DNA of 64,000 nucleotides, taken from the NCBI GenBank assembly GCA_047495785.1, contig JBLDXI010000013.1:2790001-2854000 (forward strand), read 5' to 3'. How positions within the stretch are numbered: the first letter of the stretch is position 1; the number at the start of each line of letters is the position of its first letter. Source of the stretch: Lepidodermella squamata. Lineage: Eukaryota; Animalia; Gastrotricha. This document shows, piece after piece, positions 1-64,000 of the stretch. The notes beneath the pieces are model-generated. The model made no database searches. It was not told where the DNA came from and saw nothing but the letters and a program-made list of their open reading frames with translations. Both the position numbers and the translations under genes were made by a program.

Positions 1-3000
1 CATTCGCATGCGGCACATCAGCGGAAGGCGGATCGCCACAAGACAACTCTAAAATTTACCAAAAAATCGCTAAAATAGTCAAACAAATAAAATTTGACGG
101 CCAACTTTTGCATTGGAAATCTGCTGCTGACCAAATGCCGTTGGTTCCGCAAATGATTGTGTCATTGCCAACGATCATGTAGTCTTGTAAGCAAACATAT
201 CGAATCGCATCGCCGGGCTTCGAGGGTTCGCTTGACATTGAATACGTCGAGAAAACCATAACTGAATGCTGGGGCACCGACGGCATACCGCAGGTGTGAG
301 CTGTAAGCATTCGGCAAAAATTCATTAGAAAATAAGTTTAGATTTTTGTTGAAGAGATTCGACGGCCGATTTGTGTTCCAACCCTTGTTTTGCTGAAAAA
401 AAACTCCTGCTGTACCTTGATTTTGAATTATTTAGAATCTAACTTTGAGATACACCGCGTATCAAAATGCCATTTCGTTTGTCTCAATATCTTCGACCAT
501 TTTTTTATACACATTTTTTTACAACGACGAGTTACGGAATTTTTTTCAGATGAGCGTTTTCACGGAATCGTTTTACATAGGAGTTTAGCATAGTTAGTAT
601 GAATAGGTAAGTTATACACATTATTTACAATCCATCGCTGTACACAACATAATCGATTGTCGGAAAGAATCGCCACCATATTGACGCAGGAAAAAAAAAT
701 GACGAAATAATGAATGAATGAAAATTGAGCCGATGTTGCAAAAAATATGAGGCGCGGCGGGTATAATTTTTACCTGGAACGTTTTCATCCTCTACAAAAC
801 AATTCGAAGAAATTAAATTGCGTAAAATTGAGACCTCTTGTTCTGCGTTACAACATCAGAAATTGAAGTATAAAATGATGAGCAAATGAGTTTTGCGGCG
901 GCAAAAACTTTGATGCATGAATCTTTCCTCCATTTTTTGTAATTTAAATTAAAATGACACGTTTACGAAAGATGCTCCCGTTTTGCGCCAGAAATAGGCG
1001 GTCAGATTGTCAACGAAAAAAACACTCCTAAATCTACGAAAAACAGAACTGAAAATTTGGTTAATATTCATCAAGTTGCGTCCGGTAAGCACTCGGGCAC
1101 GGGCATCGACCAGCGGCCCGATGATTGGCAGGTGATAGCGTCCTCAGGTCCGGTTATCGAATAGCCGGGGAAGCAGCGGTAGATCGCCTGAGATCCAACG
1201 ATAAAGCCCTGAACTTCAACGACGCCGTTTTGAATCTGCGGCGGTTCAACGCAGTCAGCAGCTATAAATCGACGAAGAAATACAAAATAGTTGAAATTAT
1301 CTCAGAATAAGTCGCGTCAATCTCAGCAACAAAAATGTAAAAGCAAAGTTGTAAGGAACAAATTAGAAATAAAATGAAGAGAAAAATCGCGAGCCTAAAC
1401 TCTATAAAAATTAGATTTGATCTGGAATCCTTCCAACAAATTTCCCATCCATAAAAAATCGATAACTGATAACTCTTTGAAATAAAAATAAGGGAAAAAC
1501 TAATAAATTCACACACAGACACTCGGAAACATAATATCCTATCACCAAGGAAAATTTACCTTGTTCCAAATCTGAAAGGCCTGGTATAAAATTGAAAGAT
1601 TTTAATTGAGTGCTTTCTTGATTCGCGGAATTTTCTCTTCAATTTTTATTTCATTCTTTGCTAAATATTATTTCGCATACCGACGCAGGACGGAATGGCA
1701 GACCAGGCGCCGTTCTGCCCGCAGGTTATGGTCGGGTCTCCCAGCATTTGATACCGAGGTTTACACCGATAAGTAGCCGACGATCCGAACGAGTAGCCAG
1801 TCAGGCGTAAAATTTCCGCATTGGAAACGGCTGGCGGGCCGTAGCAGACAACCTCGCGGCAAACGGGCGGTTCGCTCCACGAGCCAGACGGGCTGCAACT
1901 GACAACCGGGTTGCCGATGATGCGGTAGCCGGACTGGCACGTGTACGTCGCCAAAGCGCCGACAACTGTGCTGCTGTACGCCACGTCCGAGTTGGAAACC
2001 GGCGGCGGGGGTGTGCAGCCACCGTTGTTCAGGCCGACGCAAAGCGGCGCATCGGACCAGCTTCCGTCTCGCAGACAAGTAACAATGTTGGAACCGCTCA
2101 TTTGATAACCGATGCGGCAGCGGTACTCGGCGTAGTCGCCTGGACTTTGGCCACTCAATCGCATGATATCGCCATTCGAGACCATTGGAGGTTCGGGACA
2201 TGTAGACGCTTAAATACCGAAAAATTATTAAAAAAAATCGCATCAGAATAAATTACAGCGAATCGAATTTCAGAATTGTCGAACTCAACATTTAAAATCA
2301 CAATTTGCTGCGTTGTAGTACAGAAAATCGTTTTATGATGATTTTTTGTATTATTTTGAAATGTAATTAATTAATATTAATATTCCAAATTCCTAATTAA
2401 TTAATAAATTAAATTTATAAATTATTTTTGAAAAAAATTAAATATTTACAATTTTAGTAATGAGTTTGGTGAAATTCGACCCGAAAATTTATTTTGACCT
2501 ACGTTTGCACGCAAAATTTGGCAATGTCCAAGTTCCATTTTGCTGGCAGGTCGAAGTAGGATCACCGAAACCCGTAGTACCACTGATGCAGCTGTAAACT
2601 ATTCGAACGCCCACATTTCGCTCGGCCGGCATATCAGCACTCGCGTTGGCAACAAGTGGAGGTAGGCCACACTGAATTGCTGAAAAATCATTGGCTTTAG
2701 GGCTCATTGAAACAGTAAAAAAGTAGGTAAAATAACTCACATTTGCAACTCGGCAGAGTTGTAGTCCAAGTTCCACTCTCCGTGCATATAATCATCTGAG
2801 GGCCATCGATTTGGAACCCGTCCAAGCAAATGTAAGTCGCGACAGCGCCCACTTTCGGCGGATCTTGATGCATAGCTATAACGCCGTTAGGAATGAGCGG
2901 CGGCTGATTGCACGTGACCTCCTGGCATTTCGGCGTAACATCAGGCGACCACGACCCCGTTGGTTGGCAAGTCAATACCGCTGGACCCGTGAGGTTGAAG

Positions 3001-6000
3001 CCGCGGTTACAGCGATACTGAGCTCGGCCGCCAACTTGGGACGTATCGTAGACAACACGCCCGTTCTCAATGGGCGGAGGCATTGTGCACAAAACACCTT
3101 CACAAGACGGAAATTCCTCCCAACGCCCGTCTGGCAAGCATGTGACCACTTGTTTCCCCTTCACCTTAAACCCGTTGTCGCAGCTGATTTGAATCGTAGA
3201 GCCGACACGGAACGCCCCTGTTGCCTTGACGAATCCATTTTCGACTTTAGGCGGGCTAACGCAACGAATTTCGACGCATTGCGGAACAGGGTCTGACCAT
3301 TGACCTGATTCTAGACAACGAGTCTCGCTCTGGCCATCGAGTTTATAGCCGTCGTCGCAGGTGAAGCGTAACGACTCGCCTTTGATAGGCTCTGTCATCG
3401 ACCGTGACGGATCGGCAATTCGAACGTATTTGCCGTTTTGCGGCTTTTGGGGCAGGGGGCAAGTGTTGCGCATGCAGGTTCCAAGCGGCACTGACCATTG
3501 GCCGTTGTTGAGGCAAACTGTTGCGTTGGCACCTGACGGGCGGTAACCCAGTTGGCAGACGAGTCGGATATGGGTTCCTGGTAGGTATGATGTGATATCG
3601 TCGCGTAATGAGCGAATCGATCGAGCTTGGATGAAATGAGTCGACCGGCCGGGTTCCATAGGACTAGTTAGGGAAACCAAGGTGGTTAGAGCGCCATTTG
3701 AGATCGCGGGCTTCTCGCAAGTGACAGCTGAAAATTATCAATAAAATTTTACAATTGCTTCCATCATGAAACCCTCAAGTGCATCTTAAATTTATTCAAA
3801 TCAATTAATTGCTGTTTTTATTAATGTGGTCGAAACTCAGGTTTTAAGAACCTACTAGACGAGCGAACAGCTGTTGATTTAGAGACTGATTTCCATAAAA
3901 ATCGCCGTAGAAAATTTTCTGGGAAATACTTACGGACGCAATGAGGGACCGGATGATTCCAGCGACCAGAGGCTTCGCACGTTAGCGTCGTATAAGTTTT
4001 GTCGGGCCTGTAACCAGGGTCGCAAATTACATCGACACTAGTGCCAACTTGAGGCTGATTCCCGTTTCCGATGATCTGGCCATTCTGCAAGCCGATAATA
4101 GGCGGACAAGCTGGAAAAACAGTTCAAGCCCAAGTAAAATGCTTGATTGGAAAACTTACCAACACAGGCCGGCATTTGCGACCATGTACCATCTTCAGTG
4201 CACGTAGCGATGGAAGACCCGTTAAGCTGGTAGCCATTATTACAGAAATACTGCACAACGGATTTCAATGGGAAACCAAGAGTTTTGTTTGGTAGCGCAA
4301 AACCGTTAGGCAAAGTTGGCATCGGGCAGATTGGAACTATAAACAATTAAATTGACCTTAAATGCGTATATTTTAGCCGGGTTCAACTTACTAGGCATGC
4401 AACGGCCGAGTTGGCCCGACCATGTGCCATTCTTTTGGCAAAGCAATTGAAGATCACCTTCAACTAGCTCAAAGCCGGACAGGCATTGGAACGAAGCGAC
4501 GGTATTGGGGGTGACTGGCCGAGCGCTATAACGAATAATTCCATCTCGGAATACGCCAACATCAGGGCAAATGATATCTTCAAATGAATAATTCAGTCAA
4601 ACGCTAAAAAGTATAGGTAACTGGGAAATTTACATTGGCAGGATGGCACATTGTCCCACGTGAGATCAGACTTGCAAATCGCCTTCGACTCGCCAACCAG
4701 GGTGTAATCGTTGTTACACACCCAAGTCGCAGTATCACCAACAGACAAACCGGTATAGCTTGATCGGCCGTTTTCGATAGCTGGAGGTGGCTGGCAAGAT
4801 ACCGCTAAATACAAAACAAATGAATCTCTTATCTTTCATTTTTTTCTTAGCTTACAAAGACAAATCGGTGCATCGCTCCATTTCCCATTCGGACCGCAAA
4901 CAGCCTGTTCTGGGCCAACCATTTTGAAGCCGGGTTGGCAAGAATAGGTGGCGTAGCTTCCAACAGTGCGCCCAGTCACATTGACGGTTGCAAATTGAAC
5001 ATTAATCGGATTTTCGTCGCAAATTGTCACTGTTAAAAATCAAAATATCGATTAAAAAATCACGTAGGAACAGTCAGCTTAAACGCGGAACACAAAACAA
5101 GGAAAACCATCGATTTTAGTACAATACAAGAGAATTCACAATTTTCGTTTCGTCAATATTCAGCAACTATTTTGCAGTTAATTCCTCGAAAAATCACGCC
5201 ATTTGGCACAACATTCAACTTACATGGGTCGGCAGCTAAATTTTGTTATGAGTAAGAAAATCCCAAAGTAGAGAAAATCAAGAAAAACCCAAAATTCTTC
5301 CTCCCATTTCGAATTTATGTAGATATGTCCATGGTATAAGATTAACTCACATTGGCATCGAGGTGGATCTGCCGGGGTCCAGCTTCCATTTGAGCTGCAC
5401 ATCAATTTCGCCTTGTTGCGATCTTGCAGCATGAAACCAGATCGGCAGCTGTACGTCGCGATTCCGCCCGGGTTGCTAGACGTGAATCGTACTTGACCGT
5501 TTTCTGTCGCCGGCGGCCGGCCGCAGTTGACTTGCTCGCAAACAGGCGAGGCACTCCACAGCTTTGCTTTGCAAACGACTCGTTTAGGCGAGTTCATCGC
5601 AAACGTGAAACCGGCCACGCATCGATACGTTACTTCAGAGTTCTCCTGGTACAATTTTCCAGCGTCAACTGATGGGTCGATGATAGCGTTATCAACTTGA
5701 GGCGGCGGTGGGCAGGTCATTTCTGCGATATTTGAAATTTCCAGTTAAAATCAGCGATAAGGTCGAGAATAGCCAAAAGCCGGAACAACATAAAACAGCT
5801 GGGTGCGGAGCCAACATCTTGTGATCAGCTACTAGATTCCATTGCAGCAGAAAACGAAACGTCGAAAAGCGCAGAAACGAAAAAGTTACCAACAAAAACG
5901 TGCACGTAAGAAACATTAAGGTGGAGTTTTTGATGAAAAGCATAATTAATTGTAATATAATATAAACCTTCGCAGAACGGTAATTCCGACCAATTGCCAT

Positions 6001-9000
6001 TTGGCAGGCAAGAAATGGTCGCCGGACCACGCAATAGATAACCGTCGTTACAATCGAAGCGAACTCGATCGCCGACGGTAAATTGCTGGTCTGAAACCAG
6101 TTTGTTAACCGATGACTCGGAGGTTACTACCGAGGCAGCTGCAAACGGTATCGGAGTGGGTACCGGGCAACTTATACCTGTTGCGCCACATGATATAATC
6201 GGGGAGGGAAAAAACAACAACACGGTTAAACACGTTATATAGATACGTATGAAAACACTCGTGAATGGCATTTTGTTACGCGGTGTAGGGTTGGAACACA
6301 AAAAAGCGGTTGGAACACAAAATTGTAACAACAAAATTAAAACCGAAGCAGGTATATTCCGAAGCTTTTACGATTGGGAACTTACGTCGGCAGCGAGGCA
6401 TTTCAGTCCATTCGCCAGATGCCATGCATTGAACAACAGCTCGGCCCTCCAAAACATATCCGCTATCGCAACTAATAGCAAAAAACACAGCATTTTTCAT
6501 CAATTCATACTAGGTAAGACTTACGCAAGGTCGAAGAATTCATTGATTTTAGCATTTGTATCAAAGCTCTTGAACACAACTCTGCTGTTAGCTGGCAATG
6601 GTGGCAAAGTACCGCAAGAAATCGCTGTTAAAATCGAAAAAATGATCGAAACCTCATTGCACTTAAATAAAATTACGCTGGCAATCAGGCAGTTGCGTCC
6701 ATAGCCCGTTGGACTGACACGTCACGATGGTGCTAGTTAGAGCTCGGAAGCCAGGGTTACAGGCGTAGACAACATAATCGCCGAATTTCGACTCAGTTTC
6801 AGTGAAACTTCGATTTGCGATAATCGCATTCAGAGGAGCAGGTGAAACAGCCCCACAGCCAATCTCTGAAAAATGGTTTGATGAAAAATGATTTCAGAAG
6901 TTGGCAAAACACTCACTTTGACACACTGGAAGGGCCGACCACGTTCCGTCGTCCTTACAATAAGCCGTCCTGAAGCCGATGACTTCAAAACCGGCGGAAC
7001 AGTCGAAAGTCACGGCGTCACCGCGACGAGGCTGAGCACTGTATGTTCGATAAGTGATCGTAGCGTGTTCCACCGATGGCGGCATATCACAAAGGACAAC
7101 CTCTGCAGATTTAAATTAGTGTAAAAAAAACGTAAAAATTTGGATAAAATATCTCACTTTCACAGGCTGGGAGCGTCGACCAAGTTCCGTCGACTTTGCA
7201 CACGACTAGAGGATTGCCCCGCAACTCGGCACCGTCCAGACAACGGAAGGTAGCCGTATCACCTTTACGGGGTTTGCCTTGCCAAGTTTTATCAATAAGC
7301 TGTCCGTTAGGTACATCATCCAAAATCGGGCAAGTTGTTTCTCCTGAAATTCAATCAAAATTATGAACTTGAAATAATGACTGATTTTTTGACCTACTTA
7401 GACAATTAGGAGATTTAGACCAAGTTCCGTTATCCCCGCAAACGATGGTAACACTGTCTTCGGTGACGAATCCAGATCTGCACTGGAAAACGACGAAATC
7501 GCCCTTGCGCGGCTGGGTTCCGTCGTTGAACGATTTTTGAACAATCTCAGCGTTAGGAATAGCTGCTGGGTTACTGCATGAGTTGCCTCGTGGGTTGCCA
7601 ATGCAAACCGGAGGTGAAGTCCACGAATTGTCAGACCGGCACAGCATGTAATTGACCCCGCCTGATAGCGTGTAGTTCGTATTGCATTCGACAATGACGC
7701 TGTCGCCAGGTAGAGGCGGGCGGCCGCTGTAAGAAGCGCCTTTAAGGCGGCCATTTGGCACCATTGGCGGGTCTTGGCAAGCCCTGGCGCATTTCGGTGG
7801 CGTAGACCATGAACCATCGGCAAGACATACAACAGTTTCATTTCCAATCATCAAAAAGCCAGTGTTGCACCTACAGAATATTTTAAGATTTTTTTCAAAA
7901 ATTCACAGAATGTTTTACCTGAATTTCAGGAAATCTCCAGCTTGAGGATTCGCTTGGAAGGTAGCGCCAACTTGGACAGCATTTTCAACGACAGGAGTTC
8001 GGCCGCAAAGTGGAGCCTTTTCGCTTGGACTGCACACTGGGGATTGAGACCATTCACCAGACGCCAAACAATAAACTATAAAAAAGAAATTTCAGATAAA
8101 TTTAAACCATGATTTTCAAATTTTTACCTGTATTTCCTCCAACGAGTTCAAAACCGGCCATGCAAGAAACTTGCGCTGAATCTCCAGGCTTGAAGTTCGA
8201 TGGCCCATTCGGCGACGGCAAAAAGATCCCATTCGCAATAGACGGCGGTTGGCCGCAGGTCTGAATCATTTGGCAAAACGGAAGAGACGACCAGCGAAGG
8301 TTCGACTGGCACGTGACTCGCGACATGCCGATGAGGGTGAAGCCCGACGAGCAGGTGTAGTCGACGTAGTCGCCAGGCTGCGGCGAAGTCCCAACTCTAA
8401 ACCCTGGAATTTGAGCAGCATTTGCGACAGCAGGAGGCTGCGAGCAGGCTCGGTTTTGCCGGGCAATGACTGGCTCGGGCGTGTACTCGTACGTTGTCTC
8501 TTCTTGGGTCATAGTCGTAGTGACCGGGCGAACGACCCGTCGCGTTGGCAAAGGTATCGGTGTAGTCCTCTGAGCTGGCGCTGCAGTCGACATACAGGTC
8601 GGGCTAAGCGACCAAGTGCCGTCTGACTGGCAAACGACCCGGTTATTCCCGATCAGGGTGTAGCCGGGTAGGCAACGGAATCGGACGAAATCACCCGGTC
8701 GGGCTGCCATCCAGTACGAAGTCAACTCGCGAATTGCATAGGATGGGCTTGGCAGGTCGTCACAGACCGGCTGTGACGTAATTGTTGTAGTCGACGTTGA
8801 CCTGGTAGTGGGCCTGGTCGTCGTTGTAGTCGTCCTGGTTGTAGTCGGGCGAGTTGTCGTGGTGGTTGTTGTTGTGGTCGTAGTCGTAGTCGTAGTCGGT
8901 CTAGTCGTCGGTCTAGTCCGAGTTGTAGTTTCCGGCTCCTCCCAGGTCGTCTCCCACGGCTCCTCAGTCGTAGTCGTCGTAGTCGGGGTCGTTGTAGTGC

Positions 9001-11763
9001 GACGTTGCGTTGTCGTAGTCGTCGTCGTTCTTGGGGTAGTAGTCGTCTCGGTCGTTACAATCGGGGCACATCTTGGTTTCGTCGTCCAACGGCCCGATGT
9101 TAGACAGTACGCGTTTTTATTTCCAACCAATTGATAACCGAGGAGGCACGCGAATGACACAAAATCACCGGCTTCGAACGTTCCGTCGTCGTTACTAGCT
9201 GATGACGTGGCGACGTAGCCGTTGTCAATCGACGGCGCCCTCGAGCAACCCGAAGCCGTGGCCTCCTGAGCAACACAACGAGGTGATGTCGACCAGGTGT
9301 AGTCGTCGCGACATCTTATCCTCGCCTGCCCGTCGAGAACGAAGCCGTCTAAACACTTGTACTCGACAATATCACCCGGTCTAGCCCGGCCCAGGTAGAA
9401 AACAGACATCCGCCCGTTATCAATTTCAGCCGCAGCGGGGCAATAGCGTTGCCCTTGTGTGGTCGGGGTAGGCACGGTCCTTGTCGTTCTTTGCTCCTGA
9501 GTTACCCTTTCTGTTGTCGGAACTCCTGATGGGTTGCATTGAAAGTTGGGGTCGACCGCCCATCTCCTAGTTGGGGTGCAAACTGCACGACCACTGGATG
9601 CAGTAGGTTCGAATCCATCGACGCAATGGTACTCGAAAACGTCTCCGGTCCTCGCGACACCGTCGTAGTATTTTACTACAACAGTGTTGGGAAGAGGTGG
9701 CGGGGCGACGCAGCCGATTTCGTCGGTAGTTGACGCAGATGGTGTCGTAGCGGCAGTTTGATCAGCGCGACATACCGGCGGATCGGGAGTCCAAACGCCG
9801 TTTTCTGTGCAAATCAAAGTCGCTGGGCCGTCTAGCAAGTACCGGTAGAAGCACTGGTAAGTGACGTAGTCGTCTTGGCGAGGTGTTTCTCCGGCGCCAA
9901 ACGACGTTATTTGCCTCGAATTCGGCACTCTTGGCGGATCGGGGCAAACTGCCAAATTACCTGGTGCTGAAAAAAATATTAAAATAATATTAAAATCCAC
10001 AAAAACATTAAGTAAATTAAGCAATTTAACATGCAGTTATAAAGCGATCATGCAATTAATTCTGATTAAAATTGTCGAATTAGGTGGTACCGATAACCAT
10101 GTCGATAATCAAGTGCGTGTTTTTTCTCGTAATAGGCAAACCTTCTTCGAAAAATATCTGTGTCGACTGCACGTCGTCAAGGCCAAACAACGCAGGTTCA
10201 TTACTACTAGAAGCAACCCTAGCAGCTGGCATAGCATCCAGCAGCTGGTTTTCCATCAAGCCAGCAGTATAATCCACATCTTTTCAAAGATGAAGAATTT
10301 GGAAAATGAACAAAAAAAAACAAAATAAAGTGCGATTCAAAACAAAAACGGTGCAAAAAACGAAACGATTTTTGTGTTAGTATTGAATTAGTAAAAACTT
10401 ACGTCTACACCGCGGTATGGTAGACCAAGCTCCACTCGGCTGGCAAATCACGGTTGCGGTTCCGACTAGCGTGAATTCAGGTTTGCATTTGAAAGTTGCG
10501 GTTCCGTTGCCAACTGATACCACTTCGCCGTTTTTCGGCGCCTCGGGGCGAGAGCAATTCGAATCTAAAATTTCGAGAATTGAATTAAGAATATTAAGGC
10601 TTTAACATTTCGATTTTTACTCGACGCGATGCAAGTCGGCATATCGGTCCAGGCACCACTTGGCATGCAGACGATGGTGTTGTTTCCAAGCATATGAAAG
10701 CCTGGTGTGCAGGTGTATTGGACCCGGTCGCCGGGGAAAGCGTCCTGATGTACGCTGTACGAAGCCCATGCCGCGTATGCATTCGCCAACAAAAGTTGGG
10801 CCTTTCCGCAAGTAGGCAACGGTGAGGATTGCGGGGCTAATTTGATAAAAATAGCAAGCAGTGAGAATATAGTTTTGCAATGTTCATCTAAGGTGCATTA
10901 CTACGTTTTCTAGATGGTAACTTACCAGACTTGGTGACGCATTTAGGCGGAGAATGCGACCATTTCCGCCCGCTTTGACAGTCCAACCGATCGACGCCGC
11001 GAAGTACGAAACCAGAGGCGCAGTCGAAAACGATGTAGTCACCAATGCGAGAAAATGGCCCGACTAATGTAGTCTCTTTAATAAAGCCGTTGTCAACTCG
11101 CGGCATTGGTCCACAACCCTCAGGTGGGGTGTGACTCGCGGTTTTCGTTTCCAGTTTGATTTCATTTGTTCCGCCGCTTCCGAGGCAGGCCGGTACGTCA
11201 GACCACCGACCTTCGTTTGAGCACATAATTGTATCATCACCTTCCAGAAGAAAGCCGGCGAAGCACTGGTATTGGACCCGTGCTCTTAACGGGACTCCGG
11301 ACAAGAAATAATTCCATTTTGCATTCGGAATGGCTGGGGGCTATTTAAATAGTACAAACAAGGATTAGAGATGGGCAATAAAATATACAACTCTCAAAAG
11401 TAATTTAATCTAGGTCAAAACTTGCAAAATGTAGGTCAAGTCAATACTCACCGGTCCACATTTGCCATAAGGCGCCGGTACTCTCTGAGAGCCAGGGCCT
11501 CGCGACATCCATTTCGAGGGCCATTTAATAGCTGGCTTCCCTCGCATTTTGTTCTGGGTTGATGACATCAAACCAGCCGGCGGTGTCGCAGTTCGATTCG
11601 CCAACGCAGGCTTTTCAGTTATTGTCGCGTTGAGGGTGATGAGAGTCGGGGCGGACGAAGGCAACGACGTCTCGGCCACAGTTTCGTTACTCGAATTCGA
11701 AATCGATGCGGAAGCGATGGGTAGAAAAACGAGGATAATAGCGATTGCACAAGCGTGAAACAT
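1..11763 (-). CDS. Giant secreted Sushi/CCP (SCR) repeat protein, about 36-38 modules, multi-exon, continues beyond left edge
   Basis: ATG at 11763 gives the signal peptide MFHACAIAIILVFLPIASA. Successive exons with GT-AG boundaries (e.g. 11763-11452, 11340-10926, 10836-10621, 10564-10403, then from 9966) encode repeated C-x-x-P...Y/F-x-C-x-x-G-Y/F...C...G-x-W...P-x-C modules. Module count is by eye. Further CCP exons lie at 300-106 and 48-1. Confidence 0.9.
1071..1261 (-). CDS. Stop-containing CCP exon (candidate alternative terminal exon), not in ORF track
   Basis: Acceptor TTTATAG, then ADCVEPPQIQNGVVEVQGFIVGSQAIYRCFPGYSITGPEDAITCQSSGRWSMPVPECLPDAT-TGA. No GT donor after the last Cys. Confidence 0.8.
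8775..9060 (-). repeat. Thr/Pro/Arg-rich mucin-like low-complexity coding repeat
   Basis: ACN-codon-rich tract encoding TTETTTTPRTTTTTTTQRRTTTTP...TTTRPTTRSTSTTT between CCP modules. Confidence 0.9.
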
Positions 11764-13594
11764 GCGGTTTAACCGCGGTCTTTGACGGCGGCTGTGGCAG
11801 CTAAGGCACAGCTCGACCGCCGGGCGAAGGCTGCCGAAGCCTCCTTCCGCCCACGTCGATAATCCCATAAAAGCCGATCGTTATATAATATTTCTAGAAA
11901 AATGTGAAGGAAAACGTTATTTCACCGACTTGTCAAAATTTTGTGATGCGCCGCACTCCGAGGGCATTTAGCGGTGTAACCAATAACAATAATATTGCGC
12001 TTGGGCTCGTGCGCGCACGCGCTTGTGCCGGAACGTTTGCCTCACCAGGGCGCCATGTGAGGCGTGCGTTGTCAGGCGTTTTGTTGCTAACCAAAACAAA
12101 CGCGACACTGCGCAACGTGCGCTTGGTTGTTGTATTAATAGAACAATAAATAAGAAGAAGACAGAGCAATTAGTGGTCAATTATGGCCATCTTGAAGCAT
12201 CTTCTTCAAGTTCACGCTGAGAAAAAACGTTGCAAATCACTGAAGGAGTTCGGCGTTACGCGTCCGTCAAAATCTGGGTGATACGTCACGCAGCGCAAAA
12301 ATTGTACCCGGCTATTAACAAAATTGCTGTCGATGTAATTAAATGGCTATTGTTTGAAAACAAAATGCGAAGTCGTATAAGCTGCGCGCGGTCGAGCGTG
12401 TCATTTTCCTTTCGAGAGGCGACGCTCGAGGCACCGCGCCAGGCGACGGGCGTCGTCAACAAAAATCGACAAGCGACGCGCGAAATTGTTGACCGCAAAA
12501 ATTGCAACGTTACAGCAACAGCGGCAACAACGGCGGAAAAATTAAAAATATAAATAAATACCCTATGTTGTAGGCAAATTGTATATCTTAGACGTCAATT
12601 TTCATCCGGCGCAAAACAATGAACAAAAATGTAGGTAATATGACCAAAAAGATAAACATTACGTTCTGTTCCAATTACTTATTTCGCTGCGTGCTCTCGG
12701 CCAGATTAATTGGCTTTAAGGCGACATTAAGACTCCTTTGCATAACAATGCAGTCTGTGCGCGCCTGTCGCCTGGAGTCTGCGATGGCCGCCGAGCAGCG
12801 CTTTTTACGTTGCACACATTTTGTTGTTCACGCTGCAGTGCTCACGGCACAACAGCACGCGCGTTATTTTGCGTGAAAAAAAGCGCGCAGCTTATAAGCG
12901 CTCTTGAGCTCAGCTTGCTATCTTGCACGACATACTTGTTTCGAACGCCCAAAACAGATTGTAAAGCGAGAGCAAAACACGAGTCCGAAAGTAGCGTTAT
13001 AAATTAAAAAAAATACTTGTTAGCAATGAATTTTTCTCCTGCATTTTACTAATTTTCAGAGAATAATAAAAATAGCAAGCCAATAGCCGAATATAGACAA
13101 AAATTGGCGGAAGCTGTGAAAGCTATCCTTTTTAAATGACTAAAAACAAGAACATTTTTGAGGCGTTCGCGTGACAAAGCGGCATCTATAGAGTTTGGCG
13201 AGGTGCAGAGTATGCTGGTCAGGAACCGCGGCCGGTGTTAACCTAATAAAAATTTTATTTCAAAATGTCGCGTCGAGTCGAGCCCGGCGACAAGTTCGCG
13301 GCTAATAATAACAACAAATAGGCCGTCGCTTCGTCATCATCAGGTGCGACGAAACGAGCAATCATTGTCGTGTATGTTTTTGATCCGCGTGTACAGGCCT
13401 AATGTGTAATGATTATCGCGGCATAATCTTGTTTGCAATTATTGCCTATTCGTTTTCGGGACCCCAGCTGCCTAATCATAACACGGGAAGGGCGAACGTA
13501 ATAAACAATGCGCATCGCAACGAAAAACAACACGGCTAAAGAGTGACCATTGTTTTTAAACAAGTGCCGCCTTCACGTGGCGCCAGGCCAAAGA

Positions 13595-13610
13595 CGCGCG
13601 CGCGCGCGCG
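13595..13610. repeat. (CG)8 dinucleotide run
   Basis: Direct read cgcgcgcgcgcgcgcg in the divergent intergenic region. Confidence 0.9.
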
Positions 13611-14841
13611 CCCTTTTGCGCCTAACTTAATTATTGCTATCTGAGCCGCGTTTTGCCGTTCGACTCGCGCAGAAGTACGTATTACTCAGGTGTTGATTGG
13701 CCCATCGCTCGCACACGCTCGGAGCTAATAATCTTAAACGTGCCAACAATCGCTTTATTATCCTTCGCGCCTTAAACACGCCGAAGCTAAGATGTCCACG
13801 TCGTAAACGAGACATCTAGTTCGAAAAATACAAATACAAACGCCGGAAACCTAAACAAAAGAATGTAATAAAAAATTGATAATTTTTGTAACCTGTAAGG
13901 CTACGACCTGGTATACATAAAACAAATCGATACTACCTAAGATTTCTTAATTATAGCCACTGCTTATTTTCCTAAGGCATAGGGTATCAATGTTGATTTA
14001 CTCTCGTGTCTTTTATCGCCTGTGGCCTAAATAAGTAATATGTACCCTATAGGTATCAAGAGGTGGCAAAATCATTTGGCATAAAATTTCATGCTGAACC
14101 ATGAAAAATGGATCAAAATAGCGACTAACTTCGCAGACCTTTACTCATAAAAGTTAGAAAGTTGTTAAATAGAAAAATGCTTAAACAAGTTGATAAACAA
14201 ATATTGTGCTACACACGAGTTATTTTCAACGGCCATATTTATTTCAACTCCAGCTGTAACGGGAAGCAGGTAATTGAAAAATTGAAGTACACAACTAATT
14301 AATTTTACAGGTGCGAATAAAATTATTAAAAATAATTTGATAAGGGCAGTCCCAATTCGACCAGATAGTTATGCTCGGTGCTATACGGTGTCACTCTGCT
14401 GCGTAGACAGCGTCGGTTTATTTATATATTCTTGACCTTGAATTTCTTGATTTTTCAGCGAGACGCCGCTGTGTCTGCCGCTTGGCTCAGTGCGTATATT
14501 AATGATGCGCCAATTGATGATTCACGCATTTTAACATCAACTCATTTCCAGCCGCCAGGGTCAACAATGCGCATATAAGATTTAGCAGATAAAGGAATAT
14601 ATGAGTATAACAGAGAAAATGACAAAAAATCTATCCCAAAATAGGATTAATTTCCCGCACATCGACGAAGGGGTTTAAACGAGGCAAAAAGTGGTTACTT
14701 CAAGTGGACACGCTCTGCTGCGCGCGTTACTGCGTGTTAAAAAATAGCCATGAAAACCAATCCCGACGAAGAGGAGTACGAAGAGCAGTAAAATTAAAAA
14801 TCTAAGGGGAAAATATATATTTTAATAATTAGCTTGGTCAA

Positions 14842-17800
14842 ATGGGTGACCTGCGCTCGATGGGTATTATTCTGGTTCTAATCGCAGCCATTACAGTTCC
14901 GGCTGCGGTCAATTCGCAAACTCGAGCGCCTCGAGGTAAGAAGTTTTTTTATTGTACCTAAAACAAACAGCATTTGTAAGCAATTAACTAATTGTCTAAA
15001 AAAAAGTTATTTAATGATAACGCTGGTTTTCACAAAAGCAGGATTATAACTTGATTAACGCTAAAATAATAGAAAATCTTCACCCCAGCTCAACGTTGAG
15101 AAGAGCAGGCGCATTTCTGTGTCTCGGTTATAGAAAGTTTCGCGTCTTCCGACTTGAAGGTCGCCGCTATAGGTACCTACTTATCGTTTAGAAGTGACAG
15201 AGCGCGCGACGCAGAACGGGAAGCGATACGTGGGTATGTTCAAGTAGTAATTTTATATGGCTAGCGCGAGCGCGTTGCGAACAGTTAACCGGTTAACCTC
15301 GGTCTTTGTTTTGCTAAAACATTATTGTTATTTACTATTATTATAGCAAAATTCTCTGTCTGGTTTATTTTACTATTATTTTATTTTGACAATAGTTACT
15401 TACATCTACAGCGCGCAACTAGTTGCACAGCTTCATACCGAAAACGTGGAAACAAAATGTCTTTTGACGACACAAAACCGCGCACATATTTATTAGGGGC
15501 ATCGCTCAACTCGCGCAAGAGCTAATTCACGTTCCAACCAGGCAGGTAGAGGTATTAATTTCAAACTTCAGACTAGAGTGCTACTGCCTAGATAGGTAAT
15601 AGGTAGTAAGAATAGCCAAAAGGTGTACATGATGTGTTGTAGTGACCATCAGCGGCATCACGCGAGTAATGACAAGCCATAGCAGCAACTTAAGCAGCAG
15701 CGATGAATGTGAAAGACTTTTTTACGGCGATATACGAGCTCTTTTACTCGAGAGAAGAATAAAGCGTGTATGATTATGAATATATAATAATATTTTAATA
15801 AAAAACTGACAAGTGACCAGTGAAAATTTGATGACACGAAATTAATACTTTTAGCCGCCCGAGAGCACGAACCGGCTGCTCATAATCACAGCCCAGGTGT
15901 GAAGCCTTTCATCACCCACGTATAGGTCAAAACTGACTAACATGCGTACACGAAAGGTTAAATGTTAATTGGTATAATATAAAGTTACCCGGAAATATAT
16001 AAAAAAAAACAAAAAAAAGTTGAAAAAAGCATTAAGTCACTCCAAAATTGTGACTAAGAAAATTTAGGAGGATGAATTTCGGAATTTTCGGTACAGTCCG
16101 AAATATTGAGAAAAAATTGAACATGACTTGAAGAATTTTAAAACTAATGGAATATTAATATATTCAATTACTGTAGTAAATCCGCTTGACAACCTGGACA
16201 CAAACCCATGCGGTCCGATTCCACAGATTGCGAATGCGAAAATGATAGTTGGCTTGACCGCGCCTGTTCAGAACGAAGATGGTCGAGGAATGACGCCATT
16301 GAGGCGTCGAATTTCCTCAATCACGTACAAGTGCAATGAAGGCTTCATCATGAAGGGAAACGAGTCTATCACTTGCAACGAAGAATGGCTGCTATTCACT
16401 GATCTGCCGGTTTGCATCGGTTAGTGTCCGTACCAACTGGTTGCATTGTTAGGAAAAAAATTGAATTTATTTCAGCTAATAACACTTGCGGACCGGCTCC
16501 TGAAATCGATGATGGTGAAGTGGTTTGGCAAACTTTCCTCAACGCTAGTGGCTATGGAGATCAAGCTGGTTATGCCTGCTCGAAAGCTTTCCAGCTTAAT
16601 GGAAGCCCAACCATCACTTGCGGGTTAGACGGTACCTGGTCAGATCTGCCCAACTGCGGAAGTGAGCTTAATCAAAATCGGGCGTTAAATTTTTCAATTT
16701 TTTTTCCAAATTTCCAGCTCCTGTTACCTTCGGCTGCGGAGACCCCCCGGTTATTTCACAAAGTGTTGTTCTTGAGAAATCGTACACTGACGTCCGAAAG
16801 ACGAAAGTTAATGACTACATCGCCCTGGGCTGCGAAACTGGTTATATACTAGTTGGCGGCCCGTCCGTAATTCGATGCAACGGTACCCACTGGCGCAGAG
16901 ACGTTCTACCCAGATGCGAAGCTTGGGCAAGCAACGGCTGCGGACCAGCTCCTTGGGTCGAAAATGCCAAGGTGGTAAAGAAGTCGTTCGTCAACGATTC
17001 ATCCCTGAAGAATGATTTCGTCAGCTATGCCTGCGATCCTGGCTTTTACACCGTCGATGATATTGCCCTGATCTGCTCGGAATCTGGACGTTGGAGCAAG
17101 CTCCCAACTTGCCAAAGTTAGTGGCTGAAAAATGGGTTGTGTAAATTTTATTTCCGCTTTTCCTGCAGAAATTAAGACTTGCGACTACCCGCCTGCTATT
17201 CGACATGGTCGAGTTTACACCAAGGATAACTATACCTATCCGACGCCAGGGGTAAAGGCGACTTATATTTGCTACGGCAACTACAAAATGGTTGGGCAAG
17301 CTTCGGTCCAGTGCAAAGAAGACTACACCTGGACAGCCCCGCCAAAGTGTGAAGAGCAACCGAATACGTTCTGTCCACGTAAGATAAGATTTGATCTCGA
17401 AAATTTGATTTATCCGTGAACTTTGAAATGAACAGCCATTCAACCTGTTCAAAATGCCGTCATCGACCTGACGACTTATGGCTCAGGAGCTTCGGCCAAG
17501 CCTGGAGATTCAGTGATTTTCCGATGCATTGACAAGTACCGCATGATTGGCCCTAAAATCACGCGATGCCTCGTTTCACTCCGCTGGTCCGCTCGGCCGC
17601 TCTGCGTTCCTGATACACCCCCGCAAGCAAATCTCAGGCAGATGAATCTATCAGTTCCGATTGCACCACCATCAACACCCGCACCTCAAACGATATTTTG
17701 CGACGCTCCGCCACTCTTCCTCAACTCAATGCTCATCGGTCAATCATTTGGTATGGCATTGAATTTTTCAGTGAGTTTTTATTCAGCGTTATTTCTAGGC

Positions 17801-19501
17801 CCAAATGCTAGCCCAAAAGCTGGTGATATATTGGTCTATCAATGCGATGATGGCTACGAAAGGGCGAAAGGGTCGGCAACGTCTCTAATCTGCGTCCAAG
17901 GCTCATGGCTGGGAACAATCAGATGTGAACCAAGTAAGAAATAAAACTTTGCCAACAACTAATTATTCCAATAATTTGAATCTTCAGGAGCTGACTCGTG
18001 CATCTCACCACTCTCAGTTCCGAATGCGAAAGTCATCAAGCGCTCATTCAACGGGAATCGAGCTAATCCAGTATGTAAAAATTCTTGTATTGTTGACGAT
18101 TTTTCTTACTTGAAATTAAGGCGAGCACGGTTTCTTACATTTGCACCGATGATTTCACCCCGGCTAATACAAAAGGCGTTGACGACGAGAGCGTGATAAC
18201 TGCCCGGTGCGCAGGTGGCAGGTGGGTTAATTTACCAATTTGCGTGAGACCAGATGCCCAAAAAGGCTTGAGTAAGTCCTCCTAGATCAAAAGGGCCATT
18301 GCTTGATTCCACCTTTTATAAGATTGTGCCGGCGGAGCTCCTGAAGTCAAATTTGCCAAGGTTATTGGCCAGGCTTTCTCCAGCGGCAATGCCGATGGGC
18401 CATTCAATGGCAACGACTATCAATTTTACACCTGCATTGTCAATTACACCCTCGCAGCGAACCTCCTGACCACAAACTTCCAAATCGAGGACGATGAACG
18501 CATACCTCTTCCTATCTTCTCGATAAGCTGTAACGGCGGGGTTTGGGGAGAAGCGCCAGCTTGTGTTTTGAAGCCGCCAAGAGCTGTTACCTGCGGGCCA
18601 ATTCCAGCTTTGCCGAAAAATGTCGTTATTGTTACTGCCGAGGGCGTTGTTGGATCGCCGCCGAATCGCAAGCTATTCAGCAAGGTCGATGATTACCTGC
18701 AACTCGACTGCCAATCTGGTTTTGAGCTCAATGGAACCGACCGTGTGGTTTGCCAGCCCAGTGGTAACTGGAGCGAGGTATGAAACGATTTAAACAAATT
18801 CTTCCGAATTTCCCGATTTTTTCCAGCTCCCGAACTGTATTGCTATAACATGTGGCATGCTGCCCCCAACTCCGGCTGATGCAATGATTTTATTCCAATC
18901 GTTCGGGGTCAATAACATGTCGGCTGTTGGTGACATGGTTCTCTACAAATGCCACAGTGGCTATCGATTGGTCAATCAAACCGACAGGGTCACTTGCCAA
19001 GAGTGAGAATTTTCATTATCTTTATTACTGTCATTTTTACTCGATTTATAGTACTGGAAATTGGACAACACCGGCCCCGATGTGTGAAAGGGTTATCCCG
19101 ACAAGGAGTTCACCGTTACCAGCCGTCAACTGTGACCTGCCTGTTCCTACTCCGACTGATAGTACTATAATATACTCATCGTTCGGCGGTGCCGGCAGCG
19201 ATCCTTATGAACTGCCTAAAGTTGGCGATTTCGTCGTTTTCGGATGCCCGGATGGCTACAGCGTTGTCGGCAATACAACAATCACGTGCCAAGTCGGCGG
19301 TTTCTGGTCGAAAGGCCAACCTTGCATTGTCACTGCTGCGGGCGCATCGGGTGACTTCCGCGGTGGCGTTTTGCGTGGCGTGAGTATTGTTTTTTCTCTT
19401 ACAAATAAGAGTTGCGTGGGGTGGGAATTCTTGACGCATTTTATTTATTTATGTAAACAAGCGAGCATGAAATTCTAGGCTACGGCGTTCTCACTGACGT
19501 A
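14842..19501 (+). CDS. Secreted Sushi/CCP repeat protein, about 12 modules; 3' end uncertain
   Basis: Exon 14842-14935 encodes the signal peptide MGDLRSMGIILVLIAAITVPAAVNS, followed by a GTAAG donor. Small exon 15855-15896. CCP exons run from about 16177 to about 19380 with GT-AG introns. The last exon is ambiguous. Confidence 0.8.
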
Positions 19502-19769
19502 GAATTACTATTAAAAAATACAGTTCTAAGAATAGGATAAGCTATAAACAGGTGAGAATTAGGTGACAAAAATTGTCTACCTTGGCTTTATGATTGCGGG
19601 AATTGTTAACCCTGATTCAAAATGTTTGTACCTTTTTGATATAAATGATTGAGAAAGTTAATGCTGGCCCCAAAGGAGGTGATTAAGGTGTAAAAATTGC
19701 ATAAAAAGCATCATGTTGATTGAATAATAATTTGTTGGTTAATCGTCATCGTTCTAAATTTGCAAACAG

Positions 19770-20761
19770 TCGCGATGCCTGAAAGGTCTCACAGATACGC
19801 AGCATACGTCATGCATGGACGACTCTCGTGACCTGAAATCATTGAGGCGTAAGGCTACCAATTGAAAATCGCAAATTGCGAGAAAAAATTCCCATCCTTA
19901 GCTGTCAACGTTCTGGAAATTCTCGACCAGCACAACATGTACCGAATGAACGTTACCCCAGCTGCCAAGTCGATGAAAAACATGGTTGGATCTTCCTCTT
20001 TACATTCCTCAGTCCTTTGAAGAAAATTTTGATTTTGCAGAGTTGGGACGACGAATTAGCCCTCACAGCTGAGAGGTGAATTAAAAAATTACAGTTGAGT
20101 AATTAGCCTACTAATATTTGTATCCATAGATGGGCGGCACAATGTACTACGGCGTGAGTTTGAAATTATTGACGATAAGTTCGAATTAATTTCCGCATTT
20201 ACTTCAAGGAATGATGATGGTCGCAATCGAGCTATCCTGTGTTAGTTTTGCTTTACATTATTATTCTTCAATTTATTGCCGCTGTTTTATAACAGCAAAG
20301 GGATGGCGATGGGTTGGGCAAAACATTTTCGCGTCTGGTTACGAATTTTCAGGTTTATTGATTTTTCGCAATGTCCCAAAATAATTTATTCATGCGATTT
20401 AAAGTGACACAGGCCATTAATTCCTGGGCCGAGGAACGCCGTTTTTGGTCGTACGGCATTGGCGCGGCTAAGGCCGGCGAAATGATCGGCCATTACACGC
20501 AAATTATATGGGCCAATTCACTTTACGTCGGTTGCGGCATGGCCAAGTGCGACTCGACGCGAAGCCCACTGTCCAACATCATCGTGTGCAACTACGCTCC
20601 AGGGTAAGCTATAGAGAAAACAACAAATGCCAAGCCTTTTTATCATCATTTTTGTAAACAGCGGTAACACAGCTTTTGTTGGGCAAAATCCGTACGCTAC
20701 GCCTTACGAATTGGCCAATCCTGTACTTCGAGCTCCTACCCCTCCTCCAGCTGCCGGCTGA
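19770..20761 (+). CDS. CAP/SCP (antigen 5-like) domain protein, 5' end unresolved
   Basis: Spliced translation: HTSC...ILDQHNMYRMNVTPAAKSMKNM|SWDDELALTAER|WAAQC...GQNIF...INSWAEE...GHYTQIIWANSLYVGCG...IIVCNYAPGGN. Stop TGA at 20759-20761. Confidence 0.85.
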
Positions 20762-23008
20762 TCAAAATCCTACTTCAATTAGGTTCTATAATAACCTTTT
20801 AAATAAAGCGTCCGAACAAAAATATATTTTGATGATAACTGGAAGTAACAGCAATTAAATCTTTTTTAGGATAATTTTGGCGGTTTCTTTTGTTTTCATT
20901 TCTTGTAAACAGCAGCGGCGAATGAAAGGAAAAAAAATTTGTACGAATAGCCGTTCTGTGCCTTTTGTAAAAAAAACATGCTCACAAACACGAGAGCGTC
21001 CGACAGTTATTTGACGCAGCATTGACGCAGAAAACGCCGCCGGGTTCAACAGGTGCACATTTCCAAGCTGTAGCCGCTGAAACGAAAGATCTAAATCTCT
21101 TCCTTAGCCAAGTTTTTTCGCCCATATGTGGACTGTTTGATCGAGGGGAAAATTTTTGAATGTTGTTTACGCCAGTAGGCGAGATATACTCCCACGAAAG
21201 GACACGTCTTGTTTTCATTTTTCCTGGAGGTTATTTTTTCAAAGGTTACACGCTCTAAGTGCGCGTTCCCTGCATGACCTTTGGGCTAGCCGCAAGCCTA
21301 GAAAAGGTTAGTGTGTTTTTACGCTAAGATTAGATAATGAGCGCTGACCGCAGAATTTTTTTTTAGTAGCCACCAGCTGGACACGGCTATAAAAGAGTAG
21401 AGTCCGCATTTTCTAGCTCGTTCTAATGCCATTAGTCGTTGTGTGAATGCGGTCGCGCAAAAGGTGACCAGCACCAAAGAGACGCCATCGCGTACAAAAC
21501 CCGAATGAGCGTCGAAATAGAATCACAACACGGCGTTGTTAGCTGCGGAAAAAGGCGTATCTGTGCGCGCGCGGGCCGTATTTTAGGAGCGATAGCTGTG
21601 CGAGCGCGAGCGCGACAAAACTATGCGTGGCGTGGGGACGCCATGCGAACATTTCGCTTTATTACTATTAAGGCGACACATTTATAAATAGCTATAATAA
21701 AGTCTTGTTCTACTTGTTCGCCTGCCTATGCCTTGCGCGCACTATATATATTCATTCACTCTTCAGTTTTCAGCGACCGGTCATGTGAGCCAAATGTACC
21801 CGATGACTTTGCGCGCGAAGACTAAAAGTAGCAGCAGCGAAATATATGTGGACATTTTGGCCAGGGCCGCGCGTGTTTGTCTCTGATGGCTGGTCACAGC
21901 AATATTATCGTTATAATAATAGCAACAACGTGTGGCTTTTGACGCGATGCAAGACCTTTGTAGACACTCTGAACACACTTTTGGTAGTTCTACTAGTAGT
22001 CGACGACGGTCTGTATAACAATAATTATTATAAATAAGCTGCCTATATGTATACATTTTTAACGCGGGCTCAGACGACGTCTCGTAGCCCCTCGTTCGCC
22101 GCCGCCGCGCTTGGACACAATGTTCGGCGGCGCCATGTGTCCCGAGCGCCTCAACACGATCGCCGCATGTTTGTTGGCTACGGCGACATTGGCGGCGGCG
22201 ACATTGGCGGCGACTTCGTTCGAGCCAGAGTGCACATGCTCACGCGCGCGCGGACCTTTGAGGTCATCATGGCGCGATGTGCAGCGTGCAACCGCGGTCA
22301 AAAGTACGCGAGCTCGGAATCTTCGAAGACGCGCATACCCGCATTTCGCTGGATTTCTGCAAACCGGTTATGGTGCATGTCATATCGATAGTAGCGTCTC
22401 TGTATTTGCCATTCGAGCCTTTCGCACTGATCAGCAAAGCGGAAATAGTTGTCCGAAAAGAACTTTTATGAATGCATCTTACGAGTGCAATTTCTTGTCG
22501 CCTACTCACACGCGCACATGTTTTTTGAAGCGCGTTCGAAAGTACGAAAAAACAGAATGCACCGAGTTCGCACTGTTTTGCTATAAATTACCTGGCGTGG
22601 ACTCTTGAAAGCGTGGTCACTTCTTCTTCGTTACAGAAGAAAAAAATCAAATAACCTCATCCTCTTAATTCTGCTCTAAGCGTAAAAAATTCCCTCACTC
22701 TCACTCACTCCCTTTCCATTAAGATTTTTACAAAAAATTGATAGAGAAACTACTGAAGCGATCATCGTGCGTTTTGCCTTGTTTTTTTTTTGCTGACCTC
22801 GAACCTTGTACTTGGTCTGGCAGCAAGATCTTCTCTCGTTAAAAATTAATGCGCGTTTTTGTCGCCTCGTTACAATTTTTTTTCTCCGCCATCCTATGGT
22901 ATAAATTGACCTGAAAATCGCCGGGGTCATCGTCATTCCGCTCTTCTCTAATTTAATAGGCAATTTTATTTTGTCGAGAGAGGCAAAAGCCGATTTTTGT
23001 AATTAATC

Positions 23009-24200
23009 ATGAGTTGCATAAGCACTTTGCCATCGACCGTTGTTGCTGATCATCTAGTCGTTCCGCTTAAAGTGGCCACGTTCACAACAACGGCCGTTCA
23101 AGCGCCGGCTAACACCTCATCGGAGCCATTGGAAGGCGCCGGTCGAGCATCGAACAGTTCTGACGACGACGCGATAAGCAGTCTGAATGGTTCGGCTGCA
23201 TCATCTTCGTCAACGTCGCCGTTTAGCAAGAGCGACAAGAACGCGCGCCACTTCATCACGACAGCCAGCGCTGCCGAACTGGCGAATCGCGCCGAACAAC
23301 AGCAAATGACGCTTTACTGGACTTCTGGCTTCGGGTCGCCGCCCTGCATGAGGCTCATGATCGCCATGGCTGAGAAACAGCTTCTCGACAAAGCCGTAAA
23401 AATTCACATAAATCTTCTCGCAGCAGAAAATCGATAGCCCGATATCGAAAAACTCAACCCTCGCATGCAGGTAATTACATTCGAAATTTTAAAAATCTCA
23501 TTAATTAATTAATTAATTAATTTAGGTTCCAATTCTCAAAGTCGGTCACGTTGTCATCTGCGAATCCATGGCCAGTTGCTTATTCATCGAAGACGAGTTC
23601 AAAGATTCGGGAAACATGTTGCTACCCCACAACGCTATGTTGAAAGCCGCCGTTCTTCAACGGTGCATGGAGGCATTGAACTTGGAAACCAAGACTCGCG
23701 ACATTGTGCTACCGCTTCAAAACTGGCTCCCGCCAGAACTTCGCCAACCCGTCGATCCGGTTAGTAAATGTTCAACCCTCTAGTTATTACCGTTTTTTCG
23801 GTTTTTTCACCCCCAAACAATAGATGCGCATCAAGGTGGCGAAGGAAACGTTGGCGAATGAGCTCAACATGTGGGAACGTCATCTCCAAGAGGTATGATT
23901 TATTTATTAACTTGGGTTTTTTTTAATTTTTTTTAATCATTTTAGAACGTGACGAATGAATTTCTCGTTGGTACTAATTTTTCGATGGCCGATTGCGTGT
24001 TTTTCCCGTCGCTAGCGTGGTTGGTCAAGTACGGCCTCGATCTGAGCTGTCGCGGTTGGGAAAATCTGAAACGGTACTACGAAGCCCTGAAGGACCGGCC
24101 GTCAATCGTCGCCAGCTGGCCGCCGACCTGGTCGATGAAATCGCCGATTGGCGAGCTTCGCATGTTCGACGACATTATGCCGTCGCCTGTGTCACCTTAA
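23009..24200 (+). CDS. Glutathione S-transferase (rho-like) with Ser-rich N-terminal extension and an in-frame TAG at 23435-23437
   Basis: Exons 23009-23470, 23526-23759, 23824-23892, 23946-24200. Motifs LYWTSGFGSPPCMRLMIAMAEK, LNPRMQVP, ICESMA, FSMADCVFFP, RPSIVASWPP. Confidence 0.85.
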
Positions 24201-25165
24201 AAAATAACTTTTACCTTAAATATATAAAAACTCTATTGTTTGTCGACATTCGCGCAAGCACATGTGACGTATATAATTATTATTATATATAAAGAAATCA
24301 TCAACAGCCCGGGGATAAGATGCGTTATGAGGTAGATATGAGGATCGGTTGATGGATGGGTGACAATCGCCGGGTTGCTGATATTATTGTTTTTCGCCGT
24401 CTCGCCGTTTTTTGTGCCTGTTCTTCTCTCTTTCCGCACTCAACCATAAGAAAATGTAAATAGTTATATTATATCTGACATAAATTCAATACTTTGTCAC
24501 TCTCTTACAAGTGTATTCTAACTGCCTCGTTGAATTTGTTGTTATTTTTCTTTATCCTTCTTTACAAGAAATGAGAGGTGTACCTTCAGACGAGATGAAA
24601 TTTTGGAAAAAAATCTGATGCAAAGTTTTGCGGTTATATATACTTTTCTCAATCTCTCGACTGATGGCGAAGATGGTGGTATAGTATATACCTCTATCTA
24701 TAAAACAAGCTTACTACTGTTTGTTGAATTCTTGCTCTTTTCAAGATGATATGCGCCATTAAAAAGTTACTCAAGATTGGTTAAAAGTAGTCTTTACGTC
24801 GTTACTTTGTTTCGCGTTTTTTTTTGCGCTGAAAATTCAAGCAGTACCCGTTGCGTTTTGTCATCTTCTGATAAAAAAAAACTATTAAAGCAGTTGTAAA
24901 TATTTGAAAAATGTTTGCCACTGGACAAAACTATTTTACGGTGGCTCTAAATTTACACGCACAAAATTTTGTTATATATATTCGCGTTACAAGATGTTGT
25001 GTTATTCTATATGCGAATCTGTTTCTATAAAAGCTGTACTTCAAGTACAGTTCGCTCTTGAAACTTTAAAAGAAATCGTTCAATTTATTGAAAAATGTCG
25101 GCCCAATGAGCAAGAATAAAAGTGTTCTAAAGAATTTGTTCTAATTTATTGTTCAAATCAGTATT

Positions 25166-25830
25166 TCATCTCAGCAGCGTTAATAATATGACTAAAAAAA
25201 TTGCAGCGATGCCAAGCCGAGCTTTTGAAGCTCCGTTGCACATGTCGGTATTGCTGAAAAATGAGGAATAATTTAAATAATATTCGCTAATTTTCTTAAA
25301 TTTACTCACCAGCAATTGGTAGACATAATCTGCCCAACTCCCTACAAAATTTTAAAATATGGTTTTGATCATTTTCAAGTTTAGAAACTCCTTACTGGAA
25401 TCACATAGCCCGCGTCGAACATCTCACGTTTGCTTAAACAAGATTCGCTCGAGTCGCATCCTCTAATCGTGAATGAGTAGTACGCATTGGTATCCCAGAT
25501 GACGACATTGGCGCATTGATCTGAGGTCGCAGGACAAACCTCAGGGATTCCCTGGCTGTAGTCATTAACCGCTAAATACGCGTTCTAAAAATAGACGACC
25601 TAGTTCATCGTCGCGAATAATCGCAAAGAAGTTAACTTGCCGAATTGTTCGTGCAATACGGACTGTTCTCAGATTTCAATCCGCAGCCATTATAGCATTT
25701 TAGACCTAAGACAAAAAAGTAGACGTGCTTTGTCTTGTTGTAGTCTAGACAAACCGGATGTCTGGGCGATGTAAATACAGCTTAAAATGAAAATTGACAG
25801 CCAGACAGCCAGCTGCCCGTTTCGATTCAT
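25166..25830 (-). CDS. Ly6/uPAR (three-finger) GPI-anchored protein, 5 exons
   Basis: Exons 25830-25755, 25705-25641, 25584-25396, 25341-25310, 25253-25166. Signal peptide, then LKCYNGC...RGC...CCNTDMCN, then the hydrophobic tail LGIAAIFLVILLTLLR. AATAAA lies just downstream. Confidence 0.85.
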
Positions 25831-26388
25831 TGCCAACGACGATCTTGAAGCGAATAAACACCTGCTTTTTTGCTTGAAAGAAGCTAAATTGTAAGTATTT
25901 TGCGTAGGCCTTTGTGAGATCAAAGGCAAAACAATTGAAATGAAAGCACCTGCGTTTTACGCACATTATTTTAGAGACCCATCGGGAGCGTGTTCTCACT
26001 CTATGGGAAAATGGCAGCCGCCAACGCACAAGTGTATACCTTGAACACTTTTTTAAGCCGATTACTCACCGGCTCATTGGTCGAACTCTGCCAAGTAAAC
26101 ATAGTTATCCGCTGTAACACAATGCCTTAATCCATCGTTGCAAATTTTATTTCACATTTCCTAAACACAACCCTTTGATTTATGATTAATAATAATAGTC
26201 ACCAAATCAACATTGCACGGAGTCCAATCGTTGAAGCGAAAGCGCGGCTCTATAATCAAGGATACCGGTTTTGGAAACCTAATATTGTCCACATGGCAGC
26301 AAGCATTACATTCGAATTATTGGCAAACAGTTTAAAACTAGACTTTGAAATTTAAAATCAAAGTTTCACAAGCAGAAGCGTTTTTCAT

Positions 26389-29300
26389 TTAATCGGCAGC
26401 TGACGGCTCCGGGGTGTGCGAGACCATTTCAACATCGCCAACCGAAGCCGCAGCAATAGCGGCTTGGCGGGCCAGAGCAGCGTTAGCCATAGCAACTTGC
26501 TGCTGCTCGGTTGTTGGGGGTGCCAGGATGCGCAGGAGTGGGTCGGTGGAATATCCGCCGAACAGTGAGGCCAGAAGGGCGACACCGTAGCCGGTTGCTC
26601 GTTCGCCGGATGCAACCGGGGCGGCCATGTCAACGTGCAGCCAACGCGGCAGGCTAGGACCGCCAGGCGGATTGTCGGCCGGGTTCAGCCCACTGGCGGC
26701 TTCAATGAAGTGGCCAGCGCATGAAACCATTGCGACGCCTCTGAAAAAATGATGAAATATATCATTAAAATGGGCATCATTTGCAGTTTTCATCCAAAAC
26801 AATTGGCCGCAATTTTTAAAACTCAAAACATATGTTTTTCAAATGTTAACATTTGCCGGTCAATTTCGGATCCACGAGAGGGCAAGACTCGTGTATTTAA
26901 AGCAAAATGAAAGAAATATTGTCCAACTTACCGGTCCGAGACTGAATTCTTGAAGTCAGCAACAGCGCTGGAAAATTCACTCAACAGCAACTCCGGAGCG
27001 TAAATGACCGGGAAAGTGAGATCACCGGAAAAGCGGCCAGAGATGAGTGCTATGTAATCAATTCAATAAAAGAATGATAATAATGGCAATGGCAGCTATT
27101 TATAAGTGATAAAATCCTAAATATTCTAATCTAGATAGTTATTACATTAAATTGAATAAATTGAAGCAGAAAATCTCAAAAAATGTCCTCGGCTATCGCC
27201 ATTCGATAGAAAACTGCGCCGAATTTATCGCAATTTTTCAAATAAATGTTGGACGGGGTTTAGGATTCGAAAACAGGATTCGCAGCAAAATTTTAAATTA
27301 CCATTTCAATTCAATTCAATTGCAAAGTAAGTAGAACAATTATGAAACCGAAGTGATGATTTCGTTCAATAGCCTGGAATTATTCTCTCATTGGTTACCT
27401 TTCCGACTTTCACCACAAATCACGCATATGTCTTTTGCCAAACAGCGGCAGAAAAATCCGATTTGATGCAGAGCTTAGCTGCAAGGTTTAATGACATAGT
27501 CATTACTGACTACGACGCAGATAAAGGCGAGTTGGCGAATTTCGCCGAATAAGTGAACAGCGGAAAAATACGAGCTAAGAGGTTCAATGGAAAGGATTCT
27601 GGTACCATCAGCTACACGCTTCATTCGTCGGTTTTTACTGCCCCATTCTACTCTCCACAGAGATACTCAGCGCGCAATCACGACGCTCTCACTGCAGAAG
27701 CCGTCTTCGAAAGCCTGATGGGTGATCCTGATAGCGGCAACATTCCCAATGCGACATGGTTCACCGGCCACCTGCTGAATATATTTTGCGGGAAATTTTC
27801 CAGCAACACATACTCGTATCTAGAACACAAGTTCGGTCACGCCTTCACGACTGGGTATCAAAAATTTCATTATTCGTGGTCTGATAAGTGTTATCGCACT
27901 ATGCCCTTGTGTTGCTATTCGTTAGCCCCCCACTGCCGGGTCATAAAATTACTGCAATCCTTCGAAGGCGTCATTCTTACCAAAGATAGGATGATAGATA
28001 GGTTATGAAGCAATTGAAAGTATTCTTCTCTGAATTTCTTAATGCTAATCATCTTCACGGCAACGTAATGAGCATAATTGACAACTACATGGACCAAAAA
28101 TACATCACAGTCACTGGTCTGTGCAGCATGTCGTGTTCTAATTGCAAAGATAACCGCATTCATTGGAAACTATGCGACACGGTTGCCTATCTTCAGCAGC
28201 TCTTGGGCGGCCAGGTCTCCTTCATGGTGACTTATATTTTGACAATAAGAGATGGTTCTGGGTCCATCTATATCGGCCGTACTACAAACGTGAGCGAACG
28301 CATGAACCAGCATTGTTCGCGTTTCCACTCTGCCATTGATGATCGGCAAATTCAGCGTTGCAGCAAATTCTACTATCAGCTGGATCGTTATTGCAACAGT
28401 TTGCTTCCAGAGCGCCCCTTTAATGCATCGATTTATCGTCTGGGTGATGCTTCGATCATTAATGACGATGAAACTTATCTGCTGAAGTCTATCCCCATCG
28501 CTTTTGGAGCTGGAATTATATGAAGCTGAAATTCATTCCGTTCCATGGATTCGTAATTTGTTGTAAGTGATGATTTCGTTCAATAGCCTCACGTTTTCCT
28601 TGAAGACGTGGTCCTCTCTATCCGACATATCATTTCAATTCCGCGATAATCCCGGATGGATTGGTATTACTGTGACGAAGACGTTCTCACAATTCTAAGA
28701 CTAATCAGAGGCACCCTTTCAGCAACGACAAGGCGTGCAAGTTTTGGTTCTACGGGTTTTTGCGCCGGCATCCGGACGTTCGGAAACGAAAAACTGAGTC
28801 GCTAAGCTGGGCCCGGGCGGTCGGTTTCAATCGAAGCGCCGTCAGCGATTTCTACGACAAGCTGGAGGCGGCTCGAACACCCTAACTACTTTTCGTGTTA
28901 TATTGATACGTGCTCAAATAATTCCTTTGTCTCCGAGCAATTCATTTCTAGGTTATGTTTCAAAGTCGACTAGTTCCGAGTTCCGACGATTGTTATTAAT
29001 CTCACGTTAATATGTAGGAATTAAGTATTCTTAATTGTTAACGTGCATCATCCTGATTTTACTGAGTTACCTCGAAGGTAATAACTGTTGTATCCTTTCT
29101 TTAACATCATTATTCATTGTTATACATTAAGGCCATTTGTTCTCGCGTTGGTGACCAATAAATAAAGTGCGAACTGCGAACCAAAGTGACTCCGCCTTTT
29201 TAAGTCCCGCAACAGAAATATTTACAAGGCCAATTGCAAACTTATTCATAAATATCTTGGATAGCTTGGATATCTTTGTAAGATCTTCAAAAGAAGTACA

Positions 29301-32300
29301 AACATTTCTTGAATAGGGATTGTTCCTTTTTGGAGCCTATTCTGAAGTGGGGCCTAATTCTAATGCTTTTGGAATATATTGACTACATTTTAAGTGTCAC
29401 ATCGATAACTATCTGCGATCATTCGCTTGCATCCCTATATCATGAGAGGAGACAAGGTTGTCCAACATTACGATTTCGCGATTTCCTTCATGTCATCAAC
29501 TTTTGCCGGGATACCGTAAATACCGAATTACTAGGCATCACCTAAATTTAAAGCAGGACCGGAATTGAGGGCAGAGGTCAGATGTCAATTGAAATAATAT
29601 AAGGCAGAACCGAAATATAAGGCACGTGCCTCTTATTCCTGTCTAACTGTCTAAGCGGAAGAGAACAACGGTGTGCCAAAAACTGCCCGAAGAGCATGCG
29701 AAAAAATTGGCGAAATACGTGTTGTTTATTCGATACATGCGCAAGAAACACCAATATGTCGATGCTGATATTATTGCTGCCGAGTGATGACGAAGAAAGT
29801 GACGATGAGGTTGGAATTATAACTGGTGATGATGATGAATGAATTTCTCGTGCTCGGTAAAAATAAATATAAGGCAGACCCGTTTTACAAGGCAGGACTT
29901 TTGGGGCATTTGAAATTATTATAAGGCACTCTCTTATAATACGATATTTACGGTAGTATCTTCCCACAACAGAAATGCATCGACGATAGGTTTTACTGTT
30001 TACTGAGGTTTACTGAGAAAAGGGGCGTTCTTGCGGAAAGATTATATTTGCTGCGAAAAAAGTGTCGTCCGCGATTTTATTACGTCACAACAGCGATGCC
30101 TAGATAACTAGCCCGACTTGGTGGTTAAAAATTACCTGCGTGCTCCAAATCCTGGTCGTTGGACATAATAGCCGCGTGAATTTTGCCAGTCGTAGTCGAC
30201 TGCGCGCCCGTCAGCGTACACAAATCAACAATCGTGCCACAGGTCAACTGCTGCCTGGCATAAGCGATGCCGTCAGACACAACCAAACGACCCTCCGCAT
30301 CCGGGTTCGTCACCTCAATCGACTTGCCCGAGTACAAATTGATGATATCATCGACTCGAATGGCTTTCGGCCCAATCGCATTCTCGGCCAAACAGAAAAT
30401 CGCGTGAAGGGTTTGATTGAATCCGCGTTTCACGGTCAAATAGAACCCGCCGAGAACGGCAGCGGCTCCGCCCATGTCTCGCTTCATACCCTGCATGGAC
30501 GCGCGGGCCTTCAGCGCCAAACCGCCGGTATCGTAGACGATGCCCTTGCCAACAAAGGCGATCGGGGCGGCGGTGTAAGCCGGGCCTGACAACGCCCCAG
30601 CCGCTGCTTGGACAGTCGATGGCCGGTAGGTGAGGATGGCCAGGGCGGGTGGGTCCTCCGCAGCACGTCCGACGTTGTGAATGCCGCCGAAGCCCTTCGT
30701 AACCAACTCCTCGCCACGAATCACCTTGAAAGACAGCGTTGGCTGGTTGTTAGATGGCGTGGTGTCGTCCTTCTCGCCGGACAACTTGGCCGCGCCAATC
30801 GCAGCCGCCACTTCGTCGTAAACCGTTCGGCACTCGCTGATGAAATGCGACACGTTCATTTGATCGGGCGGGGTGTCGACCAGTCGTTGCGATAAACGAA
30901 CGGCGTGAGCTACATCCGTGCAGAATGCCGCTTCCGCTTCGGTAAGGGAGCGCCATTCTGTGGCTGTTGAAGCCTGTTCTGCTGGGGTGTTGCAGAAGCG
31001 CGTCGTCGGCAGGACCAGGAACTCGACGTGCAGAGCCGGCGTCGAGCCACCGGCCTGGCTTCGAGACGGCGTTTGCGGCTGGTTATTGTTCGAACTCGAT
31101 GTCTTGCGCGAAAACGTCGGGAAAGCACGAGCGATGGCTGTTACATAGGACAAAATCGCGGGAGGTTCGCAAAGAATCTAAATAAATAATTAGAATTTAT
31201 CATTTAACACGGTTAAGAAATTATAAATAAATAATATTGAAAATATACTTCATTACAGCGGAAAAAATCTTATTTGATGATGGAGATTTAAACCTCATGT
31301 CGTGTGTAATAAGCCCTACTACATCAAGGGTGTTTCATAATTGGCGCAGGTGATGTTGAATTTTTCAGTTTTAGTAGTTGAATGTGGTGTTTTCCGTTAA
31401 TTGGAGCTACTTCAGGCATCAGACCCCAGCTGCTGCGCACCCTTTCGCTCAAATTATTCTTGAGTAATGCCGGCTCCCAGTCAAAAGTCCTTGGGCCTAT
31501 GGTAGGCCTTAAGGTCCATTACTCTTACTTATATCAATTATATTAAACTGCGAAACGTTATTAGCGAGTATGGAACATTGCATCCCGACGCCGGGGCATA
31601 CGCGAAGGGTTCATGATCTTCAGCCGAAAACAGCTAACTACAAAGACCATTAGCGGACGAGAACCCGGAAACGATAGGGCGGGCTTGAACGAGAATGGTA
31701 CTACTCTTTCATTAAGCGTAATCGTGATCGTTTCTAGAAGAAAATAGCCAATAAGTAATTTAAACCTCATAAGGGCTGAAACTCACAACGTTATTATAAC
31801 TGCCCATTTTCGAATTTTGGAAAATCGAACTCGCTAATTTTCTTGTTAAATAAAGTTACACAACCCGTATGCTTATTTCGACATTGTTCGAACCCAATGT
31901 TATCACAGATGATACTCCAACTGCTCATGTGGCTTCTTACACCAGCCGATGTGATTCGATTAGAGATGTATTGTATTTTTCCAACAAAATTCGAAACCCA
32001 AAGTATTAACGCGACTGTTTGACACGCACATAGGTTTTACTGCTACAGTAAGAGCTCATCCTAGGAACGAAACCTACTGCTATGAAGAGAAGGAGAATTT
32101 ATACGACGAGGCAATTTACGAAACTCTCGCGTCGGTCGGTTTGACGGAACGAGTGCCTACTGGAGTTCCCGGCGGGTTTGAATGAAGGTTACGTCATAAC
32201 TTGAAAGCTGGTGTACACAATTATCCGATAAGGCACCTCATTCAGGGGGAAAAGTTCTTATTCTTTTCAGAAGCTCGACCAATGCCCAAGCCTGGGACCA

Positions 32301-33198
32301 ACGTTTCCTCATCAGTTAACTGGCTAAATACATCACCGGCAAGGAAGTTCTCCATCGACCGCAAATAAAATCCGAGCAAAGTTGCCCCTACAAGAGCTGA
32401 TGGGCCGCTTCTAAATACCAAAATATCTGGTGTACGGCATTTTGAGGAAAACAACCGCCGCGCGAAACAGGTCAATAGCAGATAGCGAGATAGCAGCCAC
32501 TGGGCAACATTGGTTCATCAGTGGCTACCCATACGCTTTCTATGTTAGCTTCAATTTTTGATGACTTCAGAAAATAAAATTCTGCGTCAATTTTGCGTTG
32601 ACATTTTCATTTTTCGCGATTGAAGCAAAACGATGTAACGCGGTAAAATGCCGACGGAATAGTGGAAAGTTGTCGAATATAAACTGGTTATTTTGATCAT
32701 GATGCTGTACCCGAATCTACACAACCATTCCAAGAAAACACTAATGAACTTGAGGGAAACTAGTTCCTTTGGTCAAAGTCGCCCCGTTTGACGGTACTTA
32801 TCTTCACCTTTCCTTTCAACTAAAAACCGAATATATTTAAAATAAAAACATACGCAAAGAACGGATTCGCCGGATTTAGTCGTCGAAGAGCAGTCGCTTT
32901 TGACAATGCGATGCAACTCGTGAGAACCGAACGGGCAGCCATAACGAGTCGGCCGGCACAGCAGTGAGCTGACCAGAATTTTGTTCAAATACACCGGCAT
33001 CGTGCCGCCGTCTTGAACGCGCGTAACAGCCTCATTCCAAACATCTTCAGGCACACGTGGGCGAAGATTATACAGTTCGTAGAGGCGACGCGAGTACAGC
33101 TTCAAGTCATGCGGCTGGCCGATGATGCTCAGCGGCACGCTTTTAGCAGCCAGGGATCCAGCAGCGATTGAAAATGAAATAACACGCGGTGGACCCAT
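26389..33198 (-). CDS. NPEPL1: Aminopeptidase-like 1 (M17 family)
   Basis: Exons 33198-32854, 31177-30136, 27049-26932, 26740-26389. Motifs KGIVYDTGG, MKRDMGG, NPDAEGRL, SEFSSAVADFKNSVSDR, GERATGYGVALL. Confidence 0.9.
27351..28589 (+). mobile_element. Decayed GIY-YIG endonuclease element (Penelope-like?) between 25-bp direct repeats, antisense in NPEPL1 intron 2
   Basis: ORF 28005-28523 contains CSMSCSNC followed by VTYILTIRDGSGSIYIGRTTNVSERMNQH. The identical sequence AAGTGATGATTTCGTTCAATAGCCT occurs at 27351-27375 and 28565-28589. Confidence 0.6.
28712..28885 (+). mobile_element. pogo/Tigger-type transposase fragment
   Basis: Translates as HPFSNDKACKFWFYGFLRRHPDVRKRKTESLSWARAVGFNRSAVSDFYDKLE, typical of the CENP-B-type HTH to DDE linker. 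Confidence 0.8.
29514..29953. mobile_element. pogo-like MITE with TA target-site duplication
   Basis: TA|CCGTAAATACCGAATTA at the left and TAATACGATATTTACGG|TA at the right form imperfect TIRs. Subterminal ATAAGGCA repeats on both sides. Confidence 0.75.
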
Positions 33199-34005
33199 TC
33201 TATCAATTCAAATCTACAGAATAAAAAATAAATAAAAATAATACCATGCGTTTTTGAATTTTTTGATGAGCCCAAATATTGCACCACTAAAATTGAAGTT
33301 CCAGTTTGAGCGCTCTAATACTAAAATTTATCGTTATTTTAAATTTCCAATTTTTTCTTTCTTGATAATGATCTTACTCAAGTGCTCTCTTTTCATATGC
33401 ATTTTATTTTTATCTGAACGAATTTCACAATCGCTCTAGGATACCAGCCGCACGCGCCACTACTTTCCTTGTTCCCCATTTTTTCAGTGATAACGGCACG
33501 AGAAAAGAAAAAATGAGCTTGTACTGCTTGGCTCCGATGAATTTAGGTTAGAAAAATTCGGAAATGAAAATGAAAAAGGATTATTTAGAATGTTGGCTCG
33601 CAAGACTGCTGACATCACTGATTTATAGAGTCGATAATTGGAATCGATATCGGCTCAGAAATCTGGTGTATGGCTTATAGACTGGCCGCCGATAGCGCAA
33701 TAGTGAGAACTATCGGCTGGGCATGAAAAATTGATATGCTATGGAAATCAAGAAAGGTAAAATTCGGAAAACAAATTTGTTTTTGAGAAATTGTCATGCT
33801 GGAACCCTAAATTTAGGGTGTTATCTTGGCACTCCGTTTTGCAATTATTGAGGTGGATTTTTCGTATTTTATTAAAAATCTACATGAAAACAGAAAATTG
33901 GTCAATTATAATCAAATTTCATCTCAAAATTTAATGCAGCCAGTGAAAAGAAGTTTGTTGCCATTTATTTGAGTGCTTGTATAGCAAAAAACTAGTTAGT
34001 TGTTG

Positions 34006-36005
34006 TTATGATTGAGAACCGTTGTTATCGCGCGCTTTCTTGTTCGGACTGTCAGTCTCATTGAAGAGCGGCGGTGGCGGGGCGGGCGCGGGTCGTTTTT
34101 TCGACTGGTCCTGAGGCGGCCGGTTGTCAAACTTTCCAGATGCCAACGCAGGTGGTAGGTGGTCGATGAAATGGAACAGTTGTTCTGAGGTAACCGGGTC
34201 TTGAATGCTTCGATACACACCCATGGCTGTTTCATAGGCATTCGGGAAGGATTTGTCGATACGCTCCCGCATAAATTTCCACTCTTTAGTCGCCGGGTCG
34301 TAAGCACATTCGATGATACGATCAGCCAGCTGTCGCAGGTCTTTTGTCAATTTTATCTTATCGACAGCTTTCTCCTGACCCCGGCCGATTCCGACATGCA
34401 ACTCGCCGATGTTGCTCGGCGGCGGCAATTCACCGGGTTTCGGCCGCTGGTCCGATTTCACGATTCGCAACCGAAAATCAACGGTATTTTCAACAGAGGG
34501 TTTCCATTTCAGTAAACTATCACAACGACCAGGAAGGTACGGCTCATCCGCTGGCTGGAAGATCAAACCATCGACGCCGTGCGAGACCTGACTCGCAAAT
34601 CTCGGACTCATAAAATCACGCGATTTCGCGATGGGGAAAAAATCTTTGATTCTGACTGAAAACGGTTGGTTCCGCTTGTCCAGCTTGCCCTGAGCCGCTA
34701 ATTCATCGCGATACCCAACAACTTCTCGCCTCAAATAATCAACGCGGCGCGGGAACGTGGAAGTAACGAAAGAATGGCCGTTTAAAATGATCAAATCATA
34801 CACGAGATAACGCGGTTGTTTAGTGCCATCAGGCTGTTTATCGACAACCAACTCGCCGTCCATCAGGGTATTGACTAGGTGCGGGGGATCAGTCGGCGCC
34901 CGAGGCCGTCGCGGGAATTCGAGCCGGGGTACGAAAAACACGCAATTATCGCGATCCAGCATAAAAACTTTACCCTCGTCGTTGATAAACATCATATAAC
35001 GAGTTCCATCAGCTTTCCAGCTAACAAGGTAAGGTTTCGTTCGCATTTTATCCAACGAGGCGCGTTCGAACGAAACCGGCTGGGCCCCGGCGAAGTTGTT
35101 CCGCTGCCAGCCTAAATACTCGGCAACCGACTTTCGAACCGGATTCCAATACTCGGCATCGGCCGGTACGACGCCAGGGCATAACGAGACTACATCTTTC
35201 TTTTGAGCATTCAAGATTTCAGCTTCAATATCAGCCAAATTAGTGCCGCGAAAACCTCGCTTTTGATTGTTGTTGTTGTTACCGTTGCCAAATCCGTTTT
35301 CAACAACAGCAGTGTTATCAGGCACCTCAACGCCGCCTTCAAAACACCAAGCTGGCAAACTTGGGGCACTGAACCCAACCCCGTCTCCGCCGTTATAAAT
35401 CTCAACCAGCTTGTCGATATAATCCTGTTTGTAAATACCAGGCGGTCTCGCGTTAGCAAAGCAGCCCATGGCGTCGGCTAAGCTCCACCCCTCGACTTCA
35501 ACCAGGTAAGCGCAGATCAAAAAACCAGTTCGGTTAAAACCATGCGTGCAATGTACACCGATAATATACGGTTTAGACGGGTCGTCATTCGGCTGCGATA
35601 GCACTTTTTCACAAATGGCGATGAAAGTACGCGTCTGGTCGGTATCAGGCGTTTCGCCGTGACCACGGCATGCTAATTTAACGTAGCGAACACCTCGCTT
35701 CTCAACTTCTTCCGCATTGTAGAACCGGTTTGTATTCGTCAAATCGATGATCAACGCCAATTTACCAGGCATCTGCATTGGAAAAATTCGAGAAAAATTG
35801 CCTACTTGGTTAATGCATTCTTTATTACTGTTTGAGAGAAGCCAAAAAGCATTTGAAGATCGAATCTTTTCGTAGCTGGAACCGCATTGTTATACCTCGA
35901 GTCCAAGGGTGTCTTGAAAGGCATAAATTTGTCGGCTATAATGTTACCGCGTCTCGGACAGTCCAGCCATCTGTTCGGAATCGGCATATGCGAGTTGTTA
36001 CTCAT
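34006..36005 (-). CDS. RNGTT: mRNA capping enzyme (RNA triphosphatase + guanylyltransferase)
   Basis: Exons 36005-35829 and 35772-34006. HCTHGFNRTG triphosphatase motif; KADG, DGE, DGLIF and LKWK guanylyltransferase motifs. Confidence 0.95.
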
Positions 36006-36285
36006 AAGCAACCGCTTTTTACCGGGTATAAAAAACTAGGAAAATTTGAATAAAAAAAATCATTTTAAAACAGGTTTTTCTACAATTTTTACTCCTTCGA
36101 ACGAACTAAACCTAAAAAAATACACCTTGGAGAAGACAGAATACTATCATCTGCGATTAGAGGTGGCAATTACAAATAATATTAATAACAATTACATCGG
36201 TGTATCACTATCACGATTTAAGATATTCAATGGACTGATGAGTCTTTTTTTCAAAAGCTACTCAGATGTTCATCCAGTTTTTAGT

Positions 36286-38566
36286 TTAATTGGACTTCTT
36301 ATTTTTCTCGATAACGTCGAGCAGAAGACGGGCAGCATCGGTGATACGAGTGCCAGGCGGGAAAATGGCAGCGGTTCCGGCCTTGTACAGCTCGTCCCAG
36401 TCCTGAGGCGGGATGACGCCGCCGGCAACAACAGCCGCGTCTTGGCCAGCCTCTTTCAACAATTTGATGAGCTCAGGCACCAGGGTGCGATGACCGGCTG
36501 CCAGGCTGGAAACGCCGACGACATGAGCGTCGCTGTTGACAGCTTGACGGACGACCTCAGAGGCCATGGCAAACATAGGGCCCAACTCGACGTCGAAGCC
36601 AAGATCGGCCAAGCCGGTCGCGACAACTTTCATGCCACGGTCGTGGCCATCCTGGCCCAATTTCGCGAGTAAAACGCGAGGACGACGACCTTCAGTTTTC
36701 GCAAACGCCTCAACCCGTTTGCGGATGGTTTCAAGCTCCTTCAGACCATCGGCGGAATTCGCCGAATAGGAAGATGCGTAGACGCCTGAAACTAGACGAT
36801 ATTCAGGCGAATGACGGCCCCAAACCTTTTCAAGAGCTCGGGTAATTTCGCCAACAGTGCAACGAGCCCGGGCGGCCTCGATGGAAAGCCGGGTCAAGCT
36901 ACCAGCCGGGGCCTTGTTATCCTGAGCGCACTGAGTCAGAGCGTTCAAGCACTCTTCGACCTTCTTCGGGTCACGCGACTTCCTCAACTTATCCAAACGA
37001 GCGAGTTGAGCGTCGACGACCATTCGATTGTCAATAGCTCGAACTTCGACCTTCTGGTCTTTCTTTAAACGATACTTATTGACACCGACAATGGTTTCGT
37101 GGCCGGAATCGATGGCGGCCTGGCGACGAGCCGCACACTCTTCAATAGCCAGCTTCGGTGAGCCGGTAGCCACAGCTTTAGCCATGCCTCCGCTAGCTTC
37201 GACGTCATCGATGATCTTCCGAGCGCGATTTGCGAGCTCATCGGTCAACGATTCGATCAAATAAGAGCCCGCCCAAGGATCAACGACCTTGCAAATATGT
37301 GACTCTTCCTGAATAATCAGCTGAGTGTTACGGGCGATACGGGAAGAGAATTCAGTCGGCAAACCCAAAGCTTCGTCAAAAGAATTCGTGTGAAGAGACT
37401 GGGTACCGCCGAAAACGGCAGAGAGAGCCTCCAAGGTCGTGCGGACGATGTTGTTGTACGCATCGTCAGCGGTAAGTGACCAACCACTGGTTTGACAGTG
37501 AGTTCGAAGCATCAATGATTTCGGGTTCTTCGCTTGGAATTTTTCTTTGATTAGCTGAGCCCAAAGGCGGCGAGCAGCTCGCAATTTAGCAACTTCCATG
37601 TAAAAGCTCATACCAATGCCGAAGAAGAAGGACAAACGAGGCGCGAAATCATCGATCGAAAGAGCCGCATCACGAGTACCGATGCGACAATATTCAAGGC
37701 CGTTTGCTAGGGTGAATGCTAGCTCATGTACGGCATCAGCGCCAGCTTCTTGCATGTGGTAACCAGAAATACTGATTGAGTTGAATTTAGGCATGTGTTT
37801 GCTAGTGTGTGCGAAGATATCGCCAATAATACGAAGTGACGGCTCAGGCGGGTAGATATATGTGTTGCGAACCATGAACTCTTTTAAAATATCGTTTTGA
37901 ATAGTACCAGCTAGCTCGGCTTGCTTAGCACCTTGCTCTTCTGCTGCTACAATGTACATGGCCAGAACTGGGAGGACAGCTCCGTTCATGGTCATCGACG
38001 TGCTGACTTTGTTAAGAGGAATGCTGTCAAACAAAAGTTTTGTGTCTTCAACAGAATCAACAGCAACACCAGCCATTCCGACATCGGCCATCGCTCTTTT
38101 GTCATCCGAGTCGTAGCCTCGATGAGTCGCCAAGTCGAAAGCAACACTGAGACCCTGCTGACCTCCGGCAATAGCAGCACGGTAGAATTTATTCGATTCT
38201 TCAACAGTGCTGAAACCAGCATATTGGCGGATGGTCCACGGCCTCTGAGCGTACATTGTGACAGCGGGGCCACGGGTATACGGGTAAGCTCCAGGAAGCT
38301 CATCCGCAACCTTTGCTGAGTCTTCTTTCGTATACACTGGTTTCACCGGAATTCCCTGCAAGTCTATGATGAACTGGGTAACTTAGGATCATGCAAATAA
38401 TTACCTCGGACGAGTTCCAGATCAGAGTAGTAGCTGGTTTGCCCTTCAGGGATTTTGAGGCCAAGGCCGACCATTTTTCATTAAGGGTAACTTTACCCGC
38501 ATCCGACGAGCCAAAACGTCGCTGACATCTGACGAAAGCATTGATACCACGATATCTCAACATCAT
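36286..38566 (-). CDS. MMUT: Methylmalonyl-CoA mutase, mitochondrial
   Basis: Exons 38566-38405 and 38355-36286. Arg-rich targeting peptide, [11 protein letters not shown], and the B12-binding motif GQDGHDRG. Confidence 0.97.
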
Positions 38567-39344
38567 TAATTAATGCATCAAACTAATCAACAATATCTGT
38601 CTTTAAATGGAATTCATGGAATTCTGCAGCAGATCCACATTTTATCGGTTTTATGTTTTAATGCATTCTCGGACCCAAGAGCCAAGAGCATTGCCCGACT
38701 GTTTCAGGTAATAACGACATATTTGGCCATGAGATGGCACTTCAAGTCTGCCGGCTTAGCTAATAGTCTGAATGACGTGAGCTGAGTACTGAGTAATTTA
38801 CCTGCACAGAAAAGGACAAGTTTCCCGAAATACGTCAGGTATATTTCATAACGGCTATAAGCGATTGCCGCTAGAGAAGCTGAGTGAATAATGCAAAAGC
38901 TTTCATTAAGAACAGATGCTTCAGACAGAGTAAGAGTGAGGGGTAGGAGCAGCTTCCAGGCGATCGGTAGCGTCGAACGGACAAATCAAGCTTTTACTCG
39001 GAAGGATCGACGATGAGACTAGATCGTTAGAGCAACAGAAGAACAAGTGGAACTTTTGCTAGCTGGTCTGAGTATCGAATTTTCAATCTTTGGAGTAAAA
39101 AACAAAAAACAGCCATATCGCATAACGACGACGAGGGGGAGGCGATCGAACTGCGTTCAGTTCAGAAAAAACAAACCGGTTTTTTCATTTTTTCGGCTTT
39201 TTCCAGGTTATTAGTAGCTTAATTTTGAAGATTACATATTTTGCGAGAAATTGTTGCAGAGAAATATAAAAATGTTCTTCTTATAATTTGACCTCGACCC
39301 GAGATTGCGCGGCGAATTTGAATTATCTTTGTATTTCGGCTTTC

Positions 39345-39671
39345 GGGCTCGGCCTAAATGGAGCCTGTGGCCAATGGGCTGAGATAACCCGGTAGGTAGT
39401 TAAGGGTTACTGACAAGCCAGGCGCCGCGAAAGACTCAACGACAGGGCGACAATGTCAGTCTAGTGGCTAGTCTGATAAGCATCCGAGAGGACTGTGCTC
39501 GCAGCCCAGCCCTTCTGTAACCGGGCTTGACTGATGGCGACAAACGTTTGTTAGATGCTGGTTCCTCTGACCATTAGAAGAGTATGGCCACCCACGTATA
39601 CGCCCTTATACGCGGCTGTGGGCGTATCCCTGTCACAAGGTCGAAATCGAAAGTAGCATCACTTCAGTCGA
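39345..39671 (+). ncRNA. Highly structured RNA-like segment with HDV-like ribozyme core (possible LINE 5' UTR remnant)
   Basis: Many nested stems: gtggcca/tggccac, gggctg/cagccc, taaccc/gggtta, actgaca/tgtcagt, tcc-GAGA-gga, tacgccc/gggcgta, gatgct/agcatc. The GGT-TCCTCTG-ACC stem-loop resembles HDV P3/L3. Confidence 0.45.
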
Positions 39672-40959
39672 AAACCATCCAAACTAAAAGCATCCAAGAG
39701 CGATACCAGTCGATCGCACTTCTAAGGTAGGATACTGAATACTGAATAGGAACTCGGACTATTGCTTTATATCTCATTTCTTCCTTCGCATTTGTTGCTT
39801 TGTGGGCGATCATGGTGACATCAAACTAAAGATAGACTAGGATGGATTAGGACGGACAATTGGACCCTATTGGAAAAATATAAGAATGCCCGAATTTCCT
39901 TTTCACTCTTTTGAATTGCATATCTCTACGAGTTTTGTTAGATTAGGCGAAAAATGCACGAACGTAGCGACGATAACTTTGGCATTGAAGTTCAACTCCG
40001 TAAGCTTTTCAGGCTTTAATCGCTGTCTTCTCTAAACATTCGTATGGACGTTTGGACACCCCCTTTGCTATCGTCAAGCACGAATCACTTCGAGTTGAAA
40101 AACGCCATGATCCAATTAAAATCAAATTCGATGTTGCAAGGCAATGTCATCTCCGTGACGGCTGGACTCACCAGTCAAAGTTCGGTCGAGAGTTGTCGGT
40201 TCTATTTGGATATAGTATTCGGTTATTTGGATCAGAGGCGTACCTGGGATTTATTTTTTGGGGTGATAATTATTTTGAACTGCGGCTTCGAAAATTTCGG
40301 GGTTTAAAAAACACCTAAGAAGCCTAGCGAGCTTTAGCTGACGCTCTTTTCGGGCATTTTCAATTTGAAAATAGGCTTAGAATGCCTTAAAAGTTGCATG
40401 GTTCACCGAAAATTTGTAACAGGAGACCACGAATTCAACGGTTGATGGTGGGTATGGTCGAAACTTTGACAGCCACTTAACAGCCATGTAGCAACCGGTC
40501 ATATTACCTATGTTATCGAGTATTGGCTTCTTTATTTTTGAGACGCGTCGTATGAAAGGAGTCCTTATCGAAGCTCCATAATATCGTAGTAGTGTTTAGT
40601 CACCCCAAATTTATGACGCAACCAAAACTATTGTCTCATATAACTTTCCAGTCTTTTCCGCAAGTACCGAACCTTGAATGACCGCTGAAAGGTTTTTATG
40701 ATTGACCTCGAGCTGTTAAATTGGTAGAAATTGTGACAGGACATAACATCCAACCGGTGTTGAATATCTGGGTTCAATGGTTAGTTCCTATGGTTAGTAC
40801 CTACCATGATTTCACAATTCTCTTAGACTCTAATTGAAAAGGTTTGATTCCCAATGCCAAAGGTTCTGCAATAAATGAATTATATATTTCTGAACATTTT
40901 TTAGAATTTTTAATATTTCTTGTCTATATGCGATTACAACCTGGACATATACTTTGAGA

Positions 40960-42260
40960 AGAAACCTTTTTTCGGCAGAAAAGTACTTTTTTCCGCAGAA
41001 AATTTCTCTTTTCGGCAGAGAGTACTCTTTTCGGCAGAGAATACTTTTTTCAGCAGAAAATTCTACTCTTTTCCGCAGAAACTTTTTTTTTGTCGATAAA
41101 AATTAAATTTTTGTTACCATAATGATCACCGTTCATTCCTGAGTCGTCCTATGTGTTTATTTTGTCATGTTCAGAGGTAAGTGTCAACAAAAAACGAATA
41201 GATAAAATCAGAATTAGCGACTCAAAGCCATATAGTGAACACCCGTGTAAAAGACGTGGTTTGCGACCAACTGAAGAGCTTTTGATCGGGGATATTTCAA
41301 GTTTGCTGTGGTCGACTTCGTGAACAAAAATTTTGCAGTCGTAAATGTTGGCGAGGGCGAAGAGCGCTTCGTTCCCAGCCCAGAATCCAGGCTCAGATAA
41401 CCTTATAACTGGAGAAAAGGCAATCATTATCTAACACAGCGTGTTAGTTTTAAACATACTATGATTCCGAAAATCGTGCAAGTCAAATGTGCGTTTCGCA
41501 TCCTTCTTATACAGCCCAGCAACAAATGGCTCCGTTGATTCCTCGTTGTCCATCAACCAAGTCACTGTTTTGTTGCGAAACTCCAAGTGGTCTTCCTCTG
41601 AACCGTTGAAAAGACCACCCAGGCTGCTAATCCAGTGCTGGCAATCGTTATGATAAACGAGGACGCTGCCGTCTGGTTGTTCCACGAAAGACGCTCGTTT
41701 GTTACAGCGCTGGTACCCAACTTTGTCGTAGAATTTGCAACGCAACGGAATCCTTCGACAGTTATTCGAGTCGAATGCGACCACCGAGTCTTGCCTGAAT
41801 AATCCGAACTGGATGGATGCAATTGCTTCGTCCCATGACTCGTGCGAGCCAGCCTGCACATAGGTACCGCTCTTCCCCCGGGTAGGCGGAGCTTCCACGA
41901 CAGAAGCATCCGTTGATGATTTTCCAGATGAAGGAGATGAAAAGAATAGCTCTTTCATGCTCAAGTTCAATCAGAATTCAGAATTGAAAATAGCATTCAA
42001 ATTTTCATCTTAGTTTCATTTCAACACCCATAGCACATAAACACTCATATCGTCGAAATGAACACATAGGACGACTCAGGAATGAACGGTGATCATTATG
42101 GTAAAAAAAATTTAATTTTAATCGACAAAAAAAAAATTTCTGCGGAAAAGAGTAGAATTTTCTGCTGAAAAAAGTATTCTCTGCCGAAAAGAGTACTCTC
42201 TGCCGAAAAGAGAAATTTTCTGCGGAAAAAAGTACTTTTCTGCCGAAGAAAGTATGACCC
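40960..42260 (-). mobile_element. Non-autonomous Mutator-like (MULE/foldback) element with about 190-bp TIRs, 10-bp TSD and OTU-protease fragment
   Basis: Inverted repeats at about 40967-41157 and 42061-42250 are built from about 20-bp subrepeats. TACTTTGAGA occurs at 40950-40959 and 42261-42270. Internal ORFs encode C-x8-C...H (transposase DNA-binding-like) and OTU-like HLEFRNKTVTWL...WAGNEALFALANIYDCKIFVH. Confidence 0.8.
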
Positions 42261-45215
42261 TACTTTGAGACTGATTTAGTCCTGTAAAATACTTCCCACT
42301 TTGATTTTTCAAACGCTCACTTTGATTGTTCAAACGCATATCGGAATGCAAAACCTTGGGTATTCAAATATGAATTTCTGCATTATTTTACATTATTTTT
42401 TCCTTGCAGATATTATGACAACGTCTGAACCCTTCACTTGACAACCTTGAGAGCAAGGAATCCTTTCCCGCTCATTTGCAGGAAGAGGGCCAGCGACCAG
42501 CAAACGAAGGCTGTGATTACATAATGCTGAGTTTCTTCATGATGAAATGGATGAATGAATTACTGAAAAATAAATGATTTTGAAAATTGGTAGTATATTG
42601 TAATTGTAATATATATTGACCTACAAAGTGGAATGCCGCGTAATATTATGGGAGAAACAACTTTAACTGGTAAGTAAACTGGGAATCCGAGAGAACGGCA
42701 GCTATTTCGGGGCAAATCTCGCAAATAAATTGACAGACCTGAAACATTAAACGCGATATCAGTACCGTAGCGGCATATCTTGTTAGATTTTCTGTCGCGG
42801 AGCGATATCATGATGCTGAGTTGCACACCCAACGAAAGCACCGACCAAAAATGGCCGAGTTTTCTATCCTAAACTAGCGTATGGCCCAGTTGAAGACATT
42901 CGCATCACGGTTTCAGACAGCTGCAGGATAAAAAAAGCGCGCGCAAGTACACGCGCATAAATAGCGTATTTCTCATACACAAAAGCTACGAAAACATCGA
43001 TAATATACGCACACATATATAATGTAGTAATAATACGCACAGTACTTGAGCCATAAATAGAATTGGCGCAAACGGGGACGCATGCAGTAACGGGGTCATG
43101 GCTCCCCTAGATTTATGCACATTTCCATCTTTTTCTCTCACCTACCAATGGTCGGTTTTGACTGAAACTTGACTTTTTTGGAAAAACCTCCCTTTTGGTT
43201 GCCAATGTAGCAGTAAACTAACCGTGGGAAAAAAATTGCGCAAATTATTAACCTCACTCGTGTCCACATGTCCTTTTCTAGCGCATCCGTGGCAAAAATT
43301 AGTTCACGCGACTAAGATTTCTCGAAAATTCTCATCCCGTGGTTTTAGGATATTTTGTAGTCGCAAATGAAGATAATTTCTGTTTTCGTTTCAACTAAAT
43401 TTGACTTAATATCAAAATTTGCGGTATAACACCTTCAACACGCGCAAGCTGACTAATGCCTAATTCGGGCCGATTAACTGAAGTGAGGAACAGACTCATC
43501 AACGACGACGTCGATGCTGTTTCATCGAAAATAAGGAAGGTCGAAGTCGAGAATCAGGTTCGTTTATACCTTGATATCTTGGTGATATTTATTCATTTTA
43601 TATTGCAACTAAAATTATCAAGTTTAAAATTTCTGGATTTTGATGCTCTCAAATTTGGCTAAAAAAACGCTTCGTCATACTTTTACAACGGCTGTCCTTT
43701 GACTAGGACTAGGGTGAAGGTTATTAAAGCGAGAGATTTGAGCAGAATATGTATAAATCAATCGGCTACCGATAATTTGTTGAATCTTGAAATTTGAAGG
43801 TACTTCAAAAAAATCCGTGGAGATTTTTTGACCTACAAGATGTCCATAAGTGAAATCTACACAAATTTTGATTATCGGCCGAATCCAAAGAAACGAAAGT
43901 TTTGTAAAACAATCCCTGCTCCATGGCTTCATCATTTGAAATTATTATTTTCGTGTTGAAGATGCCGCATATCGTTTTTCACTTAGCGACTGATTCGATG
44001 TCGCTAAGTGGCACATGAAGCTATTGAAATGTAGTTACAGCGACAAATTGGACAATCAATCGGTTAGAATACTAATGAAGTTATAGCACTTTGACATTGA
44101 AATTGGTTCTAAAAATTATCTCCAGCCTGGAAAATTTCGAGTTTGATTTTGACATGACATTTATAGCTGCCTTCTAAATGTCCGTTCGTAATGTGTTGAA
44201 CATCGCAATTACGTCACTGATCAGAACTACGCTATTATCAATAGAATTTCTAAGACAGAGCCTTACAAGTAATGATGTTTAGATTAGCTTTGTGCGGATA
44301 GGTAGCTTGATAATTTTATCGATTTGCAAACACTAGGTCACAAAGCGCTCCCATCTTATCGTTCCGATAGCAGCGCTTCCATGCAATCGTAACTGGTAAT
44401 TTTTTTTAATTATTATTTTAATAATTTTTTGTCACCAAGTTGTTGCGCTGCTGATCGCTGACTAGAAGAATAGTCAGCGCCCCAGAATTAGCCCAAGTCA
44501 AAGTTTTCCGGCTGTAAGAATAGGAATACCTGTCAATCATGTGATCATCGATTTACTAAATAAGGAATTTATCGCAGAAATAGGTCGACTGGCACTTCAT
44601 TCTCTACACTCTGATCGACGCGTCTCTTGACAAGAGACAGATGTCGTGACATGAGATTATTATTTGAGTTTTTGATCTTTAGAACCCAGCCGCCCGCCTG
44701 TTTGTGCTCTATAGAAGCTCGTCACCGATTGGCACGTGCTTCTATTTGGTTGATACGAAAATGCTATAGAATAATTTATTATCTGGGTCAATTGTGTTCT
44801 ATAACGCGCGTTCTCGTTTTGTAAGTTATATAAAAAAGCACACACTTATTATTTTTATGCCTATGCCTATCAAATTGGTTCAAAAGGATAACGTGTCCGA
44901 ATAAAGTGTCGGGTCCTAAAACATTGATTCTATAGCAGTAGTAGGGAGTGCTATATTATGACATTTTCGAAGATAACGCCAAAGACATTTATTAACGGGT
45001 GGTTTCCTTTATTTTAAATAACCCTCGCCGTTTCACAAGATTTCATTTCCACCGTTTTCCAGACAAAGCACCGAGTAATTTCTGAACCGACCGACCAGCA
45101 GAAGCCAAACCAGGCGCCAAAGAAACGCCAGCGACCGGCCGCAACATCGCCAGAGCATAATTGTTCGTCGCCAAAACAGTCACAGACCTCATCCACATCT
45201 ACAGCTCAAACTTGC

Positions 45216-45686
45216 ATGACCTTTCGATTCCGCGAGGAAACTCCGTTCGGTAATTTATTTTTTGACCTTTTCAGACAACTTCATTTTTCCATGCTATACG
45301 TCAGAGCTCCGCGTCAGTGAGTCGTCAAAAGTTAAAGAATTGTACCCCGACCGCTTGCCTATTGTTGTCGAACGAGTGCCAGGCTGTTCTATTGCCGTTT
45401 TGGACAAGCTGAAATTTCTCGTTCCTGACAACATTTGCATGGATCAGTTCATTTGGATTTTGAAACAGGTTCATGTATTGCGCTTATTTTTATCATCTCA
45501 ATTTTGAAAATCAATATTCCGCAGAAGCTGTCTTTTCCGTTTGATCAAGACCTCGCAATATACATCGACGATCAAAAAACGCCACCCCCAAGTGATGCCG
45601 GCATTCGCGAAATGCACGACAAGTTCAAAGACAAGGATGGCTTCTTGTACGTCAGCTATTGCGAGGTTGGATTTTCGAGAAACTGA
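45216..45686 (+). CDS. Divergent ATG8/GABARAP-family protein lacking canonical C-terminal FG
   Basis: Exons 45216-45249, 45305-45468, 45525-45686. YPDRLPIVVER, LDKLKFLVP and DKDGFLYVSY, ending CEVGFSRN*. Confidence 0.85.
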
Positions 45687-46853
45687 ACTGGTTGAAAATC
45701 CTTGACACAATTATTTGACTGTTCTGTTATTCTTTTCTGTTTTTTTTTATATCATCATCGATCGAGGGATGTACGTTGCATTTTTCATTGTGGGATGATC
45801 CATTTATCGATCTGGGTGATATTATCTAAAATAAATAATAATTTTCGGCTTGTCTTGTCCGTGCTCTCATAATAATAATTCATTGCTCCGGTAACTTCTT
45901 ATTTTTTGGGACATTCAAATTGTACAGGTCCGAAGTTAATTGCAGGGTAGTGCGCAACAAACATCACGTGCCGTCTGCTCGCGCCTTAACTTATAGGGCA
46001 CAAGGACAAATTAGAATGGAGCTATTATCCTTGATAAAAACCGAGCAATTCCCGTAGGAAAATGTCGAATGGGGCTTGCTGAAAAGGATGATAGAAAATT
46101 ATTATATCGAAAAATCTATAACACAAGCGTTCCGCTTATCTCACGTGTTTGCCTTAAAAATCAATTAAAATGCAATGATCTCAACGATTTGGCTTGGGCG
46201 GTATGCAGATATATTACCATTTTTGGTTCGGCTTTTGTTTACAGTGCTCATTGCCGAAATTTAACATTTAAAAGCAAACTTTTTTCTCCTGCACTCATGG
46301 AGGTGAATGATAATAATTTCGAGATATTCATCTGAGATCATCATTATTTTCTTATTATTAAAAATTATTTTGAAAACAAAAACTTATTGCACCCTATTCG
46401 AGTGCGATGAGCTCGTACTAAATTTTTACCGTATATATTAATATTTTGCTTACACGAGTTTGACATGCTAATTTTCTTCAAGAGCTATTAACACGGCAAA
46501 CGTGGACAGATAGAATTATATGAATGTAGATGAAAAACATTTACGTTGAGCCGCATCTTCTTCTGTTGAACTAACGTAGAACTTCATATTGGTGCTTCAA
46601 ATTCATCATATTGAGTATTTCAATTAGGATTTATATCCGACTTATCCTTCCCCCGGAGGAGACACGCCGTTTTTAAACAAATCGATCAAGCTCTCATTGC
46701 CATATCATATAGAGCTCTGCGATGCTTTGAGAAATTCATAAATCGCAGGCTTTCGAAATAAATTGGAATTTTTATACGCTGATGCGAAGTTCGAATGGCT
46801 AAATCGAGAAAATCTTCATCATTAAGCTATAACTTCAATTCAATATCAACGCA

Positions 46854-48818
46854 ATGAGGCGTAATCGTCGCAATGCCACTGCATTCATCCTAGGAATAAG
46901 CTGTTTCGTTGCTTATCTTCTGTTTGTTCCGTTTCAAGTTTACGACACCGGAAAGCGAATTCAAGCCGAAAGTCTGCCGCATAGGACATGTGTCATTCCA
47001 GCTTTACAGCCGGAAAAATCAGCAGCGAAACCGCCAAATCCAATATCTTGCTCAAAATATCCGAAAAATCCTGTCTACTCAAACAATGGAATGCTGTTTA
47101 TCGACCCTTTTATAGCTGGTAGCAGCCGTAAAATATCTTGCAGTTATCGAAATATCAGTTTTCAAACGGATTTTAATGTTCGAGCCGAGAGAGGAATTGA
47201 GCTGAAAAATGGCTCGTACCCTTGCCCATCAGACAACCTCTACGTCTATTGTGTCGACGAACAAGACGGCTCGCTGGTTTTTCAGACAACTCTGCGGTGC
47301 CTTGCTCAGAAACCAGAAGTCATGTCCCGGATTGGCAATTTGCTTGCGAAGAATAATTTGTCTTCGATGTTCAAGGAGAAGCTGAATATTTTGATGTTGG
47401 GCTTTGACAGTGTTTCTCATGTCAGCTGGCTCGAGCAACTGCCGTTATCAACCGAGTATTTTCAAAATAAATTCAATGGCTTTGTTTTCGATGGCTACAA
47501 CATAGTTGGCGACGGAACTACGGCGGCAATTCTAGCACTTACGACCGGTTTTATGGAAGATGAGCTTCATGAGTCGAGGCGAGGCTTTCGAGGTGCAACA
47601 AAGGTGGATGATTTTCCGTTTATATGGAGCCAATTAGCAAATGAAGCTGGATACGCAACGCTTTGGGACGAGGAACAACACGACATCGGAACATTCCATT
47701 TCAGGTAAAAATAATAATTTTCTGTGTTATATCGGGTTGATTATCGTTTTTTTATTAGATTGCTCGGGTTCAAAAAGCCACCTGTTGATTATTACGGGCG
47801 GCCATTTCGAATGTTTTCCGAGCCGAAAACAGGTTACGATCCACATTGCTTCGGTTCAGTCAAGCATTTCGACGAACAAGTCAGCCTATTCGACAGATTT
47901 TTCGAGGCCTACCCGGATCCTCTGCCGAAGTTCGCCCTGACCTTCAGCAGCATATACTCGCATACAGATAGCGGGCAGGAGGTTTATCGATTGGATGAAG
48001 ATCTGTTGGAGGCTATGAAACGGCACGAAGCTAAAGGCTACTACAACAACAGCATGTTCATATTATTTTCTGATCATGGATCTCGGTATAGCGGTTCAAG
48101 GGCGAGCCAACGGGGGAAAATTTCCGAGCGGCTGCCATTTTTAGGGATTTCTTTCCCAGACTGGTTTCGGAAAAAGTACCCGGCTGAGATGCAGCAGCTT
48201 CAAGAAGCAACTAAAGTCTTGACAACACCTTTCGACCTTCATGCTACTTTTGTGGATGTTGGTGGACTGTCTCCCAAGCCCGAAACTCCTACGCGTGGCA
48301 TTTCGTTCTTCCGATCCAAGCCATCAAATCGAACTTGCGAAGATGCCGGAATTTCGCCTCATTGGTGCACTTGTCTCGAGGAAGGTGCTGAAAACACGCT
48401 GAGTCTCAACGATAACCTGGTCGCTAGATGCCTATCTGTTTTTGAAAATGTCGTGAACAATGATTTGCTTAAAGATTTCGAAATTTGCGAAAGATTGAAG
48501 GCAATTAACCCTTTTGAAGCACGCCGGTTTCGCATCAGAAGTGAAGTGGCTAACTTTGTCAAATCGGCGGATATCCACGGCCGGCAGCCAGAGTTTGACA
48601 AAAGTCAGTCGATCGGTGAAGAATATGTCCAGATTTCTTTTGCGACATCGCCCGGAAATGGCCTATGGGAGGCGACTTTTATGCATGACCTCAAAAATGA
48701 CACTATCACGCTTGGCGTGAAACAAATTAGCCGTACGAATGTTTATGGAAACGGCCCAAGGTGCGTGCAACAGGAGCATCCATTCCTTCGACCATTCTGC
48801 CTTTGTAAAAACTTGTGA
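46854..48818 (+). CDS. DUF229 family (alkaline phosphatase/sulfatase-like) type II membrane protein, copy 1
   Basis: Exons 46854-47704 and 47759-48818. N-terminal TM anchor; LGFDS, YNIVGDGTTA, SDHG, ERLP, TPFDLHAT, CEDAGISPHWCTC, ISRTN, FCLC. Confidence 0.9.
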
Positions 48819-48889
48819 TACATATACAAAATACATCTTGTATTTATTTTTTCGAAATAAAAGCTCAGCAACGTTAACATTTTGAAAGA

Positions 48890-51109
48890 TCACAATTTAT
48901 TTCTGCAGTAGCAAAACGCTCGAAGATGAGGGTAGTTCGCAGCTATGCAATCCGGCGCCGAGCCATATTTGTTTGTCCTGCTAATTTGCTTCATATTCAG
49001 GATTATTTCACCCGAATCCGGCTTGTGGCCGAAAGTAGCTTCCCAAGTTGCATTGCCAGGTTGACTCGAGAATGACAGCTGAATATACTCGATATCAACA
49101 GCTTTTTTATCATCAGCACCAAATGACGCTTTTCTCCCGTGGCCATCGACTGTTTGAATAAATTTTCGAACTTCGTGTCTCAGGCCGAATCTAGTCGCTG
49201 AAACTGCGTTTTCAGTTATGATAGGTACACATTGCTTCGATTCGATAAATTTTCCAATTAAATCGGTATTGACGTAATTTTCGAAAGCTTTCAAGCTCTT
49301 TTCGACCAGAGAATCGTTGAGAGGTAGCGAGTTATCTAGGTCAGAGGGTTCTAAACAAGTGCACCAATGCGGTGAAATTCCGGCATCTTCGCAACTTCGA
49401 CCTCGGGGATGAGGCTTAAAGAAACTGATCGATCGATTAGCAGGGTAGCCTGGCAGAGGTTCAAGACCAGCCACATCTAATAAGGTCGCATGGAGGTCGA
49501 AGGGTGTTGTCAAAGTCCGAGATGCTTTGGCTAGATTTTCCATTTCATCTTTGTATTTATCTCTAAACCAGGGTGGAAAGGTCAGGCTGAGGAATGGCAA
49601 TCTCTCCGAAATTTTCCCGCGATGAGTTGCTCTCGATCCGCTAAAACGCGACCCATGGTCGGAGAAAACCATCAGGAGTGAATTGTTTAAAAACCCCTTC
49701 GACAGCCAATATTCGATTTTGCTTCGAACAACTTCGTCGTATTGAGCGATGTAACTTTCATTTTCGCTGGCTGATGTGTGCGTGAAATAGCTTGAGAAGG
49801 CGAAAATGAGTTTTTTAATCGGGTCTGGATAGGCTGCAAACATTTGTTCGAACAGACTGATTTGTTCTTCGAAATGGTTCAACGACCCGAAACAATTACG
49901 GTCGTAAGTGAAACCAGGTATATCGTCATGCCCTGGTGCCTGTTCGTGCAGGAGACGGAAAATTCTCCCGTGGTGATCAACAGGTGGCTTATCAAAGCCT
50001 AACAACCTGGAAATTTCAAAGTTGAAATTGTAATATTGAAGTTAAATAAATACCAACCGGTAGTGAAATGTTCCAAGTGAAACTGACTCCTCGTCCCACA
50101 AGGTGACGTAGCCGGTATCGTTCAATTGGTAAAATATTAATGGAAAATCGTCAAGCTGCCGAGCACCCGCGAAGCCTCTACGGGTTTCATACAATTCCTC
50201 CTCCAGGAATCCGCTAGTTAAGCCCAAAATTGCGGCAGTTGTGCCATCCCCAACGATGTTATACCCATCGAAAACAACAGCGCCTAGTTTTTCTGTCAGA
50301 TATTCCGTTGTCTTAGGCAGCTCCTCGACGAATCTAACGTGAGCCAAACTGTCGAAGCCGAGTATAACAATGTTCAGCTGCTCTTCGAAGAGCTTGTTCT
50401 TCCGAACTGGTCTCTTCTTACTGAGCCTTTGCGTTACCTCAGGCTTTGGGAAAATGCATCGCATAGGCATCGTGAAAAGCTCGTCCGGGCAATCGACAAG
50501 AAAACTCTCATCTTTGCAAGGTATAGTTTCATTAATCGGAAGTAGAATTGTTTTCTCGGGGTTCAAAACCGATAGAAAATCGTCACTTCGCTCAATAGGC
50601 GTGTAAGAACAATTTGCCGTGGTCGTTATGAATCCTTTCTCGACTACGACAGGGTTCGGCTCATATTTCGAGGAGCACGGCGTGTCTCTGTATATTTTTC
50701 CTGTTCTCGGCTGGGGCAGTATTACGGGAACAACACAGCTCGTTTTAGTCTCTTCAACAGGGGCAGTAGTAGTAGTAGTAGTCGTTTCAGGTTTCCTACT
50801 AGTTGGCTTAATCGCAGGCTTCGTTGTCGTTTCGGGTACAGTTATGACGTCTTTGTTTGGTTGTTCCTCTTGACTTTGAGGAGCTGGCTTGTCATCTAAG
50901 GAAAACCTTCAATACTAAAAGCTACTAAGTTAATAAAACCAGTATATACCGTTAACGTATTCGGCCTCGTTTTTTCTTTCAGAATTTTCATCTGAAAGAA
51001 CTATCGAGTCGTGCACCCTTCCTGAGCGCCGATAGATAAACGTTGTCACGATGACGGTAAATGAAACAAAAATGATAACTTTCTGACGTCTAAGTGTGTA
51101 AAACAGCAT
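48890..51109 (-). CDS. DUF229 family protein, copy 2 (Thr/Pro-rich stem)
   Basis: Exons 51109-50950, 50895-50058, 50006-48890. Same motifs as copy 1. Confidence 0.9.
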
Positions 51110-51431
51110 AGCTTTTACTTGATTCAAGTATTTACATCATGAAATAATAATGGTGGGGATGCCTTTCACCTATTTAACGTGAACACACCATGCATCGTGC
51201 GCCGGTATCTCCGCAGCCATTGATGAAAAATAAATAATAACATCACCCGCATTAGTGCAACTTTTATAAATTTGAAGTAAAATGTGAAAAGTGTTTGTTT
51301 CACTTTTCAGTTTAAAAAAGAAGCCGTCAAAATGTTCGTCTTCAACATGTTTTCAAATTTTCAAAACATGAATTCAAATAATTTTTGATTTGAGAGAAAA
51401 TGAAAAAAGTGCCTACTCTACTGTCGAGAAA

Positions 51432-53545
51432 TCACAATTTATTTCTACAATAACAAAACGCTCGCAGATGCGGAAAGCTATCAGCAATGCAATCAGGCGC
51501 CGAGCCATATTTGTTAGTCCTGCTTATCTGCTTAAGATTCAGCGAAATTTCACCCGTGCCAGGTTTGTGGCTGAAAGTCACCTCCCACGTCGAGTTACCA
51601 GGCTGGCTCGAGAAAGATAGCTGAACGTACTCAATGTCCGCCATCGCCGCATCGTCGTTGCCAAAGCTGGGCTCCCGACCATGACCTCCAACAGTTTGCA
51701 CGAATTTTCTAACAGCAGCCTTCAGACCGAAACGAACAGCTAAAGAAGCATTTTCCGCTTTGATCGGAACGCATTGGTTGGAATCGACAAATTCACCCAG
51801 CAAATCTTTGTTAACAAAATTTTCAAACGCTTCCAGGCACTTTTGAACTAGAGAATCGTTCAATGAGAGCGAATTATCGCCAGTTGAAGATTTTTCGAGA
51901 CAAGTGCACCAATGCGGTGAAATTCCGGCATCTTCGCAAGTTCGACCTTGAGGATGGGGTTCGAAAAAGCTGATCGATCGATTAACAGGGTAACCAGGTA
52001 GCGGCTCGAGACCAGCCACGTCTAATAAGGTCGCATGAAGGTCAAATGGAGTAGTCAATGTTCGAGATGCAGCCACCAAATTCTCCATCTCAATGTCGTA
52101 TTTTTTCCGAAACCAGGGTGGAAAGGTCAGGCTTAGGAATGGCAGTCTTTCCGAAATTTTCCCTCGATGTGTCCCTCTCGATCCGCTAAAACGCGAACCG
52201 TGATCGGAGAAAACAATTAGGAGTGAGTTATTCAGGAACCCCTTCGTTTGCCAAGATTCAATTTTGTCTCGAATCACGTCGTCATAAGTTGATATATGGC
52301 TCGTGCTTTCAACATCCGAAGTATGAGTGTAGTAGCTGGAAAATGCGAAAATGAACTTTCGAATCGGGTCCGGGTAGGCGAAAAACATCTGTTCGTATAG
52401 GCTGAGTTGCTCATCGAAATGATTTAGCGATCCAAAGCAGTTCGTATCAATCTTATAGCCAGGAATCGCATCTTGGTCAGGAGCGATTTCTGCGATTCGA
52501 CGAAAAATTCTGCCATGGTAATCAACAGGTGGTTTTTTGAAACCTAACAATCTGAGATAAATTTGTAGAAAATTGATGCTGGGTGAGTGATTCCATACCT
52601 GTAGTGGAAAGTTCCGTATCTCACTGATTCCTCATCCCATAAAGTAACATATCCTGTTTCATTTAGCTGAAAGAAAAGCAAGGGGAAATCATCCAGTTCC
52701 CGAGCTCCAACGAAACCTCGCCTCGACTCGTGAAGCTCCTCCTCTTGAAAGCCACTCAATAAACCAAGAATTGCCGCCGTCGTGCCATCACCAACGATGT
52801 TATACCCGTCAAACACCACTGCTCCGAGTTTTTCGGTAAGAAATTCCGAAGTTTTCGGAAGTTGCTCCAGAAAACTGACATGAGCCATGGAATCAAAGCC
52901 CAGCAGGATTAGATTGAGCTTCTCGTCGAAATAGCCGTCATCCTGTTTGCCATTCATGATTTTGTTTACCCGCCTCGCAACTTCCGGCTTACGATAGATG
53001 CATCGCATTGGCATTTTAAAGGTAACTTTACCACCGCTATCGTAGCATGTGGCCAAGAAATGTTCATGTCGGCAAGACATTGCTTCATTTTGGGAAAGCT
53101 GAATTCTTTTTTCTGGGACTAAAACAGACAAGAAATCGTTTTTCCATTCGATTGGAACGTAAGAGCAATTCGCCGAAGCCGTAATAACTCCATTGTTTAC
53201 AACAACGGGATTTTTCGGATATTTAGATGAGCATTTCGGGAATGGAGCTAATTTTGGCACAGATTCCGGTGTTAAAACAGGTACGATACAGCCATTCGAG
53301 CTATTTGATTTGACTGTTCTAATACGCGAACGAAGTCTTGCGCGGTGGCGGTGTCTATGTTCTTCATACAGGAATGATGCATTGGGACGAATTTAATCGC
53401 AGATTTTTGTTTTTTTACCTGATCCCAACGGCTTGTCGATTTGCTGGCGATTCGAAAATTGCCGATATGTTGATATAATCAGGAGAATCGCAGCGAAACT
53501 GATAAAAATCACTAATTTTTGACGACGCAGCGTGTTGAATATCAT
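51432..53545 (-). CDS. DUF229 family protein, copy 3
   Basis: Exons 53545-53419, 53361-52599, 52551-51432. N-terminus MIFNTLRRQKLVIFISF parallels copy 2 MLFYTLRRQKVIIFVSF. Confidence 0.9.
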
Positions 53546-53599
53546 CAGTGGTCAGTCCTGTACATATTTTGGCTATAGCCACAATAAATCATAATGCTG

Positions 53600-53684
53600 T
53601 TATCAATTATTATTATCAATTATCAATTAATTCTTATCACCCCTCAGGCACGCTATTAAATAAGCTTCCGTCTTATCCTTATCA
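53600..53684 (-). promoter_or_regulatory. Cluster of five TGATAA (GATA-factor) sites upstream of DUF229 copy 3
   Basis: TTATCA at 53600, 53613, 53620, 53634 and 53679 on the plus strand. Confidence 0.5.
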
Positions 53685-53851
53685 GTCTCACTCACAAGTC
53701 TCGCCCCCACTTATCGATTAAGGCAATTCAAGGGGACATTGCAGCCACATTCTTTACTCTGAAGATGGCAAAACATGAAACTGGAGTAATGCATTATTTA
53801 TTTCTCATAATTGCCAAAAAATATTGGAAAGTAATCAGTGTATTCCCAAGC

Positions 53852-55917
53852 CTATTCTTTACAGTAGCAAAACGCCCGCAAATGGGGATAGCTGTCCGCA
53901 ATACAAATCGGAGCCGTACCATACTTATTCGTCCGGCTTATCTGCTTAAGATTGAGCGAAACGTCGCCCGATGCCACATTGTGGCTGAACGTTGCTTCCC
54001 AAGTCGCATTGCCAGGTTGAGTCATGAAAGACAATTGAACGTACTCCTCCGCGCCCTGGCTATCGTCCCTGCCAAATGAAGCCTTCCGTCCATGGCCATC
54101 GATAGTTTTCACGAAGGTTTTGACTTCTTTCTTCAGGCCAAATCTCGCGGCGGAATAAACCTGGGTAACACTGATCTTCTCACACTTTTCGGCGACAATC
54201 TGCGAATTACTGAGCAATTCGCGGTTAACGAAATTATCGAAGGCTATCGAACATTTTTGCACCAACGGATCTTTGAGTGGAATGTTTTTATCTCGACCAG
54301 AAGAATCTAGACAAGTACACCAATGAGGTTGGATGCCAGTATTCTCGCAGTTTCTATCCCCGGGTCGAGGTTTGAAGAAGCTAATCGAGCGTTTCGGCAG
54401 GCCTGAAACAGGTTCAAGCCCTGTGATATCTAGCAAAGTTGCGTGAAGATCGAACGGCGTAGTCAATTCTCGAGCTGCTCTAGCCAAGTTTTCCATTTCA
54501 TTAGAATACTTCTTGCGGAACCATTCCGGAAATGCAATGCTAAGATAAGGCAATCGTTCGCTCAATTTCCCGCGATGAGTTGCCCTAGTCGAGCTATAAC
54601 GAGGCCCGTGATCGCCAAAAACAATCAATACAGAGTTGTTAAGATAGCCTTTCTCTTGCCAAGATTTGATCTTTGTTAGGATTCTGTCGTCAAATTGAGC
54701 AATCATCGGAGCTGCGCCGCCTGCGCTGCTATGGGTGTAGATGCTCGAAAAAATCATGCCGAATTTAGGGACTTCGCGGGGGTAGCTGTCGAATAGCTTA
54801 TCAATCAGGTTCATTTGCTCGTCAATATGCGGCAAGGAGCCGAAGCAGTTCCAGTCATAGGTGTAACCAGGCGAATTATACTCTGATGCTAGTCGGAAAA
54901 TGCGGCCATAGTGATCTACCGGAGGTTTTTTAAATCCGAGTAGCCTGAAAGCGAGAAAAAGCCTCATTCACAGACTTTTCCTAATAGTTATGCAAACCTG
55001 TAATGGAATGTCCCAAAAGAAACTTGCTCCTCATCCCACAGCGTAACATAGCCATTTTCTTTGAGCTGATAGAAAATTAACGGGAAGTCGTCGATTTGTT
55101 TGGCGCCTCTGAAGCCTCGTCGAGATTCATGCAGCTCTTCCTCCAAGTATCTAATAGTGAATCGTTAATCTCATTGATTTATTTAATCTTTATTTTCAAC
55201 TCACCCGCTTAAAATACCTAGAATAGCCGCCGTCGTTCCGTCCCCGACAATGTTGTAGCCATCAAAAGTGACACTATCCATTTTGTCTGATAGATAACTC
55301 GTCAAGTTGGGTAGATTTTCGATTAGTCCGACATGAGCCATGCTGTCGTAGCCGACCATAATAATGTTCAAATTCTCGTCAAAAATTCGACCACGCTTTG
55401 ACGGTTTAACCGATTTCGGCAGAACGCACCGCATTGGCATTTTGAAAACCTCGACAGGCTTGCCGTTAGATTGATTCTTCTCGCATTTCACCATCATAAA
55501 CTCATCAGAACAATTCGATATGGTTGGCAGTGGTTTGTAATTCGAATTGATTTTCGAATTGAAATCGGTCTCGAATTCGATAACGGCGTAGCTGCATTTA
55601 ACAGGCGGTTTGTTTTCCGACACAATAATAGATCCGTTCGACAATATTTGAACAGGATTTGCCGGGTATTTCGATTGGCAAGACGGTAAATAATCGGATG
55701 GTTTCAAGGGAGGCGTTTTTTCAGGGCGAAGAACTGGTATTATGCATGCGACTTTTCTAGCTGTGCTAGTTTCGTTGTCGAAAATTGAATAGTAACTGAA
55801 TTCACCGTCAGTCGCTGAGTAGAACTGGTTGTAAAATGCTATCGATAGCAGAAAACAGCTGACCACCATAAGACCGATCATCAACCGCGGTTTTCGCATC
55901 TTTCGTAAACTCAACAT
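53852..55917 (-). CDS. DUF229 family protein, copy 4
   Basis: Exons 55917-55205, 55150-54998, 54944-53852. Same motifs as the other copies. Confidence 0.9.
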
Positions 55918-56744
55918 TTTGCATAGAAAAGCGAGATGGCAGAATAATCATTCAATACTGTCGAGCAATTGATGATTTATTCGTTGATGATTGTCAATTA
56001 AAAAACTGTGCAGCCCTTAGATTGGCGGGTGTGGAATTATTGAGGCGCAATGTGGCCGATTTTATGATTAACCAAGTTATCAATGAGTACTGCCGTGAAA
56101 AACGGACAAATCTAGCGCAATGACTACTGTCCAGCCCATTCTTCTTATCTGTTTGTTATCGCTATGCTTTTAGCTCAGTACTATATACCCTCTTTCGCTA
56201 TCCGTAAATTTGGGCGTATATAGGTACGCCTATCTGCCGCTGTCGCAACTTTTATTATCGCTTTATCGTTCGTGTATAAGATTGGCGTACTTGTTCAAAA
56301 TCAGGAAACTTTACTGTGAAAAACATGTTCACGATAATAGTAACGCGCCTGCCTTCTGGCACACGTCCACGTGCTCAAATCACACAGCTGTAAGAGCTTT
56401 CTTTGCAACTTCACACGCCTTGTTTTTCAGAATTTTTTATACCCATATAAGTAACGGCTATCAATAATTATCAGGCGATCTAGACGTTATCATGTTCAAA
56501 GTGCGAATAGTCCTTTCAAAGAGAATCCGCGAATTATACCATTGAGGCTGCTTTTACGTTGTAATAAGACACTCTAAAGTATTACGTGTTATTTTTTCTT
56601 GTTATCCTTTCATCTTAAATCTTAGAACAGCTGTACACACTCTTGGTTTTTTTTAGTTTGTAGTAGCTCAAGTTAATCAATGCATGACTAGATTTTTCCA
56701 CGGCATTTTAATAGTGACCTATTTTATAAAGGATACTTATGATA

Positions 56745-57372
56745 ATGAAATTCCAATTCATGGAAAGCCATTCGTTCGAAACGCGTAAAATCGACGCGCA
56801 GAGAATTCGCCGAAAGTACCCGGACCGGTTGCCGGTAGTTGTCGAAAGAATTCCTGGCTCCGAGGTTCCTGACCTCGATCAAAGCAAATACCTCGTCCCT
56901 ATCGACATCACATTCGGCCAGTTCGTCAGCATTATTCGAAAGGTTAGTTGAGCCAAATTTTTTCGATAATTTTCTATTTTTTGTACAACGAAAGCCGGAA
57001 TTTTTGTAAACCGGACTGCTTTCAGCGGATCTTGTAGAGGTTTCTGCTTGTCCTGTGGTCGTTAACAACGGACACTCCAAACCGGATATTTTCGCCTCAG
57101 TCCAGTTAACAAATTTTTCACTGTATTTGCATTTCCGTGCCCTAATTTTGCCTCTTGCATCGACTTATTTATTGTACCTAATTTTATATTATGCTTTATC
57201 TATTTAGAGACTTGCGCTACCGGCTGATAAGTCTCTCTTCTGGTTCGTTGGCACCAACAACATGCCTCTCCTGTCGACAAACATGGGCGTCTTGCACCAG
57301 GAGTACGTCGATCTAGACGGCTACCTCTACCTGGCCTACAGCGGCGAAAACTCGTTCGGCTCACCGTCATAA
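56745..57372 (+). CDS. ATG8/GABARAP-family protein (GABARAPL2-like), canonical C-terminal Gly
   Basis: Exons 56745-56942 and 57208-57372. MKFQF...[12 protein letters not shown]...KYLVP...[18 protein letters not shown]. Confidence 0.9.
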
Positions 57373-57655
57373 TACAATATTTTCTGTAACGCTTTTCTTC
57401 AAAAATCGAACCTCAATCTCGGTGTTATTCAACTTTATTATGCCTTTCTCAACTTTGGGAACAAAAAATAACAATGATTCTGCCGATTTTTCGCAATAAA
57501 ACTGTTGCAAACGAGCACTACTAAATATTGGCCCTTGACCACGAGAGAACAATGTAACGCGATGAAAGCTCGTCTTCAGCATGAAAAAACATGACAGCAC
57601 AACGCAACTTGAATAAATTACTTTTTATGTCAAGAGACTAATTTACAACCAGACT

Positions 57656-59477
57656 CTAGTCTTCGCCGGGCACCGTCACCCTTTTAGGTCGATTAGCGGC
57701 ATTCGGAGTTATGTCGACCGCAGCGACTGTTAACGGCCAGGCGCCGACTACGGTTCCGGCTTGAACTGCGGCACCTGTTGCGACGGCTAGCTCTGGATCA
57801 ACGCCGACATGAGGCCACCGGCCGCCGAATAAATCAGCCACCATTTGCCGAACTTTCGGAATCCTGGTCGATCCGCCGACTAGCACCACGTCGTCGACGT
57901 CTTTCGGCTGCAGTTTTTGAGGGGCGGCTCCGTCTTCTTCTTCGTCACCGCCAGCTAGCATCCAAGAACCGGATGCTTGTTCAATGGCTGCGACGATAAT
58001 GCGCGGGATTCGGTAGAACAGGTCGAAATTGGCGGCGTCGAATTCTTCGCGGGTTACGTTGACGAGGTCGGAGCCAACTTTAAGCTGGATTGACTCGTGG
58101 GTTGTGAGCAAAATTTTGCCCTCTTCAGCGGCGGCTCGAAGCTGCTCGCGAGGATACGCAAAAGCTCGGCCCATCTCGCTAAGTTTATCGGCTATAAGCG
58201 CTTGAAGTCGGTTGGTGAAGTCCTGACGAAAAAAAATAAAAAAGCTTCAATTACAAAATTTAAATTTTGAAATTATTTGAAAAATCAGACGCACGCAAAA
58301 AGGGCATCGAAAATGTTTGCTTTTTTGAGAAAAAGGCTTTTATTATTGCAAAAACCTATTTATCGATTTTGAATATTCTTCGATACAAGAGCATCTAGGG
58401 TCTTTCAGCGGAACCAAAATTTCGAATAAATCCCAGAAATTCGAAAATATTCATTGTCACTAAGAGGATCCGACACTGTCGGGATATCGAATAATTACTG
58501 AAGAAGACATTTTTGCATAGTTTAAACTTGGTAGCAATTTTCGAGATCACAGGAAAAATTATCAAATTCGCAAAATAATTAGAAAAATAAATCATTTATC
58601 AAAACGTGATTTTGTTTACCTGTCCACCGAGTCGATTGCTTCCTGCTATGGCTAGGGTGCTAAAACTTGTCCCGCTCTTGTCATTTCGGCCAGTCCCGTG
58701 CCGAACAGCTAGTACGGCAACATCGGTGGTGCCACCGCCAACATCAAGAACAATAGCTAACGAAGTAACAACGTCGTGGCCGGTTTCACTCGATTTTTCC
58801 TTCTCTTTCTGCTCGTGAATTCCATAGGCAATTGCAGCTGAAGTTGGTTCATTTAACAACCGAAGAACCTTGACGCCTGTCATTTCAGCGGCAGCTTTCG
58901 TCGCCGCCCGTTGATCTTCATCGAATTCAGCCGGGACTGCTAAAACAACAGCATTTACTGGTCGATTCAGCTGAGAAGTAGCTGCTGAAACCAACCGCTT
59001 TATAATTGCAGCTGAAGCTTGTTCTGGGTAGATTGAAAGCTTAGTATCAGGTGAATCAACCGCCGAAACGTAGAAATAAGGCTTCCCGTCTTTGTCCAGC
59101 TTAATTTCGAAGGGGTAACGATTGTGAAACGCTAAATCTTCCAGCTTTTCGACTTTTTTGCCAATAAATCGTTTTGCATCGTAGATTACAGATTCGGCGT
59201 TTGTCAGCCGATATGGTTCAACTTCTGGTCCTACTAAAGCATCGCCGTTTTTCTTGAACGCAACAATAGATGGAATGCACGTTTTGTTAGACAGCGGATC
59301 GGTAAAAACTAGAATTTCGCCGGTTCCTGATTGAAAAGCAGTTCCGCACGAGAAAGTCGTACCAAGATCGATACCAATCGCTGTTGGTTTAGGCGGTGGA
59401 AGGAATTTCTGGCCTAAATAGCCAGCCAGCAATAACGCAAGAACAGAACAACCGACTATTGTGACTCCCGCTGACAT
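57656..59477 (-). CDS. HSPA13: Heat shock 70 kDa protein 13 (STCH): ATPase-only HSP70 with N-terminal hydrophobic leader
   Basis: Exons 59477-58620 and 58222-57656. LLLAGYLGQKFLPPPKP..IGIDLGTT, LGGQ|DFTNRL, VLVGGSTRIP, WPLTVAAVD. No substrate-binding domain. Confidence 0.92.
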
Positions 59478-59554
59478 TTTTCTAAGTAATTACCTATTAA
59501 TTTTAATAGAAAAGTTAAACCTTGAATAAATTAGTTATAACAAATGGGTTTTAG

Positions 59555-60546
59555 TTATTCGATGCCAAGAGCCTTGGGTAACGTTTCGCTTGACGGGCCT
59601 TGGAAGTAGAAATTTGAGTGATGGGTATTTGGAGTTGGTTCAATGTTAAATTCAGCAATTGGAACACCACGAGATTGAACAATGTGAGCGTAGCCAGCTG
59701 CAGGCCATACAACCGCTGAGGTTCCAACAACCAGGAACAAATCACACTTTTCGAGTATTTCGTCGATTTTACTCAAGACATCCTGCTCTAGAACTTCTCC
59801 AAACCAAACAATGTGCGGACGGAGCAGCTTTTTGCAACCGTCCTTCTGGCACCGGGGTAGCTGCGAAACCGGGATTCGATCAGCTTGAATGTTTGGCTCA
59901 GGAGCACCACGGCCCGCTAGGGCAGGGCAAATTGGGCTATCGTAATTTTTACGAATGTCTCGACAGCCAGTGCATCGGGTTGTGTACAAATTTCCATGCA
60001 TTTCGATCAAATCAGCAGTACCGGCTCTTTTATGCAGCTCGTCGACATTCTGCGTCACTACAGTTAATTCCCTCCCATTCTCGGCCAACCGCTTTTGCGT
60101 TTCGGCAATCGCATAATGGCCCTGTTATTACACGCGCCTTTAGATTCATTTGTAAATAATCCAATAGCATTACTTTGTTGGGACTTTTCTGCAAGACCAA
60201 CTCTCGTCTGTAGTGATAGAATTCCCAAACTAAAGACGGATCAGAGTCGAATGCTTCCGGGGTAGCCAAGTCCTGTAATATTTCAAATCTTAATCATAAA
60301 TTTGACGACCGTCGAATGATTTACTGTAGCTCGGTATGTTCTCCAAAGCCCTCCAGACCCCCGAAAGGTTGGTACACCAGATTCAGCACTGATACCCGCT
60401 CCAGTTAACACAACGACATTTTTGCTCTTGGAGAAAATGGATTGAAACGCCTTATAATCAGAAGATTGGCGAAAAACATTTTTCGATAAGGCCATGGCAT
60501 TAGACAACAATCTCGAATTAAAGGTTCTACTTATCAAAAGATGCAT
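59555..60546 (-). CDS. SIRT5: NAD-dependent protein deacylase sirtuin-5
   Basis: Exons 60546-60325, 60272-60174, 60121-59555. [23 protein letters not shown] (class III YxxR), [17 protein letters not shown]. Confidence 0.95.
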
Positions 60547-60845
60547 GTCCTAAAAACAATGTTGAAAGATGTTACGTTATTAAGGTTAGTTTAATCTCAA
60601 ATTAAATTTATAAATATTGCAACATCGCAAAATAATTAGATTTCATCACCAACAAAATATTGCAGGATTGGAGTGTCGCAAAGACAGCTTGAAAACGATT
60701 GCCAAAAAAGGATTAACGAGTTAATTGGAAGCAAAATCTGCAACGAAATACTCAGCATGATAGTAATATCAGCAAGATGAAGTTAGATTGCACAGGTAGT
60801 TAGTTTTTTAATTAGCACGTTAATATGCAATTTGGAATGCATTGT

Positions 60846-61880
60846 TTAGAAACCTCCGAATTTCCAAACAGTGTGATGAGAATAAATCTCACCAGGGCGC
60901 AGAACGCTTGAAGGGAAGTGAGGAATGTTTGGCGAGTCTGGCGGACCTTGTGTTTCAATACAAAATGCAGATTGCTTTTTGTGAACTGCTCCCTGTTTGC
61001 CATGAACTCCATCCAAGTAATTTCCGGTGTAAACATGGCAAATCGAATCATTAGTAGATACCAGCAGCCAACGCCCAGATACTGGGTCAACGATGCGCGC
61101 CGCGGGGTGTAGCGGGCGGCATTCGTTACAGCCTGGCTTTTTCTCAAACCCACGGACTAAAAACGAATGATCAATCCCAAGGTCGGGAGCGAATTTGTCG
61201 ATGCGGTCACCAATACGGGTCGGCTTGTTAAAATCAAACTGGGTCCCAGCAACATCTAAAATATCACCTGAGGGACAGTTATTTCCTCCTTTCGGCAGAT
61301 ACTTATCAGCAAAAACCTCCAAGTGGTGATCAAGAATAGTTTCAGCATCGTGACCAGCCAAGTTGAAATAGGAATGATTTGTCAGGTTTACAACAGTAGG
61401 CTTGGAAGTAGTGGCAGTGTACTTCAGATGCAACTCATTATCGTCATTCAACGAATAAGTAACGCGAACGGTCAGTTCGCCGGGGAATCCTTCATCGCCA
61501 TCAGGGCTAGTTAATTCAAGGGTAACTGAGTTCTCAGAGGTATCTGAGGGCACAGTATGCCAAACATGCTTGTTGAAACCCTTGATGCCCCCATGCAAGC
61601 ATACTCCGGGACGATTAATGGGCAACGAGAACTCCTTACCATCAATGGTAAACTTCCCGTTCGAAATGCGATTTGCAAAACGGCCAACCAACGCGCCGTA
61701 ATAAACCTTATCATCTTCGTATCCTGGGACTGCATCGTAACCTTGTACCAAGTCAGTTTTCGAACCGTCTTTGTTGGGTACTAGTATACGCTGGATGGAT
61801 GCGCCAAATGGCAATATGCCCACCTCAACACCATTCTTGTTCACTAAGTCGTAACTAAACAAAGCGATACCCATAGACAT
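60846..61880 (-). CDS. GALM: Aldose 1-epimerase / galactose mutarotase (intronless CDS)
   Basis: 344-aa ORF with GRFANRI, LHGG, GFPG, NLTNHSYFNL and FCIETQ. Confidence 0.95.
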   Translation of the reverse strand: MSMGIALFSYDLVNKNGVEVGILPFGASIQRILVPNKDGSKTDLVQGYDAVPGYEDDKVYYGALVGRFANRISNGKFTIDGKEFSLPINRPGVCLHGGIKGFNKHVWHTVPSDTSENSVTLELTSPDGDEGFPGELTVRVTYSLNDDNELHLKYTATTSKPTVVNLTNHSYFNLAGHDAETILDHHLEVFADKYLPKGGNNCPSGDILDVAGTQFDFNKPTRIGDRIDKFAPDLGIDHSFLVRGFEKKPGCNECRPLHPAARIVDPVSGRWLLVSTNDSICHVYTGNYLDGVHGKQGAVHKKQSAFCIETQGPPDSPNIPHFPSSVLRPGEIYSHHTVWKFGGF

Positions 61881-62065
61881 CCTGGAGCAATGAGTGTTTC
61901 TCTATTCTCTAAACATAAATCTCGATCAGTTAGTTATATTAACAAAAAAAGAATGCTGAAAATTTTCAATTCCCAATTCAACATTCAACTAATGATCATT
62001 CAAAATCGAACCAGTGAGTCGACCAATTCTGCATAAGTATAGCCAAGAGAGTAGAGATCCCGGGT

Positions 62066-62135
62066 AAGTTGGTAATGGCAACTACAGGAGTAAAGTTAGT
62101 AATGGCAACTACGGAATAAAGCTAGTAAATGCTAC
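62066..62135. repeat. About 27-bp tandem repeat, 2.6 copies
   Basis: AAGTTGGTAATGGCAACTACAGGAGTA / AAGTTAGTAATGGCAACTACGGAATA / AAGCTAGTAAATGCTAC. Confidence 0.75.
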
Positions 62136-63241
62136 ATGCCACGACAAATACGGGGTAAGAATAAGAAAAAGATTCTTCAATGGTACAGTGGAACTTTCAG
62201 CTACAAGCCCCAACATGTTCTCATTTTGCCTTTAGCCTTAAATCGACAGTCGGGGCGCCGAACTTCACGCTTCAACGCAGACTTCCGGCTTTAACGCTAA
62301 AATCCATCGCATAATCAGCGGGAGTTTTCGCGCGTCATCATGCAGGTCAAGGCCATTAATATAAAAATTATATGCTAAATTGTATAACAAATTTGATTTG
62401 AATGACTTTTTATCTCATCAAATGCAAATACAGTTAAACTTTTGATCGCATCGCATTTTAAGTTTTCGAAAAAGCTGATTTTCTTATCGGTTTTTTTCTT
62501 CAAAGAAATCAAACAAACCAGTATACAGGGACACTTATAAGAGCAGTGAGATCAGGGTATTGCAATGGGACGTGAGATCTTATCAAATGTATGCGCCATG
62601 CAATTCGCCATTTTGCGTCGAAACCCGGAATGAGGCTTCGCCTTAGGCCTGAGCTTGTCAATTGTCAACCGGCAATTTATGGTTTATGGTTCATGGCCAT
62701 GCATGGTGTAAATTTCAGTGAGACCGCTTCAACGCCGGCAATGCAATCGGCATAAACGAATAAGTGGCTGGCTGTCATTTTGCTTCTTGAGGACCCACGC
62801 CGTAATCTAGAACCCTTGACATTCACAAGAGGTCCGTTGTCCGTTGCTTGACAACTGCAACGCTAGAACCCTCAAGAAAGCTGGTTATGAGGCGCGTATG
62901 ACACTTGGAGGATCATTTTAGATTGGATCAATAATCTGATACAAATCGAATTCTAATTTCATAATAATTCAACTAACATTAACTAGCCGTAGGATTTGAT
63001 GGTAAAGCGATATCGTAATTATGACTTATTATTATGGAAAACTTGCGAATGTTTGAATTCAAACGTTAGGGCGTTCGAAGAAACCACTGGCGTTTCAAAA
63101 GTCATAACATTAACTACCTATCTTTTATTATCAATTATTAAGAATCACTCATCGCAAAATATTCATTTCACAAATAAACGGCATCACTCAATGGAATCGT
63201 ATTGGAATCGAAATGTCAACTGCAGTTTCTGAGTCGGGCCA

Positions 63242-63963
63242 CTACTGCAGATTACAAGCAACACTGCTGGTTGGCTTGTCACCAACAAGAACCTTCAATT
63301 CGTTTGCCATAGCTGGCTCTTCTTTTTTGTTCTTCTTTTTCATAGCTGAAGGCGGCGGCTAGAATATAAAATTGAATTTCGAATCTCAAATCGAAAAGTA
63401 GCTGGACGGCAACCTACCGCATTTTTCAAAATTCCGCCTTTAGCTGCTGGTGGTGTTGGGGAAACAACTTCCTCCTCAGAATCGTCGTCATCGTCGTCAC
63501 TCTACACGAGAAACGAATCAAAGCTTAACTCCAGATTTGAGCATCCTATTTTACCTCGCTGTCCATCTTCTTTCCAGTGGCTCGCATAAGCTGGGAGACT
63601 CAAATTTTATAAATAATGTGGCTAATACGTAAAGGCTTACGGCATTTAACTTCATCACTCTAGCTGCAAGTTTTTCTGAAGCTCCAGTTATAATCGCTCG
63701 AACGGTTTTGTAGAAGCCTTCGTAACCAGATCGATCACCTTTTCCTCGAGATTCCCATTCATCAACAAGGTTCTTGAAAAAAATTTCAAGTTCATCGAGT
63801 CAAAAAGGCGAAGTCAAACCTTTATGCGACGCTCGCGTTCTTGATATCGATGAATTTTCCGGTTCAGTAAAATGATCTCTTGCTTGTAAAGAGCTGCTTG
63901 TCGTCCTTCATCATCGTCATCCCGCGATGCAGCAACGGCAACGACCAGACCCTCGTCAGTGGA
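63242..63963 (-). CDS. 3' exons of an unidentified protein with coiled-coil, acidic tract, basic patch and CaaX end; continues beyond right edge
   Basis: Five phase-0 exons with about 50-nt GT-AG introns splice to STDEG...RKIHRYQERERRIK|NLVDEW...|LMRATGKKMDSE|SDDDDDDSEEE...|PPPSAMKKKNKKEE...SSVACNLQ*. Confidence 0.75.
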
Positions 63964-64000
63964 CTAAAACGATGCGGTAACAAATATCGATTTATAATCA

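Follow-up and report, generated by a model that had tools for sequence, protein, structure and literature searches.

A spliced leader on GALM mRNA at the head of a candidate GALM–SIRT5–HSPA13 operon in the gastrotrich Lepidodermella squamata

The window analysed here is a 64,000-nucleotide stretch of DNA from the minute freshwater gastrotrich Lepidodermella squamata (contig JBLDXI010000013.1, positions 2,790,001 to 2,854,000), the minus strand of which carries GALM, SIRT5 and an HSPA13-like Hsp70 head to tail, as read from the strand and from the list of open reading frames (ORFs). The three are unrelated housekeeping genes, and the tight spacing of the run that was pointed out in an earlier note on this DNA is confirmed, with stop-to-ATG spacers of 299 and 77 nt (Table 1). 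GALM matches the Pfam family Aldose_epim (PF01263) with an E-value of 1.3e-81 in a profile search, and a search of public assemblies for the exact GALM protein returned no record. For the other two genes, protein searches were done by single exon (exon 3 of SIRT5 and exon 1 of HSPA13). The best named matches to the former are mollusc and vertebrate SIRT5 proteins at 58–62% identity, with none above 62%, and the protein carries the SIR2 domain (PF02146, Pfam profile search); judged by these matches, the sirtuin of the run is a predicted orthologue of SIRT5, a class III sirtuin. HSPA13 exon 1 has its top match (71% identity) in a metagenomic relative, and its named matches are HSPA13 proteins at 42–47% identity, which points to an HSPA13/STCH-like Hsp70. 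This protein aligns to positions 1–391 only of the HSP70 profile, indicating a truncated form that retains the ATPase domain only, and its hydrophobic N-terminus is conserved in the metagenomic relative. The 397-nt intron of the gene was considered as a repeat or introner and rejected as such, being single copy and devoid of a long inverted repeat. Upstream of GALM, the ORF list holds no minus-strand ORF of at least 60 aa in 61911–64000. In the metagenomic contig that supplies the 71% match (L032), the tail of SIRT5 (E = 3e-6) is followed by HSPA13 in the same orientation, with a spacer of 333 nt between them. As this contig begins inside SIRT5, the comparison of adjacency covers the SIRT5–HSPA13 pair only; the relative's genes downstream of HSPA13 have no match in the window, and the adjacency is thus kept beyond the surrounding synteny.

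Table 1. Features of the GALM–SIRT5–HSPA13 run (window positions; all on the minus strand)
Feature	Position	Strand	Details and evidence
GALM trans-splice acceptor AG in use	61909–61910	−	tttatgtttAG/agaatag; leader joins to 61908; RNA contig
GALM 5′ UTR downstream of the leader	61881–61908	−	28 nt; holds the earlier-proposed CCAG site, skipped in the observed contig
GALM (aldose 1-epimerase) CDS	60846–61880	−	one exon, 344 aa; ORF list, Pfam, RNA contig coverage
GALM 3′ UTR in RNA contigs	60621–60845	−	X3 covers 60621–61319; true end may be ~60570
GALM–SIRT5 spacer	60845–60547	−	exactly 299 nt; strand reading
ATTAAA, candidate GALM poly(A) signal	60590–60595	−	39 nt to the SIRT5 candidate AG; putative function
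SIRT5 candidate trans-splice acceptor AG	60550–60551	−	ttgtttttAG/gacATG; from sequence
Predicted SIRT5 orthologue	59555–60546	−	295 aa; RNA joints, SIR2 domain, protein matches
SIRT5 exons	60546–60325, 60272–60174, 60121–59555	−	spliced joints in RNA contigs
SIRT5 introns	60324–60273, 60173–60122	−	52 nt each; joints in X1 and X3 RNA contigs
SIRT5 stop to HSPA13 ATG spacer	59478–59554	−	77 nt; RNA over nearly all, at SIRT5-like depth
ATTAAA, candidate SIRT5 poly(A) signal	59502–59507	−	18 nt to AG 59483–59482; putative function
HSPA13 candidate acceptors (two)	59482–59495	−	ttaatAG, 59495–59494; ttacttAG, 59483–59482; from sequence
HSPA13/STCH-like Hsp70	57656–59477	−	474 aa; RNA joint, HSP70 profile, protein matches
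HSPA13 exons	59477–58620, 58222–57656	−	RNA contig joint
HSPA13 intron	58619–58223	−	397 nt; joint in RNA contigs
AATAAA, likely HSPA13 poly(A) signal and end of the run	57434–57439	−	X1 contig extends to 57434

RNA evidence was taken from assembled Logan contigs of three runs, a source that cannot show transcript starts, ends or rare forms. One contig of one run, at a depth of 220, fits the window over 61657–61910 with a single mismatch in 254 nt against the genome, and then continues into 23 letters unlike the window, where the leader letters find no match even when up to three mismatches are allowed. The junction is a genomic 3′ splice site composed of a pyrimidine tract and AG (tttatgtttAG, 61920–61909), and the last two letters of the leader, AG, coincide with genomic 61910–61909. 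Upstream of 61910, RNA depth falls from ~220 to 6 and then to 2, as expected for an outron. The GALM junction had been proposed at 61881, next to the ATG; in the contig it lies instead at 61908, reached via the AG at 61910–61909.

In the genome, leader copies number 45, against none for the reversed control, and lie mostly in tandem arrays with a spacing of ~600–750 bp. The full leader is 30 nt (AACCATCTGCGAATTTGATTTGTGTCTAAG), ends in TAAG and reads ...GTGTCTAAG in its 3′ part, with variants at positions 14–17 (TTTG, TTTA, TTAT, TATA and TTAA). In the array copies, the 30-nt leader is followed by a GTATGT donor, then by a hairpin that varies and a 3′ stem that is conserved, and 21 of the 21 distinct gene copies read ...CTAAG/GTATGTATC, the GT donor directly following the leader. 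When the copies are aligned, the 5′ ACC pairs across the donor and the leader forms a hairpin; the conserved 3′ stem carries one compensatory pair and, in several places, changes on one side only, and the middle hairpin varies among copies such that it is not captured in the consensus. Of the leader, GT and Sm site that the earlier note expected of an SL RNA gene in this genome, the leader and the GT donor are found, whereas a canonical Sm site (RAU4-6GR) is not visible between the hairpins in the copy alignment, where the only Sm-like strings (AAUUUGA and GAUUUGU) both fall inside the leader. Rfam, with SL1 and SL2 included, gave no match at E-values up to 1 in three of the SL gene arrays and none in the window. 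A metagenome scan for the leader yielded two DNA contigs, one with an SL RNA gene (L034) and one with an unusual tandem whose units are incomplete copies of leader plus donor (L033), with no trans-spliced mRNA among the matches. The leader is seen on one host mRNA, that of GALM, and also precedes several retroelement-like ORFs as a fixed part of the DNA; these SL-prefixed genomic copies were considered as retrocopies of host mRNAs, a reading that was rejected on their resemblance to retroelement ORFs.

A 30-nt leader from small multicopy SL RNA genes is therefore trans-spliced to the GALM pre-mRNA, where it replaces the outron. The suggestion that this animal has an SL system holds, given a leader that is present on the GALM contig, absent from the window and encoded by multicopy genes elsewhere. 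It is exceedingly improbable that the 23 letters come from a cis 5′ exon, from contamination or from a chimeric assembly. Such an origin would fit a string that is seen at the locus in one contig of one run only, but not one that is missing from the 64 kb around GALM, occurs 45 times in the genome when its control does not occur at all, and always precedes AG/GTATGT in small genes that stand in tandem and share a conserved stem. The overlap of its AG with that of the genomic pyrimidine tract argues in the same direction, as does a second public assembly (L034) in which this SL RNA gene is also present, and 23–25 nt is the length that a 31-mer assembly retains of a shared leader.

Acceptor-like strings quoted earlier for the immediate upstream side of all three ATGs are each present in the sequence: TTGTTTTTAG/gacATG for SIRT5 (AG at 60551–60550), TTACTTAG/aaaaATG for HSPA13 (AG at 59483–59482, together with TTAATAG, AG at 59495–59494) and TTGCTCCAG/gATG for GALM (AG at 61883–61882). 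In a chance test over the window, an AG that follows at least five pyrimidines in eight and lies within 6 nt upstream was found for 11% of random positions or random ATGs, and three out of three would be expected with a probability of ~0.001 under thresholds that were set post hoc; for the SIRT5 site (seven of eight pyrimidines), the same test gives p ~0.012. As the GALM RNA uses an AG 28 nt upstream of its ATG, an AG that adjoins the ATG is a weak predictor of the junction, and the predicted SIRT5 and HSPA13 sites may therefore be wrong too. No cis joint enters the SIRT5 or HSPA13 candidate acceptors in the RNA contigs. RNA coverage by these contigs is nearly complete over both spacers. X1 depth over the GALM 3′ region peaks in the bin 60620–60780, and the extension of the GALM RNA contigs to 60621 leaves no more than ~70 nt before the SIRT5 acceptor. 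The bin 59493–59653 has a depth of 101, which at SIRT5-like depth requires, by arithmetic, that the spacer be covered down to ~59493, and the SIRT5 mRNA would thus end no more than ~20 nt from the HSPA13 ATG. SIRT5 and HSPA13 are covered by X1 contigs at depths of 30–120, against an intron background of about 1–6; the contig depth of GALM is 3- to 8-fold above that of SIRT5 and several-fold above both downstream genes. Neither SIRT5 nor HSPA13 has a leader, loose end or precursor contig among the assembled contigs, an absence that says little in material of this kind.

An operon does not follow from the trans-splicing of GALM alone, since SL-using phyla (to our knowledge, every one of them) trans-splice monocistronic genes as well. 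We nonetheless propose, tentatively and at slightly less than an even chance, that leader-capped GALM is transcribed with SIRT5 and HSPA13 as one SL-resolved polycistronic unit. The region upstream of GALM, free of ORFs for at least 2 kb, would hold a single promoter, and transcription from it would yield one polycistronic precursor of the three genes. Cleavage and polyadenylation of each upstream mRNA would follow its ATTAAA hexamer, and addition of the leader at an AG 18–39 nt past the hexamer would cap the downstream mRNA, with 60551–60550 as the proposed acceptor for SIRT5, and 59483–59482 or 59495–59494 for HSPA13. The intercistronic gap would then be near zero, which resembles the gaps in tunicate operons more than the ~100 nt found in Caenorhabditis elegans.

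The same layout could arise from three separate, tightly packed units, each of the downstream genes being driven by a promoter of its own within the 3′ portion of the gene before it, with trans-splicing trimming short outrons as it does for monocistronic genes of nematodes, flatworms and tunicates. We consider this quite possible, if somewhat doubtful. The leader is observed only on the first gene, the contig depth of GALM differs several-fold from that of the other two, and the 333 nt in front of HSPA13 in the relative are enough for a promoter. However, RNA of the upstream gene fills nearly all of both spacers in L. squamata, and any promoter would therefore sit within transcribed or coding sequence. 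The ATTAAA hexamers, which precede the candidate acceptors by 18 and 39 nt, are also laid out as in known SL operons, and genes in this genome typically lie much further apart than 77 nt, since 28,377 published gene models in 122 Mb amount to about one gene per 4.3 kb (our arithmetic on the counts of PMC11660948). A bicistronic unit of SIRT5 and HSPA13 alone, with GALM as an independent, higher-expressed and trans-spliced gene that lies upstream by happenstance, is distinctly unlikely. It would agree with the 77-nt spacer being the extreme one, with the conservation of the SIRT5–HSPA13 adjacency in the relative and with the 3- to 8-fold contig depth of GALM relative to SIRT5, but the GALM 3′ UTR reaches at least to 60621 and its ATTAAA stands 39 nt before the SIRT5 AG, which leaves as little room for a promoter there.

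Across animals, SL trans-splicing occurs in scattered groups (nematodes, flatworms, tunicates, rotifers, chaetognaths, cnidarians and others), and whether this pattern stems from many gains or many losses is a question of long standing. No report of trans-splicing in gastrotrichs was found in the literature searched, and a string search of the literature with the leader sequence gave no match; so far, then, the SL system appears to be undescribed for this lineage, as the earlier note had surmised. With Gastrotricha, a phylum in an informative position joins the SL-using groups, as Platyhelminthes come out as its sister phylum in the genome paper (Rouphozoa; PMC11660948), and the question of SL homology is testable with the available 122-Mb genome. 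The published annotation was produced with a standard pipeline, and the genome paper, whose transcriptome run was SRR1273732, mentions neither trans-splicing nor operons (PMC11660948); a trans-splicing-aware redo of gene starts, fused or split models and promoter assignments is therefore needed.

[quoted passage not shown] Their leaders measure 16 nt in Ciona and 40 nt in Oikopleura, and the 30-nt leader described here, from a different phylum, has no known similarity to either. The compact genome, the introns of about 50 nt and the poly(A) hexamers just 18–39 nt before the downstream acceptors, which here are candidates, are tunicate-like; intercistronic distances have a median of 1 bp in Ciona and are about 31–33 bp in Oikopleura (PMC7986045). 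As in the SL2 operons of C. elegans, unrelated housekeeping and mitochondrial genes are co-oriented, and the first gene of a C. elegans operon can carry a leader. Upstream 3′ end formation is coupled to downstream trans-splicing in C. elegans. Its intercistronic regions of about 100 nt and its specialised SL2 family (PMC7986045) differ from the shorter gaps found here and from the several leader variants that diverge at positions 14–17. Bdelloid rotifers are likewise microscopic spiralians that add a short leader to many mRNAs. That leader, reportedly described in 2005 and about 23 nt in length, is not known to be related to the present one, and in the protein searches the HSPA13 and SIRT5 of rotifers match those of this run no better than the proteins of other phyla do.

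Flatworms (Macrostomum lignano, Schistosoma and cestodes) also carry SL RNA genes in multiple copies, each about 100 nt long, and other flatworm leaders are similar to that of M. lignano in length (35 nt) and in their ATG end. For M. lignano, trans-splicing affects about 30% of the genes, operons, in which the spacing peaks near 100 bp, contain about 15% of them, and the 35-nt leader has ATG as its last letters (PMC8629364). The leader of L. squamata is 30 nt with a TAAG end, and its genes have no clear Sm-site motif between the hairpins; for these reasons, homology with the flatworm system is a lead and not a result. The heptamer CTGCGAA is common to the two leaders at a similar position, with a chance probability of ~0.04 by our own estimate. 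With this heptamer as a hint, it is conceivable, but rather unlikely, that gastrotrichs have true SL-resolved operons, with near-zero spacers and a poly(A) hexamer 18–39 nt ahead of the trans-splice acceptor, and an SL system homologous to that of Platyhelminthes; if so, SL trans-splicing and operons would be placed in the rouphozoan ancestor rather than in another independent origin.

An X1 contig of the first gene, GALM, carries a foreign 5' end (X1, X2 and X3 are public sequencing runs matching the window, here read as assembled contigs; X1 contains spliced forms and is thus RNA). The contig matches 61657-61910, apart from one mismatch, and runs on into 23 letters unlike the window, TCTGCGAATTTGATTTGTGTCTA in mRNA sense, a string absent from the 64-kb window with up to three mismatches allowed. 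The final AG of this leader coincides with the genomic AG at 61910-61909, preceded by tttatgttt, so that the join is leader|61908 and the GALM 5' UTR consists of the leader plus 28 nt, away from the junction that the earlier note had predicted at 61881 (CCAG|gATG). Upstream of 61910, X1 RNA depth falls from ~220 to 6 and then 2, the pattern of an outron, and retention of 23-25 leader letters is what is expected from 31-mer assembly of a sequence common to many mRNAs. The mechanism of GALM trans-splicing is the known one, in which the capped mini-exon of a spliced leader (SL) RNA is joined to a pre-mRNA at a 3' splice site; in operons this step is linked with formation of the 3' end of the cistron before it.

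The genome was searched for the leader (assembly of 121,234,032 bases in 151 contigs, at most two mismatches, reversed string as control), giving 45 occurrences of the 23-letter string versus 0 for the control, many of them in tandem arrays with ~600-750 bp spacing on contigs C17, C19, C54 and C11. In 21 distinct copies the string lies within AACCA-TCTGCG...GTCTAAG and is followed directly by GTATGTATC, a hairpin that varies between copies, a conserved stem (AGGGCGC...GCGCUCU) and UUU, an order of parts that is characteristic of an SL RNA gene, here with a leader of 30 nt. The gene envisaged earlier (leader, GT, Sm site) was found as a multicopy leader directly before a GT donor, with no canonical Sm site between the RNA hairpins and no Rfam match. 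The foreign leader on GALM RNA together with these genes bears out the proposal that the animal has an SL system, which is demonstrated for L. squamata. It is also new for the phylum within the searchable literature, as had been suspected: the words trans-splicing, operon and intron are absent from the L. squamata genome paper (PMC11660948), papers combining 'gastrotrich' with 'spliced leader' or 'trans-splicing' concern other subjects only, no paper holds the leader string, and recent flatworm SL RNA surveys and the SLIDR/SLOPPR paper make no mention of gastrotrichs.

At least five leader variants occur, differing only at positions 14-17 of 30, namely TTTG (the major form, carried by GALM), TTTA, TTAT, TATA and TTAA (e.g. 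C17:1137309-1142026, C11:1321021-1412435, C3:79055-80517 and C16:808689-809375), and some arrays are mixed. Other copies (table) consist of a full-length or 5'-truncated leader followed in the DNA, without the GTATGT donor, by a short UTR and then a long ORF; a CCHC zinc knuckle (gag/ORF1-like) is present in one of the ORFs, and two ORFs are mutually paralogous. These copies resemble retroelements that were reverse-transcribed from trans-spliced mRNA, so that new copies would be leader-bearing. Another public assembly has the same SL RNA gene on a contig of 1.7 kb (L034:720-812, minus strand; JACCDR010895355.1), and on a further public contig (L033:2440-2560, minus strand; OGCL01009087.1) leader plus GTATGTAT stands three times in tandem as partial units that lack the remaining gene, so L. 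squamata or close kin is represented in other data sets.

Coordinates of the three genes and of leader copies outside the SL RNA genes
Feature	Coordinates	Strand	Details
GALM (aldose 1-epimerase)	61880-60846	-	single exon; Pfam E 1e-81
SIRT5	60546-59555	-	exons 60546-60325, 60272-60174, 60121-59555; two 52-nt introns; 295 aa; RNA-contig joints
HSPA13/STCH-like Hsp70, truncated	59477-57656	-	exons 59477-58620, 58222-57656; 397-nt intron; 474 aa; RNA-contig joint
Leader copies other than SL RNA genes	L002:356-1486; L019:584-1471; L029:1555-2397; L022:1594-3021; L027:1549-2055	-; -; +; +; +	contigs C4, C19, C7, C54, C58

Strand reading, the ORF list and Pfam place three unrelated genes head to tail on the minus strand at 57656-61880, the spacers, put earlier at ~300 and 77 nt, measuring 299 and 77 nt. 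The SIRT5 and HSPA13 models rest on three spliced joints in X1 and X3 contigs, read with canonical GT..AG ends, and their protein searches were made exon by exon. The sirtuin, which shares 58-62% identity with SIRT5 of molluscs and vertebrates, is a SIRT5 orthologue, and the Hsp70 is HSPA13/STCH-like, its named matches being HSPA13 at 42-47% identity and its top match a metagenomic relative at 71%. Top named protein matches are scattered over spiralians, echinoderms and nematodes and have low identity, a pattern to be expected of a phylum that sits on a long branch and has no near relatives with sequenced genomes. Window GC is ~44%. Over 57695-57803 the window differs from X1, X2 and X3 at 11 sites, all 11 at HSPA13 third codon positions, which indicates purifying selection on HSPA13; the differences represent a divergent haplotype or strain. 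Many more allelic differences nearby break up the public contigs. The HSPA13 intron (58223-58619, minus strand) is long compared with both SIRT5 introns, and the relative's HSPA13 is intron-less; the intron sequence occurs only once in the genome and lacks any long inverted repeat, so that an origin from a transposon is not obvious.

The operon status of the trio is likely but unproven. The acceptor-like strings quoted earlier before the three ATGs are present in the sequence; for a random window position, the chance of finding an AG with at least 5/8 pyrimidines before it in the 6 nt upstream is 11%, and for 3/3 ATGs ~0.001, on post hoc thresholds. ATTAAA at 60595-60590 and 59507-59502 lies 39 and 18 nt before the candidate AGs of SIRT5 (60551-60550) and HSPA13 (59483-59482), respectively. 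RNA contigs of GALM cover its 3' UTR as far as 60621 or further (X3 contigs 60621-61319; X1 depth peak 60620-60780), leaving at most ~70 nt between GALM mRNA and the SIRT5 AG. Mean X1 depth in the bin 59493-59653 is 101, to which the single long SIRT5 contig supplies only 15 nt; the remainder attains a SIRT5-like depth (~100) only with contigs covering the spacer to ~59493, and would need ~174, above any depth elsewhere in SIRT5, if limited to coding sequence. This places the SIRT5 mRNA end at most ~20 nt from the HSPA13 ATG, consistent with the ATTAAA at 59507-59502. By RNA-contig cover neither spacer has untranscribed room for a promoter, in line with what was argued earlier for the 77-nt one, and RNA contigs contain no cis-spliced joint into either candidate acceptor. 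With no minus-strand ORF of at least 60 aa in the 2.1 kb upstream of GALM, and HSPA13 ending at AATAAA 57439-57434 convergent with an ATG8-like gene, the trio forms a bounded three-gene unit. The ATG8/GABARAP-like first exon lies at 56739-56951 (plus strand), and the 3' end of that gene probably overlaps the HSPA13 3' UTR, since X1 depth doubles in 57400-57560.

A three-gene polycistron is on this evidence a tentative reading, to which we give slightly less than an even chance. A leader on the first gene alone is no proof of co-transcription. Contigs of GALM are several times deeper than those of SIRT5 and HSPA13, which counts against an operon, and no leader-bearing contig, loose end or precursor contig was seen at SIRT5 or HSPA13 among the assembled contigs, which drop minor forms and cannot display starts and ends. 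The common leader foreseen at all three 5' ends was accordingly recovered at GALM, at another junction, and in no SIRT5 or HSPA13 contig. Three independent but overlapping units are a lesser though real possibility. A bicistron of SIRT5 and HSPA13 only is unlikely. In favour of an operon, the contig of the relative (L032:1-408, an ENA metagenome) opens with the last 24 SIRT5 codons on the same strand as its HSPA13 (tblastn E 3e-6), whereas the genes downstream of HSPA13 there are Cys-loop receptor fragments without counterpart in the window. The spacer in the relative is very T-rich and, at 333 nt, counts against an operon by its length; the pair is retained there and the tight spacing is not. 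Within that spacer, ATTAAA lies ~95 nt past the SIRT5 stop and ttttatttAG 21 nt ahead of the HSPA13 ATG. That the leader on GALM is an artefact is very improbable.

Some X1 contigs are anomalous. One ends at 60682 followed by 19 A on the plus strand, the orientation of a polyadenylated plus-strand RNA antisense to the GALM 3' UTR, with no clear poly(A) hexamer upstream; antisense transcription, priming at an internal site or chimeric assembly may account for it. Low-depth (~3.5) contigs at 58290-58528 (HSPA13 intron) and 62003-62115 (upstream of GALM) join opposite strands ~112 nt apart and, as the DNA has no matching inverted repeats, are probably library or assembly artefacts.

Intercistronic distances have a median of 1 bp in Ciona and are ~31-33 bp in Oikopleura and ~100 bp in C. 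elegans (PMC7986045), and spacing in Macrostomum peaks at ~100 bp (PMC8629364). If the predicted poly(A) sites are right, the L. squamata trio, at 0-40 nt, is nearer Ciona and Oikopleura than C. elegans and Macrostomum. The 35-nt leader of Macrostomum lignano (sister phylum) ends in ATG (PMC8629364), whereas that of L. squamata does not, and the two have only the heptamer CTGCGAA in common, at a similar offset (chance ~0.04 by our own estimate), so that homology of the leaders may be taken as a lead.
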